Of a DNA stretch of 61,014 nt, positions 1-61,014 are shown piece after piece. This DNA comes from Candidatus Yanofskybacteria bacterium (GTDB lineage Bacteria > Patescibacteriota > Minisyncoccia > 2-02-FULL-40-12 > IGHO2-01-FULL-4-A): NCBI GenBank assembly GCA_016185545.1, contig JACPNJ010000006.1, forward strand, positions 1-61,014, given 5' to 3'. The position numbers were made by a program, and so were the translations under genes. How positions within the stretch are numbered: the first letter of the stretch is position 1; each line of letters begins with the position of its first letter. The notes beneath the pieces are model-generated. The model was not told the DNA's origin. It saw nothing but the letters and a program-made list of their open reading frames with translations, and did no database searches.

Positions 1-286
1 TAGATACCCTTGTATTCCACGCCCTAAACGATGCAGATTAGCTATCGGGAGCATCGACCCTCCCGGTGGCGCAGCTAACGCGTTAAATCTGCCGCCTGGG
101 AAGTACGAGCGCAAGCTTAAAACTCAAAGGAATAGGCGGGGACTCGCACAAGCGGTGGATCATGTGGTTCAATTCGACACAGAGCGAAAAACCTCACCAG
201 GGCTTGAAATGCTAGTGAAAATCCCGGGAAACCGGGACTCCCGCAAGGCACTAGCACAGGTGCTGCACGGCTGTCGTCAGCTCGTC

Positions 287-1115
287 AGGTGATATGTAAA
301 ATCGCCTAGTTGTATGCTAATGTTAAGATACAGCTAAAATCAGCTCATATCGGGGAAAGTTTAAAAAACCAATCCCGAGGGAAGTTGGAATTATGTGCCA
401 CATATTAGATGTATTTTAGGAGACGGATATATTTATCCAAAAGGCGCCATACAAATCGAGCAGGGAATCAGACAAAAAGATTATCTGCTTTGGAAGTTTA
501 GACAATTGAAAAACCTCGTATCTGTAAAACCGAGATTAATTACTAGAAAACGACGAGATGGAAGCGTCGGTCAATCATGTAGATTTGTGTTAAAACAATA
601 TTTCAGACCGTGGCGTAAGATATTTTACCCAAATGGCAAGAAAGTAATAAATGATAGGGTGTTGGACCTTATCACGCCTCTTTCTTTGGCCGTTTGGTAC
701 ATGGATGATGGTTGCAAGAAAAATAACTACACATTGATTATCTCTACTGATTCTTTCAGTAAAAATAGCATCGGCAAAATTAGAAAATTGCTAAAAAATA
801 AATGGAATATTAAAACAAGAATAAAAATTAAAAAATATGGAAAGAAAAAGTACGAGAGATTAACAATCGGCAGTTATGATTTAGTAACATTTATGGATTT
901 AATCCGTCCGTATATTATACCTAGTATGTTGTACAAAATTTCTGACCCCTTAACGACTTACTCGATTAAACGCCAACACAGGCTTTAATCGGGAGATAGT
1001 AAGTGATGAAGCTTCGGCTGATGGCTTACTATAAAACGCTGGTCCAGTTTCTTTATATAAAAGAACTGGAAAGGTATAGTCTAACTTTTCTTTTAATAAA
1101 AAGAGAGAGGACTGG
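287..1115 (+). mobile_element. Insertion 1 in 16S rRNA (intron-like intervening sequence) carrying a homing-endonuclease ORF
   Basis: 16S colinearity breaks after GTCGTCAGCTCGT (about 286) and resumes at ..TTAAGTGGGGAAACGAGCGCAACCC (about 1116). The intervening sequence is AT-rich and encodes ORF 395-988. Boundaries are accurate to about 10 nt. Confidence 0.7.
395..988 (+). CDS. LAGLIDADG-family homing endonuclease (two-motif type)
   Basis: Motifs ILGDGYIY near the N-terminus and LAVWYMDDGC in the middle. The ORF lies inside the rRNA insertion. Confidence 0.8.
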   Translation: MPHIRCILGDGYIYPKGAIQIEQGIRQKDYLLWKFRQLKNLVSVKPRLITRKRRDGSVGQSCRFVLKQYFRPWRKIFYPNGKKVINDRVLDLITPLSLAVWYMDDGCKKNNYTLIISTDSFSKNSIGKIRKLLKNKWNIKTRIKIKKYGKKKYERLTIGSYDLVTFMDLIRPYIIPSMLYKISDPLTTYSIKRQHRL

Positions 1116-1392
1116 TTCCCTTAAGTGGGGAAACGAGCGCAACCCCTATTGCCTGTTATACGTGTCAGGCGAGACTGCTAGGGTTGACCTAGAGGAAGGC
1201 GGGGACGACGTCAAGTCAGCGTGGCCCTTTGATGCCCTGGGCTACACACATGATACAATGGGGAGTAACAATGGGTTGCCAAGCCGCGAGGCGGAGCTAA
1301 TCCCATCAAACCTCCCCCCAGTTCGGATTGGAGGCTGCAACTTGCCTGCAGATCAGCACGCTGCGGTGAATACGTTCTCGATCTTTGCACTC

Positions 1393-2354
1393 AGAATTAA
1401 TTGCGCATGGCAGTTTGTAAAACTAAATAGTTAAAATCTATTCCTCCGGGACCCGCCCGGAAGCGTAGTTGAAAGGTAGTCCCGAATTCGCGAGAATCGG
1501 GGCGAAGGACCTGGAAACAAACCGCAGCCAAATCTATCCGCCGTTGGCGGAGACTTGCATTGACCTCTATACAGGCGGTGAGGTAGAGGGAAAATGTCGC
1601 AAAAAGGTCGTTTGGATGTGAGGAATAGTTTTGCAAATAACCCATGGAGATCTCGTGTGGTTACGGAACTTTGACACCACACGAGAAGTCAGCTCTGTCA
1701 TAGTATTGTTGATAACTAAAAAACATGAAAATGTTATACTTGGTGTATGTATACACCGAAACAACAAGAAGGACAGAACCTATTGGACCCAAATTATATT
1801 GTTGGATTTGTCGATGGAGAAGGATGTTTTTCTGTGGGGTGCAGTCGAAGACCCGATATAAAGTCGGGATATGATATTCGGGCTGCATTCGAAATAGAAA
1901 TGGTAATAGATGACAAGTCAATCCTAGAAAAAATTCATGAAACTCTGGAAAAGCCTGGTCATATTTACACTTATGAATTTAAACGTTACCCTCGCTGGAA
2001 ACCACACTGTAAATTAAAGGTCTCTAGCATGAAGGGGCTAACAGAAATAATCATCCCTTTCTTCAAAAAATACCGATTGCAATCAAAAAAGAGAAAAAGT
2101 TTTGAAATTTTCTGCAAAATTGTCAAAATGATTTCTGAAAAGAAACATCTTAAAATATCCTATGCAAAAAAGATTGTTGCAATGAGGAATAAAATGAATC
2201 CAACAGGAAAAGGAAATAGAAAATATCATCTTGTCCAATGGGGCTCGCGTAGTGCGGGAAATCCGCTCGCTACGCCCAATCGTAAAAAGATTGGCCCCGA
2301 TCGCTATGTTTAGTGGTCGCGGATGGGGAATCTAAAGTATGTTCCTACTGAAGA
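1393..2354 (+). mobile_element. Insertion 2 in 16S rRNA (intron-like intervening sequence) carrying a homing-endonuclease ORF
   Basis: 16S colinearity breaks after GCGGTGAATACGTTCTCGATCTTTGCACTC (about 1392) and resumes at AATTCCGCCCGTCATTGC (about 2355). This splits the universal GTACACACCGCCCGT region. Boundaries are accurate to about 10 nt. Confidence 0.7.
1747..2313 (+). CDS. LAGLIDADG-family homing endonuclease
   Basis: Classic N-terminal motif YIVGFVDGEGCF. The ORF lies inside the second rRNA insertion. Confidence 0.8.
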   Translation: MYTPKQQEGQNLLDPNYIVGFVDGEGCFSVGCSRRPDIKSGYDIRAAFEIEMVIDDKSILEKIHETLEKPGHIYTYEFKRYPRWKPHCKLKVSSMKGLTEIIIPFFKKYRLQSKKRKSFEIFCKIVKMISEKKHLKISYAKKIVAMRNKMNPTGKGNRKYHLVQWGSRSAGNPLATPNRKKIGPDRYV

Positions 2355-2822
2355 ATTCCGCCCGTCATTGCAGGGGAGCCGGGAATACCCGAAGACCCGT
2401 ATTATTATATGGGGCCACGGTAGGCTCGGTGACAAAGCAAAAGTCGTAACAAGGCACGGGTAGGAGAACCTGCTCGTGGATCACCTCCTTTCTAAATCTT
2501 CTAAAAGGGATTTAGAGCAATGAAGTCGATGTAAGTTATAAATGTTCGCTCGCTTGCCCTTACGAAGCCCACAAGGGCGAAGGAGGGTCGATGGGGTGAA
2601 TGCGCGGTATTAGGGGCCGGTTAATGCGCCCTTGATACTGCGTAAAATTTACAACTTATGGTCATCCGCTTTGACCTATTCAAGCGGCGTTTGAAGCTAA
2701 GCGTATCGATAAACGCTTGCCTGGTTGACGATAAGAAATCATGCAACTCAAATCTGGCCTGCCCAGCCCTTTTGAGTAAAGCGAAAAAGAGCTGGGTTAA
2801 CGATAAGAACTCGTGTAAAATC

Positions 2823-2860
2823 AAAAACCGCCCTAAGTTTATCTAATGGACGGTTTTTGA
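2823..2860. terminator. Hairpin AAAAACCG..CGGTTTTT downstream of convergent features
   Basis: The inverted repeat aaaaaccgcc / gacggttttt has A/T runs on both sides. It lies just 3' of the minus-strand ORF 2864-3112. Confidence 0.5.
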
Positions 2861-2863
2861 TTT

Positions 2864-3112
2864 CTATATTTTAGCCATAATTTTACTCTCTTCTTTTTCT
2901 CTTTCAGTTTCTGCCTCTTTTATTAATTTTTCCATTCCAGCAACTCCTTCTTTGTTGCCTGCTACTTTGTGTTCCTCTAGTTTTGTCTGGTGTTCAGCAA
3001 TTATACCATTCCAATATTCAATTTGTTTTCTAGCTTCCGCCACAAATTTTTCCTGGGCTTGTTCAGCTTCTTCGTGTGAAATTTTACCAGTTGGCATTGA
3101 TTCAAATCCCAT
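2864..3112 (-). CDS. Hypothetical small charged (E/K-rich) helical protein
   Basis: Open frame of 82 aa with GGAGG-like AAGGAGG upstream on the minus strand (plus-strand cctcctt at 3119-3125). No recognisable family. Confidence 0.5.
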   Translation of the reverse strand: MGFESMPTGKISHEEAEQAQEKFVAEARKQIEYWNGIIAEHQTKLEEHKVAGNKEGVAGMEKLIKEAETEREKEESKIMAKI

Positions 3113-3219
3113 AAAAACCTCCTTTCGCGAAATTTGTCTGCAAGCAAAGCGAGCAGTAACAAATTTCAGCGTCCGCCAAAGCTTTATGCGTAGGCGGACA
3201 AACCATTTAATTAATTAGC

Positions 3220-3705
3220 TTACGCCCTTGATTCAAGAACAGTAACGCGATGTTCAAGCTTGTTAATTTTTCTTGTAGCCCCGGGCAAAAGTTCTTCCTT
3301 TACTTCTTTCATATCTGTCTTTAGCACGGTCATATCCTCTTTCATTACAGTCATATCCTCTTTCATTACAGTCATATCCTCTTTCATTACGGTCATATCT
3401 TCTTTCATCACAGTCATATCCTCTTTCAACTCCGCAACCGTTTCCATAAGCACTTCTGTTTTAATTTCTAGTTTGTCTAGGCGTTGATCTACATGCCCCA
3501 GATGTTTATTTATGTTTACGAGATTGCGGTTTGTATCAATATACTGCTCGGCCACCACCTTAACTTCGTTATCAAATTTCTCATATAAAACTCCCATGAA
3601 AGTTTTCATCTCATCCTTAAAACCTCGGATATTTTTACCGATTTTGGTTTCTAATTTATTTAAATCACCCTTGGTTGCAAACTGGTTTTCTGATTTATTG
3701 GTCAT
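3220..3705 (-). CDS. Hypothetical coiled-coil protein with 5-6 tandem MKEDMTV heptads
   Basis: 161-aa ORF with heptad-rich sequence. It contains the 21-bp tandem DNA repeat. Confidence 0.65.
   Translation of the reverse strand: MTNKSENQFATKGDLNKLETKIGKNIRGFKDEMKTFMGVLYEKFDNEVKVVAEQYIDTNRNLVNINKHLGHVDQRLDKLEIKTEVLMETVAELKEDMTVMKEDMTVMKEDMTVMKEDMTVMKEDMTVLKTDMKEVKEELLPGATRKINKLEHRVTVLESRA
3310..3435. repeat. 21-bp tandem repeat (about 6 copies, unit catatcctctttcattacagt)
   Basis: Near-identical 21-nt units are read directly at 3331, 3352, 3373, 3394 and 3415, with a degenerate unit at 3310. They are in frame in ORF 3220-3705. Confidence 0.9.
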
Positions 3706-3761
3706 GATGTTGTCAGTCTATCATTAGCATGTTTGGTGTCAATTATTGACAAAACCGGAAG

Positions 3762-4544
3762 CTATTTTATTTGATACGTTAATGTAACATTCACCGTAAT
3801 CTCATCTTCTCCGGGCGGCAGTGATGGGCCGGATACGTCTCCGCCGCCCATATCCTCGGCTTTTGCATAATAAATTCCCGGATAACCGCCAAAACCTTCT
3901 GAAAAATTAACTATCTTACCCAGACGAATTCCGATTTGGCTTTTCAACTCATCGGCCTTTTTCTTGGCATCGGCAATTGCTTTAGCACGAGCTTCGGATT
4001 TTAATTTTTCCAGATCCTCCACTGAAAATCCGAGATTATTGACATTATTCACGCCCACCGAAACCAAACCGTCTACAATTCCGCTTAGTTTATCAAAATT
4101 CCTGACCTTAACTTGGAAACTCTGCGTTACTTGATAACCGACTATCTTGGGCTGGCCGTCTCTTTCAGGCGGAAGAATAGACGGTTCTGATTGGTTATAG
4201 ATAACCGGACGGGGATAAGAATACTTTGGATAAATACTGTAAGAGGTTGTTTTGATGTCTTTGTCTTCAATGCCCTGCTTTTTTAGAAAGTCAGTAACTT
4301 TTTGTGATTTTTTAGAATTATCATCCTGCGCCGCCTTGGAAGTTGTCGCCTCGGTAATTATACTGAACTCAACCATGGCAATATCCGGCTTTGCCATTAC
4401 TTTTCCCTCGCCGCTAAATGACACTGTATTTGTGGTAGCGGCAGTATTCAGCTTCTGATTTATACTAACCAATAAAAAGACCGCAAAGATAATGACTAGC
4501 GCCGCAGACGACCAATATACTATTGTTTTTTGAAATTTAGTCAT
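3762..4544 (-). CDS. SIMPL / DUF541-family secreted protein (BP26/OMP28-like) with N-terminal membrane anchor
   Basis: N-terminal transmembrane segment. The family-typical layout is present: ..VSGEGKV..KPDIA.v.fsv..., GYQVTQSFQVKVRNFDKLSGIVD, and a C-terminal A/K-rich helix ARAKAIADAKKKADEL. Confidence 0.75.
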   Translation of the reverse strand: MTKFQKTIVYWSSAALVIIFAVFLLVSINQKLNTAATTNTVSFSGEGKVMAKPDIAMVEFSIITEATTSKAAQDDNSKKSQKVTDFLKKQGIEDKDIKTTSYSIYPKYSYPRPVIYNQSEPSILPPERDGQPKIVGYQVTQSFQVKVRNFDKLSGIVDGLVSVGVNNVNNLGFSVEDLEKLKSEARAKAIADAKKKADELKSQIGIRLGKIVNFSEGFGGYPGIYYAKAEDMGGGDVSGPSLPPGEDEITVNVTLTYQIK

Positions 4545-5098
4545 CTTAAAAATTCCTTCCCTTTTTGAAAATTAAACGGATAAAATTTTTCAAACAATAA
4601 AGCCATTTTTTTATTTTTAGATTTTAGGGTCAATAATAACAGGTTACGGCTTTTTGTAATGTCACTGAATACAATTTCATTTAAATTCTTCAACGCGTTT
4701 TTTAACTTTTCCAAAATTTCACTGTCGGCCTCCTCAAGAGCTTTTGACACTAAATAATCAGGGAATTTCAACGGAATTTCAAATTTATTTTGATTCTCAA
4801 ATTTCACATCCGGGTCAATATGCAAAGGCTGATCACCAATAATACCCATAGTGCCCATTGAATAATATTTTTCCCATTTCCAGAATTCTTTTAAAAATGC
4901 CTGCCATTTTTCGACTTCTGTGTCTAATTCTTTTTTATCTGCTTCACCTTGAATTTTTATACCTTCTAAACCCTCCGGGGATTTCATTTGATCTTCTAGC
5001 CGCTGGAAAAAGGGGTCATCGACCTTTCCTAATTTTTCTAATTCTTCTAAATCTTCTCTGGTGGGTTCTTTGGGTTCTGGTATTGTTTTTTGTTCCAT
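4541..5098 (-). CDS. Hypothetical acidic protein
   Basis: 185-aa ORF with a 4-nt ATGA overlap to the downstream gene, suggesting an operon. No recognisable family. Confidence 0.55.
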   Translation of the reverse strand: MEQKTIPEPKEPTREDLEELEKLGKVDDPFFQRLEDQMKSPEGLEGIKIQGEADKKELDTEVEKWQAFLKEFWKWEKYYSMGTMGIIGDQPLHIDPDVKFENQNKFEIPLKFPDYLVSKALEEADSEILEKLKNALKNLNEIVFSDITKSRNLLLLTLKSKNKKMALLFEKFYPFNFQKGKEFLR

Positions 5099-5124
5099 CG
5101 TTTCATGATACTATATTCCCCATA

Positions 5125-5598
5125 ATGTTAACAGGACGAATTTTTCTTATACTACACAACATCCGCAGTGCCTACAACGTCGGCTCTATTTTTCGTACGG
5201 CTGACGGGGTGGGGGTGGCTAAAATTTATATCTGCGGAATTTCGCCGACACCGGATGATGCTAAGGTAGCAAAAACTTCGCTGGGAGCAGAAAAGATGGT
5301 GCCGTGGGAATACCGTAAGCAAACATGGAGATGTTTGCTTGAAATCAAAAACCAAAACTCAAATCTCAAAATTATTGCATTAGAGCAAATGAAAAAAAGC
5401 GTAAATATTTTCAAATTCAAGCCGAAATTTCCATTGGCTCTTATTGTCGGCAATGAGGTGCGAGGCCTGAATAAAAAAATCCTGTCTTATGCTGACAAGA
5501 TTATTGAGATACCGATGTATGGCAAAAAAGAATCGCTTAATGTTGCAGTAGCAACTGGGGTGGCATTGTATACAATTTTAAATCCAAAATCTAAATGA
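5125..5598 (+). CDS. SpoU/TrmH-family RNA 2'-O-methyltransferase
   Basis: Motifs NVGSIFRTA, LIVGNEVRGL and IPMYGKKESLNVAVATGVALY. The start is set at the ATG at 5125, because the upstream part of the track ORF is antisense overlap with gene 4541-5098. Confidence 0.8.
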   Translation: MLTGRIFLILHNIRSAYNVGSIFRTADGVGVAKIYICGISPTPDDAKVAKTSLGAEKMVPWEYRKQTWRCLLEIKNQNSNLKIIALEQMKKSVNIFKFKPKFPLALIVGNEVRGLNKKILSYADKIIEIPMYGKKESLNVAVATGVALYTILNPKSK

Positions 5599-5670
5599 CA
5601 AATGCCAAATGGTTTTGGGTTTTAGATTTTGAGTTTGATTTGTAATTTGGATTTTGACATTTGGATTTTT
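5581..5670. repeat. AT-rich heptamer-periodic inverted array (CAAATGN-type units, then the inverse)
   Basis: Left arm: aatccaaaatctaaatgacaaatgccaaatgg. Right arm: ttttgggttttagattttgagtttgatttgtaatttggattttgacatttggattttt. It spans the SpoU stop (5596) to 2 nt before the rnhB ATG (5673). Confidence 0.8.
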
Positions 5671-5672
5671 AA

Positions 5673-6377
5673 ATGAGGCTTCCACACAAAACTCTTGAAA
5701 AAAAATTATTTGCGGACGGTTATCGCCATGTTATTGGCATAGATGAAGTTGGAATGGCTTGTCTGGCCGGACCTGTTTATGTTTGCGCGGTTTTGTTTAC
5801 TAAAGAATTTTTCGAAAAACCACATAAAAACCTGATCGGCTTGCGCGACTCCAAACAACTCTTACCGCATCAACGCGAAAAATTTTATGCCGAACTTATA
5901 AAAGAAGAGGGGATTAAGTACCAATTGGCTTCCTGCAATCCGAAAACAATAGACAAAATTAATATATATCAGGCGGCAAGGTTGACAATGAGAAGAGCCG
6001 TGAACAAACTAGGCGTCAGGTGCCAGGTGTCAGGTGTCAGAAAATCAAAACAAAAAAATTTTTACCTGAAACCTGTAACCTGCAACCTGAAACCTGCCGT
6101 TGTATTGGTTGATGGCAAGACTCCCATTAACGGTCTAAATCTGCCTCAAATGGCAATCGTGAAAGGCGACCGCAAGATTTTTGCTATTGCCTGCGCCTCT
6201 ATTATAGCCAAGGTTACCAGAGACCGCGTTATGTCACACCTTGCCAAGCGCTACCCCCAATACGGTCTTGAAAAACATAAGGGCTACCCAACCAAACTGC
6301 ACAAAGCCATGCTCATCCAACACGGTATTTGCGAAATACACAGAAAGTCTTTTGCACCAATAACTAAACTGCTATAA
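5673..6377 (+). CDS. rnhB: Ribonuclease HII, with a 29-codon in-frame heptamer-array insertion
   Basis: GIDEVGMACLAGPV (catalytic DE), VLVDGK, and IACASIIAKVTRD..YGLEKHKGYPT..H. Confidence 0.9.
   Translation: MRLPHKTLEKKLFADGYRHVIGIDEVGMACLAGPVYVCAVLFTKEFFEKPHKNLIGLRDSKQLLPHQREKFYAELIKEEGIKYQLASCNPKTIDKINIYQAARLTMRRAVNKLGVRCQVSGVRKSKQKNFYLKPVTCNLKPAVVLVDGKTPINGLNLPQMAIVKGDRKIFAIACASIIAKVTRDRVMSHLAKRYPQYGLEKHKGYPTKLHKAMLIQHGICEIHRKSFAPITKLL
6011..6097. repeat. Heptamer-periodic inverted array inside rnhB
   Basis: Sequence is aggcgtc aggtgcc aggtgtc aggtgtc ag, then an A-rich loop, then acctgaa acctgta acctgca acctgaa acctg. It is 87 nt (29 codons) with no stop. Confidence 0.9.
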
Positions 6378-6384
6378 TTCAGAG

Positions 6385-6747
6385 GTGCGGAAGCGAAATA
6401 TTATTTTGATTGTGTTGCTAATACTGGTGGCTCTATTTTTATTTGCACCTTCCTTGATTAAGCTAATATTTGCACCCAACGCTAATTTACCAATTTTTAA
6501 TCTAATAGATGCAGCGGCATGCGAAAGAAAGGGTGGAGTATACGAAAGGGCTGGATTGGCTGGTTACTATAGATGTATTGCAGCTTTCCCTGACGCTGGT
6601 AAAGAATGTACTAGTTCAAAAGAGTGCTCTTCGGGACGGTGCCAGATTACGGAGAGTGGTCAAAAAATAGGCAGGTGTAAAAAAGATGATAATCCATTCG
6701 GATGTTTCGGTAAAATTGAGGACGGGTATATACTTTGTGTAGATTAA
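6385..6747 (+). CDS. Hypothetical small secreted cysteine-rich protein (GTG start)
   Basis: N-terminal hydrophobic signal or anchor, then 8 Cys in about 80 aa. Confidence 0.5.
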   Translation: MRKRNIILIVLLILVALFLFAPSLIKLIFAPNANLPIFNLIDAAACERKGGVYERAGLAGYYRCIAAFPDAGKECTSSKECSSGRCQITESGQKIGRCKKDDNPFGCFGKIEDGYILCVD

Positions 6748-6760
6748 AACTTACAAAAAC

Positions 6761-7765
6761 ATGAATAAAATCGCAATCAATGGCTTTGGTCGTATAGGAC
6801 GGATATTTTTCAGGCAGGCATTCGGCCGTGCCGATTTGGATGTTGTCGCGATTAATGATTTGGGTACACCGGAAAATTTGGCTTACCTTTTGAAATACGA
6901 CACTGTGTACGGCCGATACGAAAAAGAGGTCGGCTATAAGGACTCCACGCTGGTAATTGAAGGCAAAGAGATTAGAGTGCTCAATGAAAAAGAGCCGGCT
7001 AAACTGCCATGGAAAGAACTTGGTGTAGATATTGTCATTGAATCAACCGGGGTTTTTGATTCGCGGGAACTTGCCGCGGCCCATCTTGACGCCGGCGCTA
7101 AGCGGGTAATAATTACCGCTCCCGCTAAAGACGAAATTACTCCTACGGCTACTCCGGGCCTTCTTGAAAACACCAAGCTGGATAAAATCACCTCCAATGC
7201 TTCCTGCACCACCAATGCCGTTAATCCTGTCATGGCGATAATGATGGCAAATCCCGGGGTACAAAAGGCGATACTTACAACTGTGCATGGTTACACGGCT
7301 ACGCAAGGTCTCGTAGATGGACCGGACAAAAAAGGCGATTTCCGCCGCGCCCGCGCGGCGGCGCAAAACATTGTGCCCTCCACAACCGGCGCGGCGGCGG
7401 CTACAGCCAGGGTTCTGCCGGGCCTCGCCGGTAAATTTGATGGCTTGGCAATCCGCGTACCGGTTCTATCCGGCTCGCTTATTGATATTACATTCCTGTC
7501 CGCCCGCCCGACTACAGCAGAAGAAATAAACGGCATATTTAAAGAAGCGGCCGTCCGACCGGAATGGCAGGGGATTTTGACTGTTACCGAAGACCCACTT
7601 GTATCATCTGATATTTTGCGTAATCACCACGGTTCAATCGTTGATTTGGCTTTAACACGCGTAGTTGATGGAGATTTGGTAAAAATTTTTTCCTGGTATG
7701 ATAACGAGTGGGGTTACGGAGCGATGCTTTTAAAGCATGTGCTCACGGTAGCTAGCATAATTTAA
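6761..7765 (+). CDS. gap: Glyceraldehyde-3-phosphate dehydrogenase, type I
   Basis: NGFGRIGR Rossmann start, active-site SNASCTTN, and WYDNEWGY near the C-terminus. Confidence 0.95.
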   Translation: MNKIAINGFGRIGRIFFRQAFGRADLDVVAINDLGTPENLAYLLKYDTVYGRYEKEVGYKDSTLVIEGKEIRVLNEKEPAKLPWKELGVDIVIESTGVFDSRELAAAHLDAGAKRVIITAPAKDEITPTATPGLLENTKLDKITSNASCTTNAVNPVMAIMMANPGVQKAILTTVHGYTATQGLVDGPDKKGDFRRARAAAQNIVPSTTGAAAATARVLPGLAGKFDGLAIRVPVLSGSLIDITFLSARPTTAEEINGIFKEAAVRPEWQGILTVTEDPLVSSDILRNHHGSIVDLALTRVVDGDLVKIFSWYDNEWGYGAMLLKHVLTVASII

Positions 7766-7862
7766 AATGCAAAATGCAAAAGTCAAAATTACAGTGCAAA
7801 ATTCAAAATTTTAAATTTTAAATTGTCATTTTTTATTTTGAGATTTACATTTTAAACTTTTG
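7764..7862. repeat. AT-rich heptamer-periodic inverted array
   Basis: Units aaaatgc aaaatgc aaaagtc aaaatta .. aaaattc aaaattt are followed by taaattt taaattg tcatttt ttatttt gagattt acatttt. It begins at the gap stop codon. Confidence 0.8.
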
Positions 7863-7940
7863 TGGCTCACATCCATGACGAAAAAATTAAAGAACTTGAA
7901 GACCCTCCTTCGCTAAAGCTTCGGATGGGCAAGAAAAGCT

Positions 7941-8804
7941 ATGTCTAACCACTTGCACGAAGAAAAATTAAAAAAACTTGAGGAACTTGCAAACAAAGCT
8001 CGCCAGCTTTTGATTGAAGAACTGGTTGAAGCCGGTTCGGGCCATACTGCCGGGCCGCTGGGAATGGCTGATGTCTTTACGGCTTTTTATTTTCATATAC
8101 TCAACCACGACCCTAAAGATCCCGAATGGGAAGAACGCGATCGTCTCATATTATCCAATGGCCACATATGTCCGATTAGATATGTTCTTATGGCTATGTC
8201 AGGATATTTTCCGGTTGAAGAATTAAAAACATTGCGCAAATTTGGTTCGCGTTTGCAAGGCCATCCTGAGCGAGAAAAACTCCCTGGCGTGGAAACAACT
8301 TCCGGACCGCTTGGCTCCGGTTTAGGACAAGCCTGCGGCGTCGCCTACGGCGCGCGCATGGATGGCAAAAAGTTCAGAACATATTGCTTCATGTCGGACG
8401 GCGAACATAACGCCGGTAATACTTGGGAATCAGCGCTTTTTGCCGGTAAAAATAAACTTTCTAATCTCACCGGCCTGATTGACCGCAACAATATACAGAT
8501 AGACGGCATGACGGAAAATATTATGCCGCTTGAACCGCTCAAAGAAAAATATGAAGCATTCGGCTGGCACGTGCTTGAAATCAATGGCCACAATTTTGAA
8601 GAGATCGTGGATGCGGCCGAACAAGCTAAATCCATATACGAAAAACCGACAGTTATAATTTCGCACAATATACCCGGCAAGGGCATATCCGAGATTGAGT
8701 TTGATTATCTCTGGCACGGCAAACCGCCCAAACCGGAAGAAGGCAAGAAATTTTTGGAAGAATTAAGAACGCTGGGTGGGAAAATACAGAGTGAACATCA
8801 ATAG
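7941..8804 (+). CDS. Transketolase, N-terminal (TPP-binding) subunit
   Basis: GSGHTAGPLGMADV, LSNGH, GPLGSGL, and SDGEHNAGNTWE..IDRNN. Confidence 0.9.
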   Translation: MSNHLHEEKLKKLEELANKARQLLIEELVEAGSGHTAGPLGMADVFTAFYFHILNHDPKDPEWEERDRLILSNGHICPIRYVLMAMSGYFPVEELKTLRKFGSRLQGHPEREKLPGVETTSGPLGSGLGQACGVAYGARMDGKKFRTYCFMSDGEHNAGNTWESALFAGKNKLSNLTGLIDRNNIQIDGMTENIMPLEPLKEKYEAFGWHVLEINGHNFEEIVDAAEQAKSIYEKPTVIISHNIPGKGISEIEFDYLWHGKPPKPEEGKKFLEELRTLGGKIQSEHQ

Positions 8805-8837
8805 GGCTAGACCAAATTTTTAAAACGTTTTGAACAA

Positions 8838-9869
8838 ATGATAAATCCCGAAGCTAAGCTAGTAGACAATTTATTTGATAAGAGCAAGCTCGCATTTATA
8901 CCCACCAGAGACGGTTACGGTCTGGGTTTGATTGAAGCCGGGGAAAAGGATGAGCGGGTGGTGGTTTTGTGCGCTGATTTGACCGAATCAACTCGCTCGC
9001 TTGGTTTTGCCGAAAAGTTTCCGGAAAGATTTATTGAACTGGGCGTGGCCGAACAAAATATGGCAACCGTCGCGGCCGGTTTGGCAAATTACGGCAAAAT
9101 TCCTTTTATTTCCTCCTATGCTGTTTTTTCACCGGGCCGCAATAACGAGCAAATCCGAACCACTATCTCGCTTAATAACTTGCCCGTTAAAATCGGCGGT
9201 ATGCACGCCGGTATTTCAGTCGGTCCCGATGGAGCCACGCATCAGGCGCTTGAAGATATAGCTTTGATGCGTGTTCAACCTAATATGGTAGTACTTGTAC
9301 CTTGCGACGCAATAGAGGCCCAAAAAGTAACTCTTGCCGCAGCATTCAATAACAAACCGACTTACATAAGATTTGGCAGAGAAAAATCAGCGGTTTTCAC
9401 CACCAAAGATACACCGTTTGAAATAGGCAAAGCAATAATTTTACGAGATATAAAAGATGCTCGCCCTTCCAAAGCTCCGGAGGAGCGAAGGAGGGTTGCG
9501 ATTATCGGCTGCGGAATGCTGCTCTACAATGCCCTTGTCGCCGCAGAAGAACTATCCAAAGAAGGAATAGAGTGCACGGTTATCAACTCACACACGGTCA
9601 AACCGCTTGATGAGCCGGCTATAATTGAAGCCGCCAAAAAATGCGGCGCGGTGGTTAGCGTGGAAGAACACCAAATTGCCGGTGGTCTCGGCTCGGCGAT
9701 TGCCGAATGTCTGGTCCGCAATTATCCCGTACCGCAAGAATTTATCGGCGTTCACGACCATTTCGGCGAATCCGGGAACCCGGACGAACTGATTGAAGCA
9801 TTCGGGATGGGAATCAGCTCAATTAAAGAAGCGGTTAAAAAAGCTATATCTAGAAAAACATCCGGCTAA
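8838..9869 (+). CDS. Transketolase, C-terminal (pyrimidine-binding) subunit
   Basis: FIELGVAEQNM, GPDGATHQALEDIALMR, and EEHQIAGGLGSAI. Confidence 0.9.
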   Translation: MINPEAKLVDNLFDKSKLAFIPTRDGYGLGLIEAGEKDERVVVLCADLTESTRSLGFAEKFPERFIELGVAEQNMATVAAGLANYGKIPFISSYAVFSPGRNNEQIRTTISLNNLPVKIGGMHAGISVGPDGATHQALEDIALMRVQPNMVVLVPCDAIEAQKVTLAAAFNNKPTYIRFGREKSAVFTTKDTPFEIGKAIILRDIKDARPSKAPEERRRVAIIGCGMLLYNALVAAEELSKEGIECTVINSHTVKPLDEPAIIEAAKKCGAVVSVEEHQIAGGLGSAIAECLVRNYPVPQEFIGVHDHFGESGNPDELIEAFGMGISSIKEAVKKAISRKTSG

Positions 9870-9885
9870 CCGGATGTTTTTCTAG
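9850..9885. terminator. Perfect 16-bp hairpin between convergent genes (bidirectional terminator candidate)
   Basis: Sequence is ctagaaaaacatccgg ctaa ccggatgtttttctag. The stop codon of the transketolase C-terminal-subunit gene sits in the loop, and the stop of the uracil-DNA glycosylase gene lies in the 3' arm. Confidence 0.7.
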
Positions 9886-10424
9886 ATAAGTTCTTTAATT
9901 TTAGCAAGATCCTCGCAGAATTGAGGTTCCCAGTTGGGATTGCGGAGTATCGCAGCTGGATGGTAAGTGACTATAATTTTTCTCCCGTTTCTTTCTATGA
10001 CCTGACCTCGGTTAGCGCCCATACTTCCTTCAATGCCAAGACCAGACATGGCAACTTTTCCCAAAATAACAATAAGTTTAGGATTGATAGCTTCTATCTC
10101 TTTTTCAAGCGCAAGCCGGAATTTTTCTATTTCTTCCGGCGTGGGCGTGCGGTTGCCACCAAATTCATCGGAAGGCCGGTATTTAACTACATTCGTCACA
10201 TAAAAATCGGAGCGCTTCCAACCGAGAGTTTCAAGAGTTGAGTTGAGTAATTTGCCGCCGCGCCCCACAAACGGCTTACCTTGTATCTCTTCATCCTTGC
10301 CCGGCGCTTCGCCTATTATCATTACCGGCATATCCGGTGACCCATCGTTAAAAACAAGCTTTCGATTAGGATAAGCCTTTTTTATCGCGCCGAAAATATA
10401 TTGTAGTTTTTGCTCTTTGGTCAT
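9882..10424 (-). CDS. Uracil-DNA glycosylase, family 4
   Basis: GEAPGKDE..GKPFVGRGG and the C-terminal YHPAAILRNP motif. Confidence 0.85.
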   Translation of the reverse strand: MTKEQKLQYIFGAIKKAYPNRKLVFNDGSPDMPVMIIGEAPGKDEEIQGKPFVGRGGKLLNSTLETLGWKRSDFYVTNVVKYRPSDEFGGNRTPTPEEIEKFRLALEKEIEAINPKLIVILGKVAMSGLGIEGSMGANRGQVIERNGRKIIVTYHPAAILRNPNWEPQFCEDLAKIKELI

Positions 10425-10822
10425 ATTAAGTTACTAACTTTTTTCGCCAAGGGGATATCGGCTTCAGCCAAATCAAATTTAACTAGTTCATCTGCGACAA
10501 CCCATTTAATCTCATCGTGGTCATTCAAGTTAAACTCACCGGAAATATATTTTGCTTTATACCCAAGCAATCTGATTTTTACATTACCATAATCAAAAAT
10601 ACTTTCGGCAACAAAATTTCTGGCTTTAACTAAAATTCCGAATTCTTCTTTCAGTTCACGCTCAAGACATTTTTCGGGTGTTTCATGCACCTCTATTTTA
10701 CCTCCCGGAAATTCCCATTTTTCTTCCAAATGTTTTCCTTTTTTTCTTTTAGCAATAAGAAACTCCCCATCTTTTTCAATGATTGCCGCCACAACATCAA
10801 CTATTTTTTGATTTTTTGCCAC
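10421..10822 (-). CDS. NUDIX hydrolase (MutT-like)
   Basis: Nudix box GGKIEVHETPEKCLERELKEEFGI. The start is set at the in-frame GTG at 10822, because the upstream track ORF (..EVVGSNPIRST) is a translation of the tRNA. Confidence 0.8.
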   Translation of the reverse strand: MAKNQKIVDVVAAIIEKDGEFLIAKRKKGKHLEEKWEFPGGKIEVHETPEKCLERELKEEFGILVKARNFVAESIFDYGNVKIRLLGYKAKYISGEFNLNDHDEIKWVVADELVKFDLAEADIPLAKKVSNLI

Positions 10823-10824
10823 GG

Positions 10825-10896
10825 TGGACCGGATGGGATTTGAACCCACAACCTCTCGGATGCAAACCGAGTGCTCTGCCATTGAGCTACCGGCCC
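10825..10896 (-). tRNA. tRNA-Ala (anticodon UGC)
   Basis: Minus strand reads gggccggtagctcaatggcagagcactcggtttgcatccgagaggttgtgggttcaaatcccatccggtcca. Features include the G3:U70 pair, anticodon loop ttTGCat and T-arm GGTTCAAATCC. No CCA is encoded. Confidence 0.9.
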
Positions 10897-10906
10897 ATAA
10901 AAGTTG

Positions 10907-10979
10907 TGGGTGCGGGAAGAATCGAACTTCCGACCTCTGTCTTATCAGGACAGCGTTCTAACCACTGAACTACGCACCC
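10907..10979 (-). tRNA. tRNA-Ile (anticodon GAU)
   Basis: Minus strand reads gggtgcgtagttcagtggttagaacgctgtcctgataagacagaggtcggaagttcgattcttcccgcaccca, with anticodon loop ctGATaa. Confidence 0.9.
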
Positions 10980-11035
10980 TTTATTTAACTAAATTCTATG
11001 ATAGAATAACAGAAAACTGAATAAAAATCAAAAAA

Positions 11036-14000
11036 ATGAATTTTATGGAAAATATTGAAAATAGCAAAATTTTTGCCGATTTAAACGATAAACAAATTGA
11101 AGCGGTGCGGGCCATAGAAGGCCCTGTTTTAATATTGGCCGGCGCCGGAAGCGGGAAATGTGTTTCTGGAGATACTTTGATATTTACAGGGGCGGGCATA
11201 ATACCTATTGAAGAAATCCCTCTTCACTTTGGTGTTAGTTCACAAAATGATTGCTCCGCGCCAATACTTTCGCATCACTTAAACGGAAGTTTCTCTATCA
11301 AGAATACCTCCCATTGGTTCAGGTTCCCAAAAACTAAAGTCATAAAAATTAGCACCAAAAGCGGTTATCAAATTACGGGCACATACGAGCATCCCTTACT
11401 TGTGTTAAATAGAGAAGGCGAATTGGAGTTTAAAAAGCTACGGGACTTAAAGAACGGCGAAGTGGTTGCTATTTCCAAAAATAATAATATCTGGGGAAAT
11501 TACAATCTCCATCCTGAAATTGCTTATCTGATGGGATTACTGGTGGGCGATGGTTACCTGGGTTTCAAAAGCGGTATTGGTTTTGCCCAGGTCAGTGAAA
11601 ATTTGATCAAGGCATTTAAAAATATTTTAAAAAAATTCTTCCAAATCCAAGTGGCTAAAATTAAATCGCGAGAGAGATACCCGGCTGGCAATAAAAGGCG
11701 CTCCACAACTCATTACGTATATAATATGGCCCTAAAAAGAGAGTTGGAAGGTCTTGGTCTAAAAATGGTAGGTTCGCATCATAAATCAATCCCACAAAGC
11801 GTTCTTACAGCCCCCAAGGATTCGGCCAAAGCATTCCTGCAAGGACTTTTTGACACCGATGGAAGCGTAAGCGGAGCTACCGTAGAATTGACTACCGCCT
11901 CCGAAACTCTGGCCAAACAAGTGCATGTCTGCCTACTAAACTTTGGTATTCGCGCTTCGTTAAGGCCGAAATTTGTAAAAAGTTATCGTAACAATACCTA
12001 CTGGCGCATAGCAATAATGGGAACTTCACTAAGGACTTTTGCCGCTGAAGTTGGATTTAGGTACCAGGATCACAAAATAGAAAAACTCCAAGCCATAGCA
12101 AACAAGGTTAGCAATAGCAATGTTGAGGTAATTCCATTCCAAAACCTAAACATAAAACACTTTAAAGATAGATACCTGCTTGGCACTGAAATTTATGATG
12201 GCAAGTATTATTACATATTTCCAGAAACACATAATAAAATCTACATAAGGGATTACCTGCGCCGGAGAAGAAATCCCTCCCCTTGGCAATTAGAAAGAAT
12301 ACTAAAAACAGCGGGTAACGGAGCAAGAGATCCGCGAGTAGAGTATATGTTTAACCTCACTCGAAATTTCTTTTTCGACCCCGTTGTTGAGGTGGCGAGA
12401 GAAAAAGAGAAAATAATTGTTTATGATTTTACCGTACCTAAAAATCATACTTTTGTCGGCAATGGTTTTATAAATCACAATACCCGCGCGCTGACACACC
12501 GCATCGCTTATATGATTGCCAATAACATTCCGCCACAAAATATTTTGGCTGTTACCTTCACGAACAAGGCTGCCGGCGAGATTAAAGAAAGAGTTGTAAA
12601 ATTACTGTCCGAAACTCAACCTAAAACCTATGACCTGAAACCTATAACCTCCCCCTCGCCGTGGCTGGGTACCTTCCACTCAATTTGCCTGCGAATTTTG
12701 CGCCATGATATTAAAACCCTCCCGCCTTATACCGAGAACTTTGTTGTCTACGATGAGGACGACCAGCTGGGTCTGATTAAAAACGTAATGCGTGAACTGG
12801 AGCTTGATATTAAGAAATTCAATCCCAAGAATGTGCTCGGCCGAATCTCCGCCCTCAAAAGCGAGCTTATTGGCTACGAAGAGTTTACAGAAAAAGCCCG
12901 AGAATACTTTGAAAAAATAGTCGCTCCTGTTTATACCGGCTATCAGATTACACTCCAACAAAATAATGCTCTGGATTTTGATGATTTAATTATGCTTTGT
13001 GTCCGGCTTTTTCAGAAGCATCCCGAAATACTGGAAAAATATCAAAATCTCTTCCGCTATATACTAATAGACGAATATCAAGACACGAATCATAGCCAGT
13101 ACGTCTGGGTTAATTTGCTGGCGCAAAAACATAGAAATCTTTTCGTAATAGGAGACGACTATCAAAGCATCTATTCATTCCGCCTAGCAAATATCCGCAA
13201 CATCTTGGACTTTGAGAAAGATTATCCCGAAGCAAAAATTATACTGCTTGAACAAAATTACCGTTCCACGGGCAACATCCTTGCCGCCGCCAACAATATA
13301 ATCATTAAAAACAAGAACCAAAAACATAAAAAGTTATGGACGGAGAACTCGGCAGGCGACGAAATAATATTAAAAGAAGCCGCCAATGAGCGGCGAGAGG
13401 GGGATTACGTGATTGAAACGGTACGAAACAACCTTAAACAAGGCCGCGGCCTGCAAGATTTCACAATTCTTTATCGCACCCACGCCCAATCAAGAGCTAT
13501 TGAGGAAGCAATGATTAAGCATGGCCTGCCGTACCGTATACTTGGCGGAGTTAAGTTTTACCAACGGCGAGAAATTAAAGACATTCTGGCCTACCTGCGA
13601 CTGGCCGTAAATCCTAACGATCTTATTAGCTGGAGCAGGATTTACAACGTACCCGGCCGCGGTATAGGTCAAACAACCTGGCAAAAAATAAAAGAAGCGA
13701 GAAAATTAAACATCGCTGAAACAATAAAAAACATCACCCTGGAATCAAGCATCGGCCAAAAACAAACCATCGCCCTTAAGTTGCTGGCTAAGTTTATCGA
13801 GGAATTATCACAAAAATCAGCAGAACTCTCGCCATCTCAACTAATTAAATATATTCTGCAAAAAACTAACTACGAGTTATACATCAATGACAAAACCACG
13901 GATGGCGAAGAACGCTGGGAAAATGTCAAAGAAATTTTGACCGCCACCCGCAAGTATGACAGCGAAACAGCACCGAATGGCCTGCAAAAATTCCTTGAAG

Positions 14001-14380
14001 AGGTCGCCTTAATTCAAGAAACGGATAAGATTGACAAAAGCGGCGGCGCAATCAATCTTATGACAATACATTCGGCCAAGGGCTTAGAGTTTCCGATTGT
14101 ATTTATCATTGGTATGGAAGATGGCATCTTCCCGCACTCGCGCGCCTTATTTGAGCCTGCGGAACTTGAGGAGGAAAGGAGACTTTGTTATGTCGGTATC
14201 ACTCGCGCCAAAGAACAGCTTCATCTGACCTATTGCCGAGAACGTATGTTTTATGGTTCTACTCAACTCAACCCGCCATCCAGATTTTTATTTGAAATCC
14301 CGGAACATTTGTTAAATTACTCGCCGCTTAGCCAAAATAAATATACGGAGGATTGGGACGATAAAATTGAGTACTATTAA
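11036..14380 (+). CDS. pcrA: ATP-dependent DNA helicase PcrA/UvrD, interrupted by an intein in the Walker A motif
   Basis: The exteins read AGAGSGK|T RALTHRIAYM, TFTNKAA, IDEYQDTN, DDYQSIYSFR, NYRS, IHSAKGLEF and YVGITRA. Confidence 0.9.
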   Translation: MNFMENIENSKIFADLNDKQIEAVRAIEGPVLILAGAGSGKCVSGDTLIFTGAGIIPIEEIPLHFGVSSQNDCSAPILSHHLNGSFSIKNTSHWFRFPKTKVIKISTKSGYQITGTYEHPLLVLNREGELEFKKLRDLKNGEVVAISKNNNIWGNYNLHPEIAYLMGLLVGDGYLGFKSGIGFAQVSENLIKAFKNILKKFFQIQVAKIKSRERYPAGNKRRSTTHYVYNMALKRELEGLGLKMVGSHHKSIPQSVLTAPKDSAKAFLQGLFDTDGSVSGATVELTTASETLAKQVHVCLLNFGIRASLRPKFVKSYRNNTYWRIAIMGTSLRTFAAEVGFRYQDHKIEKLQAIANKVSNSNVEVIPFQNLNIKHFKDRYLLGTEIYDGKYYYIFPETHNKIYIRDYLRRRRNPSPWQLERILKTAGNGARDPRVEYMFNLTRNFFFDPVVEVAREKEKIIVYDFTVPKNHTFVGNGFINHNTRALTHRIAYMIANNIPPQNILAVTFTNKAAGEIKERVVKLLSETQPKTYDLKPITSPSPWLGTFHSICLRILRHDIKTLPPYTENFVVYDEDDQLGLIKNVMRELELDIKKFNPKNVLGRISALKSELIGYEEFTEKAREYFEKIVAPVYTGYQITLQQNNALDFDDLIMLCVRLFQKHPEILEKYQNLFRYILIDEYQDTNHSQYVWVNLLAQKHRNLFVIGDDYQSIYSFRLANIRNILDFEKDYPEAKIILLEQNYRSTGNILAAANNIIIKNKNQKHKKLWTENSAGDEIILKEAANERREGDYVIETVRNNLKQGRGLQDFTILYRTHAQSRAIEEAMIKHGLPYRILGGVKFYQRREIKDILAYLRLAVNPNDLISWSRIYNVPGRGIGQTTWQKIKEARKLNIAETIKNITLESSIGQKQTIALKLLAKFIEELSQKSAELSPSQLIKYILQKTNYELYINDKTTDGEERWENVKEILTATRKYDSETAPNGLQKFLEEVALIQETDKIDKSGGAINLMTIHSAKGLEFPIVFIIGMEDGIFPHSRALFEPAELEEERRLCYVGITRAKEQLHLTYCRERMFYGSTQLNPPSRFLFEIPEHLLNYSPLSQNKYTEDWDDKIEYY
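11159..12481 (+). mobile_element. Intein (441 aa) with LAGLIDADG homing-endonuclease domain, inserted between K and T of GSGKT
   Basis: It starts CVSGDTLIF, has block B TGTYEHPLL, endonuclease motifs LMGLLVGDGYL and FLQGLFDTDGSV, and ends VGNGFINHN followed by +1 Thr. Confidence 0.85.
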
Positions 14381-15211
14381 ATGAGCTTAGCCACTCAAAT
14401 AAAAAATGAGTTAAATCAGCTTGGTATCAAACCCAAAAAATCGCTTGGGCAGAATTTTCTTATAAATGAGGGGATCTACAAAAAAATATTGGATATTGCG
14501 CAGATTAGACCGAGCGAAACAATTTTGGAAATAGGGGCTGGCCTGGGCACACTCACTGAATATTTAGCTCGCGCCGGAGGGAAAATTTTAGCCGTTGAAA
14601 AAGATAGGAATCTTGTGGCTTATCTTAAAGATCGTTTTCGGGATTATAATAATATTAGCACTGTAGAAGCTGATATTCTTAAAATCAAGCCTTCGGAATT
14701 AGGGCTGGAAGAAAAAAATTACAAGCTAGTCGGAAATATACCGTATTATCTGACATCGCATTTGATAAGAACGGTTTTTGAAAATTGGCCGTGGCCAAAA
14801 GATATTATCTTGATGGTACAAAAAGAGGTCGCGCAACGGATTGTTACTGAACCGCCGAATATGAATTTACTCGCGGTATCGATTCAATATTATGCCCGAA
14901 CGGAGATTGCTGGCATGGTTTCAAAGGGAAATTTTTGGCCTCAACCTAAAGTTGATTCTGCTATAATAAAGATAACTCCAAAAACCGAAATACCAGAGGC
15001 CGTAGAAACAGAAAGGTTTTTTAGAGTATTGAAGGCAGGATTTTCCGGCACAAGAAAACAACTTATAAATACTTTGTCGGGCGGATTAAAATTATCTAGG
15101 AAAACAGTAAGCTCAAAGCTCCTTTCGCTAGGTATCGCCACACAAAGACGCGCTGGAACATTGACTTTAGACGAATGGCAAAATATCGCTACTACGCTCT
15201 TGCCGCGTTAA
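14381..15211 (+). CDS. rsmA: 16S rRNA (adenine1518/1519-N6)-dimethyltransferase
   Basis: LGQNFL, EIGAGLGTLT, and GNIPYY. Confidence 0.9.
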   Translation: MSLATQIKNELNQLGIKPKKSLGQNFLINEGIYKKILDIAQIRPSETILEIGAGLGTLTEYLARAGGKILAVEKDRNLVAYLKDRFRDYNNISTVEADILKIKPSELGLEEKNYKLVGNIPYYLTSHLIRTVFENWPWPKDIILMVQKEVAQRIVTEPPNMNLLAVSIQYYARTEIAGMVSKGNFWPQPKVDSAIIKITPKTEIPEAVETERFFRVLKAGFSGTRKQLINTLSGGLKLSRKTVSSKLLSLGIATQRRAGTLTLDEWQNIATTLLPR

Positions 15212-16899
15212 GCGGCTTGCTCTTGTCCCTTGCCTATTCGGGTTGGAGTTTTGATTTGGGCTGGCTGGTCTGGATTGGATTTGTTCCACTTTTTTGGTCG
15301 TTGGCCCAAATCGTTTCCGAATACGAACATACTCGGAAACGATTTGGATTTTTGATAGGGTTCATCGCAGGACTTGTTTATTTTTTGATAATTTTCCGCT
15401 GGTTTTGGTCTATCTATCCGCTGGATACACTTGGCATTGAAAACCGTTCTATCTCCTTCGTCGCTGTTCTGCTTGTTTATCTGATTAGCTCTGCCGGAAT
15501 GGCAGTGTTTTGGGGACTTTTTGGAGCAGGTTTCAGGTTTCAGGTTTCAGGTTTCAGGTTTCAAAATGGATCAAGCACCTGGCACCTGGCACCTGGCACC
15601 TGGCACCCTTTGTTAATACTTTCCGCCCTATTCGTCCTGTTTGAATATCTCCGCTCCTGGGGTTTCGGGTTTTTGTGGGCCGGTTCCAATTCGCTTTTTG
15701 GCCCGCATTGGACATTGGGCAATCTGGCTTATGCTTTGGCCGATAATCCATTGGCGCTCAAACTCGCTTCGTTTGTTGGCGTCTATGGGGTTACTTTTGC
15801 GATTATTTTTATAAATTGCCTAATTTTTATAATTTTAAAAAAAAGGACTTATCTTGTAACCACAAGAATAGTCCTTGTGGTTTTGATACTTTTATTGGCT
15901 ACCTTTGGAACCAGGTTAATTAAATTTACGGCCACGCAGCAAGAAAAAAGTAAACAAGTTAACTTCGCCATTATACAAACCGCCCGGCCAACCAAAGTTT
16001 TGCCAAGTCCTCAAGAAACCTTGGCCGATCTCAAAGAACAGCTTGAATTACTTGACCGTGTCGCCAAAGAACATCCCGAAAGCCAGCTTATCGTTTTCCC
16101 CGAAACAAGCGACCTATTTAAAAATATCGCCCTGTTTTTAACCCCAGTGCAAGCCCAGGAATATTTTAGCAATCTTTTTGAAGATCCGAAATTAATAATT
16201 GCCGGCGGTAGAGTTATTGATTCCAATAGCAGTGCCTACTCACGTGTTTTCGATCTTAATACACAAAACGGCATTATCAACTATTATGATAAGCGTCTTC
16301 TAACTCCAGGCGGTGAATTTTTGCCTTACCCGGTAAAATTAATCGCTTGGATATTTTCAAAAACCACGGCCAATCAATTTGACAGCTTGCGCGAATTAAA
16401 TGTTGGCGTTAAAGATGTCTCAACTGTAAACTTCCGCGACCAATTTAAGGTAGCACCGATGATTTGTTCTGAATTGCTATCACCGAGTTTAGTCAAACAA
16501 ACTTCCCAAAGTTCAGATGTAATCGTCAGTATGGCAAGTTATGGAATTTTTCACGGAAATCCTGTTATAGCAAAGCAGATGCTTGCCACTACACGCTTCA
16601 GAGCAATAGAGAACACCAAACCAGCCGTTACCGCCGCTAATTTGGGACGCTCTTATGCAATAGACAGTCGAGGAAAAGTTGCTTATTTAGCCGCAAACTC
16701 CGATCCGCAGATATTAACAGGTTCTATTGTGCTAGGTTCCGGTAAATCGTGGTATAATAGAGTAGGCGATTTGCCAATAATTTTGGTATCTTTGCTATTG
16801 ATGGTCCTAGGGTTCAGGTTACAGGTGTCAGGTTACAGGGGAAGAATAAAATCTTGGTTATGGAGGAACCAAGAAATTAAAAATGGTAAATTCCTATAA
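15175..16899 (+). CDS. lnt: Apolipoprotein N-acyltransferase with heptamer-array segments
   Basis: Polytopic N-terminal half, then a CN-hydrolase domain (AIIQT.., VFPETS, APMICSEL). Confidence 0.8.
   Translation: MAKYRYYALAALSGLLLSLAYSGWSFDLGWLVWIGFVPLFWSLAQIVSEYEHTRKRFGFLIGFIAGLVYFLIIFRWFWSIYPLDTLGIENRSISFVAVLLVYLISSAGMAVFWGLFGAGFRFQVSGFRFQNGSSTWHLAPGTWHPLLILSALFVLFEYLRSWGFGFLWAGSNSLFGPHWTLGNLAYALADNPLALKLASFVGVYGVTFAIIFINCLIFIILKKRTYLVTTRIVLVVLILLLATFGTRLIKFTATQQEKSKQVNFAIIQTARPTKVLPSPQETLADLKEQLELLDRVAKEHPESQLIVFPETSDLFKNIALFLTPVQAQEYFSNLFEDPKLIIAGGRVIDSNSSAYSRVFDLNTQNGIINYYDKRLLTPGGEFLPYPVKLIAWIFSKTTANQFDSLRELNVGVKDVSTVNFRDQFKVAPMICSELLSPSLVKQTSQSSDVIVSMASYGIFHGNPVIAKQMLATTRFRAIENTKPAVTAANLGRSYAIDSRGKVAYLAANSDPQILTGSIVLGSGKSWYNRVGDLPIILVSLLLMVLGFRLQVSGYRGRIKSWLWRNQEIKNGKFL
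15528..15607. repeat. Heptamer-periodic inverted array inside lnt
   Basis: (aggtttc)x4-5, loop aaaatggatcaag, then (cacctgg)x3-4. It is translated as FRFQVSGFRFQ..STWHLAPGTWHP. Confidence 0.9.
16809..16840. repeat. Heptamer array, left arm of the cassette enclosing four-helix-bundle gene 1
   Basis: Sequence agggttc aggttac aggtgtc aggttac aggg, located in the last codons of lnt. Confidence 0.85.
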
Positions 16900-17239
16900 G
16901 GATTTGACTGTTTGGCAAAGGTCTCTCGAGTTAGTCAAAGAAATTTATAAAACAACTAGATTTCTACCAAAAGATGAAATTTATGGTTTAACGAATCAGA
17001 TGAGAAGGGCAGCAATATCGATACCTTCTAACATAGCCGAGGGACATCAAAGAAAAAATCTAAAAGAATATCTGCAATTCTTGAGAATATCTTATGGCTC
17101 GGCTGCAGAGCTAGAAACACAGCTTATTATTTCCAAAGAAATATATCCACGCATAGATTTTTTGACAGCGGAGTCGCTTCTTAAGGAAGTTCATAAAATG
17201 TTAAATACTCTGATCCAGAAACTTGAATTAAAATTTTAA
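16883..17239 (+). CDS. Four-helix-bundle protein (23S rRNA intervening-sequence protein family)
   Basis: Family signature Y.DL.VWQ....L...IY......P..E.YGL..Q.RRAA.SI..NIAEG.....K.....F..I..GS..E..T. Confidence 0.85.
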   Translation: MVNSYKDLTVWQRSLELVKEIYKTTRFLPKDEIYGLTNQMRRAAISIPSNIAEGHQRKNLKEYLQFLRISYGSAAELETQLIISKEIYPRIDFLTAESLLKEVHKMLNTLIQKLELKF

Positions 17240-17270
17240 CCTGAAACCTGATCCCTGAAACCTGTAACCT
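17239..17270. repeat. Heptamer array, right arm (inverse units) of cassette 1
   Basis: Sequence acctgaa acctgat ccctgaa acctgta acct, starting in the stop codon of the four-helix-bundle gene. Confidence 0.85.
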
Positions 17271-17302
17271 TCTGCTAGCGGGAGGCTAGCGGCATACAAA
17301 AC

Positions 17303-18289
17303 ATGAACATGAAATTAAAAATAATCCTGGGAGCATTGCTACTTATCGCCGGCTTTCTTGTTGTCCGGCTGGGTTTGTTTTTTAAACATAGCGTCCAAAC
17401 GGCGACAACGGCAAACATTGGGAATCAAATCGCCGGGGTGAATGAAACAAACTGGTCTGCCGTGGATACCGACAGTGACGGCATCCCGGATGCAAACGAA
17501 GCCTACTACCGGACCGACCCCTTTAATTCCGATACGGACAGCGACGGCTATCTGGATGGCGAAGAAATAATTTCCGGTTTTAATCCCACAAGAAAAGAAA
17601 ACCCAACCGAACGCAATAAACAAACCGGAAATTTAACCAATTCCTTGGTCCAACACATAGCAACTGGCATTTATACCGGTGATTTAAGCCCAAAAATTGG
17701 TGAAAGCCAATACGAAAAAAACCTAAATCTTCTGACGCTGGGCACAATTAATGAAGCGATAGATTTGTTAAACCCACCGCTTATTTCTGATGCCAGTTTG
17801 GTTATAGTTGGCAAATCAAAACAATCACAAGAAGAATATCTGACCAATACCGCCTCATTACTGGAAGGCCCGTTTTTGAATTCGTTCATGCAGCAGGGGC
17901 AAGTTTTAAGCCAAGCGGCTAATTTTATGGTCGGATTTAAATACACCGAGGCCACTGAAATTTTCAAAAACTATTATTTAACCTTCACGAATGCCCACAA
18001 CCAGCTACTGACCGTTTCGGTGCCGGAAAATTGGGTTAATTTTCATAGACACCTGCTAGCGATTTTCCAAAAAATGGCTCTGAATTACCGTTCACTCACC
18101 CAGATAGCCAATGACCCGCTTTTGGCTATAACGGCCTTGCAAAATATCCCAAACAATCTGCTAGAAATTGATTCATCTTTAATTCAAGAACTCAGAATTT
18201 TAATCCAAAAAGAAAATTTAGAAATACCCAATTCATCTCTTTTTGATGTTTTGGATCTGTTAAATACCAATAAAACCCGTGATAACTAA
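17303..18289 (+). CDS. Membrane-anchored secreted protein with thrombospondin-type-3-like Ca-binding repeats
   Basis: N-terminal transmembrane segment, plus DTDSDGIPDANE and DSDTDSDGYLDGEE motifs. Confidence 0.6.
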   Translation: MNMKLKIILGALLLIAGFLVVRLGLFFKHSVQTATTANIGNQIAGVNETNWSAVDTDSDGIPDANEAYYRTDPFNSDTDSDGYLDGEEIISGFNPTRKENPTERNKQTGNLTNSLVQHIATGIYTGDLSPKIGESQYEKNLNLLTLGTINEAIDLLNPPLISDASLVIVGKSKQSQEEYLTNTASLLEGPFLNSFMQQGQVLSQAANFMVGFKYTEATEIFKNYYLTFTNAHNQLLTVSVPENWVNFHRHLLAIFQKMALNYRSLTQIANDPLLAITALQNIPNNLLEIDSSLIQELRILIQKENLEIPNSSLFDVLDLLNTNKTRDN

Positions 18290-19388
18290 TAACTGGACAA
18301 AAGCAATCTTAAGTCTCGTCGTTATTGGCTTTTTGGTCTTGTATCCCGTTCATTCCGCCCGTTCGGTCGGGGCTATTATGTATGTCCTCAAAGAATTCGG
18401 CCTGGACCTCATAGCCAGAGTAATTGGCAGAACTTTTTTGACTAAGATGATCAATAGCACTACGGATTTTTTAAGCAAGAACGGCAGAGACGGCCTACCC
18501 AATTTCGTGCAGGATTGGCGGAGTTTTCTTCAGGAAGCACAATACAGAGGCGAAGACATAACAAGAGCGACAATCGGTGAGGCTATAAACAATAATGCGA
18601 TATGCGATTACCTTAAAAGCCCGCTTGCCAATGCTTTCGGCGCTTTCGCACAATCAGGTTTCAGCGCCACCAAACATAGGGTTGACTCACTTCAGTATTA
18701 CGCACTTCGTAACAGATGTACTCTGCCTGTAGGTTTCAATGTAAATACATTTAGAAACGACTTTTCCGTAGGCGGTGGTTGGGCAGCTTGGGATAAACTA
18801 ATCCAGCCACAGAATAATTTTTTCGGAGTTTACGCCGACTCCCTGGACGAACTGGAAAAACAAAGAAGTTTTGAAGAGAGAAGGGACCGCAGTGAAGCTG
18901 AAGCTGGTAGCGGTTTTACTTCAAAGACGGGCGGGAAAGAGGGCGGCTGTGAGATTAGATCGCCGGGAAATGTAGCCTGTTTGGTTCTCGGTCAAATACA
19001 AACACCATCCAAGATACTAGGAGAGATCGGGAGCGATTTAAACACTGGTGAATTTGACTGGCTGACTAGTTGCGATGAATTAAGCGAATGTTTGATCTCT
19101 GCCACCACTTTCGTACTTAACAGGTTGGGTAACTTTACGGGCGCAGGTTCACGTGTTAGCGAACCTCCGCCAGCGGATACATCTTTTGGTGATGCGGCAA
19201 AAGATGAAGTGTTTAATGATTGCGTCAAATCCAAAGAGGCGGGGTGCGTAGAGAAAGCCAAGAGGTTAGAGTGTACTACCTTCACCTCTCCGGATGGTAC
19301 GACAACAGAAGATTGTGTAGAGATAATAGATCAGGGAATTTTTAACGTTTGCATGGATGAAGCAAGAAGAATTTGCACGGTTCAATGA
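18279..19388 (+). CDS. Hypothetical secreted cysteine-rich protein
   Basis: N-terminal transmembrane segment or signal and many Cys in the C-terminal half. It overlaps both neighbours, suggesting an operon. Confidence 0.55.
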   Translation: MITNNWTKAILSLVVIGFLVLYPVHSARSVGAIMYVLKEFGLDLIARVIGRTFLTKMINSTTDFLSKNGRDGLPNFVQDWRSFLQEAQYRGEDITRATIGEAINNNAICDYLKSPLANAFGAFAQSGFSATKHRVDSLQYYALRNRCTLPVGFNVNTFRNDFSVGGGWAAWDKLIQPQNNFFGVYADSLDELEKQRSFEERRDRSEAEAGSGFTSKTGGKEGGCEIRSPGNVACLVLGQIQTPSKILGEIGSDLNTGEFDWLTSCDELSECLISATTFVLNRLGNFTGAGSRVSEPPPADTSFGDAAKDEVFNDCVKSKEAGCVEKAKRLECTTFTSPDGTTTEDCVEIIDQGIFNVCMDEARRICTVQ

Positions 19389-21661
19389 GCAAAAAAGGTA
19401 ATAAATTTGGTGTGCTATTAGCCGTAATTATTTTACTGGCCGTTTTTGTTCCGCAATATCAGGCAAGAGCTGATTTGTTTGATATAGGTAGTATTGCCAG
19501 TGGGGCAGTGGCGAAAGTGGTGGGTTATATAAATACCCTTTTACTTGGCTTTCTAGGAGAAGTTATATCATATTTTGCACAGCTTATTGAAGAGTTTATC
19601 ACGCTTCAAACCAACGGCGGCATTTATAATGTTGCCATAGTCGATGGGAGTTGGACCATTATTAGGAACTTCGTAAACTTATTTTTTATTTTAGCTCTAA
19701 TAGTAATGGCATTCGGCACAATATTTAATATTCAAAGATATACTTGGAAAAATATGCTGGCCCCTTTTTTAATAGCCGCTCTTCTCATAAATTTCAGTCT
19801 GACCATAGGGCAATACATCATTACGGTCGCCAACGGTTTGGCTACTGTTTTTTTAAGAGAAATGCAAGACCCGCAGGTGGGAGGTATAGCAGCAAATTTT
19901 CAGAATGGATTTAGTAGCGCAAAAATAATAACAAGCGGTACAACAAGTATTAGCGCTTTACAAGCAATGGGCGATGCCGCCGCGGGTATCGGCAGTGTTG
20001 TTCTTACCCTGATTTTTTCTGTTATATTTTTAGCGGCTATAGCATTGGCATTTATCGCAACGGCTATTTTTTCAATCGTGAGATTATTTATGCTTTGGTT
20101 TCTTTTAATCATTTCCCCGATTGCCTGGTTTGGTTATACGATGCCTAATTTGAGAAGTGGGACATGGAGCGCCTGGTGGAAGCAATTCTTATGCTGGTGT
20201 TTTTTCTTGCCATATTTTCTATTTTTTATGATGTTCGCGGTTAGTTTCATTAAAAACAAAGGTTTAATATCCCTACCCTCGACTCTCGGACGCATATCGG
20301 TGGCTGGTATGACTGGAAATGATTTTGTATTTTATTTATTGAGTTTAATATTCCTCTTCGGCGGAATGGCGATTGCACATAAACTTGCTTGCGCGAGCGG
20401 CACGGGGGTAAAAGCGGTATTCGGCAAGATTGAAACCGGGGTGCGCAAATACGCCCCCGGAGCGGCTTATGTCAGGGCCACATATACTGGCGCGAAAGAA
20501 GGATTGGCGGCTAAAGGCGCGGAAATAAAGGAAAGGGGGATGCCAATCGGTTTTGGCCGCCGGGTTGGCGGAGAACAGGCTGAACGTTTACGAACCGCCC
20601 GGGTAGCTGAAGCATTCGGTATGGGCGCGAAAGTCGGAGAAGCCGGGAGAGTGCAGATGGCCGAAATTGAAAAAGAGGCCAAGAGAGTTCGTGAACAGTT
20701 ACTAAGAACGCCAGCTGATCAGCAAAAATCCTTTTTGGAATCATCGCGTTCCCAAAAAGGAGTAATCGGTCAAGCAGCAGCCCTTGAGTACGTTAAGCAA
20801 GGATATTCAACACTAGCTGATTATCAGGAAGCTGTTAAAAAATTTGGCGACGAAAACAGCGCCTTCATGCGCCAATACTTGGAAAACCTCAAACAAGCCA
20901 AGCTTAGTGATCTGTTTAAGAGTCCGGACGCGGAATTGCGTATCGCCAGAGGCGAGGCAGAAGAAACTGTGGGTTTGGTCAATCTTCGCCGCGAACTTTA
21001 TAAAGACCTCGCTAAGAGAAATCGAATTAATAATACGGCCGATTATAATCAAGCAAAGGAGATTTTGTCGCCAATCCCAGCCGAGTTAAGGTCTTTCTTG
21101 GATTCAGTCAAAGCAGAAGCGATATTTACTACAAGAGAACAAAGACAGGATGCGCTTTTGGATTCCACTAATAAGATCGGGGATGCCGATTTGGAAAAGA
21201 AATTGGTTGAATTTATGAAAGAAAAGAAGGAAATAACCGACTTCAGGAAAAAGGACACCAAAGAGCTCGTAGCGGCTGGCTGGCAATTACGCGAAAAGGC
21301 GTTGGAAATTTTGGGCGGCAAGGAAACATTTGACGGCAAAGGCTTAATTAAAGAAATAAATAATTATAATCCGATTATTAACATTGAGGCCGAGATGAGA
21401 ACGGCGCCAGGAGCTAAGCCATTCCTGGACAATGAAGAACTAATAAGCAAGCTACAGGAAGAACTCAAGGGCAAGTCTTACGCCGACATAAGAAAGATGT
21501 CCGGTAAATTCTTTGAGGACCCGGCGGCCCAAGAGGCAATAAAGAGAATGTACGACCCGAAAGAAATAGCGGACTTAATTAAGAATTCATCGCAAGAAAT
21601 GAGAAGAGCGCTAAAAGATTTTGCCATATCGGAAGAAAAAACTAAAAGAAGTCGCACGTAA
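19373..21661 (+). CDS. Polytopic membrane protein, VirB6/TrbL-like, with long charged C-terminal domain
   Basis: Signal-like N-terminus and about 7-8 hydrophobic segments over the first 350 aa or so. It sits upstream of the PrgI-like and VirB4-like genes. The family call is inferred from topology and context, not motifs. Confidence 0.5.
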   Translation: MHGSMSKKGNKFGVLLAVIILLAVFVPQYQARADLFDIGSIASGAVAKVVGYINTLLLGFLGEVISYFAQLIEEFITLQTNGGIYNVAIVDGSWTIIRNFVNLFFILALIVMAFGTIFNIQRYTWKNMLAPFLIAALLINFSLTIGQYIITVANGLATVFLREMQDPQVGGIAANFQNGFSSAKIITSGTTSISALQAMGDAAAGIGSVVLTLIFSVIFLAAIALAFIATAIFSIVRLFMLWFLLIISPIAWFGYTMPNLRSGTWSAWWKQFLCWCFFLPYFLFFMMFAVSFIKNKGLISLPSTLGRISVAGMTGNDFVFYLLSLIFLFGGMAIAHKLACASGTGVKAVFGKIETGVRKYAPGAAYVRATYTGAKEGLAAKGAEIKERGMPIGFGRRVGGEQAERLRTARVAEAFGMGAKVGEAGRVQMAEIEKEAKRVREQLLRTPADQQKSFLESSRSQKGVIGQAAALEYVKQGYSTLADYQEAVKKFGDENSAFMRQYLENLKQAKLSDLFKSPDAELRIARGEAEETVGLVNLRRELYKDLAKRNRINNTADYNQAKEILSPIPAELRSFLDSVKAEAIFTTREQRQDALLDSTNKIGDADLEKKLVEFMKEKKEITDFRKKDTKELVAAGWQLREKALEILGGKETFDGKGLIKEINNYNPIINIEAEMRTAPGAKPFLDNEELISKLQEELKGKSYADIRKMSGKFFEDPAAQEAIKRMYDPKEIADLIKNSSQEMRRALKDFAISEEKTKRSRT

Positions 21662-21677
21662 TTAGCATAACTACCAC

Positions 21678-22256
21678 ATGCCGCTAACTCATCAAAAATA
21701 TCTTCAATATAGCCCATTTTTTGTAGACGCTACGGAGATGTCTGATTTGGATTGGGAAAGATTAAATACGAAAATAGACAAAATACCACAAACTTTAGCT
21801 GACTTTTTGGTTGATATTAAGGTTTCCGAGTTCATAGACGCCTTAGCCCAAAAATATATCCAACTCTCGGTGCAGGGACCGGATATGGCTAGGTTGATTA
21901 GGGATGTGGTGATCAGGGATATTTTTATCGGCGACATACCAAAGGAAATTTCAGATCGGCTGGGAGTTGACCAAACCCTCGCCCGCGAGATTGCAAATTT
22001 AATCATCTCCCAGCTTTTTACGCCGATTATTGAAGATATAAAGAAAGTACAGAACGAAAGGTATCCGGGTAGATTGCCCGCCCAATCACAGGTTTCAGGT
22101 GTCAGGGTTCAGGGTTCGGGGCAAAGCGGGCAAGATCCCAAACCAGTAGCGCCACCCTCCTACGCCAAGGCTTCGGAGGGCACAGCAAAGCATTATCAGG
22201 GCGAAGAGTTACCAGAATCAGGCGGTAATATTATTGACTTGCGAAGCAAGTCATAG
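21678..22256 (+). CDS. Hypothetical protein with heptamer-array and GC-hairpin segments near its C-terminus
   Basis: 192-aa ORF. Its C-terminal third is low complexity (QVSGVRVQGSG.., PPSYAKASEG) and is encoded by repeats. Confidence 0.5.
   Translation: MPLTHQKYLQYSPFFVDATEMSDLDWERLNTKIDKIPQTLADFLVDIKVSEFIDALAQKYIQLSVQGPDMARLIRDVVIRDIFIGDIPKEISDRLGVDQTLAREIANLIISQLFTPIIEDIKKVQNERYPGRLPAQSQVSGVRVQGSGQSGQDPKPVAPPSYAKASEGTAKHYQGEELPESGGNIIDLRSKS
22090..22121. repeat. Heptamer array (single arm) inside ORF 21678-22256
   Basis: Sequence aggtttc aggtgtc agggttc agggttc gggg. Confidence 0.8.
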
Positions 22257-22292
22257 GTTATAGGTTATAGCTGATAGCTGATAGGTGATAGC
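22255..22292. repeat. Heptamer array, left arm of the cassette enclosing four-helix-bundle gene 2 (AGGTTAT/AGCTGAT flavour)
   Basis: Sequence aggttat aggttat agctgat agctgat aggtgat agc. It begins within the TAG stop of the upstream ORF. Confidence 0.85.
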
Positions 22293-22339
22293 TTTAAAAA
22301 TGAGTTCTAGAAATAAGGAGGCTAGGACGCAAATAAAAA

Positions 22340-22705
22340 GTGGATAAAATTCATTCGTACAGAGATTTAGTGGTATGGCAAAGGTCCATTGAGCTAGTTA
22401 TAGAAATATACACGCTAACTGATAGGTTTCCGAAAGAAGAAATTTACGGACTAATTTCGCAATTAAGGAGAGCTGCCGTTTCAATCCCTTCTAATATCGC
22501 CGAAGGCAGGTATCGTGGGACAAGAAAAGATTTTAGGCAATTTCTTCTTAATGCTTACGGCTCTGGCGCTGAAGTTGAAACACAATTGGTTATTGCAAAT
22601 AAATTGCCGAAAACAAAAAATTTAAATTATGTCAGAGCAAATAAAATTCTAGATGAAGTAATGCTAATGTTAAATTCACTAATCAAAAAATTGGAAACTT
22701 CTTAA
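22340..22705 (+). CDS. Four-helix-bundle protein (23S rRNA intervening-sequence protein family), second copy (GTG start)
   Basis: YRDLVVWQRSIEL..IY..FPKEEIYGLISQLRRAAVSIPSNIAEG..FL..AYGSGAEVETQL. By eye it is roughly half identical to copy 1. Confidence 0.85.
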   Translation: MDKIHSYRDLVVWQRSIELVIEIYTLTDRFPKEEIYGLISQLRRAAVSIPSNIAEGRYRGTRKDFRQFLLNAYGSGAEVETQLVIANKLPKTKNLNYVRANKILDEVMLMLNSLIKKLETS

Positions 22706-22736
22706 CTATAACCTATGACCTATAAGCTATCACCTG
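22706..22736. repeat. Heptamer array, right arm of cassette 2
   Basis: Sequence ctataac ctatgac ctataag ctatcac ctg. It starts 1 nt after the stop and ends 4 nt before the next ATG. Confidence 0.85.
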
Positions 22737-22740
22737 CACC

Positions 22741-23046
22741 ATGAGATTCCAAGTCCCCCAATTCATAGAAACGGAAACCAAAATCGTCGGGCCATTCACG
22801 TTCAAGCAATTTTTGTTTCTGGCCGTTGGGGCGGTAATAATTTTTATCCTGCAATATGTAATCACCAGTTTTACTTTTTTAATAATTGTGGCTCTGCCGA
22901 TTGCTGCCTTATCCATTGCGCTTGCGTTTTACCGGATAGATGGCATACCCTTGCCGCAATACTTATTGATGGCATTATCATATGCGACGGGGGCGAAAAG
23001 ATACCAATTCACTAAAGAAAATAAGCAAAATTATTTGCAAAAATAG
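22741..23046 (+). CDS. PrgI-family (VirB3-like) small membrane protein
   Basis: N-terminus MRFQVPQFIETETKIVGPFTFKQFLFL followed by two transmembrane segments. It lies just upstream of VirB4-like genes. Confidence 0.7.
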   Translation: MRFQVPQFIETETKIVGPFTFKQFLFLAVGAVIIFILQYVITSFTFLIIVALPIAALSIALAFYRIDGIPLPQYLLMALSYATGAKRYQFTKENKQNYLQK

Positions 23047-23114
23047 GTTTCAGGTTACAGGTTTCAGGTTACAGAAAATTAAACCTGACACCTGACACCT
23101 GACACCTGACACCT
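23045..23114. repeat. Heptamer-periodic inverted array (stop-to-start)
   Basis: Sequence aggtttc aggttac aggtttc aggttac ag, loop aaaattaa, then (acctgac)x4 acct. It overlaps the TAG stop at 23044-23046 and ends at the TTG start at 23114. Confidence 0.9.
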
Positions 23115-23755
23115 TGCCCACACCGCCCAAAAACCAGTCCACCAAAGATTTCGTAGAAATCGCGGACATCCGCGAGAGTGTTGCGGTCTTAAAAGATGGG
23201 TCTTTGCGTTCTGTTATTGAAGTTGGTTCAATGAATTTTGAGCTTAAGTCAGCCGATGAACAAATGGCAATAATAAGCGCTTTCCAGAATTTCCTGAATT
23301 CCATTGATTTTCCGCTTCAAATCGCCGTTAATTCGCGTAAATTAGAAATCGGACCATATATGAAGTCGCTTAATGAACTGACCCAGAGCATTTCCAATGA
23401 ACTTATGAAAATCCAGGCCATTGAATACACGCGTTTCATCAAAGGACTAACGGAACTTGCCAATATAATGTCAAAAAAGTTTTATATTGTCGTTCCGCTG
23501 TATATTGTGGAAACGATCGGCAAGGGAGAACAGGGAACTGGAATTTTAGGCGCTTTCAGAAGCGTGGTTAGCCCTTCCAAATTCACTAAAACCCTCACTG
23601 ATCAAGAATTTGAAAATTATAAAACACAACTTAGTCAAAAAAACCAGTTTGTCATGGACAGCATCAGCGGATTAGGCATTGAAACGCGGATATTGGGAAA
23701 AGAGGAGCTAATGAATCTTTATTATTCTTATTACAATCCGGGACATCAATTATAA
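23114..23755 (+). CDS. VirB4/TraE-like protein, N-terminal domain fragment (TTG start)
   Basis: DFVEIADIRESVAVLKDGSLRSVIEVGSMNFELKSADEQMAIISAFQNFLNS resembles the N-terminal region of Gram-positive VirB4-type ATPases. It is in the same reading frame as 23894-25618. Confidence 0.6.
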   Translation: MPTPPKNQSTKDFVEIADIRESVAVLKDGSLRSVIEVGSMNFELKSADEQMAIISAFQNFLNSIDFPLQIAVNSRKLEIGPYMKSLNELTQSISNELMKIQAIEYTRFIKGLTELANIMSKKFYIVVPLYIVETIGKGEQGTGILGAFRSVVSPSKFTKTLTDQEFENYKTQLSQKNQFVMDSISGLGIETRILGKEELMNLYYSYYNPGHQL

Positions 23756-23760
23756 AAAGA

Positions 23761-23830
23761 AGGTGTCAGGTGCCAGGTTTCAGGTTACAGAAAATCACAC
23801 CTGACACCTGACACCTGACACCTGACACCT
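23761..23830. repeat. Heptamer-periodic inverted array between the two VirB4 parts
   Basis: Sequence aggtgtc aggtgcc aggtttc aggttac ag, loop aaaatcac, then (acctgac)x4 acct. Confidence 0.9.
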
Positions 23831-23893
23831 AAAATTTCATTATTCGCTAAAAAACCACAACCAATCGCTTCGCCCACAGAACCGCCTGTAAAA

Positions 23894-25618
23894 ATGTTGG
23901 ACGATATCTTGGCTCCTTCGGCGATTGATATTTCTTCCAACTATCTGCAAATAGGCGATACTTACGCCCGCACTTTTTTCTTAGCAACTTATCCGAGATA
24001 TCTAAATACCAACTGGTTTTCTCCGATTGTTAATATGGATCGGCCTTTTGACGTGTCTATTTTTGCGCATCCGGAAAATACTGCCCAAATGCTCAAGCAG
24101 CTACGCGATCGGCTTGGCCGGCTTCAGGCTCAGGAAATGGAGGAACAAGCGGCCGGTAAAGTAAGAGATCCGGTGTTGGAAACGGCTATCGGCGACATTG
24201 AGGCGCTTAGGGATAAACTACAGCAAGGAACAGAAAGATTTTTTAGATTGGGAGTTTATATAACGATATACGGCGGTTCGCTAAAAGAACTTGATGATAC
24301 GGAAAATAAAATCAAGTCAATTCTTGACGGTCAGCTGGTTTATTCAAAACTAGCAACTTTCAGAATGAAAGAAGGATTTTTCTCAACCCTGCCGCTTGCC
24401 GACGACCAGCTTCAGGTCCATAATTCATTGAATACCGAACCGATTTCCTCGCTTTTTCCTTTCGTGTCTTATGACCTGACCACAGAGAAGGGAATACTTT
24501 ACGGAATAAATACTCACAATAATTCTCTGGTTTTATTTGACAGGTTTAGTATGGAAAATGCGAATATGGTGATTTTCGGAAAGAGCGGCGGCGGTAAATC
24601 ATATGCCGTTAAATTGGAAATTCTCAGAAGTTTGATGTTTGGCACGCAGGTTTTTGTGATTGACCCTGAAAACGAATATAAATTCCTATCTGACACTGTA
24701 GGCGGCACTTCCATTAAAATATCCATCACCTCACCGCACCATATCAATCCGTTTGATCTGCCCAAGCCGTTACCCGATGAAAGTCCGGCTGACGTTTTAC
24801 GTTCTCATATTATTAATCTAATGGGTCTTTTTAAGCTCATGCTGGGAACGCTTACGGCGGAAGAAGAGGCGATTTTGGACGAAACCATAAATCAAACCTA
24901 TGCCATTAAGGACATAACGCCCCAAACGGCCGATTTGAAAAACGCCGTGCCACCGTTGATGTCGGATTTTCAAAATGTTTTAGAGGGCATGGCCGGCACG
25001 GAATCTTTGGTCATCAGGATTAAAAAGTATACTGAAGGTACATTTGCCGGTTTTTTGAATAATCCGACCAACGTTGAGTTAAATAATCAGCTGATAGTTT
25101 TCGGCATTCGCGACATGGAAGAAGAACTGCGCCCGATTGCCATGTATTTGGTGCTCAATTTTATTTGGACGCAAGTCAGAACAGAGTTGAAAAAACGTAT
25201 TTTAGCCGTGGATGAGGCGTGGGTATTGATGAAATACGAATCCGGAGCGGCATTTTTGTTCAATATAGCCAAGCGTGCACGCAAATACTATTTGGGTTTA
25301 ACAACAATTTCCCAAGATATTCCGGATTTCATGGCTTCGCCGTACGGCAAACCGATTGTTACCAATTCATCCCTGCAGTTGCTATTAAAACAATCGCCGG
25401 CATCAATCGACTTGGTTAAACAAACATTCAACCTGACAGATGCGGAAAAATTTTATCTTCTGGAATCGCGTGTGGGTCACGGTTTGTTTTTCGCCGGCAT
25501 CAATCATGTGGCCTTGCGGGTGATAGCATCATACGCTGAAGATCAGATTATTACCTCTGACCCAAGACAGATATTGGAAATAGAGGAAGCTAAAAAAGAA
25601 CTAGCAAAGCAAAGTTAG
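23894..25618 (+). CDS. VirB4-like type IV secretion ATPase, C-terminal (NTPase) part
   Basis: Walker A FGKSGGGKSY and Walker B ILAVDEAW, followed by TTISQD. The upstream region (NTNWFSPI.., FDVSIF) is typical of VirB4 middle domains. Confidence 0.8.
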   Translation: MLDDILAPSAIDISSNYLQIGDTYARTFFLATYPRYLNTNWFSPIVNMDRPFDVSIFAHPENTAQMLKQLRDRLGRLQAQEMEEQAAGKVRDPVLETAIGDIEALRDKLQQGTERFFRLGVYITIYGGSLKELDDTENKIKSILDGQLVYSKLATFRMKEGFFSTLPLADDQLQVHNSLNTEPISSLFPFVSYDLTTEKGILYGINTHNNSLVLFDRFSMENANMVIFGKSGGGKSYAVKLEILRSLMFGTQVFVIDPENEYKFLSDTVGGTSIKISITSPHHINPFDLPKPLPDESPADVLRSHIINLMGLFKLMLGTLTAEEEAILDETINQTYAIKDITPQTADLKNAVPPLMSDFQNVLEGMAGTESLVIRIKKYTEGTFAGFLNNPTNVELNNQLIVFGIRDMEEELRPIAMYLVLNFIWTQVRTELKKRILAVDEAWVLMKYESGAAFLFNIAKRARKYYLGLTTISQDIPDFMASPYGKPIVTNSSLQLLLKQSPASIDLVKQTFNLTDAEKFYLLESRVGHGLFFAGINHVALRVIASYAEDQIITSDPRQILEIEEAKKELAKQS

Positions 25619-25695
25619 GTTTCGGGTGTCAGGTTTCAGGGACCAGGTTAAAGAAAAATTTTCCCTGTAACCTGTAACCTGTAACCTGTAACCTG
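25617..25695. repeat. Heptamer-periodic inverted array (stop-to-start)
   Basis: Sequence aggtttc gggtgtc aggtttc agggacc aggttaa, loop agaaaaattttc, then (cctgtaa)x4 cctg. It overlaps the TAG at 25616-25618 and abuts the ATG at 25696. Confidence 0.9.
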
Positions 25696-26361
25696 ATGCC
25701 GGATGATCAATACTACTACGACCTTGCTTATGCCCGAGGACAGCAACAAGAACAGAGAGAAATCCAAGATACTGCCAATCGTGTTATAAAACCGCCATCG
25801 GGTACGTTATATTTTTTTCTTTACTGTCTTGCTGGAATTGGCGATATATTGGATTGGCTCACTCTCACCGGAATTGGAGCTATTGTTTCCTTTATAGTTG
25901 ACCTTTTTATCGGCATAATACTATTTTTCGCCGGACGCGCGGCAAGAGACAGGATAAAAACCATGAATGAATTCCAGGATGGCCTTCATGGACATATACA
26001 AAATATCGAAAGGAAAATTGTTGCTTACAGAAATGCTTATGCTAAAATTTTAAGAGTGTCCCGAAAAGTTAAGATCCTAAGAAAACCAGTCAGGAAACTT
26101 GCATTAAGATTCGCAAGATTGCGAAAAAGTGTTGCCAGAAGTCCCTTGGGAAGAACGATTGCCGCAATTATCGCTGATTTAATCCCTTTTTTAGATCTTA
26201 TGCCTTGGCGAACTATTAATATCTATATGATGAAAAAACAAGAAATGCAGGCTTTCCAAGACGCTCAAAATATGTTACCTGAATATATGGAGGCCAAAGC
26301 AGATGAAATAGAAGCGGCAAACGATTTGCAAGAAGCAGAGATGACAGAACAAGCCGCATAA
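25696..26361 (+). CDS. Hypothetical membrane protein (two transmembrane segments, basic or amphipathic tail)
   Basis: 221-aa ORF in the cluster. No recognisable family. Confidence 0.55.
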   Translation: MPDDQYYYDLAYARGQQQEQREIQDTANRVIKPPSGTLYFFLYCLAGIGDILDWLTLTGIGAIVSFIVDLFIGIILFFAGRAARDRIKTMNEFQDGLHGHIQNIERKIVAYRNAYAKILRVSRKVKILRKPVRKLALRFARLRKSVARSPLGRTIAAIIADLIPFLDLMPWRTINIYMMKKQEMQAFQDAQNMLPEYMEAKADEIEAANDLQEAEMTEQAA

Positions 26362-26370
26362 CTATAAACT

Positions 26371-27444
26371 ATGCCACATAAATTTCTAAAATTCTTCGTA
26401 TTTACTCTGGTTTGTTCAGCTGTTTTTTTGGCCGGGTATTTATTTACCCAAAATCGCAATCCTTTGGACCAGCAAGCCCTTATTAATAATTCGCTGGTTT
26501 CGCGTTTTAATGAACCGGAAGAAAAATACACGGAACCAACCGGATTATTCGAGCTTACATCCGGCGAGGCAAATTTTCCGATTCTTTCCGGCAATGGCAC
26601 GGAGGTCTGGTATTATGTTCCCCGAAGCGGCGAAATACGTTCGGCCACAGTTAAGAACCCTCTGGCTGGGTCCACTCTCGTAGCCAAAATACAACCAAAT
26701 GCTTCTAATATCAGCTGGGGAGCAAATAAGATGTTACTAGCTAATTATTCAACGGGCGCGGTTTATTATGACCTCGGCTCAAACTTTTCAAAAAAATATG
26801 AGACTAAAATAAAAAATCCCGTTCTAGACAAAACGGGTGTAAAAATTGCTTATACTCATTTTAACGAAATGACAGGAAGTGGCAATGTAAGCATTGCCGA
26901 TTCTAAATTTGAGGTATCTAAAAATATAATTCCGACCCGTTTTGCCGGTTGGCAGATTAGTTGGTTAAATGAAAAAATGCTCGCGCTTATCAAACCGCCG
27001 ACTTTGGAAAATACGCATATTTCTCTTTTTATTCTGGATACCGAGAAAAAGGAATTGCAGAATATTCTTGATTTTAAAAATAATCTTAAGGTCGTTTGGT
27101 CACCGGATGGACAAAAAATAGTTTACTCGTACATTGACCCCTACTCTGGACAAAACGGGCTTTACTTTATGGACTTGGTCGTCAAAAAAGAAACCTCTTT
27201 AAATTTATTGCATAACGCTTCCGGATGTACATGGAGTATTGATAATAAAACAGTTTACTGCGCCGGCAAAGATTCTTTTGTCTCTTTTGACGCAACGGCC
27301 ACGACTATTGAAACTCAAGTAGTCGCTAATTCCCAAAATGCCGATGCCGCTTATGCCGCCAATATGTTTCTCACCGGTACCGAAGATTACCTAATCTTCA
27401 AAAACACCAAAAATGGCAAATTATACGGGTTACGTCTCAATTAG
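26371..27444 (+). CDS. Secreted beta-propeller-like protein (TolB/PD40-like repeats)
   Basis: Signal or anchor, then repeats such as WSPDGQKIVYSY and VKIAYTHF. Confidence 0.55.
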   Translation: MPHKFLKFFVFTLVCSAVFLAGYLFTQNRNPLDQQALINNSLVSRFNEPEEKYTEPTGLFELTSGEANFPILSGNGTEVWYYVPRSGEIRSATVKNPLAGSTLVAKIQPNASNISWGANKMLLANYSTGAVYYDLGSNFSKKYETKIKNPVLDKTGVKIAYTHFNEMTGSGNVSIADSKFEVSKNIIPTRFAGWQISWLNEKMLALIKPPTLENTHISLFILDTEKKELQNILDFKNNLKVVWSPDGQKIVYSYIDPYSGQNGLYFMDLVVKKETSLNLLHNASGCTWSIDNKTVYCAGKDSFVSFDATATTIETQVVANSQNADAAYAANMFLTGTEDYLIFKNTKNGKLYGLRLN

Positions 27445-27510
27445 CATTAAGAGGAATTTTTACTTATCCATAAATAGTATCTTGCTTTTGTCATACAGTT
27501 GTAATTCACT

Positions 27511-27744
27511 ATGGCTGTGAGAACAATTGTCAATTTATCAATGCCGCCCAAAATGGCCCAAATATTAAAAAGACGCGCTCTGCGCCGGGGTTTTGCCACG
27601 ACCAGTGAATACGTTAGATTCCTAATCAACTTGGATACTGAATTAATAACTGCCAAGGAACTACTGGAATTATCGGCCAGAGCAGACAAAGAGTATGCCA
27701 CCGGCAAACTTAAGACTGGCCCATTGTCACGATTTGTTAGTTGA
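27511..27744 (+). CDS. Ribbon-helix-helix (CopG-like) putative antitoxin
   Basis: N-terminal VNLSMPPKMAQILKRRALRRGFATTSEYVRFLI fits an RHH strand-helix-helix pattern. Confidence 0.5.
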   Translation: MAVRTIVNLSMPPKMAQILKRRALRRGFATTSEYVRFLINLDTELITAKELLELSARADKEYATGKLKTGPLSRFVS

Positions 27745-27768
27745 AATGGTTGATAGCATTTCCAAAGC

Positions 27769-27930
27769 ATGATTATAAAAGAAATTCTTTACAGTTCTGA
27801 TTTTATTAATCGATTTTGTAAATTACCCGGATTTGTTCAGAAATTAGCCTTGCTTCAACCACAGCGATGGATACCAACTATTGCCCCCCTCAAGTGCTAT
27901 AGTTTAGGCATGGGCATAAACCATGATTAA
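27769..27930 (+). pseudogene. Possible truncated toxin remnant (53 codons) downstream of the RHH gene
   Basis: Hand translation gives MIIKEILYSSDFINRFCKLPGFVQKLALLQ... The N-terminus resembles RelE/ParE-type toxins, but the ORF is too short and runs into the next gene. Confidence 0.25.
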
Positions 27931-29935
27931 CCAACAACTGCTTGATTATATCAAGCAACAACTCGCGGCCGGATATGATAAACAAGGTGTTAAACAGGCC
28001 CTGCTTGATGCCGGCTGGGCCGAGCAGGACATAAACGAGGTTTTTGATTTCTTTTCCACGTCCGGCCATTCGGCTCAACAACCCATAGCGCCAAATCAAA
28101 TTCCCACAGCAGAACAGAACATTGATTCTGTATTTTTGGGTCCCACTAAATTACTAAGCAATGCCTGGGCTTTATATAAACAAAGGTTTTGGACGCTAAT
28201 TGCGATTGCGCTGATACCAACACTGGCTATTATTCCGGCAGTCATTGGGAGTACTTTGATTTACGCTTTTATTTTTTCAAAAATCATCGCCGGCGGCTCT
28301 TTGTTATTGATACTAATAATGTTCGCATTGGCAGCACTGGTTATGTTTCTAGTTCAATTTTGGGGACAAGCCGCTCTTATGTTCGCGATTGTTAACAACA
28401 AAGAAGAAATCGGTTTCATAGAATCTTATAGAAAGGGCTGGCACAAAATACTTTCTTTGTGGTGGGTTACCATATTAATGGCTTTCGTAACTTTAGGCGG
28501 TTACTTACTGGCAATTATTCCAGGTATTATTTTCACGGTTTGGTTTAGCTTGTCCGCTTTGGTCTTGATCGCTGAAAACTCCAGAGGAATGGATGCTCTT
28601 TTGAAAAGCCGCGAATATGTTAGGGGCAGGTGGTGGACCGTATTGGGACGCAATATTTTTATTGGCCTATTTTACTTTGTTGTTTTCCTAATCTCAACAC
28701 TGCTTTTCTTGTTCGTATTTAAAGTTCCTCTGGTTTCTCAAGTTGTAAATTTTATCATTATAATAACTTTGGCTCCCTTGGCTTTGATTTATATGTTTCT
28801 GATGTATCAAAACCTAAGGAGCTTAAGAGGAGAGGTTGATCTTGCGCCTACCAAAAAATCCAGGACCACCTTTATTATTATTGCCGTCTTGGGAATCGTT
28901 GCTATATTCGCCCTGCTATTCTGGGTGGTGTTTCCCACGTTTTCTACATTGCGCCAGCTCAGCAAAACACTTACTAATGTCGGCGATTATAACCCGACTG
29001 TCTCGCCAGGCACTACCGAAATGGCCGATTGGCAAACCTACCGCAATGAGGAATACGGATTTAAGGTAAAGTATCCATCTGGCTGGATAACTGATGATTT
29101 AACTCCCGGTAAATACTATACTTTACTGCTTTTGGACAATAAAAATGAGGTCGGTTTAATTATTAACCCTGATTTTAAAGCTGTAAAAGTTGTAGACCTA
29201 ATTGCGCTTAAGAATGGTTTTGAGGAGGCTAAATCTACTATAGATAAAGGTTTTAGAGATTCTGAGGGTAAAATATTATTCGAGGTAGGTGAAATTAAAC
29301 AAATAGTATTTGCGGGGGAAAGTGCGTTAGAAGTTATGGAGATTAACCCTAGTGGTTTTGGTGAAAGTAAGGGGATTTACTTTATTAGCAAAGACAGACT
29401 TTTTCGCATTTCTCGAGTTCTCAATCCGACAAAAAATCAAGAGTTAAACCAAATCCTCTCCACGTTTAAATTTATTTCACCAGAAGACGAAACAGTAACC
29501 TGGGCGGTGTATAGTAATACAAAATACAATTACTCTTTCCGTTACCCGAAAAATTTTACGATTTATACTGCAACTGACCAAACAAAGGAAGAGGTTATTC
29601 TTCCGACCGCCACAAGTGATAAAGTTAAACTCACCGACAGGAAAGAGTTTCTGTTTTGTTGCGAATCACTTGTTACATCCGTTTCTGTAATTAATGGTTC
29701 AATTGATACCCAAAATTGGCGTCAGTATGCTGAAATTCCTGATTATCGCATCAAGTCCCAGGGTGAAATTGTTTTTGCGAGTCATAAAGCGTTTGAAGTG
29801 CGGGGTTCAACTGGCATAGATTCCGCTGGTGCTCGTCTGATTTTAATTCCCGGAAGCCAATTCTCGTTTGTACTTATTCAAGGTGATGAGGGCGAACCGT
29901 GGGAATCCATAACGAACTCCTTCAGTTTTAAGTAA
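27923..29935 (+). CDS. Hypothetical polytopic membrane protein with C-terminal extracellular domains
   Basis: 670-aa ORF. It has a soluble N-terminal motif (LLDYIKQQLAAGYDKQGVKQALLDAGW), about 7 transmembrane segments, and a soluble C-terminal half. Confidence 0.6.
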   Translation: MINQQLLDYIKQQLAAGYDKQGVKQALLDAGWAEQDINEVFDFFSTSGHSAQQPIAPNQIPTAEQNIDSVFLGPTKLLSNAWALYKQRFWTLIAIALIPTLAIIPAVIGSTLIYAFIFSKIIAGGSLLLILIMFALAALVMFLVQFWGQAALMFAIVNNKEEIGFIESYRKGWHKILSLWWVTILMAFVTLGGYLLAIIPGIIFTVWFSLSALVLIAENSRGMDALLKSREYVRGRWWTVLGRNIFIGLFYFVVFLISTLLFLFVFKVPLVSQVVNFIIIITLAPLALIYMFLMYQNLRSLRGEVDLAPTKKSRTTFIIIAVLGIVAIFALLFWVVFPTFSTLRQLSKTLTNVGDYNPTVSPGTTEMADWQTYRNEEYGFKVKYPSGWITDDLTPGKYYTLLLLDNKNEVGLIINPDFKAVKVVDLIALKNGFEEAKSTIDKGFRDSEGKILFEVGEIKQIVFAGESALEVMEINPSGFGESKGIYFISKDRLFRISRVLNPTKNQELNQILSTFKFISPEDETVTWAVYSNTKYNYSFRYPKNFTIYTATDQTKEEVILPTATSDKVKLTDRKEFLFCCESLVTSVSVINGSIDTQNWRQYAEIPDYRIKSQGEIVFASHKAFEVRGSTGIDSAGARLILIPGSQFSFVLIQGDEGEPWESITNSFSFK

Positions 29936-29984
29936 TTATTATCTTGGATTTAACGCCGCCAAAGAAAAACTTGAAAAAATAATA

Positions 29985-31481
29985 TTAACTCTCAATCTCC
30001 TCGGACAAGCCCGGGGATTTTTTGAGGGAGAGGATTTCGCGAAGGTCAGCTCTTGTGAAAACCCCCAGGGCTAACAAAAGGGGGAAATATAAAAACGAAA
30101 CCATGGATGCCTTAACAAAATTATTCGTGAGCGGATACATTAGTGCAACAATAATGGCCCCGACCAAAATAGTTTTGGCAAATAAGGTTTTGCTGACCGC
30201 AATTTTAATACTTCGTCGGATTAGCCAAAACATGGTAATGGTTATAAAAATCTCGGTTATTACCGTCGTTGAAGCGGCGGCAAAGTAGGTGTACTTGGGA
30301 ATCAGCAAAAAGTTCAGTCCCACATTAATTACCGCTCCGGTAAGGTAAATCCACATGGCTTTTTTCTGCAGGTTTAAGGCGATAATCGCGTTGCCGCCGA
30401 GGTTGCCAAAAAATATCAAGAATATGGCAAAACTCAAAATTTTCAGCACCGGGCTGGCTTCAAGAAAGGCACCACCGCCAATGGCTTTAACAATCCAATC
30501 GGACATCAGAAAAATATAGACGGAAAAATAAAGCGCGAAAATTGTGATTACATTGAAGGCGCGTCTGAAGGTTTTAGCAAATTCCACCCTGCTTTTAACC
30601 GCGAAGCGGGAAAGAAAAGGCATAACCAAACCGATATAAATCGCCGGCAGAAATATCACTGCTTCCAAAACTTTATAGGCCGCTGAATAAATACCGACAT
30701 CTCGGGCGGGTTTCATCACTGAAAGCATTACCGTGTCCAGTTTAAAATAGATAAGAACCAACACCAAGGAAACCGCGATTGGTAAAGCGGCCTTGAGAGC
30801 GTGGTGGAAATAAGCAAAGTCAATCATCGGCTTTACTTTAACCATACGCCTGGAGAATCCATAAATAAGGCCAAAATGAACCGCCTCCGAAAAAACCACG
30901 ACAGCCACAAACCACAAAAGACCTGTTTCAAATTTAATTAGTATCACCAACGAACCTAACTGAACCAGCCGAGCCAAAATATCGGAGAATGAAACAAGAT
31001 AAATACGCAGATACTTTTGAAATATCCCTGTCAGAACTTGAACTAAAGACGCGCCGATGGAAAAAAGGGAAGCAATCAAAACACCAAGTTTAACTTTGAG
31101 CGGGTAGGGAAATGCGAAAATTAGCAGGTCGGCCAGAATGATTATTGAAACCACCGCCAGAAGGCGCAGGGTGAAGATTTTGCTTGCAATTTTTCTTTCT
31201 TCGGTGGGTTCACTGGTACGCGAGATTTCACGCACCATAAAAGTATAAAGCCCTAAATCGGCAGTAGCCGTAAAAATAAAAAGATAGGCAAAAATCGCGC
31301 TGTACTGGCCGAATCCCTCCGGCCCCAAAAAGCGCGTCAAAATCCCAACGACAACCAAACTCAACCCGCCTATTATTCCGCGCGATAGCGTCGCTATCCC
31401 CAAATTGTATGAAATTTTTTGCAGCATGCCTTGTTTAAAATACTCCCATTTCATCTCATCTTTTAACTCTATCACAATCAC
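29985..31481 (-). CDS. Polysaccharide/oligosaccharide flippase (Wzx / MOP superfamily-like)
   Basis: 498 aa with about 12-14 transmembrane segments in the layout typical of the family. Assigned from topology and composition only. Confidence 0.6.
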   Translation of the reverse strand: MIVIELKDEMKWEYFKQGMLQKISYNLGIATLSRGIIGGLSLVVVGILTRFLGPEGFGQYSAIFAYLFIFTATADLGLYTFMVREISRTSEPTEERKIASKIFTLRLLAVVSIIILADLLIFAFPYPLKVKLGVLIASLFSIGASLVQVLTGIFQKYLRIYLVSFSDILARLVQLGSLVILIKFETGLLWFVAVVVFSEAVHFGLIYGFSRRMVKVKPMIDFAYFHHALKAALPIAVSLVLVLIYFKLDTVMLSVMKPARDVGIYSAAYKVLEAVIFLPAIYIGLVMPFLSRFAVKSRVEFAKTFRRAFNVITIFALYFSVYIFLMSDWIVKAIGGGAFLEASPVLKILSFAIFLIFFGNLGGNAIIALNLQKKAMWIYLTGAVINVGLNFLLIPKYTYFAAASTTVITEIFITITMFWLIRRSIKIAVSKTLFAKTILVGAIIVALMYPLTNNFVKASMVSFLYFPLLLALGVFTRADLREILSLKKSPGLSEEIES

Positions 31482-31610
31482 ACTTCCACAACTAACACTC
31501 TCACATTCTCAAGAATATGAGAGTATTGTGATTCAGCAGGGTTTAAACCCAATAAAAATAGGGTTGATAACTTAATTTGTTTTTAGTGAGGTTGGGGGTA
31601 TGATGAAATT

Positions 31611-34439
31611 ATGAAAAAAAATAAATTTTTGTTTATGTGTCTGGTCGTTTTGGGTTCGTTTTTGTATTTCGCTGATACAAGTAACGCCGCCACTTGTTCG
31701 CTAAGTTTTTCCAGTCCGCATGGAAGCTATATCGCGGTGGGTGACAGAGTAACCTGGACGCTTACCAGCAGTTTCTCCAACGGCAAATCTTACTGGTTTG
31801 GAACTAAAAATGGGGTAACAGATGTCAGCACAATGGATACCACTTTTGGCAACCCCTTTAGCTGGACCACCGATCCTTACCCTTCAGATACAATCGGCAA
31901 TTACACTCGCTGGGTGCAAGTAAAAGATATCAACGGCAATTTCCTTTGTCAGACCGCTACGGTTTTTGTTTCAGTAACTGCCGCTCCTACACCAATCCCA
32001 ACCCCCACTCCAACTCCCACACCCGCCATGCTTCCCACCGCCTCTCTTTCGGTCACGCCTTCAACTGTTACTGCCGGTCAGAATCTCACATACAGTTGGT
32101 CTTCAACAAATGCTACCGCTTGGTCTTGGGGATTGGCTATTTATAAAAACGGAGTTTGGCAAACTTCTGACGCTTGCGTTAATCAATCTTCAAGTAATTG
32201 GTCTGGACCACAAGGCGGAAATTCTGCACAAGGTTTCTGGACCGGAGTAACTGTTTCCTGCCAAGCCGGATATACTTACCATATTACTTACAAAGCCACA
32301 AATAGCAGTGGGGCCGCGATATCACAACCCGTAATTGTAACTGTAACGGCGGCAACGCCTATGCCGACTCCAGTTCCGACACCAACTCCTTCATCAACAT
32401 CGACGCCGACCAGTACTACCACTGCTTCTCTTAACTTCACGGCAACCGAAAGTACCAACCCTGTTTTTCGCGTCGGCAACAGTTTTATTCTCAATTTAAC
32501 CTCTAACCAATACTCACAGCCCTTTTATCTTTGCTCCACATTGACCGGCAATCCGAGCGGCTACAACCACACAAACCGGTGCACATCGACCACTCTGACA
32601 ACAAATTCCAGCGGAAGATATGCATGGAATGGAACATGGGACAGCACTAATATCGGTACCTGGACGGAATGGGTAAGATTTCCCAATACGCCCGGAGGTT
32701 ATAACTCACCGACAATAACATTTACAATTGCCCAATCTACGATTGTCCAAGAGGAACTACGTCTTGTTGCTCCCGGAGTTTTTTCCTTAACAGTCGACTA
32801 CAATAATGATGTTATAAGAAGCGGCTATTTTTACATCGAGGCCGCATTTGAAAGCCTTTTTAGCAAGTATAAAGACGATATGGATGCTATTGTTCTTGTC
32901 CCTACAGCGTCGTTGATTAATTCAGTTGAAGGAAGGGGAATTTGTACTTGTGCTTGGGGTGTTAGAAAGCTAGTGGAAGGCATTGGTTATCCCTATGGGG
33001 GCATAACGGGCGACTCTAGATTTTTCAGCTTAAGTTTAATTCCAATATATGCAGGAGCACAGGATAGCGATCAAGCAATAAAAGCAGCGTTTATGCCAAA
33101 TTTGCTTCATGAAATAGGTCATGGCTGGTCAACTTTTATTGCAAGAGGTAGAGATTACAAAAACCCCCTAAAAATATTAGAGGAACAGCAATTTTCTCAT
33201 TGGGGATATATTTCAGATAATTTTGATTCTGTTATGGCCTATGGCCCGGCAAGAATGATTGATAATAAAGACGGCACTTTCACTCCCGTCTGGAAATTTA
33301 GAGAAGAATTGGATTTCAACGATTTTGACTTATATACGATGGGTTTATTGCCGCCAGAAAAAGTAAAACCTACTTTCTCTATTTTTAACGCAGCAAGTGT
33401 AAAAAATATCAATGATATCAGGGGCAACAGAAGGGACGTTACCATCAACGATATTATAAATTTGGAAGGAACAAGAAACCCTACTTTCGGATTAACCCGA
33501 AATAATCAATCAAACAACATAAGAGTCACCTTTTTAATTGCCCACAATTTAGATGGTTCTGCCAGTGATCTGGAAAAAGCCATGACCATTACCAAGCAAA
33601 TGGCAGATTTACTGCCTAGCCATTGGAACAAAGCCGCTAAAGGCACGTCAACTGCGTCTGTTTTTACTCCACCTTTAAAAGTAGCTTCAAATAAAAAAAC
33701 GTTGGCCGTACTCCAATCAAAAACAAACGAAGAATTGCGAAAAGAGGTAATAGATATATTAAATCAAACCCATGACGATGGGCCTGCCTCAAGAAGATCT
33801 ATTCAGGAACAGCAACAAGATTTTCAGAAGGCATTAGAAAAAAAATCTATATCTAAACAGAGTTTACCTTCATCTCCAACAATTGACGACACTCTGCTAC
33901 CGACTCCATCTCTTACACCCCTGCCTACCCCTACTCCGCCAATAAACCAAGCAAGGTTATATTCCCTATCAGAGATTTATGACGGCGACTTAATTCGGGG
34001 TCAGGGCGACATAGCGGTTTGGATAATAAAAATTGTCGGAGAAAAAAGATATAAGCGCTGGCTGTTTGGCCCTCAGATATTTAACGCATATGGACATCTC
34101 AGTTTTGATAAAGTTAAAAATGTCAGCAAGGTAACTTTGAACAATTTTGATACTTCTAATCTGATTAGAAAATTTGACGATGAGAAAGTTTATGAGCTAA
34201 CTGATTTTGTGCCCGGCAAAAGCGCCACGAGGCGCTGGATACAAACTCTGGAAATATTTCTCCAAAGAGGATTTGATTTTGACGCGGTATATATCGTCAA
34301 TCAAAGAGAGTTTGATTTGTACACCGAAGGTTCACCTCTGCCGGTAACTATGCGGGAAAAAGAGGCCAAAAATAATCTTCCACTGACTGCCAATATTTCC
34401 GATGCTATGCTAAGATTTTTGGGATTAACGGCAAGATAG
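31611..34439 (+). CDS. Large secreted protein with Pro/Thr linkers and a zincin-like HExxH motif
   Basis: Signal peptide, TPIPTPTPTPTP and PMPTPVPTPTPSSTSTPTS linkers, and LLHEIGHGW. Confidence 0.6.
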   Translation: MKKNKFLFMCLVVLGSFLYFADTSNAATCSLSFSSPHGSYIAVGDRVTWTLTSSFSNGKSYWFGTKNGVTDVSTMDTTFGNPFSWTTDPYPSDTIGNYTRWVQVKDINGNFLCQTATVFVSVTAAPTPIPTPTPTPTPAMLPTASLSVTPSTVTAGQNLTYSWSSTNATAWSWGLAIYKNGVWQTSDACVNQSSSNWSGPQGGNSAQGFWTGVTVSCQAGYTYHITYKATNSSGAAISQPVIVTVTAATPMPTPVPTPTPSSTSTPTSTTTASLNFTATESTNPVFRVGNSFILNLTSNQYSQPFYLCSTLTGNPSGYNHTNRCTSTTLTTNSSGRYAWNGTWDSTNIGTWTEWVRFPNTPGGYNSPTITFTIAQSTIVQEELRLVAPGVFSLTVDYNNDVIRSGYFYIEAAFESLFSKYKDDMDAIVLVPTASLINSVEGRGICTCAWGVRKLVEGIGYPYGGITGDSRFFSLSLIPIYAGAQDSDQAIKAAFMPNLLHEIGHGWSTFIARGRDYKNPLKILEEQQFSHWGYISDNFDSVMAYGPARMIDNKDGTFTPVWKFREELDFNDFDLYTMGLLPPEKVKPTFSIFNAASVKNINDIRGNRRDVTINDIINLEGTRNPTFGLTRNNQSNNIRVTFLIAHNLDGSASDLEKAMTITKQMADLLPSHWNKAAKGTSTASVFTPPLKVASNKKTLAVLQSKTNEELRKEVIDILNQTHDDGPASRRSIQEQQQDFQKALEKKSISKQSLPSSPTIDDTLLPTPSLTPLPTPTPPINQARLYSLSEIYDGDLIRGQGDIAVWIIKIVGEKRYKRWLFGPQIFNAYGHLSFDKVKNVSKVTLNNFDTSNLIRKFDDEKVYELTDFVPGKSATRRWIQTLEIFLQRGFDFDAVYIVNQREFDLYTEGSPLPVTMREKEAKNNLPLTANISDAMLRFLGLTAR

Positions 34440-34523
34440 CGTGCACGTGACAATTGCAATAAAACCAAAACCTGCAGAAATGCAGATTTTGATTTTTGAA
34501 GTCAAAAAAAGCCCGGATGGGCT

Positions 34524-35165
34524 TCATAAAAAATATGGTCTGAGGCGGGCGACTGTTTCCGCGCATAGCCGTTTGTCTAACTCGGGATCCATGTTGCGCC
34601 AATTGCCGCGTTCAGGACGGCCGAGAAGTTCGGCGGCAACGGTGCGCAAATATTGCGGCGGCGCCGACGGATTCCAGCAAACCATGAATTTTCCCTTTGG
34701 GGTTGTCCAAAGAAGATATGGTTCCCGACGCATTTGGTAAAGTTCATGAAGATGCGCGGCGTATTGATGAAGCTCCTCAAATTCAGCTATCGGGAAGTCA
34801 GTACGAATTCTGGGTGTAAAATCAACCGCCACCGACATAAAAGGCATAAAATGAGTGTGAGCATGTTGGATGGTCTGCCCCACGATGCCGTGTTCAAAAA
34901 TAATTACAGGATAAGACACCGACTGAACATTTTGACAATATTCTAATGAAAGTGCCCGATAAATTTTTCTTCGTAAATCAAACGTAGTAATTGTGCACAC
35001 AGGAGAAAGCGCACCCATGCACGACACATGTTCTTTAGGAATCAACAGCACATAGCCGCCGTCTGTTATCTGGCCAAGGGTAGCAACAACATAAAAATCT
35101 TCGTTCTCATGAATAAGCCGTTCTTCCAATTTGCTTCGGTCACAAAAAACACAATCTTTTTGCAT
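34524..35165 (-). CDS. HIT-superfamily nucleotide hydrolase/transferase-like protein
   Basis: Histidine-triad motif HAHTHFMP and an N-terminal CVFCD. Confidence 0.65.
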   Translation of the reverse strand: MQKDCVFCDRSKLEERLIHENEDFYVVATLGQITDGGYVLLIPKEHVSCMGALSPVCTITTFDLRRKIYRALSLEYCQNVQSVSYPVIIFEHGIVGQTIQHAHTHFMPFMSVAVDFTPRIRTDFPIAEFEELHQYAAHLHELYQMRREPYLLWTTPKGKFMVCWNPSAPPQYLRTVAAELLGRPERGNWRNMDPELDKRLCAETVARLRPYFL

Positions 35166-35261
35166 CGCTCTTCCTAATTTTCAAAGACCATCTATCTTCT
35201 AAAACTACTTTATTAATAACTCGGCGTCAATTAAACCCTAGAAACATCTGGAGTAAATTCC

Positions 35262-35463
35262 CTGATTTTCCTTGCATCAGGCGGAGGCCATAGAGGTTTG
35301 CGGGGATTCTGAAATTGTGTGATTGCATGGCCGGCGAGCAGTATAATGTCTTGTGCGGTAGCACACTGCGAGCCGAATCCACAATTTCAAAATAGTGGAG
35401 CGAGTCGCTGGACGAGCGGAACGTCCCCGCAGACCTCTATGGCGGAGCCGCAAGGAAAATCAG
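35262..35463. repeat. 202-bp palindromic element (MITE-like, or a structured RNA) downstream of jag
   Basis: The outer arms ctgattttccttgc / gcaaggaaaatcag pair, then ccatagaggtttgcgggga / tccccgcagacctctatgg, then gaaattgtgtgatt / gaatccacaatttc. The right end is repeated at 48042-48086. Confidence 0.6.
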
Positions 35464-35981
35464 AGAGGAAGTGATGGTTTAATGACAACCCGGCGCCTTG
35501 GTTCCTGGCCAATGCTTTCAGTTTGAAGTTCCTTAAATGACGCCAACTCGGTATGCACCAATCGCCGCTCATAAGAACTCATGGGCAATAGCGCCTCCGC
35601 TTTTTGAGTCTGGATTACCCGCTTGGCGGTATTGCGAGCTACATCAACCAAATAATTAGTTTTTGATTTGCGATAATCATTAATATCAACCATAAAATTA
35701 ATTGGAAATTCAACATTATAATTGTTAAGCTTCTTATTAACAAGTAAATGAGCAATATGATCAAAAGCACTAAGATTTTGCCCATTTTTACCAATTAGTA
35801 TACTTAAATCATCATCAGAATCAATGGAAACGATAAAGAAACTTCTTTTTTCTTCACGGGTTAGATCATTATTCGCCGGCACTGGCGTATTATCACTTAA
35901 TTTAACTACACCACCAAAACCAACTTTGTTTAAAAGGTCTAGAACTGTTTCCTCAATTTTATTTTTTATATCATCGGGCAT
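35460..35981 (-). CDS. jag: Jag/KhpB-like RNA-binding protein (KH + R3H)
   Basis: C-terminal R3H region LPMSSYERRLVHTEL. It holds the conserved position after yidC. Confidence 0.8.
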   Translation of the reverse strand: MPDDIKNKIEETVLDLLNKVGFGGVVKLSDNTPVPANNDLTREEKRSFFIVSIDSDDDLSILIGKNGQNLSAFDHIAHLLVNKKLNNYNVEFPINFMVDINDYRKSKTNYLVDVARNTAKRVIQTQKAEALLPMSSYERRLVHTELASFKELQTESIGQEPRRRVVIKPSLPL

Positions 35982-35986
35982 AATTT

Positions 35987-36691
35987 TTACCGGTATTTCC
36001 GGTTTATATAAAGCTGTTCAAATATGGAAAAAGCCGTAGCGGTTACCCAATAAATGGTCAACCCGGCAGGTAAATTCCAAGCGATAATTATAACCATAAT
36101 CGGGAAAAAATACAACATCTGCTTACTCATTTGGAAAGTGGGAGAAGGAATCTCGTTTTTGGAAGCCGGGGCTTGAAAAGAAGCTGCTTTTTTTGATTGA
36201 AACCATTGTAAAATTCCGGCTAAAACGGCTAAAATGGCATTCTTTTGGGTAAGGTTAATGAACCCAAATGCAATTTGTTTTATAGCCACTGGATGACTTA
36301 CAAACGAATATAAAGCCGTAAGACTTTCGGGTTTTAATCCAGAATTTAATGCGCTATAAAGCGCAATTAGAACCGGAAGTTGTATAAGGAGCGGCAAACA
36401 GCCGCCAAACGGATTTACATTATGCTCCTTATAAAGGGCCATGGTTGCCTGACCCAGTGCTTGCTTGTCGTTTTTGTGTTTTTCCTGAAGCTCTTTGATT
36501 TTTGGCTGAAGCTTGCTTAATTCTTTTTGCGATACCAGCGCTTTAATTGATAAGGGTGTAAATACTAATCTAACTACGATTGTCAGTAAAATAATCGCTA
36601 CGCCAAAATCATTTCCAGGAACAATGTTGTAAATAAAAACCAAGAGGTTGAATAGGGGACGGAAGAGAAGTTCGTTGTATAAAAAACCCAA
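35987..36691 (-). CDS. yidC: YidC/Oxa1-family membrane insertase (TTG start)
   Basis: PL..KA..SQ.E...LQPKIKELQEK.K.D, NPFGGCLP.LIQ.P, and the conserved operon position. Confidence 0.85.
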   Translation of the reverse strand: MGFLYNELLFRPLFNLLVFIYNIVPGNDFGVAIILLTIVVRLVFTPLSIKALVSQKELSKLQPKIKELQEKHKNDKQALGQATMALYKEHNVNPFGGCLPLLIQLPVLIALYSALNSGLKPESLTALYSFVSHPVAIKQIAFGFINLTQKNAILAVLAGILQWFQSKKAASFQAPASKNEIPSPTFQMSKQMLYFFPIMVIIIAWNLPAGLTIYWVTATAFSIFEQLYINRKYR

Positions 36692-36693
36692 AC

Positions 36694-36766
36694 TAGGTTA
36701 TAGGTTATAGGTTATAGGTTATAGGTTTAAAATTTCTAACACCTATAACCTATCAGCTATCACCTG
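36694..36766. repeat. Heptamer-periodic inverted array (yidD stop to yidC start)
   Basis: (taggtta)x4-5, loop taaaatttctaa, then cacctat aacctat cagctat cacctg. The plus-strand right arm contains the yidD TGA, and the other end lies 2 nt from the yidC start. Confidence 0.9.
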
Positions 36767-36990
36767 ATTTCATATATTCCGCCTCTAGACAGCGGATTAC
36801 ATCTTAAAATCCTTGCCAGTCCTTTTAACACGCCCTTTACTACTCCCCATCTCTCAATCGCTTCATATGTATATTGCGAACAACTTGGATAAAAACGACA
36901 GCGCATACTGCCTCCGGCAAAAATGAACCCGTGGTCAGGCGAAATTGTTGCTTGATAAAATCTAATTATTTTTAAAAATATTTTTGTCAT
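36760..36990 (-). CDS. yidD: Membrane protein insertion efficiency factor YidD
   Basis: [13 protein letters not shown]...G..KG..L...RI.RCNP. Confidence 0.9.
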
Positions 36991-37322
36991 TGACTGATAA
37001 TTTTATTTAATGTTTGCTGAATTTCTCTATTGATTTCTTTTGACTGCTTCCCTACGATATCCACAGTAGCAATAATTGCGATATCGTACGATTTTTCCAA
37101 AAAATGTCCAGAGCGAATCGCTTCCGTAAAAATTCTTTTGATGCGATTTCTTGCGGTTGCCTTTTTTGCGACCTTAACGGGAATAATTATTGCTATCCGC
37201 AAAAAATCAATATTATTTTTTAAAAACTTAATAAAGAAAAAACTGTTTCGGACAGTTTTTCCATGTTTGAATAGGCGGTTAATATCTTTCCTGGGTAAAC
37301 GGTATTTTTTGGCTAAAGCCAA
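36987..37322 (-). CDS. rnpA: Ribonuclease P protein component (TTG start)
   Basis: Basic protein with ..ATARNRIKR.. (RNR motif), positioned directly after rpmH. Confidence 0.85.
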
Positions 37323-37328
37323 GCATTC

Positions 37329-37388
37329 AGGTTATAGGTTACAGGTTATAGGTTACAGGTTTTTTCTGACACCTGACGCCTGACACCT
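37329..37388. repeat. Heptamer-periodic inverted array (rpmH stop to rnpA start)
   Basis: Sequence aggttat aggttac aggttat aggttac aggt, loop tttttct, then gacacct gacgcct gacacct. Confidence 0.9.
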
Positions 37389-37524
37389 AAACAGTAAGCT
37401 GTTGTCTTCCTTTCCGGCGACGGCGAGCTAAAACTTTTCTGCCATTTTTGGACCTAGCCCGTTTTAAAAATCCATGAGTCTTGGCTCTTTTCTTCTTTTT
37501 TGGACGATATAATGTAATTTTCAT
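37387..37524 (-). CDS. rpmH: 50S ribosomal protein L34 (45 aa; below the ORF-track length cut-off)
   Basis: Hand translation gives [45 protein letters not shown]. Confidence 0.9.
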
Positions 37525-37579
37525 CCTGTACGAGGTAGCAACAGCAACCACATAAGTTAAGTTACGTACCCGCGATTAT
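37522..37579. repeat. 58-bp inverted repeat, left copy (forms the rpmH leader and start codon)
   Basis: Its reverse complement, ataatcgcgggtaCgtaacttaacttatgtggttGctgttGctacctcGtacAggATG, matches 39500-39557 with 5 mismatches. Confidence 0.9.
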
Positions 37580-37795
37580 TCATATTAGCTTATCGTAGCA
37601 AAAAACGATTTATTTTGCAATTACAAGAAGATGGTTTCAAAACCATCTTCAAAGTTGTTAACTTCTAATCAACACATTGTCAACGAAGTTCATGTTTTAT
37701 AATATTTTCTCTCAATTATAATTAAGTTATGCTTCGCAGTAAAAATTCGAGATACTGCGAAACGGTTATTATTAATACTCGAACTACTATATGAT

Positions 37796-39163
37796 ATGAC
37801 CAACGAAGAACTCTGGAAAGCAGTGCTAACAGAAATGGAATTATCCCTTTCAAGGGCTAATTTTACCACCTGGTTCAAGGGTACTTCATTACTGGCAAAT
37901 AATAGCAACTCGGTTTTAGTCAGCGTGCCTAATGGTTTTGTTAAAGAGTGGCTGGAAAACAAATTCGGCAGACAAATTCTTCAAACCATAAGAAGTCTCC
38001 GGCCGGAAATACGGGAGGTTAAGTATACAATTGGCGGCATCCGTGTTGGTTTGGCAATGCAAAAGAAAGATTTTGCTCAGTTTGTGCCGGAAAAAACCAA
38101 TGAAGACAAGTCTGATGCCGACATTGATAAACTGACTAATCTCAATAAACGCTACACTTTTGGTTCTTTTGTTGTGGGAAGCAATAATGAATTGGCTTAT
38201 GCCGCTAGTTTGGCGATTACTAAAAATTTAGGTAAGGTTTATAATCCGCTTTTTATTTATGGCGGGGTCGGTTTAGGTAAAACCCACCTGCTTCAGGCTG
38301 TTGGTAACCAAGCGATTTCAACTGATCAAAATAAAAAAGTTTGCTATATTTCTTCTGAAAGATTAACTGCCGATATAGTAGAGTCGTTAAAAAATAAAAC
38401 CATAGAAGAGATGAAGCAACGTTACGCTAAGCTTGATCTTTTAATTATTGACGATATTCAATTTATTGCCGGAAAAGAAAGAACACAAGATATATTTTTT
38501 GCGACTTTTAACGAGCTTTACGGCAAAAACCGGCAGATAGTTCTATCATCTGATCGTCCGCCAAGCGCCATACCGGCGCTGGAAGAGCGGCTCCGCTCTA
38601 GATTCGAAGGAGGAATGATCGCCGACATAGGAATACCTGATTATGAGACTCGACTAGCGATACTAAATATGAAATGTAAGGAGAAAAATTTTGAAGTTGA
38701 TCAAAATTCCCTTGCTTATATCGCCTCAAATATTCAGAAAAATATTCGCGAACTTGAGGGCGCTCTAAATCGTATAATAGCTTTTAGCCAAATATATACT
38801 AAGACCCCTGATTTTAAAGAAGTTAAAAAGCTTTTAGCAGCTTATCTTAATACTCCATACCGCAAAACTACTCATCAATCTATTATGAGATCTGTGGCTG
38901 ATTTTTATGGCGTTCCTCCCAACGATTTAATCAAAAGAAGTCGTAAAAAAGAAATAGTCAGACCTAGGCAAATCGCAATGTTTCTATTAAGGGAGGAAAC
39001 TAAGTCTTCTTTTCCAGAAATTGGCTCTAAATTAGGCGGCAGAGACCACTCGACGGTTATACACGCTTATGAGAAAATAAAAAAAGAAGAAGAAAACGAC
39101 GAAACAACAAAACAAGAATTAACTTTAATTAAAGAAAGGATATATCAGACATTTGAAAATTAA
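37796..39163 (+). CDS. dnaA: Chromosomal replication initiator protein DnaA
   Basis: Walker A GGVGLGKTHLL, box VII/sensor region LIIDDIQF, and C-terminal DNA-binding RPRQIAMFLLRE..GGRDHSTVIHA. Confidence 0.95.
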   Translation: MTNEELWKAVLTEMELSLSRANFTTWFKGTSLLANNSNSVLVSVPNGFVKEWLENKFGRQILQTIRSLRPEIREVKYTIGGIRVGLAMQKKDFAQFVPEKTNEDKSDADIDKLTNLNKRYTFGSFVVGSNNELAYAASLAITKNLGKVYNPLFIYGGVGLGKTHLLQAVGNQAISTDQNKKVCYISSERLTADIVESLKNKTIEEMKQRYAKLDLLIIDDIQFIAGKERTQDIFFATFNELYGKNRQIVLSSDRPPSAIPALEERLRSRFEGGMIADIGIPDYETRLAILNMKCKEKNFEVDQNSLAYIASNIQKNIRELEGALNRIIAFSQIYTKTPDFKEVKKLLAAYLNTPYRKTTHQSIMRSVADFYGVPPNDLIKRSRKKEIVRPRQIAMFLLREETKSSFPEIGSKLGGRDHSTVIHAYEKIKKEEENDETTKQELTLIKERIYQTFEN

Positions 39164-39440
39164 ACATACTTAGCATGTTGAAAATATGATGATAAATTTA
39201 TTGATATCTTTGTTTATTATTTATGGTTAATTACTTGATAAAATAAAAATTTAATAAAAATATTTTTTATTTAACAATTTATACATAAATTTTAAGACTA
39301 GTTATCATTAAATTATTAACAGAAAATTATTTAAAATTATACTTATATATCTTACTAAATTTAAAATAATCATAACTTATACACAACTCTTATAATTAGT
39401 AATTAATTTAATAAACTAATAATAAGAACAATAATGGGAT
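39164..39440. other. Probable oriC / DNA-unwinding region (very AT-rich dnaA-dnaN spacer)
   Basis: About 280 nt that is almost entirely A/T. It holds DnaA-box-like 9-mers TTATACACA (39377-39385) and TTATACATA (39279-39287), and sits in the conserved rpmH/dnaA/dnaN context. Confidence 0.6.
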
Positions 39441-39499
39441 GGATCCCGAACGAGGTAGCCCTCACGGGTTCATGGTCCAAGACTATCCAAAGTTTAAAC

Positions 39500-39557
39500 A
39501 TAATCGCGGGTATGTAACTTAACTTATGTGGTTACTGTTACTACCTCTTACGGGATG
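39500..39557. repeat. 58-bp inverted repeat, right copy (forms the dnaN leader and start codon)
   Basis: Sequence ataatcgcgggtaTgtaacttaacttatgtggttActgttActacctcTtacGggATG. See 37522-37579. Confidence 0.9.
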
Positions 39558-40643
39558 GATATTATAGTAAATCAAAAAAAACTTATATCAGCAGTCAGAA
39601 TCGTCGAGAAAGCAGTTTCTAAAAATGTTTCACTGCCGATATTAAATACAATTCTTCTTAAAACTGATAATAATCGTTTAAAACTATCGGCGACTAATCT
39701 TGAAATTGGTATAAATTATTGGCTTGGCGTTAAAATTAATGAAAATGGAGAAATTGCGGTACCAGCTAGGATTTTTTCTGATTTTATTAGTAACATAACC
39801 GATGAGAAATTATCATTAGCTGTTAAAAAAAATGTCATAGCTATCAACTCAGAGCACTATAAAACACAGATTCTGGGTATGGATACTAAAGATTTTCCTA
39901 TAATTCCGCAAATTAAAAAAGAAATTTCGTTTAAAATAAATAGTCAAACACTGAAAACGGCTTTAATAAGTGTATTAGATTCTGTTTCATTGTCTGAAAC
40001 CAGGCCGGAGCTTAGCGGGGTGTATGTTAATATTTCAACCAATCGAGTTGAATTAGCGGCAACTGATAGTTTTCGCCTTTCTGAAAAAATAATAGGTTTA
40101 AGCGACGGTAAAAATAAAACATGTATATTACCACGTAATACAGTTATTGAAATAATAAGAATATCTGAAAATATTGAAGGAGATTTATCGCTTGCTATTT
40201 CAGATAACCAAGTTATTGTTTTTGGAGAAGATTTTGAAATAATCTCGCGCCTTATTGACGGTCATTATCCGGAATATAAGCGGGTAATTCCGGAAAAATT
40301 TATAGCGCTTGCTAAGGTTAATAAAACCGAATTTGAAAAATCAATCCGTATGGCAAGTATTTTTTCATCTTCAATTTCGGATATTAAACTTAAAGCCAGT
40401 AAAGAGTTAATGGAAATATCAGCCAAAAACAGCGACCGTGGTGAAATAACCGCCGACCTTGCCTGTGAAATTAAAAATAGACCGTTTGAGATTTCGGTCA
40501 ATTACCATTATTTATTGGACGGCTTAAAAGTTCTACCAACAGAGCACGTTATCCTAGAATTTACCGGCGACGGCAGTCCGCTGGTTATAAAAGGTGATGG
40601 GCAGAAAGACCAAACTTACGTGATTATGCCATTGAGGAGTTAA
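39555..40643 (+). CDS. dnaN: DNA polymerase III beta sliding clamp
   Basis: Three-domain length, LPIL..IL.., ATD..RL, and the position after dnaA. The start is set at ATG 39555 (MDIIVNQKKL); the upstream 9 codons belong to the repeat. Confidence 0.9.
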   Translation: MDIIVNQKKLISAVRIVEKAVSKNVSLPILNTILLKTDNNRLKLSATNLEIGINYWLGVKINENGEIAVPARIFSDFISNITDEKLSLAVKKNVIAINSEHYKTQILGMDTKDFPIIPQIKKEISFKINSQTLKTALISVLDSVSLSETRPELSGVYVNISTNRVELAATDSFRLSEKIIGLSDGKNKTCILPRNTVIEIIRISENIEGDLSLAISDNQVIVFGEDFEIISRLIDGHYPEYKRVIPEKFIALAKVNKTEFEKSIRMASIFSSSISDIKLKASKELMEISAKNSDRGEITADLACEIKNRPFEISVNYHYLLDGLKVLPTEHVILEFTGDGSPLVIKGDGQKDQTYVIMPLRS

Positions 40644-40663
40644 TGGCTTAATGTTGGTGTTGG

Positions 40664-42865
40664 TTATGGTAATGGAGATGGAGATGGAGAAGATGCAGGC
40701 GCAGACGACACTAGCCAGCGCTGGACGGAAGCTTCCCAGTTGGAGAATTGGGAATCGTCGGAGGGATTGGAAGGGTATGATCCGGCGGGATCATTTTTGT
40801 TTACGTAAAAAAGAATCGTGTGAATACCGCTGGGACCGTTATAATCACCGTTGAGCATAATTTTATCCGTGATAATGGGATCGGGTTTAATAAATTGTTC
40901 TACCGGCGTATCAGCCAGCGCACGAGCCATAAATTCGTGCCACATCGGGGCGGCGGCGGAGAGACCGGCGCCTTCTTTAGTCATGGAGTCATTATTGTTA
41001 TTTCCGGTCCAAATGCCGGTTACTAGTGATGGAGTGTAACCAATCAGCCAACCGTCTCGATTCTCCTGCGTTGTGCCAGTTTTAGCGGCAACAGGACGTT
41101 CCGGGAAGTAAAGAGGGCTATTGTACCCAAATACAGGTCCGCGGGCGTTATTGTCAGATAAAACATCAGTGATAAGCCGCGCAATCTGCGGATCAAGCAC
41201 GCGCTCCTCTTCTTTTTTATACTCCTCAAGAATTGTACCGTCAGCGGCGATGACTTTGAGCAGAAAAGCCGGTAATACCCTGACACCATCATTGGCAAAA
41301 ACACTGTAGGCATTCACCATATCAACTAATTTTACCTCGCCTCCGCCCAGCACAAGTGAAAGGCCAAATCGGGAACGGTCATTCAAAGTAGTAATGCCCA
41401 TCTGATGGGCCAGATCAATTGTGTCGTCAATACCGGCGAGGTAAAGCGTTTTAACCGAGGGAAGGTTAAGAGATTGACCTAGGGCCTGACGCATTGTTGT
41501 TGGGCCGCGAAAGCGGCCGTTGTAATTTTGGGGATGATAACAATCCTGTCCATTTTCATCTTTTTCCTGTAAAGCGAATGATTCGCAGTCGGGATTAAAT
41601 TCTGTTGGTAGGTCAAAAAGTATAGTTGAATCGGTAAAGCCTTTATTGAAAGCCACAGAATAAGCAAATGGTTTGAACGAAGAACCCGGCTGCCTGAAAG
41701 CTAAAGCCGTATTGAAATTGCCTTCAAACTTGCAATCTTTGCCGGGCGTGCAACCTTCCGGTTCCGGTTTGCCGAAATAATCTTTAGAGCCGACCATAGC
41801 AAGAATTTGTCCGGTTTTGGGGTCGGCGCTAACAAGAGCGGCGTTGTTTGCTTTATATTTTTCGGTATTTATTTTTGCGTATTTTTCCACAACTCCCTCC
41901 GTTTCCACCCCTCCTTCCGCTATTTTTTGTAATTTGGCGTCTAAAGTGGTTGTCACATGTAAGCCGCCATTTTGCACCATATCCTCGCCGTATTTTTTAA
42001 TAAGATAGTCACGAACCATAATTACAAAATGCGGTGCGGTGATACTTTCCTGAGAAGGCTTAATGTCAGGAGTCTCCTGGATGGCCGTTTCATATTCTGT
42101 TTGCGTCATTATGCCGGCATTTTTCATCCGTTCTAAAAGATTGTCTCTCTTGGCAATAAGTTCGGGAAAATGATTACCATACGGAGAATAATAACTGGGC
42201 GCTTTGGGTAGAGATGCAAGTAGTGCCGCTTCCGACCAATTAAGATCTTTTGCCGGTTTATCAAAGAATGTTTGGCTGGCCGCTTCAATACCGTAGGCAT
42301 TAGAGCCGTAAGGGATTTGGTTCAGATACATCCAAAATATTTTATCTTTGCTGTAGTTGCGTTCAATTTGGATTGATAGGACTGCTTCTTTGATTTTGCG
42401 CGGCATTGTCTTTTCTTTGCCAAGCAGGGAGTTTTTTATTAGCTGTTGGGTAATAGTGGAGCCACCTTGTGAAGCGCTAAGATTGGTTACGTCCTTATAA
42501 AATGCGCGTAAAATACCGCGGAAATCTATACCTTTATGAGAATAGAAATCAGCGTCCTCGGAGATAAGTGTCGCTTTTTTAACGGTCTCGGGTATTTGGT
42601 CCCAGGGAATAATGGTGCGTTTTTCTTCGCCGTGGATGTCGTAAAGGAGAGTTTCACCGGTTCGATCATAAATCTTGGTGGATTCGCTGATGCGGCGGGC
42701 GGAGATGGCGGAAGGATCAGGTGTCTGGCCGGCGTAATATAGAAATATGACCACAGAAAAAACCAAGCCGAGCATGGCCAGGGTCAGTAAAGTCAAAAAA
42801 AAGCTTTTTAGCGCGCTTGATTTACGTTTGCGATGAATTGGGGTCATTAAGCCACATTTTGCCAT
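40664..42865 (-). CDS. Penicillin-binding protein 1A-type bifunctional transglycosylase/transpeptidase
   Basis: Glycosyltransferase motifs EDADFYSHKGID, GGSTITQQL and RKIKE. Transpeptidase motifs SSFKP, SLN and KTGT. N-terminal transmembrane anchor. Confidence 0.9.
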   Translation of the reverse strand: MAKCGLMTPIHRKRKSSALKSFFLTLLTLAMLGLVFSVVIFLYYAGQTPDPSAISARRISESTKIYDRTGETLLYDIHGEEKRTIIPWDQIPETVKKATLISEDADFYSHKGIDFRGILRAFYKDVTNLSASQGGSTITQQLIKNSLLGKEKTMPRKIKEAVLSIQIERNYSKDKIFWMYLNQIPYGSNAYGIEAASQTFFDKPAKDLNWSEAALLASLPKAPSYYSPYGNHFPELIAKRDNLLERMKNAGIMTQTEYETAIQETPDIKPSQESITAPHFVIMVRDYLIKKYGEDMVQNGGLHVTTTLDAKLQKIAEGGVETEGVVEKYAKINTEKYKANNAALVSADPKTGQILAMVGSKDYFGKPEPEGCTPGKDCKFEGNFNTALAFRQPGSSFKPFAYSVAFNKGFTDSTILFDLPTEFNPDCESFALQEKDENGQDCYHPQNYNGRFRGPTTMRQALGQSLNLPSVKTLYLAGIDDTIDLAHQMGITTLNDRSRFGLSLVLGGGEVKLVDMVNAYSVFANDGVRVLPAFLLKVIAADGTILEEYKKEEERVLDPQIARLITDVLSDNNARGPVFGYNSPLYFPERPVAAKTGTTQENRDGWLIGYTPSLVTGIWTGNNNNDSMTKEGAGLSAAAPMWHEFMARALADTPVEQFIKPDPIITDKIMLNGDYNGPSGIHTILFYVNKNDPAGSYPSNPSDDSQFSNWEASVQRWLVSSAPASSPSPSPLP

Positions 42866-42915
42866 AATTTGGCTTAATTTACAAGATTCAAACGGGGGTA
42901 TATAATTTTATTATT

Positions 42916-44097
42916 GTGACTGATATGAATAAAATAAAAGAGTTTTTAAGTTCAAGATATATTGAAGCGGTTTTTCCGTCGAAGGAGAGGGTGGCAGAAA
43001 TGATGATAGCAGGAAAGCGATTGGTTTTTTATTGGGGGATAGACCCGACCGGGCCGAATGTGCATTTAGGACATACAACCAATGTTTTCGTGATGAAAAA
43101 ATTGGCCGAGTTGGGGCACAAAATAATTTTACTTATAGGAGATTTTACGGCTACCATCGGTGATCCCACCGATAAGGAGGCAGTGCGCAAACCGTTGACT
43201 GAAAAAGAGGTCAAAGAAAATATGAAAACCTATTTAGAACAGATACATAAAATTTTATCCAAAGGATCATTTGAAGTCAGATATAACTCGAAATGGTATA
43301 GTAAAATGTTTTATAAAGATTGGTTGAAAGTGGCAATGAAGTTTACTCAACAACAAATGATTGCAAGAGACATGTTTCAAGAACGGCTTAAAAAAGACAA
43401 GCCAATCGGGATGCACGAGTTTGATTATCCAATGATGCAGGGCTATGACTCGGTAGTGATGAACGTGGATGGTGAGGTAGGTGGGAATGACCAGACATTT
43501 AATATGTTAGTAGGACGAGATTTGGTAAAAGATTTTTTGGGCAAAGAAAAGATTGTAATAGCGACGCGGTTATTGGAGGATCCCGTAACAAGAAAGAAAA
43601 TTATGAATAAAAGCGAGGGGCAGTATGTTTCTTTGAATGATTCGGCGGAAGAAATGTTTGGTAGGGTTATGGCAATGCCTGATTCAGCAATATTGCCCTT
43701 ATTCAGTTATGCTACCGAAGTCTCTGACAGCAAAATCAGCGAAATAAAAAAGCGTCTTGAAGGAGGAGAAAACCCCATGACTGTTAAAAAAGAACTAGCT
43801 TTCGAATTGGTAAAAATGTATCATGACGGAAAAACTGCGGAAAAGACTAAAGAAAATTTTGAAAAAGTTTTTTCGGAAGGGCGGCTACCGGAGAAGATGG
43901 AAGAATTTAAATTTTCCGGTAAAATTGTTGAATTGCTGTACGCATCAGGATTAGCCGGTTCAATGAGTGAGGCTAAACGGCTGATTGACCAAAAGGCGGT
44001 ATATATAAATGGTCATATTGTGACTGACTGGGAACATGATGTAAAATCTGGCGATATAGTAAAAGTTGGTCCGAGAAGGTTTCTTAGAATAAAATAA
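42916..44097 (+). CDS. tyrS: Tyrosine--tRNA ligase
   Basis: HLGH (HIGH motif), GDFTATIGDPTDK, a KMSKS-like KIMNKSEG, and a C-terminal S4-like domain (AKRLIDQKAVYING). Confidence 0.8.
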   Translation: MTDMNKIKEFLSSRYIEAVFPSKERVAEMMIAGKRLVFYWGIDPTGPNVHLGHTTNVFVMKKLAELGHKIILLIGDFTATIGDPTDKEAVRKPLTEKEVKENMKTYLEQIHKILSKGSFEVRYNSKWYSKMFYKDWLKVAMKFTQQQMIARDMFQERLKKDKPIGMHEFDYPMMQGYDSVVMNVDGEVGGNDQTFNMLVGRDLVKDFLGKEKIVIATRLLEDPVTRKKIMNKSEGQYVSLNDSAEEMFGRVMAMPDSAILPLFSYATEVSDSKISEIKKRLEGGENPMTVKKELAFELVKMYHDGKTAEKTKENFEKVFSEGRLPEKMEEFKFSGKIVELLYASGLAGSMSEAKRLIDQKAVYINGHIVTDWEHDVKSGDIVKVGPRRFLRIK

Positions 44098-44130
44098 AAC
44101 CACCCCGTCTAGACGGGGTGGTTTTATTTT
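44096..44130. terminator. Rho-independent terminator (palindrome plus T-run)
   Basis: Sequence aaaaccaccccgtctagacggggtggttttatttt, immediately after the tyrS stop. Confidence 0.85.
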
Positions 44131-44402
44131 TACAACGTTACCTCTTCTTCTTTTTCCTCTTCTTCTGTTTCACTCTCGGCGGTTACGCCGGTAGTCTCAT
44201 CTTTCTCTTCGCCTAATTCATCGGCGTCGATAAGGCGGTATCCATAGTCATTTGTCGACATAATGACCTTATTCAGTCTTGCTTACATTTTCCGGTTTAC
44301 CCATTGGGTTACCCGCAAGATACAAGCAAAACGAAGTTAATCTAGACAATATACATGTATCTATAAATAATTCAAGCGAAACACCTTCATGTTATTTGTA
44401 AA

Positions 44403-44876
44403 TTAATACCTTACCGTATTAGCGCAACAAATTGCAATAGCTAGAGCGTCAGCAACATCATCTGGCCTGGGAATGGTCTCTAGATCCAGAATCAGTTTTA
44501 CCATATTTTGCACCTGTGTTTTTTCTGCTCGTCCATAGCTGGTAACCGCTTGTTTAACTTGGAGTGGGGTGAATTCGGATATCTCTATGCCATTTTTTGC
44601 TGCCGTGTACATTAGTATACCCCTAATTTCACTGACCTTGATTACTGTTTTGGCGTTTTTGAAGAAAAACAGAGTCTCAAGAGCAAGTTTATCCGGTCTA
44701 TATTTTTTTATTAGTTTATCAAAAAAATTATAGACAGTCGCAACGCGGTCGGCGTTTTTAATATTTACGCCGGTTTTCAAATCGCCAAAATTAACGGCCT
44801 TGTAATTTTTGCCGTCAACATCAATTATACCGTAGCCGATTAACGAAGTGCCGGGGTCGATACCTAAAATTCGCAT
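44403..44876 (-). CDS. ruvC: Crossover junction endodeoxyribonuclease RuvC
   Basis: MRILGIDPG.., E in ..LALETLFF.., and C-terminal DDVADALAIA. Confidence 0.9.
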   Translation of the reverse strand: MRILGIDPGTSLIGYGIIDVDGKNYKAVNFGDLKTGVNIKNADRVATVYNFFDKLIKKYRPDKLALETLFFFKNAKTVIKVSEIRGILMYTAAKNGIEISEFTPLQVKQAVTSYGRAEKTQVQNMVKLILDLETIPRPDDVADALAIAICCANTVRY

Positions 44877-44887
44877 AGCGAATTTTA

Positions 44888-44962
44888 AGGTTTCAGTTTT
44901 CAGGGATCAGGTTTCAGGTACTAGAGAAGAACCTGTAACCTGTAACCTGTAACCTGTAACCT
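44888..44962. repeat. Heptamer-periodic inverted array (yebC stop to ruvC start)
   Basis: Sequence aggtttc agttttc agggatc aggtttc aggtac, loop tagagaaga, then (acctgta)x4 acct. Confidence 0.9.
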
Positions 44963-45482
44963 ACTTCAAATTGGTGTACACATTCTCCACATCCTCATTA
45001 TTATCCAATTCTTCAAGAAGTTTATCTAATTTTTGTTGGATTTCCGGAGTAACTTCAATGGGCGTGTTTGGTTCCCAGTTTTTATTAAACATCCAGTTAA
45101 GAGAATTCTCTGGAACCATTTTTGCTTCATGTTCGGCAAGGATATGTTTAATTTCATTGACGATACGATTTTTGTTGTCAGTAATTCCCTCTATTATGAC
45201 GGCGACACTGCCTGGTCCTATAGCTTGAATAATTACTTCGTCTAACGAAGTAGTATCTTTTTCCGATGCTCTTTTGATTGCTCTCTCAATGTTTTCTTTG
45301 GGCATGTTAAAAGTTCTGGCCTCTTCAATGATTGATTGCAATTTATAGTTAGCCGAAGGATCAGTGCCCTCGCGTGCCGCAATTGATATTTTCTTTGCCA
45401 GCTTGCTAAAAAGCTGACCCTTTTTCTGGTCACTGATACCCTTTTTATGTTTTATTTGAGACCACTTCGAATGCCCGCTCAT
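44961..45482 (-). CDS. yebC: YebC/PmpR-family DNA-binding regulator (short form)
   Basis: MSGHSKWSQIKHKKG..D.KKG..FSKL.K.I..AAREG..DP..N..L...IE.A...NMPK..IERAI. Confidence 0.85.
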   Translation of the reverse strand: MSGHSKWSQIKHKKGISDQKKGQLFSKLAKKISIAAREGTDPSANYKLQSIIEEARTFNMPKENIERAIKRASEKDTTSLDEVIIQAIGPGSVAVIIEGITDNKNRIVNEIKHILAEHEAKMVPENSLNWMFNKNWEPNTPIEVTPEIQQKLDKLLEELDNNEDVENVYTNLK

Positions 45483-45491
45483 AGTACCAAG

Positions 45492-46211
45492 TTACCGCTC
45501 TATAATAACCATTTGTAGTGATTTTGAGAAGCTTTGTTCGTTTTTGGAACAATTTATATCTATATTTGCCGTTCCCGGTGTTGTGTTCCAGTTTATTTTC
45601 CATGACCAAGATATAACCCCGGAATTATCAGCTGTTTTATCCTCAAGCCCCTTGGCGGTGGACTGACTGCCGCTTGGCAGTGTAACTTTTAGGGCGCACT
45701 GGGTTTCTTGCGCAGTTTTTATATCAAGTTTGACAGTGTCATTTTGCTTAACAGGAGAAGGAATTAGAGAAACTACGATTATTTCGTCGTTTTGTTGTGT
45801 GGGTTGAGGTGTTGGTGTTGCCTGCCCGCCTGAATTTTCTTCAGAAAAATTTGGCGTGAGGGTGATCGTTGGCGTGGGGGATGATGTTTGCCCCGTTAGA
45901 GGCGGGCTACTGTTAGTAGCCGTTGGCTCTAATGGGGTGGGCGTTGGCAGAGGAGTTGATAAAACCGGCAACAGAGTGGCAACAGGTATCGTTGTAAAAG
46001 ATGGAGCCGGTGACGGAGTAAGCGTTTTGTTCGGAGGCTTATTAGATTTATTTGCGGGTTTCAGAGCCGGGGTTTTAGTCGAGCCTTGGTTTTGTAAATT
46101 TTGAACAATTTGAGCATAATTTTCTTCCTTCGGCGGAGTTTTATAATTTTCAAACAAAAAAAGTCCGCCAATCGTTATCCCAAAAGTTATAGCTGCAACC
46201 AATAATCGCAT
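45492..46211 (-). CDS. Hypothetical membrane-anchored Pro/Thr-rich protein
   Basis: N-terminal transmembrane segment, a long P/T/S linker, and a roughly 100-aa C-terminal domain. Confidence 0.55.
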   Translation of the reverse strand: MRLLVAAITFGITIGGLFLFENYKTPPKEENYAQIVQNLQNQGSTKTPALKPANKSNKPPNKTLTPSPAPSFTTIPVATLLPVLSTPLPTPTPLEPTATNSSPPLTGQTSSPTPTITLTPNFSEENSGGQATPTPQPTQQNDEIIVVSLIPSPVKQNDTVKLDIKTAQETQCALKVTLPSGSQSTAKGLEDKTADNSGVISWSWKINWNTTPGTANIDINCSKNEQSFSKSLQMVIIER

Positions 46212-46253
46212 AGTTGCTAATATAGCAACTATTCAAAACAGCGCAAGTTCCCT

Positions 46254-46292
46254 ACTTAGAGGCTCAACCTCCACGAGGTTGAGCCTCTAAGT
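46254..46292. repeat. REP-like perfect hairpin (17-bp stem), 3' flank of the HUH transposase gene
   Basis: Sequence acttagaggctcaacct CCACG aggttgagcctctaagt. It contains the gene's stop codon. Confidence 0.9.
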
Positions 46293-46952
46293 AAGAAGTA
46301 AAAGCTCTAGAGATTTTACCATTTCTTTTCGTTCTTTTGAGATGGCCAATGCTTTTTTGGCAAAATCTTTATATTCCGTAATGTTGGAAAACTGTGAAAG
46401 TATTATTTTTTTGTTGCAGAAACTGTTACCTGGCAACTCTTTTCCTAAATATTCTTCCCAGCTTGTTTTAGATAACAACTTAGAGGATGAGCCTCTAATT
46501 TGATGGGCTTCCGGATTTAGATTTATGTAGGCGTTTAAGTGTAGTAAGTATTCGTTAGAATCAACATGGATAGCTTTATATCTGCCTTGAAAAAGCGCTC
46601 CGCTAAAGTTATGTTTGTCATTTAGATATCGCGTGTAGCCAGTGCCTAAACGATGAATAAATTTTTGTACACCATCTTGTTCAAGTTGTTGCACTAAAAA
46701 GTGGTAATGATTGGGATTTAAGCAGTAGCACACAAAGTCAACCAATCTCTTTGATTTTGGTGTTGGATTTTCCGCCAATCCTTTTTCTAAAGATAGTGAG
46801 TAAAGACTGCCAATGGGCTCTTTTGTATTAAACTCTCGCATGCTTAGCAAAAAACGATTCAAATCAAAGCGGTCAATGAAAATTGGCCTTTTGTTGTTAC
46901 CCCTATTAAAGACATGATAAAACTCACCATTTTCAAATCGAATTTTTCTCAT
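46287..46952 (-). CDS. IS200-like / REP-associated tyrosine transposase (RAYT-type, HUH Y1 family)
   Basis: YHVFNRGN, the HUH motif NPNHYHFLV, and LFQGRYKAIHVDSNEYLLHLNAYINLNP. Confidence 0.75.
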   Translation of the reverse strand: MRKIRFENGEFYHVFNRGNNKRPIFIDRFDLNRFLLSMREFNTKEPIGSLYSLSLEKGLAENPTPKSKRLVDFVCYCLNPNHYHFLVQQLEQDGVQKFIHRLGTGYTRYLNDKHNFSGALFQGRYKAIHVDSNEYLLHLNAYINLNPEAHQIRGSSSKLLSKTSWEEYLGKELPGNSFCNKKIILSQFSNITEYKDFAKKALAISKERKEMVKSLELLLLT

Positions 46953-46973
46953 TCTATTCTTATACCATATCCA

Positions 46974-47012
46974 ACTTAGAGGCTCAACCTCGTGGAGGTT
47001 GAGCCTCTAAGT
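46974..47012. repeat. REP-like perfect hairpin, 5' flank of the HUH transposase gene (loop inverted relative to 46254)
   Basis: Sequence acttagaggctcaacct CGTGG aggttgagcctctaagt. Confidence 0.9.
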
Positions 47013-47046
47013 GAGAGGATGGGTGAAAAAAATCCCGTTAGTGGGA

Positions 47047-47940
47047 TTAATGAACTAGAGTTTTCGGGTCAATGCCGATTTCTTTAAGGGCTTTGTCGTG
47101 TAACGCGGCCAAGCCGGCTAAAAGCGTCAGTTGTTGCATGGGAGAATCGGTGTTGTGGCAAGAGAATTCATAGCCCCGGCCATCTCTCATGGTTGAGTTA
47201 GAAGAAGGGTTCAGTCCGCAAGCATTGCCCGGGCAAGTTACATTTAGCCAACCGTTATCATAATCAACCGAGGCCCTAAAGTCATATCCACCAAGAGAGT
47301 CAAGTCCAAACATATAGTCGTATGCTTCCGTCATGGCTGTAACCATTTCGGCAACATTTCCCCTTATAGCGCTTAACCATTTGACCAGAGGGACGCTGTA
47401 TATTCCGTGAAGCGACCCTCCGTGCATACCCCTTTCAGTTATGGTTTCAACCGTCAACAATTGCGGTGTTTTTGCTGAAGTTTCAATTTCGATATAATAA
47501 CTTATTTGAAAAAACACGGTTAAACTGACTGAAACCGCAAAGGCATCATGCCAATCAATTACGTTTTCTTTTCCGCTCCCGCCGCATGAAAAACAATTAT
47601 CACCAGTAAAATCTTTACCGCTTCCGCTACAAAGAGAACAAATTTTTGTTTCCTGTTTTTTAACTAACGGAAGTTCAATACAAAAAACGGAAAAGTTATT
47701 ACAATCATCTTGTTTTTTAAAGGCGCTCTCAAACCCGAAGTTGCCCTTAAAATCTCCGCAAAAAGTTTTTAACTCAAATTCTTTTTTGAAATATTCAATA
47801 ATAGGCGCTGTTTCCGGTATTATTTCTTGTTTGGCAATGAAATCTTTATGAACCCTAAGAATAATGGCCGACGGTTTTGCTTTGCCTTGCCAAGATAACT
47901 CATACCAGCATGGCATATAATCTCTTGTAAGTATTTTCAT
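47047..47940 (-). CDS. Hypothetical protein with DnaJ-type CxxCxGxG zinc-finger pair
   Basis: CSLCSGSGKDFTGDNCFSCGGSGKE. No other recognisable domain. Confidence 0.5.
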   Translation of the reverse strand: MKILTRDYMPCWYELSWQGKAKPSAIILRVHKDFIAKQEIIPETAPIIEYFKKEFELKTFCGDFKGNFGFESAFKKQDDCNNFSVFCIELPLVKKQETKICSLCSGSGKDFTGDNCFSCGGSGKENVIDWHDAFAVSVSLTVFFQISYYIEIETSAKTPQLLTVETITERGMHGGSLHGIYSVPLVKWLSAIRGNVAEMVTAMTEAYDYMFGLDSLGGYDFRASVDYDNGWLNVTCPGNACGLNPSSNSTMRDGRGYEFSCHNTDSPMQQLTLLAGLAALHDKALKEIGIDPKTLVH

Positions 47941-48041
47941 AATCTCTCCGAAACTAAGTTGTTAAGAATCTTCTATCCCGAGCTAATCATATTTGTGAGT
48001 AAAAGGCAATAAAATAGATAGAAAAGCCGAACCGATCCTAC

Positions 48042-48086
48042 AGGCCTCTATGGCGGAGCCCAAGGGAAATCAGAGGGCAAGTGTGG
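48042..48086. repeat. Solo copy of the right end of the 35262-35463 element, overlapping the ruvB stop
   Basis: The sequence aggcctctatggcggagcccaagggaaatcagagggcaagtgtgg corresponds to agacctctatggcggagccgcaaggaaaatcagagaggaagtgatgg at 35431-35477. Confidence 0.8.
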
Positions 48087-49092
48087 CTTTCTGTTTTCCC
48101 AACCCCAAGTGTTTAGTGGCGAGGTCGGTAAGTATGCGGCCGCGGGAAGTACGGGCAAGGAAGCCAATTTGCATGAGGTAGGGCTCATAGACGTCCTCAA
48201 TTGTATCTTCTTCTTCGGCAATGGCCGCGGCGACAGATTTAAGCCCGACTGGGCCTCCGTTGAAGTTTTTAGATATGAGCGTGAGTATCTTGCGGTCGGT
48301 GGCATCAAGGCCGATATCATCAATACCGAGCAGGTCAAGCGCCTTAGTTGCAAACACGCCGGTAAGAACAGCGGAATTTTGGACTTGGGTATAATCGCGG
48401 ACGCGTTTGAGCAGGCGATTGGCAATACGCGGAGTAAATCGCGATGCGGCGGCAATCTTGCCTATCGCATCTTTGTCAGCCTCAATTTTGAGCAATTTTG
48501 CCGAACGCCGGAGTATCTTTTCTATTTCTTCTTTATTATAAAAATCCAGCTTGTAATGTGCTCCGAAACGCGAACGAAACGGATTAGAAAGCAAAGATAT
48601 GCGCGTAGTGGCGGCAATCAGCGTGAAGCGGGGAAGTTTGACTTGTAAAGTTTTAGCCGATGTTCCTTTGCCGATTATTATGTCCAGACAGTAATTTTCC
48701 ATTGCCGGATAAAGTGTTTCCTCTACGGTTTTATTTAACCGATGGACTTCGTCGATAAATAAAAAATCGCCATCAGACAAGCCGGTCAGGATTGAGCCGA
48801 TATCGCCAGCTTTCTCCAGCGCCGCTCCGGAAGTGATCCGTATGCCGGCGCCGAATTCTTTGGCGATTAAATAGGCAAGCGTGGTTTTACCCAATCCAGA
48901 TGGGCCATGTATTAATATATGTTCTAATGATTCTTTGCGTTTTTTAGCCGCGCCTATCAATATAGCCAGATTTTCTTTGACATTTTCCTGCCCGACATAT
49001 TCGTCAAATCGCGACGGCCTTAAAGCCAGATCTAAAACCTGGTCATCTTGTTCCAGCGGGGCGGTTAGTTTGGATTTTTGGCCGCTTGACAT
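48070..49092 (-). CDS. ruvB: Holliday junction branch-migration helicase RuvB
   Basis: LRP..F.EY.GQ, Walker A GPSGLGKTTLA, FIDEVHRL, and the C-terminal winged-helix region. Confidence 0.95.
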   Translation of the reverse strand: MSSGQKSKLTAPLEQDDQVLDLALRPSRFDEYVGQENVKENLAILIGAAKKRKESLEHILIHGPSGLGKTTLAYLIAKEFGAGIRITSGAALEKAGDIGSILTGLSDGDFLFIDEVHRLNKTVEETLYPAMENYCLDIIIGKGTSAKTLQVKLPRFTLIAATTRISLLSNPFRSRFGAHYKLDFYNKEEIEKILRRSAKLLKIEADKDAIGKIAAASRFTPRIANRLLKRVRDYTQVQNSAVLTGVFATKALDLLGIDDIGLDATDRKILTLISKNFNGGPVGLKSVAAAIAEEEDTIEDVYEPYLMQIGFLARTSRGRILTDLATKHLGLGKQKATLAL

Positions 49093-49357
49093 TATATGAT
49101 TTAATGTATAAAATACCTATAGGATCCCATTAGGGGATATTTTCATAGTAGCCTTCTTTTCCTAACTTCTAACTCATTCCATGTTTCCATGGTTTAAATT
49201 ACTGTAACCTGTAGGCAATTGAGCTGTTTGGGTAACCTTCTGGCTCAATCGGAGCATTTTCGCAGATGGTTAATTTGGTTCCGACTGGGTTATACCTCGG
49301 TATTGCTCTACCCCGGGTTTCCTTAAGTCTGGGTTATTGCCTACAGATTATAGAAAT

Positions 49358-51025
49358 TTACTCGCCTACGATTCTCATCACTTCTTCAATTGAAGTCGTT
49401 CCGTCTAAAACTTTGAGCAACCCATCTTGTAAAAGCGTAACCATGCCCTTTTTCACGGTCAGTTCTTGCACATCGGAGATTGCCGGCGATTTTAGTATTA
49501 ATTTTTCCATTTCCGAATCTATCCCAAATAGCTCGTAAATGCCTATCCGTCCCTTATAGCCGGTATTATTGCACTCACGGCATTGCTGGGGGTAATAAAT
49601 CTCAAACGATTCGTTCAGTTTCGGCATTTCAATACTCTTAGATAAGGTGGCAAGATACTTTTTAAGTAATTCCAAATCCTTGCTATTAATTTTTTGCTTT
49701 TTCCGGCATTTTGGACACAGCCGCCGGACTAATCTTTGAGCCATTGCCGCATTCAGTGCCGGGGCGATAGTTACCGGTCTTACGCCCAGGTCTATAAGGC
49801 GTGGGATGGTGCCGGCGGCGTTGTTGGTGTGCAGTGTTGAAAAAACCAAATGTCCCGTAAGCGCTGCCTGCATGGCGATTTCGGCCGTCTCTACATCTCT
49901 AATCTCACCTACCAGGATTACATCCGGATCTTGCCTGACGATTGACCTTAACCCACCGGCAAAAGTATAGCCGGCTTTCGGTTCTACCTGTGTTTGCGAG
50001 ATGTCCTCTATATGATATTCAATCGGGTCTTCGATGGTGATTATTTTTACATTTGGATTGTTAACATGTTTTATGAAAGCGTAAAGAGTGGTTGTTTTGC
50101 CGGAACCGGTCGGACCGGTTGTCAGTATTGCTCCAGTGGTTTTATCCAAAAGTTTTTTAATTTGTTCCAGCAAGTCCTCTCTCATACCTAGGTCTTCAAG
50201 TTTTTGCTTAATAGTTGAGGGATCCAGTATGCGCATGACGATATTTTCGCCATAATTGCCCGGTAAAATTGAAACCCTAATCTCTATATCCTGTTCTCCT
50301 CTCCTTATGGTGAAACGTCCGTCTTGCGGTGAATCGTGGATATTTATTTTCAAACCCGAAAGCAATTTAATGCGCGAAAGTATGTTGGAATAGCCGATTG
50401 GGGAGAAATTGACTACGTCATTTAACACGCCATCCAGCCGGTAACGCAAGCGGATCACTTTTTCTTCCGGTTCAAAATGTATATCCGAAGCCCCGATTTT
50501 GAGGGCGCCGGCTACTAATATATCTAGGACCTTAGTTATCGGTAGCGACGTAAGCCGTTCTTTTAAATCGGCTATGTCTTTGATTTGTTTTTCTATGTCT
50601 GATAACTCTCCTTCTTTAAGGGTAACCACTCCGCGTATTTCTTCCGTGCGCGTTTTTTTCTCGCGATATCTTTGCCAGGCGGTTTCAAGACTCAATGACG
50701 AAGTTACAACTAGGCCAAATGTGTAGCCCTGCTTTTTAAAGTTGTTTAAGACCAATTGTGTTTGTGAATTCTGGGGATCAACAACGGCGATTTTTAAGTT
50801 TTGACCGGTTTTTGATATAACCGCAAGCTGGCCGTCTCGAGCGCTTTTTTCATCCACGATTAAAACCGCGTTGGTATCAACAGGAAATGTTTTGAGATTA
50901 ACATATGGTAGACCTGCTTTTTGAGCCGCGGCTTTAGTCTCTTCCTCTGTTTTTTGAACTTTAATTCCGGAAAGTTTCTCTTCCAGTTCTTTTTCCAGAT
51001 CTTGTTTTGGCGATACTTGTGCCAT
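49358..51025 (-). CDS. pilB: Type IV pilus / type II secretion assembly ATPase (PilB/GspE family)
   Basis: Walker A GPTGSGKTTT, Asp box, Walker B ILVGEIRD, His box, and a tetracysteine CPKC..CREC. Confidence 0.9.
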   Translation of the reverse strand: MAQVSPKQDLEKELEEKLSGIKVQKTEEETKAAAQKAGLPYVNLKTFPVDTNAVLIVDEKSARDGQLAVISKTGQNLKIAVVDPQNSQTQLVLNNFKKQGYTFGLVVTSSLSLETAWQRYREKKTRTEEIRGVVTLKEGELSDIEKQIKDIADLKERLTSLPITKVLDILVAGALKIGASDIHFEPEEKVIRLRYRLDGVLNDVVNFSPIGYSNILSRIKLLSGLKINIHDSPQDGRFTIRRGEQDIEIRVSILPGNYGENIVMRILDPSTIKQKLEDLGMREDLLEQIKKLLDKTTGAILTTGPTGSGKTTTLYAFIKHVNNPNVKIITIEDPIEYHIEDISQTQVEPKAGYTFAGGLRSIVRQDPDVILVGEIRDVETAEIAMQAALTGHLVFSTLHTNNAAGTIPRLIDLGVRPVTIAPALNAAMAQRLVRRLCPKCRKKQKINSKDLELLKKYLATLSKSIEMPKLNESFEIYYPQQCRECNNTGYKGRIGIYELFGIDSEMEKLILKSPAISDVQELTVKKGMVTLLQDGLLKVLDGTTSIEEVMRIVGE

Positions 51026-51222
51026 GAAATAATTTTAACATCTTTGGGATTTTTTGTTTTCAACATGCCCAACTCTTTGATTTAGCAACATAAATTAATG
51101 CACGCAATAGATAAAAATGGGGATAACATGTTGATAGTAGGGGGACGCTAAATTTGCGATTCTATTTGCTTTTGTCAGTTTAAAAACATAGAATGAGCAG
51201 AAGAGTTTTTTAAAAAACAGAA

Positions 51223-52407
51223 ATGGCTATTTTTATGGAACTTTTTAATAAAAACGAGCCGGAAGCCGGAGTAAAAAAAATAAAGCTTGAAATAAATCCT
51301 CCTGTTGCCGTAGAAAAAAATATTCACGAAAACATTATTGGTCAAGAGCAAGCCATTAAAGAGCTCGCGAAACTTTACGTAAAGATACGTTCTGGCATAA
51401 GAACGGTGAGGCTTGGTGTTATTGATAGCGTATTTTTGGCCGGACCTTCCGGAGTTGGTAAAACCGAATCAGTCCTAACTCTAGCTAAGATGCTAATGAA
51501 TACTATGCCATTGGAGAACGTTTCTAATAGCGCTGAAGAAGAAAGCGGGAAAGAAACGAAAAAGCAGCCCATAAAACAGCCCATTTTTACTGAGGAAGAT
51601 GCGCTAAAAAAAGTTATAAAAATAGATGGCGGTAATTTTCAACATGGACATGAAGTGGCTAAAGTCTTGGGCTCACCCCCGGGTTATTTAGGCCATGGAG
51701 AAACTTTAGGTCTGCTTCATCCGATGGTTTTGTCGAAACATCAAATAAACTTCAAAGATTTAAGGGGAAATGCCAGAAAGGTAATATTTATTTTATTAGA
51801 CGAAGCCGAGAAAGCACACGAATTTTTACACCATGCCTTTTTGACTATTCTAGATAAGGGAATATTAACTTTAGGCGATAACTCGGTGGCAGACCTTAGA
51901 GACGCGGTAATATTTCTTACTTCTAACATCGGAAACGCAAAAGCTGAACTTTTACGCGAAAAAGATTTAGGGTTCAAACCAATAAAATCAACTGAAAAAA
52001 CATTGGAGGCATCTTTTAATAAAGAATATAAAAAATTATTTAGACCGGAATATAGGGGTAGAATAAACAAGACGATTGTGTTCGAGCACTTAAGGACAGA
52101 ACATCTCAACAAGATTATTGATTTACAATTAGAAAGAATAGAAGAACAATTCAGAGTTTCTGGTATAAATCTTGATTTACAAATTTCCAAAGAAGCCAAG
52201 GATATTTTTATTAAAAGGGGGTATGATTTATCAGAAGGGGCAAGGAGACTCAAGAAAGTATTGGAAAGATATGTTTTGGACCAGCTTATTTTAGTGAATC
52301 AGAATGACCTTAATGGGAAAACTGTAGTTGTTGATATTGATGAAGAAAAACAGGATGGCGACATCGTATTTTATTTGATTGACAGGCAGAATCGTCAGAA
52401 AAAATAG
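51223..52407 (+). CDS. Stand-alone AAA+ ATPase resembling the D2 module of ClpA/B/C chaperones
   Basis: GQEQAIKEL...R.G, Walker A GPSGVGKTE, GSPPGYLGHGE, LLDEAEKAH, LTSNIG, and a sensor-2 region RPEYRGRIN. Confidence 0.75.
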   Translation: MAIFMELFNKNEPEAGVKKIKLEINPPVAVEKNIHENIIGQEQAIKELAKLYVKIRSGIRTVRLGVIDSVFLAGPSGVGKTESVLTLAKMLMNTMPLENVSNSAEEESGKETKKQPIKQPIFTEEDALKKVIKIDGGNFQHGHEVAKVLGSPPGYLGHGETLGLLHPMVLSKHQINFKDLRGNARKVIFILLDEAEKAHEFLHHAFLTILDKGILTLGDNSVADLRDAVIFLTSNIGNAKAELLREKDLGFKPIKSTEKTLEASFNKEYKKLFRPEYRGRINKTIVFEHLRTEHLNKIIDLQLERIEEQFRVSGINLDLQISKEAKDIFIKRGYDLSEGARRLKKVLERYVLDQLILVNQNDLNGKTVVVDIDEEKQDGDIVFYLIDRQNRQKK

Positions 52408-52423
52408 ACGTGGTATTAGACAC

Positions 52424-52452
52424 TTGACCTGACGATTCTTTATTGCTATACT
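52424..52452 (+). promoter_or_regulatory. Sigma70-type promoter candidate upstream of nusA
   Basis: TTGACC (52424-52429), a 17-nt spacer, then TATACT (52447-52452). Confidence 0.55.
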
Positions 52453-52528
52453 TTAATTTAAGGTTGATTTTGACTATTGATGTCCGCAAGAAAGGCGGGC
52501 ATTTTCATTAGTCATTACCATTTTTCAG

Positions 52529-53962
52529 ATGCTGGACACCAAACAATTCATCTCGGCAATCAAACAGATTGCCGAGGAAAAGGGGATACCCGAAGATAAA
52601 GTTGTAGAGACCATTGAAGCGGCAATTGCCGCGGCTTATAAAAGGGACTATGGCGAGAAGGGTCAGATCATCAAAGCCAAATTAAACCAGGAAACTGGTG
52701 ATGTTAAGATTACACAGACAAAGTATGTGGTTGAAGGAGTGGATGAAGAGGGGAACGTAATTGGTGATGTCCCGGACCGACCGCTGGAGGGGATTGTGGG
52801 GTTGCAAAAACCAGTGGAAATTAGAGAAGTCGGAGAAGAAAAAAAGACAGCTAAATTTAAAAAAGAAGAAGGTGAAGCCGTTGAGACTGGGAACGAAGAA
52901 GACGGCAAGGTTAAATTTAATTCCGAAAAATACCTGACACTTGAAGAAGCAAAAAAAATCAATAAAAAAATCAAAGTTGGCGAAGAGGTAGTTATTGAAC
53001 GTGAATCCAAGACTGAATTTGGAAGAATCGCGGCACAAACTGCCAAACAAGTCATAATCCAGCGTTTGCGCGAAGTTGAACGGGAAGCGATTTTTGCTGA
53101 ATTCAAGAAGAAAGAAAACGAGGTAATTTCCGGTGTTGTCCAGCGGGTGGAGGGTAATATGATTTACATTGATTTGGGGCGGACCACTGGCTTGCTCATT
53201 CCCGCCGAGCAACTTTATCAGGAACATTATCGCATAGGCCAGCGTTTGAGATTTTTAATATTAAGAGTAGAGGAAACACACCGGGGACCGGTAATATTGC
53301 TTTCACGTTCCCATCCTAAATTGGTGTTGAAACTGTTTGAATTTGAAGTTCCTGAAATTGACGCCGGCAGTGTTGAAATTAAGGCAATTGCCCGCGAAGC
53401 CGGTTCACGTTCCAAAATTGCCGTGATATCAACTGAAGAGGGTGTGGATCCTATCGGTTCACTAGTGGGCCAAAAGGGAGTGCGCGTCCAAACGGTAATC
53501 AACGAACTTGGCGGAGAGAAAATTGACATAATAGAGTGGAATGAAAACCCAACTAAATTTATTTCAAATGCCTTATCGCCGGCTAAAATTATTGACGTAA
53601 AAATATTGGATGAAGCAAGGCATCACGCTCTGGCGGAGGTAGCAGATGACCAATTTTCTTTGGCTATAGGCAAAAAGGGGCAAAATGTCCGTCTGGCAGC
53701 CAAGCTTACCGGCTGGAAAATAGATGTTCGCGCGCCGCAAGCTAAAATGACAGCCGAAGAGATATTTACCGAGGAAACGCAAAGCGGAAAAGAGGCACAA
53801 AAAGTTGAAGTTTTAAATCTTGAAGAAAAAGGGACAACCGAAGAAGGTAAAGAAGCAAAGACAGCAGAGAACAAGGAAGAGCCCGGAAAAGAAGAAAAAC
53901 CTAAAAAGAAAACAAAAAATAAAAAAGCTGAAGCAATTAAAGAGGTTGAACCTCTTACTTAG
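52529..53962 (+). CDS. nusA: Transcription termination/antitermination factor NusA (with an acidic insertion and K/E-rich tail)
   Basis: N-terminal I..IAEEKGI....V...IE.A...AY, an S1 domain (G.V.R.E....YIDLG), and KH domains (GSRSKIAV.., GQKG.RVQ.., IGKKGQNVRLAAKLTGWKIDV). Confidence 0.9.
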   Translation: MLDTKQFISAIKQIAEEKGIPEDKVVETIEAAIAAAYKRDYGEKGQIIKAKLNQETGDVKITQTKYVVEGVDEEGNVIGDVPDRPLEGIVGLQKPVEIREVGEEKKTAKFKKEEGEAVETGNEEDGKVKFNSEKYLTLEEAKKINKKIKVGEEVVIERESKTEFGRIAAQTAKQVIIQRLREVEREAIFAEFKKKENEVISGVVQRVEGNMIYIDLGRTTGLLIPAEQLYQEHYRIGQRLRFLILRVEETHRGPVILLSRSHPKLVLKLFEFEVPEIDAGSVEIKAIAREAGSRSKIAVISTEEGVDPIGSLVGQKGVRVQTVINELGGEKIDIIEWNENPTKFISNALSPAKIIDVKILDEARHHALAEVADDQFSLAIGKKGQNVRLAAKLTGWKIDVRAPQAKMTAEEIFTEETQSGKEAQKVEVLNLEEKGTTEEGKEAKTAENKEEPGKEEKPKKKTKNKKAEAIKEVEPLT

Positions 53963-53975
53963 AGGTTCAACCTCT
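53941..53975. repeat. REP-like hairpin (variant), contains the nusA stop codon
   Basis: Sequence agaggttgaacctct tactt agaggttcaacctct. It differs by one position from the REP stem at 46254 and 46974. Confidence 0.85.
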
Positions 53976-54016
53976 AAGTAACTTATTCGCGTGCGCTATT
54001 TGTAAGCGTATCTAAC

Positions 54017-55324
54017 GTGACTTTTTCTACTAAAAATCTCAAGAATTCTCAAGTTGAATTAATCATAGATCTTAATAAAGATGATCTGCTTTTGTACGCA
54101 GTGGAAACAGAGAAAAGATTAGCCAGAGAGATAAAAGTTGAAGGATTCCGGCCGGGTAAAGCGCCTAAGGAGATGGTGCGTAAAAAGATTGGGGAGCAGG
54201 CGATACGCGAAGAAGCATTGAATCTGGCGGTTAAGTCAAGTTTGGCTAAGATATTATCAGAAGAAAAACTGGACGTAATGGAGCAATCGGATTTTAAGAT
54301 AAAAGAAAATTCAGCCGACAAATTAATATACCAGATAATATTAACTGTTTTTCCGGAAATTAAGCTGGGCGGATATAAGGATTTAGCCGTGAAAAGAAAT
54401 CCGGTTTCGGTAAATGAAGCTGAGGTCAAAAATGTGTTACAGGAAATCGTTGTTTCACGGACAATCCTAAAAGAAGTAAAGCGCCCGGCCCAATTGGGTG
54501 ATCGGGTTGTGGTTGATTTTACCGTCAAAGACCAGGGCGTACTGATTGAGGGCGGGAAAAGCGAAAACCATCCCGTTACACTCGGTGAAAATAATTTTAT
54601 TCCTGGTTTTGAATCGCAAATTATCGGCTTAGAGGCGGGAGAGAAAAAGAATTTTTCGCTTAGAGTTCCAATGGATTATTACCAAAAATCAATTGTCGGC
54701 AAGGAATTGGATTTTGAAGTAGCGCTCAAACGGGTAGAGGAAAAAACGGTGCCTAAATTAGACGATGACTTTGTTAAAAGTTTAGGACATTTCGGGTCGC
54801 TTAAAGAACTTGAAGTAAATGTAAAACAGGGGTTGACACTGGAAAAGGAAACAAAAGAGAAAGACCGCGTCCGTTTGGCAATTTTGAAACAAATTGTCGA
54901 CAAAACCAGAGTTGAAATGCCGATGTCACTGATTGAAAAACGCCTTGATTCCATGATACAGGGACTTGATAATGAACTACATGAAAAAGGCATGGAACTC
55001 GGGTTGTATTTAGCGCATATTAAAAAAACACAGGATGATCTGCGTTATGAATGGCGCGGCAAGGCGGAGGAACAAGCAAAGATGAGCTTGGTAGCCAGAG
55101 CTATTGCTAAGGAAGAAAAAATCAAAGTAAGCGAAGAGGAAATTAACGGGGAGTTAGAACTCGTATTGCAGCAATATGTGACAAGGGGGAGACCAGACGG
55201 TGGACCAAGCGGGCCGGAGATTATGCAAAATCTTGACCCGGAGCAAACCAAAAACAAAATCCGCGACGTCCTGCTCAACGAGAAGGTATTTGAGTTTTTG
55301 GAGAAGCAAACTAAATTTGTATAA
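54017..55324 (+). CDS. tig: Trigger factor (GTG start)
   Basis: GFRPGKAPK..V, an FKBP-type middle domain (GDRVVVDF....G, FIPGFE..IIG), and C-terminal helical arms. Confidence 0.9.
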   Translation: MTFSTKNLKNSQVELIIDLNKDDLLLYAVETEKRLAREIKVEGFRPGKAPKEMVRKKIGEQAIREEALNLAVKSSLAKILSEEKLDVMEQSDFKIKENSADKLIYQIILTVFPEIKLGGYKDLAVKRNPVSVNEAEVKNVLQEIVVSRTILKEVKRPAQLGDRVVVDFTVKDQGVLIEGGKSENHPVTLGENNFIPGFESQIIGLEAGEKKNFSLRVPMDYYQKSIVGKELDFEVALKRVEEKTVPKLDDDFVKSLGHFGSLKELEVNVKQGLTLEKETKEKDRVRLAILKQIVDKTRVEMPMSLIEKRLDSMIQGLDNELHEKGMELGLYLAHIKKTQDDLRYEWRGKAEEQAKMSLVARAIAKEEKIKVSEEEINGELELVLQQYVTRGRPDGGPSGPEIMQNLDPEQTKNKIRDVLLNEKVFEFLEKQTKFV

Positions 55325-55361
55325 AACTAAAACCCCGTCATTAAGCGGGGTTTTAGTTTTT
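55323..55361 (+). terminator. Rho-independent terminator after tig
   Basis: Sequence aaaactaaaaccccg tcattaag cggggttttagttttt. Confidence 0.85.
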
Positions 55362-55799
55362 ACTTTACCCAACTCTTTCATAGAAAGGGCCGGGTAGCTT
55401 CATGATTACCAGAAAAACGGTTAGCCCCGCCCTTCAAAAGCACTACTATCTTTAAGTTCAACTTGTTCACCTTGAGTATGTACGTTAAGGGGATTACAAT
55501 TAACTTTTCGGCTATGCCTTAGATAATTTGTGCTTTTGAAGGGCGGGGTTTTCCCTTGCAGTAGAGATAAGACCGCATTATTATAATAAATAAGTCTTAT
55601 GAGCCCGCCTAGGTTTTTGCACAAGCATTTTCAGCGCAATTGCGAAGCCAGTGCAAAAATCTAGGCGAGTATTGGTTACCGCAAGGTCACGTTTTCCCAG
55701 TAGCCATTATTATCATTATACACTTATTTTAATATTTTGTCAATCCCGTCAAATCCCGTTAGACGGGAGCTAATGTGTAGCTATTTGACAGGATCAAGT

Positions 55800-56177
55800 A
55801 TGTTCACTTCTTCCCGCTATTCTTATTTAGCTCTTCGCCTTGGTCTTGCCACCGTTTTTTTGTGGTTCGGGATAGACAAAATGTTTCACCCAGCCTATTG
55901 GTTGAATGCTTGGATACCGAAACAGATTATTGAAATTTTATCGAGTTTGAATATATCTGGTATCCAGTTTATTTATCTAAACGGTATTTTTGAAATTCTG
56001 ATTGGTTTAAGTTTAGTAACTGGTGTTTTCATGAAATTTTTCTCGGTGCTGGCTATACTTTTTCTCATGGGAGTTTTGGTTTTTGTCGGTATAAACGAAG
56101 TTACCGTCCGTGATTTCGGGTTAATCGGAGGATTTATGGCGGTGCTTTTGTGGCCAAATGGGAACCGCAGATTTTAA
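55800..56177 (+). CDS. DoxX-family membrane protein
   Basis: Four transmembrane segments and LRLGLATVFLWFGIDK. The ATG at 55800 is preferred; the track start at 55737 is a possible alternative. Confidence 0.65.
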   Translation: MFTSSRYSYLALRLGLATVFLWFGIDKMFHPAYWLNAWIPKQIIEILSSLNISGIQFIYLNGIFEILIGLSLVTGVFMKFFSVLAILFLMGVLVFVGINEVTVRDFGLIGGFMAVLLWPNGNRRF

Positions 56178-56264
56178 CTTTGGGACATCAATGTCCATTA
56201 GACATTCGATGTCAGTAATTAAGATTTGACCCCCGTTTCAGTTTATTGTTAGTATTAACTCAAT

Positions 56265-57035
56265 ATGGATTCAGAAATAAAACCAGAGATTACAGATGAT
56301 TCTCGCGAGGCGGTTGCCGAGATTACAGCCGCGGATGTGCCAAAGCTAAACGAAACCAAACCAGTCTATGCCCAATTTATTTTACCCGGGGCGATTTTGC
56401 TCGCGGCGCTGATTGTTTCCGGCACACTGCTTTATACTCGCGGCGGCGATGTAACGGCGCAAATAAGCGGCTCGGTCGTGAAGTCGGAAAAAACGGAAAT
56501 AAAAATTAGCTCTAGTGACCATATACTGGGCAATCAAAAGGCCAAGATAACCATTGTAGAGTTTAGCGATTTTCAGTGTCCGTTTTGCAGAAGTTTTTGG
56601 AATGGCGCATTTCAGGAAATAAAAACGAATTACATTGATACCGGCAAGGCCAAATTTGTTTATAAGCATTTTCCGTTGAGTTTCCACTCTGCTGCACAGC
56701 CAGCAGCCGAAGCGTCCGAATGCGCTAACGATCAGAGTAAATTCTGGGAATTTCACGACAAAATTTTTGAAGAGCAAGCCAAGCTTGGGCAAGGAACAAT
56801 ACAATTCGGCAAACCGGAAATTATTAAATGGGCGGCGGCAATCAAGCTTAATATGCCCCAGTTCAATGAATGTTTTAATTCTGGCAAATACGCCCAGCGC
56901 GTGAGCGACGACATGGCCCAGGGTAGCAAGGCAGGCGTTGGCGGTACGCCGACCACATTTATCAACGGCCAAAAGATCGTCGGTGCTTTATCCTTTGCCA
57001 GTTTTAAAGCGGTTATTGATGGCTTATTGAAATAG
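56265..57035 (+). CDS. DsbA-family thiol:disulfide oxidoreductase with N-terminal anchor
   Basis: Thioredoxin-fold active site FSDFQCPFC and GTPTFFING-like GGTPTTFINGQ. Confidence 0.85.
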   Translation: MDSEIKPEITDDSREAVAEITAADVPKLNETKPVYAQFILPGAILLAALIVSGTLLYTRGGDVTAQISGSVVKSEKTEIKISSSDHILGNQKAKITIVEFSDFQCPFCRSFWNGAFQEIKTNYIDTGKAKFVYKHFPLSFHSAAQPAAEASECANDQSKFWEFHDKIFEEQAKLGQGTIQFGKPEIIKWAAAIKLNMPQFNECFNSGKYAQRVSDDMAQGSKAGVGGTPTTFINGQKIVGALSFASFKAVIDGLLK

Positions 57036-57086
57036 TGTTTCTTGATCGAAGATCTTGATTTCAGGTATAATTTGGAGTTAAATTTT

Positions 57087-57110
57087 AAAATCAGCGAACT
57101 GCTGATTTTT
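57087..57110 (+). terminator. Hairpin plus T-run after the DsbA-family oxidoreductase gene (56265-57035)
   Basis: Sequence aaaatcagc gaact gctgattttt. Confidence 0.6.
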
Positions 57111-57113
57111 ATT

Positions 57114-58316
57114 ATGTCTAAGAAACAAATTTATCTGGATTATGCCGGGACGACACCAATGGATCCGCGGGTAGAACGGGTGGTTTTGAAGCACCTGCGG
57201 GAGAGCTGGGGCAATGCGTCGTCAGTGCATGAAATTGGAAGGCAGGCAAGAAAAGTAATTGAGGATTCTCGCAAAACCGTAGCAAAAGTTTTGGGAGTAA
57301 AATCGGAGGAGATAATTTTTACCGGCTCTGGCACCGAATCGGCAAATCTGGCGATATTTGGAGTGGCGAGGGCATATAAAAAATACGGCAAACATATTAT
57401 AACTTCAAAATTTGAGCATCCTGCCGTTTTGCGCGCTTGCCAGTATCTGGAGCAAAATGAGGGGTTTAAAGTTAGCCATTTGGATGTCAGTAAAAACGGA
57501 ATTATTAATCCAGAATCCGTACGCAGAGCATTGAGACCGGACACAATTTTAGTTTCAATTATGTATGCCAATAACGAGATTGGCACGATACAGCCAATTG
57601 CGGCTATCTCTAAAATCTTAAAAGATTTTAGAGATAGCCGCAGGTTACAGGTTACAGGTTACAGGTTACAGATGTATGAAAAAGCTCTGCTTTTTCATAC
57701 TGACGCTTGCCAAGCGGCAGGAGCTTTGAATTTAAATATTAATCAACTTGGCGTTGATTTAATGACGCTTAACGGCTCCAAAATTTACGGTCCTAAGGGA
57801 ACTGGCTGCCTTTATGTCAGACGAAATATTGAGCTTGCGCCTCAAATAGTTGGCGGGTCTCAAGAAAGGGGATTACGCGCCGGCACGGAAAACCCCGCTT
57901 TAATTGCCGGATTTACTGAGGCGCTAAAAATCGTCGATAAAAACCGTGCCAAAGAAAACGCGCGATTAACTGAACTGCGCGATTATATGATTGGGCAAAT
58001 TTTAAAAACAATTCCCGGCGGTTGTCTTAATGGTGACGCAATTAAACGTTTGCCTAACAATATCAATATCTCCTTCAAAGATACAGACGGCGAAATGCTG
58101 ATGTTGGCATTTGATCAAAAAGGTATTCAAGTTTCAACCGGTTCCGCTTGCACCTCCACTTCAACTGAACCATCGCATGTGCTCAAAGCCATTGGTTTAT
58201 CCGATGAACTTGCAAAAGGAAATATCCGTATAACTCTTGGCCGGCAGACAAAGAAAAAAGACATAGACTATGTCCTAAAGACGCTCGTATCTCTTGTGAA
58301 AAAATTACGCAAATAG
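57114..58316 (+). CDS. Cysteine desulfurase (NifS/IscS class), with an in-frame heptamer-array insertion
   Basis: YLDYAGTTP, HTDACQA, the PLP lysine in LNGSKIYGPKG, and the catalytic Cys in STGSACTS. The start is set at ATG 57114, downstream of the terminator hairpin. Confidence 0.9.
   Translation: MSKKQIYLDYAGTTPMDPRVERVVLKHLRESWGNASSVHEIGRQARKVIEDSRKTVAKVLGVKSEEIIFTGSGTESANLAIFGVARAYKKYGKHIITSKFEHPAVLRACQYLEQNEGFKVSHLDVSKNGIINPESVRRALRPDTILVSIMYANNEIGTIQPIAAISKILKDFRDSRRLQVTGYRLQMYEKALLFHTDACQAAGALNLNINQLGVDLMTLNGSKIYGPKGTGCLYVRRNIELAPQIVGGSQERGLRAGTENPALIAGFTEALKIVDKNRAKENARLTELRDYMIGQILKTIPGGCLNGDAIKRLPNNINISFKDTDGEMLMLAFDQKGIQVSTGSACTSTSTEPSHVLKAIGLSDELAKGNIRITLGRQTKKKDIDYVLKTLVSLVKKLRK
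57642..57671. repeat. Heptamer array (single arm, AGGTTAC x4) inside the cysteine desulfurase gene
   Basis: Sequence aggttac aggttac aggttac aggttac ag, translated as RLQVTGYRLQ. A perfect 11-bp hairpin follows at 57674-57700. Confidence 0.9.
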
Positions 58317-58493
58317 ATCTGCCCATTTGTAATCACAAGTTCGGCAATGAAGTTTTGGCAAATTGTCATTGCCGATATTCCAAGCGGAATATTTTTCAAC
58401 TGCCAGCGACGGATAATTTCTAATCTCAAAAATATCTCCTGATCTGCATCTCGGACACCTTTGCCGCTTCGGATATTGTATTCCTGGTTTCAC
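58305..58493 (-). CDS. Hypothetical small zinc-ribbon protein
   Basis: CPRC...17 aa...and CRTC pairs in 62 aa. The evidence is weak. Confidence 0.35.
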   Translation of the reverse strand: MKPGIQYPKRQRCPRCRSGDIFEIRNYPSLAVEKYSAWNIGNDNLPKLHCRTCDYKWADLFA

Positions 58494-58531
58494 TCTTCAT
58501 TTTAACAAGGTTCGATTAGAAAGCTCTGTGG

Positions 58532-58566
58532 AAAACTAAAACAAGCCATTGGCTTGTTTTAGTTTT
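58532..58566. terminator. Hairpin plus T-run
   Basis: Sequence aaaactaaaacaagcc attg gcttgttttagtttt. Confidence 0.6.
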
Positions 58567-58855
58567 TGTCCGGTATTCTTGAAATAGTCCGAACCGTTTT
58601 CGCCGCCTGCGGCGGCGAGGAAAGCCCCCCGCGAAAAATCCGAAAGGCGGCGCTTGCCCGCCAAAGCCTCGGCGCAGGCGGGGAGCCGCACCGATGACAA
58701 TTTCAAGTTTTTGAATGATTTAAGAATAAATCATTTCAGTAAATTTTTCAAGGAAAATGGATTGAAAAATTTACTGCTTTGGCGGCAATCTAATTATGAA
58801 TTTTAATATAAAAATTGAGGAAAATCAAAAAGAAAAAACTCCAGCAGCGATCAGG

Positions 58856-59491
58856 CTACTGGAGTGGGTGTCGGCGAATTTTTTCCGCCGCGGAAAGAAC
58901 TTCGTTGGGAATTTCTACTTTTACGATATCGCCTTTCTTGGCGTATTCATCGAGTCTTTCAAGTTCACCGAGAAGTCGACTGATTCGATGGGAAGTGAAC
59001 CACTCTTGGGGCATTGGAAACGCACTACCATAGACAGTAATTTCAGGAAACTGCTTCCGGAAAGTGGCACACGACCTTCTCAACAGAGGGGGCATGGCAC
59101 ACAAGATTACCGACTTTGGATTTACTCCGGCATTGCGACACGCAGACATCCCCAAAAGAACATTTTCGAGAGAGTTTGTGGATTCTTTCTCAAGTATCAT
59201 GGCTTTTTTAGGAACGCCATCGGATTCAATCAACGAAGCGTAGAAGTCTGCTTCCGTTGCAAATCCATCGGGAATGGTATCTCTACCCCTACCGGAGATG
59301 ATAATTCGCGGCGCTTTACCTTTTTCCCAAAGCTCTGCGGTATGGTGCGCTACTCGTGGTTCGTAATGACCAAAAACAAAAATAGCGTCAACTTGCGGCA
59401 AATCTTCAGTTGGGACGCTTTCCGTCAGAAACTTGGTTACTGTGTCAATGAACGGTTGGATAATTTTCAAGTCAGCCTCCTTCGTTTCCAT
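58856..59491 (-). CDS. DUF218 (YdcF/SanA/ElyC-like) domain protein
   Basis: DAIFVFGH....A..A..L...G.AP.II.SG and TNSLENV, which are typical of the family. Confidence 0.65.
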   Translation of the reverse strand: METKEADLKIIQPFIDTVTKFLTESVPTEDLPQVDAIFVFGHYEPRVAHHTAELWEKGKAPRIIISGRGRDTIPDGFATEADFYASLIESDGVPKKAMILEKESTNSLENVLLGMSACRNAGVNPKSVILCAMPPLLRRSCATFRKQFPEITVYGSAFPMPQEWFTSHRISRLLGELERLDEYAKKGDIVKVEIPNEVLSAAEKIRRHPLQ

Positions 59492-59597
59492 AGGATTAAA
59501 AATTTTGGGATGAATGACTAAATTTGGTTGATACCAAGCAAGGGAAAGCGGCTCTTTTCCAAGCTAATTTGGTCGTTTTCTGCGATGATTCGCGTGT

Positions 59598-60637
59598 ATG
59601 AAAACACAACACGCGAAATCTCCCTGTTGCCGAGGGAGCATAAATCGTTTCGGCAAGCGTCGCAGGCAATGTTCGATATGCAAACACACATGGCGCATTC
59701 GGCAAAAAAGCCGCGGTAGGAAACGGAAACGCGTTGATCGCCGGCTGGTTCATCGGATACTTGTCGAGCGCCGGACTTTTCAGCATCATTGCCGCAAAGG
59801 AGCGATCTCGCAAAGCGGTTTCAGCAAACGATTTTCAAAAGCCATTCGTTCCGATCCCAAACTCAAAACGCGCTTGCAGTTTCCGTCTGGCCCCTACGCG
59901 CTTCTTGGCGACGGTCTGTACTTCAAGTTCCAACGAATGGACTGGGTTATGTATATCATGGCGGTGAAGCCGGTTAAATCTCATCGAGCCTTCTTTCTTA
60001 ATCCCGTCTTGCTTCAAGGGAAAGAATGCTATGAGCGTTGGCGCGTGGCTTTGGGCACAATACCGCCAGAGAGACCAGGAAACACGTTAAAGCATTTGTT
60101 TCCGACGGTTTTCGAGGATCCAAGCTCATTGCCAGGGAACAGGGCTGGATTCACCAACGTTGTCATTTCCATCTCTTAATGGCGCTGATCAGGAGACACG
60201 GCAGGCGATCGTATCGCACCAAGGGCGCGGGTATTCGCGAAAGATTGTTGGGGGTTGTTCGGATATTACTTATCACCCCGGACAGTACCACTTTGAAAAG
60301 GCAGACGATTAAAGCCCGGCGATTAATCTCACATCCGCTCTGTCCACCCTGGATTCGCATCCAGACCGTTGAGTTTCTTCGCACCCTCAATGACTTCCGC
60401 GCCTATCTCATACATCCCGAGTTGAATCTGCCGACAACCAACAACTCAATTCCAGCGGAAAGATTATCAGGAAAGCAACAAGCATGGCGCGGACATCACA
60501 ATCGGTTTTACTTCGCGCGACGGCGTTTCTGCGACTCAAGAAATCTGTTGCCTGCAACGGCAAATTTTCAACCAAATTATGTCAATGAACCCAAAAGTTT
60601 CTTTGCCCAAAATACAGAATCGCCAACTGATTTTTAA
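59598..60637 (+). pseudogene. DDE-type transposase with N-terminal zinc ribbon, split by a frameshift
   Basis: Two overlapping ORFs in different frames (59598-60179 and 60038-60637). Motifs are CC..x..C..C, LLGDGLY, FVSDGFRG and HQRCHFH. The IS family was not determined. Confidence 0.5.
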
Positions 60638-60932
60638 GCCCAAAATTCAATACAAACTGGCCGCCGAGCGAAGCGAGGCGGCCTCCTCTGGCTTGCGCTT
60701 TTCTAAAGTGTCCCCCGTGTCGGGACATACCTCGAACTTGGGCCAGATTGATCCAGAAATTGCTGGATTGGCTGAAAAGAGATCTGGTGGGACCTGAAAA
60801 GCCTTTCCTCGATTCTCCCACTCATTATAGCCGACCGGAGGCTAGAAACAAGAGAGGGAAGCTTGCCGCGTAAGGCAAGGATTTGCTTGGCATCCACCAC
60901 TTATTGCCCCCCCAAAAAAACCCAAAACAGTT

Positions 60933-60962
60933 TTGACAACGGATGTGATTCTCGCTGATAAT
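60933..60962 (+). promoter_or_regulatory. Sigma70-type promoter candidate, followed by an RBS and ATG at the window edge
   Basis: TTGACA (60933-60938), an 18-nt spacer, then GATAAT (60957-60962). AAGGAG lies at 60992-60997 and ATG at 61005. Confidence 0.45.
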
Positions 60963-61014
60963 ATTCGTGAAACAATGGTGGCAAATTAACCAAGGAGAAA
61001 AGACATGGGATGGG

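Follow-up and report, generated by a model that had tools for sequence, protein, structure and literature searches.

The inverted repeat that flanks dnaA in a 61,014-nucleotide stretch of Candidatus Yanofskybacteria DNA (the whole stretch analyzed, hereafter the window) is very probably a by-product of two MITE-like insertions into the ATGRA starts of rpmH and dnaN, and the copies are inverted relative to each other because these two genes are divergent. The inserted sequence is in all likelihood a MITE-like, non-autonomous transposable element, whose 5-bp target duplication regenerates the ATG of the invaded gene: as is characteristic of MITEs, it is short and non-coding (every frame contains at least one stop), carries terminal inverted repeats, shows target duplications with corresponding empty sites, and occurs as dispersed copies at unrelated loci.

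The repeat itself is confirmed. The first-pass annotation had reported 53/58 identities between positions 37522–37579 (minus strand) and 39500–39557 (plus strand), and this match, which is far above chance expectation, comprises 50/55 aligned matches within the element plus the ATG. Repeat detection extends the arms to 37506–37579 and 39500–39573 (74 nt, 86% complementary, with a spacing of 1920 nt), a 32-nt core pattern matches the 61 kb at exactly two places and 0/100 shuffles, and blastn between the upstream and downstream sides of dnaA gives E = 3.75e-20. It was likewise correctly noted that the copies adjoin the ATGs of the outward-facing genes rpmH (37524, minus strand) and dnaN (39555, plus strand), and that the segment between them holds dnaA (37796–39163) and both AT-rich spacers. 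The arms of the two element copies share 91% identity, their longest uninterrupted match being 20 nt, and all five differences are private changes relative to the family consensus, each copy differing at its own positions, such that there is no sign of arm homogenization. Searches with blastn and nhmmer found no further copies in the window or the collected loci beyond those described here.

The copy at dnaN is full length, covering 111 nt (39444–39554, plus strand; nhmmer against the family profile, E = 1.7e-32), and its right 55 nt (39500–39554) constitute arm 2 of the inverted repeat. Its ends are 14-nt terminal inverted repeats that are 12/14 complementary, CCCGAACGAGGTAG on the left (39445–39458, plus strand) and CTACCTCTTACGGG on the right (39541–39554, plus strand); the additional partner at 39445, earlier proposed to pair with 39541 just before the dnaN ATG, is indeed complementary to it and is the left terminal repeat of the element. 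The element is bracketed by two copies of ATGGA on the plus strand, of which the first (39439–39443, the duplicated target) opens a 27-codon uORF that terminates at the TAA at 39520–39522, and the second (39555–39559) forms nucleotides 1–5 of dnaN, where relatives have a single ATGGAT. From this ATG, dnaN encodes 362 amino acids (39555–40643, plus strand), with positions 1–120 of PF00712 aligning to residues 1–118. Public dnaN gene calls begin instead at a GTG inside the element (39528), which adds the spurious extension MVTVTTSYG; a protein search with a padded profile of the spurious N-terminal peptide MVTVTTSYGM returned 0 candidates, and an exact-sequence look-up of the 362-aa DnaN and of L34 (45 and 54 aa) returned no record. 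The element is reproduced with 100% identity in four assemblies made from other sequencing runs and is therefore not an artifact; the alternative junctions apparent in L092 and L093 were rejected as Nextera adapter sequence.

The copy at rpmH is truncated. This gene (ribosomal protein L34, 45 aa; 37387–37524, minus strand; PF00468, E = 7e-18) has its true start at the ATG at 37524–37522, in agreement with the MK(I/S)TLY of relatives, and the Pfam profiles of both the rpmH and dnaN products start at residue 1. Nucleotides 1–5 of rpmH are the second copy of an ATGAA direct repeat (37520–37524, minus strand; a single ATGAA in relatives), and the first copy, the duplicated target (37579–37583, minus strand), opens an 8-codon uORF. 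Between them lie the right-hand 54 nt of the element (37525–37578, minus strand; nhmmer profile positions 54–112, E = 1.8e-12), which form arm 1 of the inverted repeat, with the left terminal repeat missing and the right end kept. We infer from these sequences that the rpmH copy arose by a separate insertion event, given that the duplication around it is ATGAA and not the ATGGA found at dnaN; the left 57 nt would then have been lost by internal deletion, which would leave this copy immobile. It could alternatively be an ectopic copy of the right half of the dnaN element, generated at the origin through template switching or gene conversion, in line with the absent left terminal repeat, the symmetric placement of the two copies about the origin region, and a C at core position 6 that both window copies share. 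We consider this unlikely, as gene conversion would not produce a perfect 5-nt ATGAA duplication distinct from that at dnaN, and the C at core position 6 is also present in L087.

Related genomes show the corresponding empty sites. In the four closest (DnaA 89–94% identical), exactly the element and one repeat copy are missing at both genes, with the native leader running directly into a single ATGAA (rpmH) or ATGGA (dnaN), and synteny alignment places the same empty sites at both genes in a fifth (L084, DnaA 90% identical). The rpmH-side copy is missing in L001 and L081–L085, and the repeat that flanks dnaA in the window occurs in 0/86 related rpmH-dnaA-dnaN loci. In 0/80 related loci is dnaA flanked by a repeat of any kind, inverted ones included.

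Elsewhere, a 20-mer from the element core has three matches in a metagenome collection, on three unrelated contigs, each within a full element that is bounded by ATGGA/ATGGA or ATGAA/ATGAA and sits on the start of a gene (a T2SSE (PilT-like) ATPase gene, rpmJ and ndk). These copies are 111–112 nt long (110 nt in the diverged related element in L081) and 83–89% identical overall, rising to 93–96% in the right 55 nt, and the terminal inverted repeats are 13–14/14 complementary in L087, L088, L089 and L081. One of the hosts is distant, its T2SSE ATPase being 41% identical to the best-matching homologue in the window. Only two copies are present in this 61 kb, public data contain few members of the exact family (the three 20-mer matches in the metagenome collection), and two scans of viral contigs gave 0 matches. 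Scanning 625 kb for a 5-nt repeat combined with a terminal inverted repeat pattern revealed sister elements with CCCGTTAGAG-type ends in six relatives, among them those that occupy the yidD (L084), yidC (L018) and dnaA (L051) start codons, and elements with different ends in two more, including one with CCCCACACTCAGTT ends that occupies the rpmH start codon in L014. A perfect 5-nt direct repeat, whose sequence varies by site, flanks 12/13 elements (4/5 matching in L038), and nine of the 13 lie exactly on a start codon, with three or four at non-start intergenic sites (L038, L055, L009, L081). Parsing the duplication as 2 nt, with AT as part of the element, was rejected, as L018 (ATGAG) and L051 fit the 5-nt parse only. 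No autonomous partner or transposase with matching ends was found in the window, nor any distant end pair or solo end indicating a long element in the window or in ~630 kb of loci.

The segment between the copies contains a further, separate insertion. Upstream of dnaA (455 aa; 37796–39163, plus strand), 67 nt specific to the window (37729–37795, plus strand) lie between a first ATG (37729) and the dnaA ATG (37796); they contain the hairpin TTCGCAGTA/TACTGCGAA, and a 21-codon uORF in this region terminates 1 nt before the dnaA ATG. We rejected this insertion as a member of the element families, its alignment scores being at shuffle level. A weak, sub-threshold Rfam match, AsdA, falls within dnaA. 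The AT-rich dnaA-dnaN spacer (39164–39438) is a candidate oriC: the sole perfect TTATNCACA box of the window, at 39377–39385, lies within a block conserved in relatives, and GC skew around the locus, suggested as a check, is loosely supportive of the candidate origin.

Two functional readings of the repeat had been put forward in the first-pass annotation, and we found no support for either. That rpmH and dnaN share a cis-regulatory leader or promoter, evolved to co-regulate their operons, is suggested by the same 55-nt sequence immediately before both ATGs, and by the confinement of the five differences to unpaired positions or G-U/A-U pairs of a predicted hairpin. We nevertheless consider it very unlikely, since the element is missing upstream of both genes in the 86 relatives, precedes the unrelated PilT-like ATPase gene, rpmJ and ndk elsewhere, and is flanked by target duplications. 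Furthermore, none of the promoter-like sites from a sigma-70 consensus scan falls within the repeat, contrary to the proposed -10-like CATAAT/GAATAAT, and a gathering-threshold Rfam scan of the whole window together with an E-value scan of 37350–39700 found nothing in either copy (no match at E ≤ 10). As for structure, the terminal stems of the sister elements fold strongly (z = −6.6 to −8.0) and the closing stem shows three compensatory pairs; the dnaN copy in the window has a weak terminal stem (12/14; z = −1.97) and an unremarkable fold (z = −1.5 to −2.0), and the rpmH-side value (z = −4.2) is mostly due to a separate upstream hairpin. Judged from its sequence and distribution, the repeat is a mobile insertion rather than a leader evolved for rpmH/dnaN co-regulation, because it is absent in relatives and present before unrelated genes, and has target duplications and terminal inverted repeats.

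The geometry would permit the dnaA-oriC module to be inverted by recombination between the repeats, with inverted 55-nt arms 1.9 kb apart, and neither ORF would be broken because each arm adjoins an outward-facing ATG. Yet we find it extremely improbable. The relatives have the canonical gene order: wherever rpmH was detected (80/80), it lies upstream of dnaA on the other strand, and dnaN follows dnaA in the same direction in 84/84. L090, which was assembled independently from a different sequencing run and is the only independent contig to span both arms, agrees with the window in orientation. Arms that are only 91% identical, with 20 nt as the longest perfect run, are a poor RecA substrate, and their private substitutions give no indication of exchange between them. 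Moreover, the segment encodes only dnaA, and its neighbors are rpmH, rnpA, yidD and dnaN, with no recombinase in or beside it.

Returning to the MITE-like insertions, the simplest explanation of their habit of striking start codons is that the element prefers ATGRA-like 5-mers as targets and that, in a gene-dense genome, insertions within coding sequence are lost. This model predicts that about half of ATGRA insertions lie at start codons, as compared to the observed 7/7, such that it may be incomplete, and a more specific process is hinted at by the constant orientation of the element with respect to its target. It is thus possible, albeit doubtful, that the element is a mobile leader that homes to start codons, actively recognizing translation starts in one orientation; a 3′ module under selection, made up of stops in three frames, a hairpin and a terminal stem of which the AU of the ATG forms part, would then maintain or adjust translation of the invaded gene. 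In favor of this, besides the 7/7, the extra T with which nine elements begin always lies to one and the same side of the asymmetric repeat (ATGGA, ATGAA, ATGAG or ATTGA), and L081 keeps the same T side although its neighboring gene is on the opposite strand. The right 55 nt are the best-conserved part and exactly what the rpmH remnant retains, the invaded targets are essential genes, and the same rpmH ATGAA was struck independently by two different elements, in the window and in L014. Against this, the sample is small and biased, with most loci collected around dnaA, family members also occupy the non-start sites listed above, and conserved ends are expected of any MITE, just as three-frame stops are expected by chance. 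With the same reserve, we tentatively suggest a wider Patescibacteria superfamily of 80–130 nt, many of its members with (T)CCCG...CGGG ends, that might combine directed integration at initiation codons, in a fixed orientation, with a portable translation module in the conserved half next to the gene. Such a module would maintain expression of the invaded gene by way of a uORF and re-initiation or of RNase III processing, unlike a passive MITE; the targets may include dnaN, rpmH, rpmJ, dnaA, yidC, yidD and ndk, with essential genes among them.

Insertion duplicates 5 bp consisting of the start codon and two bases (ATGRA), and because the target is composed in this way, the ORF is regenerated intact at the right end of the element, with a second ATG remaining joined to the native leader at its left end. 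Expression of the invaded genes could then follow either of two routes. Ribosomes would initiate at the upstream ATG, which is still joined to the native leader, melt the terminal stem, and stop at a TAA, the conserved core having TAA codons in all three frames (which is the chance expectation for AT-rich sequence), after which the gene's own ATG would be used by re-initiation; alternatively, RNase III would cut the terminal stem, freeing that ATG.

The closest parallels are bacterial MITEs that are co-transcribed with genes, such as the Correia elements (CREE) of Neisseria and the enterobacterial ERIC/IRU, which are likewise ~100–150 nt long, with terminal inverted repeats, no ORF, a target duplication and a position next to genes, and which are transcribed into mRNA as a long hairpin; in the case of Correia elements, this hairpin is cut by RNase III and expression is altered. 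Unlike Correia elements, which have a TA duplication and lie at varied distances from genes, the element described here has a 5-bp duplication, usually ATGRA, on the start codon and in one orientation, and it differs from both Correia and ERIC in sequence and in its host clade, the Patescibacteria. Rickettsia palindromic elements (RPE) are similarly small, palindromic mobile elements tolerated in essential genes of a reduced genome, but they insert in frame in coding sequence and are translated. The element described here leaves the ORF uninterrupted, contains stop codons in every frame, and restores the start codon by means of its target duplication. The introner elements of algae and fungi, DNA transposons that obtain a splice site from their target duplication, are comparable in that a signal which renders insertion into a gene harmless is restored by the duplication; they are eukaryotic and removed by splicing, whereas the signal regenerated here is the initiation codon, and there is no sign of removal. 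Palindrome-associated elements derived from IS200/IS605 are also small and hairpin-rich, with strict orientation to a short target, but have neither target duplication nor terminal inverted repeats, their hairpins being subterminal; we rejected a mechanism of this type (PATE), as the element has both, and its flanking repeat co-varies with the site. IS1380-family elements have 4–5 bp duplications and ends beginning with CC (ISfinder), with which the 5-bp duplication and CCC(G/C) termini are compatible, although this comparison, made by description, is only a lead. We found no report in the literature of start-codon MITEs in bacteria of the Candidate Phyla Radiation (CPR), and the start-codon insertion habit in these streamlined bacteria appears to be unreported.

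The symmetric repeat around dnaA-oriC is thus incidental to two transpositions into divergent genes, which removes a tempting over-interpretation, and such repeats near oriC could confuse both origin prediction and assembly. The element also causes systematic annotation errors, as seen from the dnaN calls that start at the internal GTG. CPR genomes are usually considered poor in mobile DNA; the streamlined genomes examined here carry mini-elements that spread horizontally, as indicated by copies that are 83–89% identical in hosts whose T2SSE-family ATPase homologues are ~40% identical. Finally, these insertions provide a natural experiment on translation initiation, in which essential genes tolerate a structured insertion of ~110 nt between their leader and their ATG.

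The inverted repeat that brackets dnaA is real. Its arms, at 37506–37579 and 39500–39573, extend over 74 nt with 86% complementarity and a separation of 1920 nt, as obtained both with a repeat finder and by direct reading, and alignment bears out the 53/58 identity that the first-pass annotation had given for a 58-nt core (37522–37579 on the minus strand and 39500–39557 on the plus strand). A local blastn of the upstream against the downstream side of dnaA gives E = 3.75e-20, and searching for a 32-nt core pattern gives exactly two matches in the window and none in 100 shuffles. The genes had also been identified correctly, as rpmH (37387–37524, minus strand), with a start that agrees with the N-termini of its relatives (L34), dnaA (37796–39163), the product of which has homologues mostly named Candidatus Yanofskybacteria (Parcubacteria/Paceibacterota, within Patescibacteria), and dnaN (from 39555), for which the Pfam profile starts at residue 1 of the ATG-read protein.

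The nature of the repeat follows from comparison with 80 related dnaA loci, and 6 more obtained through exact-protein look-ups. Sequences on the two sides of dnaA form a significant inverted repeat in 0/80 related loci, and in the window alone. In the four closest relatives (DnaA 89–94% identical), the alignment at the dnaN site runs from '...AATAA(n)A' straight into ATGGAT, where the window has ATGGA, 111 nt and ATGGA; at the rpmH site, read on the minus strand, these relatives have '...TAAT ATGAA AAG', where the window has ATGAA, 54 nt and ATGAA. As a matter of sequence comparison, we consider these alignments decisive in identifying the repeat as two insertions and not a conserved feature. 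Both blocks are also window-specific in a synteny alignment (±10 kb, against two relatives), and the dnaA–dnaN spacer, at 391 nt vs a maximum of 303 nt in 84 relatives, is the longest. The window element is reproduced at 100% identity in four assemblies of other sequencing runs, and is thus no assembly artefact.

The dnaN insertion (39444–39554) is a MITE-like element consisting of a T, followed by CCCGAACGAGGTAG and ending in CTACCTCTTACGGG; the additional pairing partner previously noted ahead of dnaN is real, and is the left terminal inverted repeat of this element. The rpmH insertion (37525–37578) comprises the right-hand 54 nt only, matching positions 54–112 of the family profile. Because the rpmH copy is edged by its own perfect ATGAA duplication, where the dnaN copy has ATGGA, we infer that it arose by a separate insertion and later lost its left 57 nt; an origin as a duplicate of the dnaN element was set aside on account of this same difference in flanking duplications. 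Over the shared 55 nt, comparison with the consensus of the remaining copies gives 2 private substitutions in the dnaN copy and 3 in the rpmH copy, which together make up all five arm-to-arm differences and show decay of the arms rather than homogenization.

Taking these insertions into account, the shared leader proposed for rpmH and dnaN holds literally, in that the same sequence precedes both genes, but this sequence is a transposon and not a conserved regulatory device; our scan found no promoter-like site in the repeat, and there was no Rfam match for it. Inversion of the dnaA–oriC module, the other proposal, is permitted by the geometry but finds no support: gene order is canonical in relatives (rpmH 80/80, dnaN 84/84), and in L090, assembled independently from a different sequencing run, the dnaA segment has the orientation seen in the window. 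The arms share no perfect run longer than 20 nt. The window has a single perfect TTATNCACA box (39377–39385), which lies in the dnaA–dnaN spacer, inside a block conserved in relatives, and cumulative GC skew rises steadily from ~37 kb and is irregular to the left of this point; a replication origin at this spacer is plausible but unproven. The original interpretation of the repeat is largely replaced.

Scanning metagenomes for a 20-mer taken from the core gave three contigs (L087–L089), each with a full element between two ATGGA or two ATGAA copies, the second of which is a gene start. By Pfam, these genes are a T2SSE/PilT-like ATPase (L087), rpmJ (L088, L36 aligned from profile position 1) and ndk (L089, NDK aligned from profile position 1). 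The element copies share 83–89% identity overall and 93–96% in the right 55 nt. As the L087 ATPase (592 aa) is only 41% identical to its best-matching homologue in the window, the element has evidently moved between distant hosts.

Our own scan of 625 kb, for 5-nt direct repeats around 30–400 nt with terminal complementarity of at least 12/14, gave matches that were then inspected, several with CCCGTTAGAG-type ends in common with the window element and others with different ends. Among the related loci, elements lie on the start codons of yidD (L084, ATGAA, 120 nt), yidC (L018, ATGAG, 122 nt), rpmH (L014, ATGAA, 131 nt, different ends CCCCACACTCAGTT, at the same site as in the window) and dnaA (L051, TATGA(C), 81 nt). 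Others lie on the other strand 1 nt from the yidD ATG (L081, ATTGA, 110 nt), in a −35-like TTGAC upstream of rpmH (L055, GTTGA(C), 110 nt), 24 nt upstream of dnaA (L038, TTTTA/ATTTA, imperfect at 4/5, 98 nt) and ~50 nt upstream of rpmH (L009, TTGAC, 74 nt, unrelated ends). Insertion at a start codon is not obligatory, with 9/13 elements exactly on one; the nine elements with the extra leading T all carry it on one and the same flank of the asymmetric repeat. In 20-kb stretches of two relatives there are ~90 ATGRA sites (ATGGA or ATGAA) on both strands, 3–5 at gene starts, 3–5 intergenic and the remainder coding, such that an ATGRA-like preference combined with loss of gene-breaking insertions predicts about half of the survivors on start codons, vs 7/7 observed for ATGRA-type insertions. 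This model explains most of the pattern, while genuine start-codon targeting could account for the excess and the fixed orientation, in a small sample of loci mostly collected around dnaA.

We note that the L055 (2235–2355, minus-strand reading) and L009 (2333–2416) elements sit in a TTGAC resembling the −35 box of the rpmH promoter, the L055 site reading TTGACT, an 18-nt spacer and TATAAT; here the duplication would restore the −35 box, just as it restores the ATG at start codons. In the window, an extra ATGGG (39434–39438) directly before the upstream ATGGA of dnaN, with no counterpart in relatives, may have been left by an earlier insertion at this site that was then excised.

At both genes, the upstream repeat copy stays joined to the native AT-rich leader and begins a uORF, of 27 codons at dnaN and 8 at rpmH, that ends inside the element. 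Each of the three frames of the conserved core (CATAAT...GTAACTTAAC) contains a TAA, as chance also gives in AT-rich DNA. The closing stem predicted from the terminal repeats reaches into the gene's ATG, of which it includes A and U, with a strong fold in sister elements (z = −6.6 to −8.0) and, at z = −2.0, a weak one in the window copy. The 16S rRNA has a canonical 3′ end (GATCACCTCCTT), yet the gene-proximal ATG has no Shine-Dalgarno sequence ahead of it. Ribosomes translating from the upstream ATG could open the closing stem, so that the gene's own ATG is used by re-initiation; alternatively, the stem might be cut by RNase III, by analogy with Correia elements, for which such cleavage is known. 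The DnaN call in public records L090–L093 starts at an in-element GTG at 39528, giving 371 aa with the prefix MVTVTTSYG (39528–39554), and the 362-aa protein read from the ATG is absent from public protein records; the 371-aa form is an annotation artefact of the insertion. The rpmH ORF call has a like extension, MVAVATSYR.

A third window-specific insertion, of 67 nt (37729–37798 region), separates a first ATG from the true dnaA ATG, such that all three origin-region genes (rpmH, dnaA, dnaN) have a start-codon insertion. It is absent from the related loci L001 and L081–L085, shows no sequence relationship to the element families, contains a hairpin (TTCGCAGTA/TACTGCGAA), and has a 21-codon uORF with its TGA 1 nt before the dnaA ATG. 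Between rpmH and dnaA, a perfect 10-bp hairpin (GAAGATGGTT/AACCATCTTC, 37627–37650) with a terminator-like score on the minus strand is present in L081 and partly missing in L001. A weak Rfam match to AsdA, an antisense RNA of dnaA mRNA (38258–38317, minus strand, 26.8 bits vs a gathering score of 52, E = 0.009), is probably due to chance.

Farther afield, tandem AGGTTAY heptamer arrays occur at 36681–36770, 37315–37376 and at least 13 other intergenic sites (for example 6062–6095, 25661–25694, 44929–44962 and 57642–57668), often paired with inverted ACCTATA arrays into long hairpins between genes. With 51 matches vs 2.3 expected by chance, and similar arrays in L001, they look like an intergenic repeat spread through the whole genome, and may be terminators or REP-like elements. 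The 16S rRNA gene (98–2490, canonical 3′ end at 2479–2490) appears interrupted: positions 98–1391 (1294 nt) match only model positions 875–1387 (513), and the span relative to the model implies insertions of ~780 nt and ~950 nt. Blocks 31438–35469 and 46238–48080, which L084 and L085 lack in their syntenic regions, are gene-content islands beside the conserved origin neighborhood. A ~160-nt block (35282–35447) within a window-specific island has an 18-bp closing stem (CCATAGAGGTTTGCGGGG/CCCCGCAGACCTCTATGG) and CGGAG on both flanks; it matches no Rfam family at E ≤ 1, and may be a further small mobile element or a structured RNA not yet described.

MITEs are well known as a kind of element, and in the literature searched we found none described on the start codons of CPR bacterial genes. 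What appears to be new is the habit of such an element, in reduced genomes, of inserting in one orientation so that the start codon of essential genes is duplicated.
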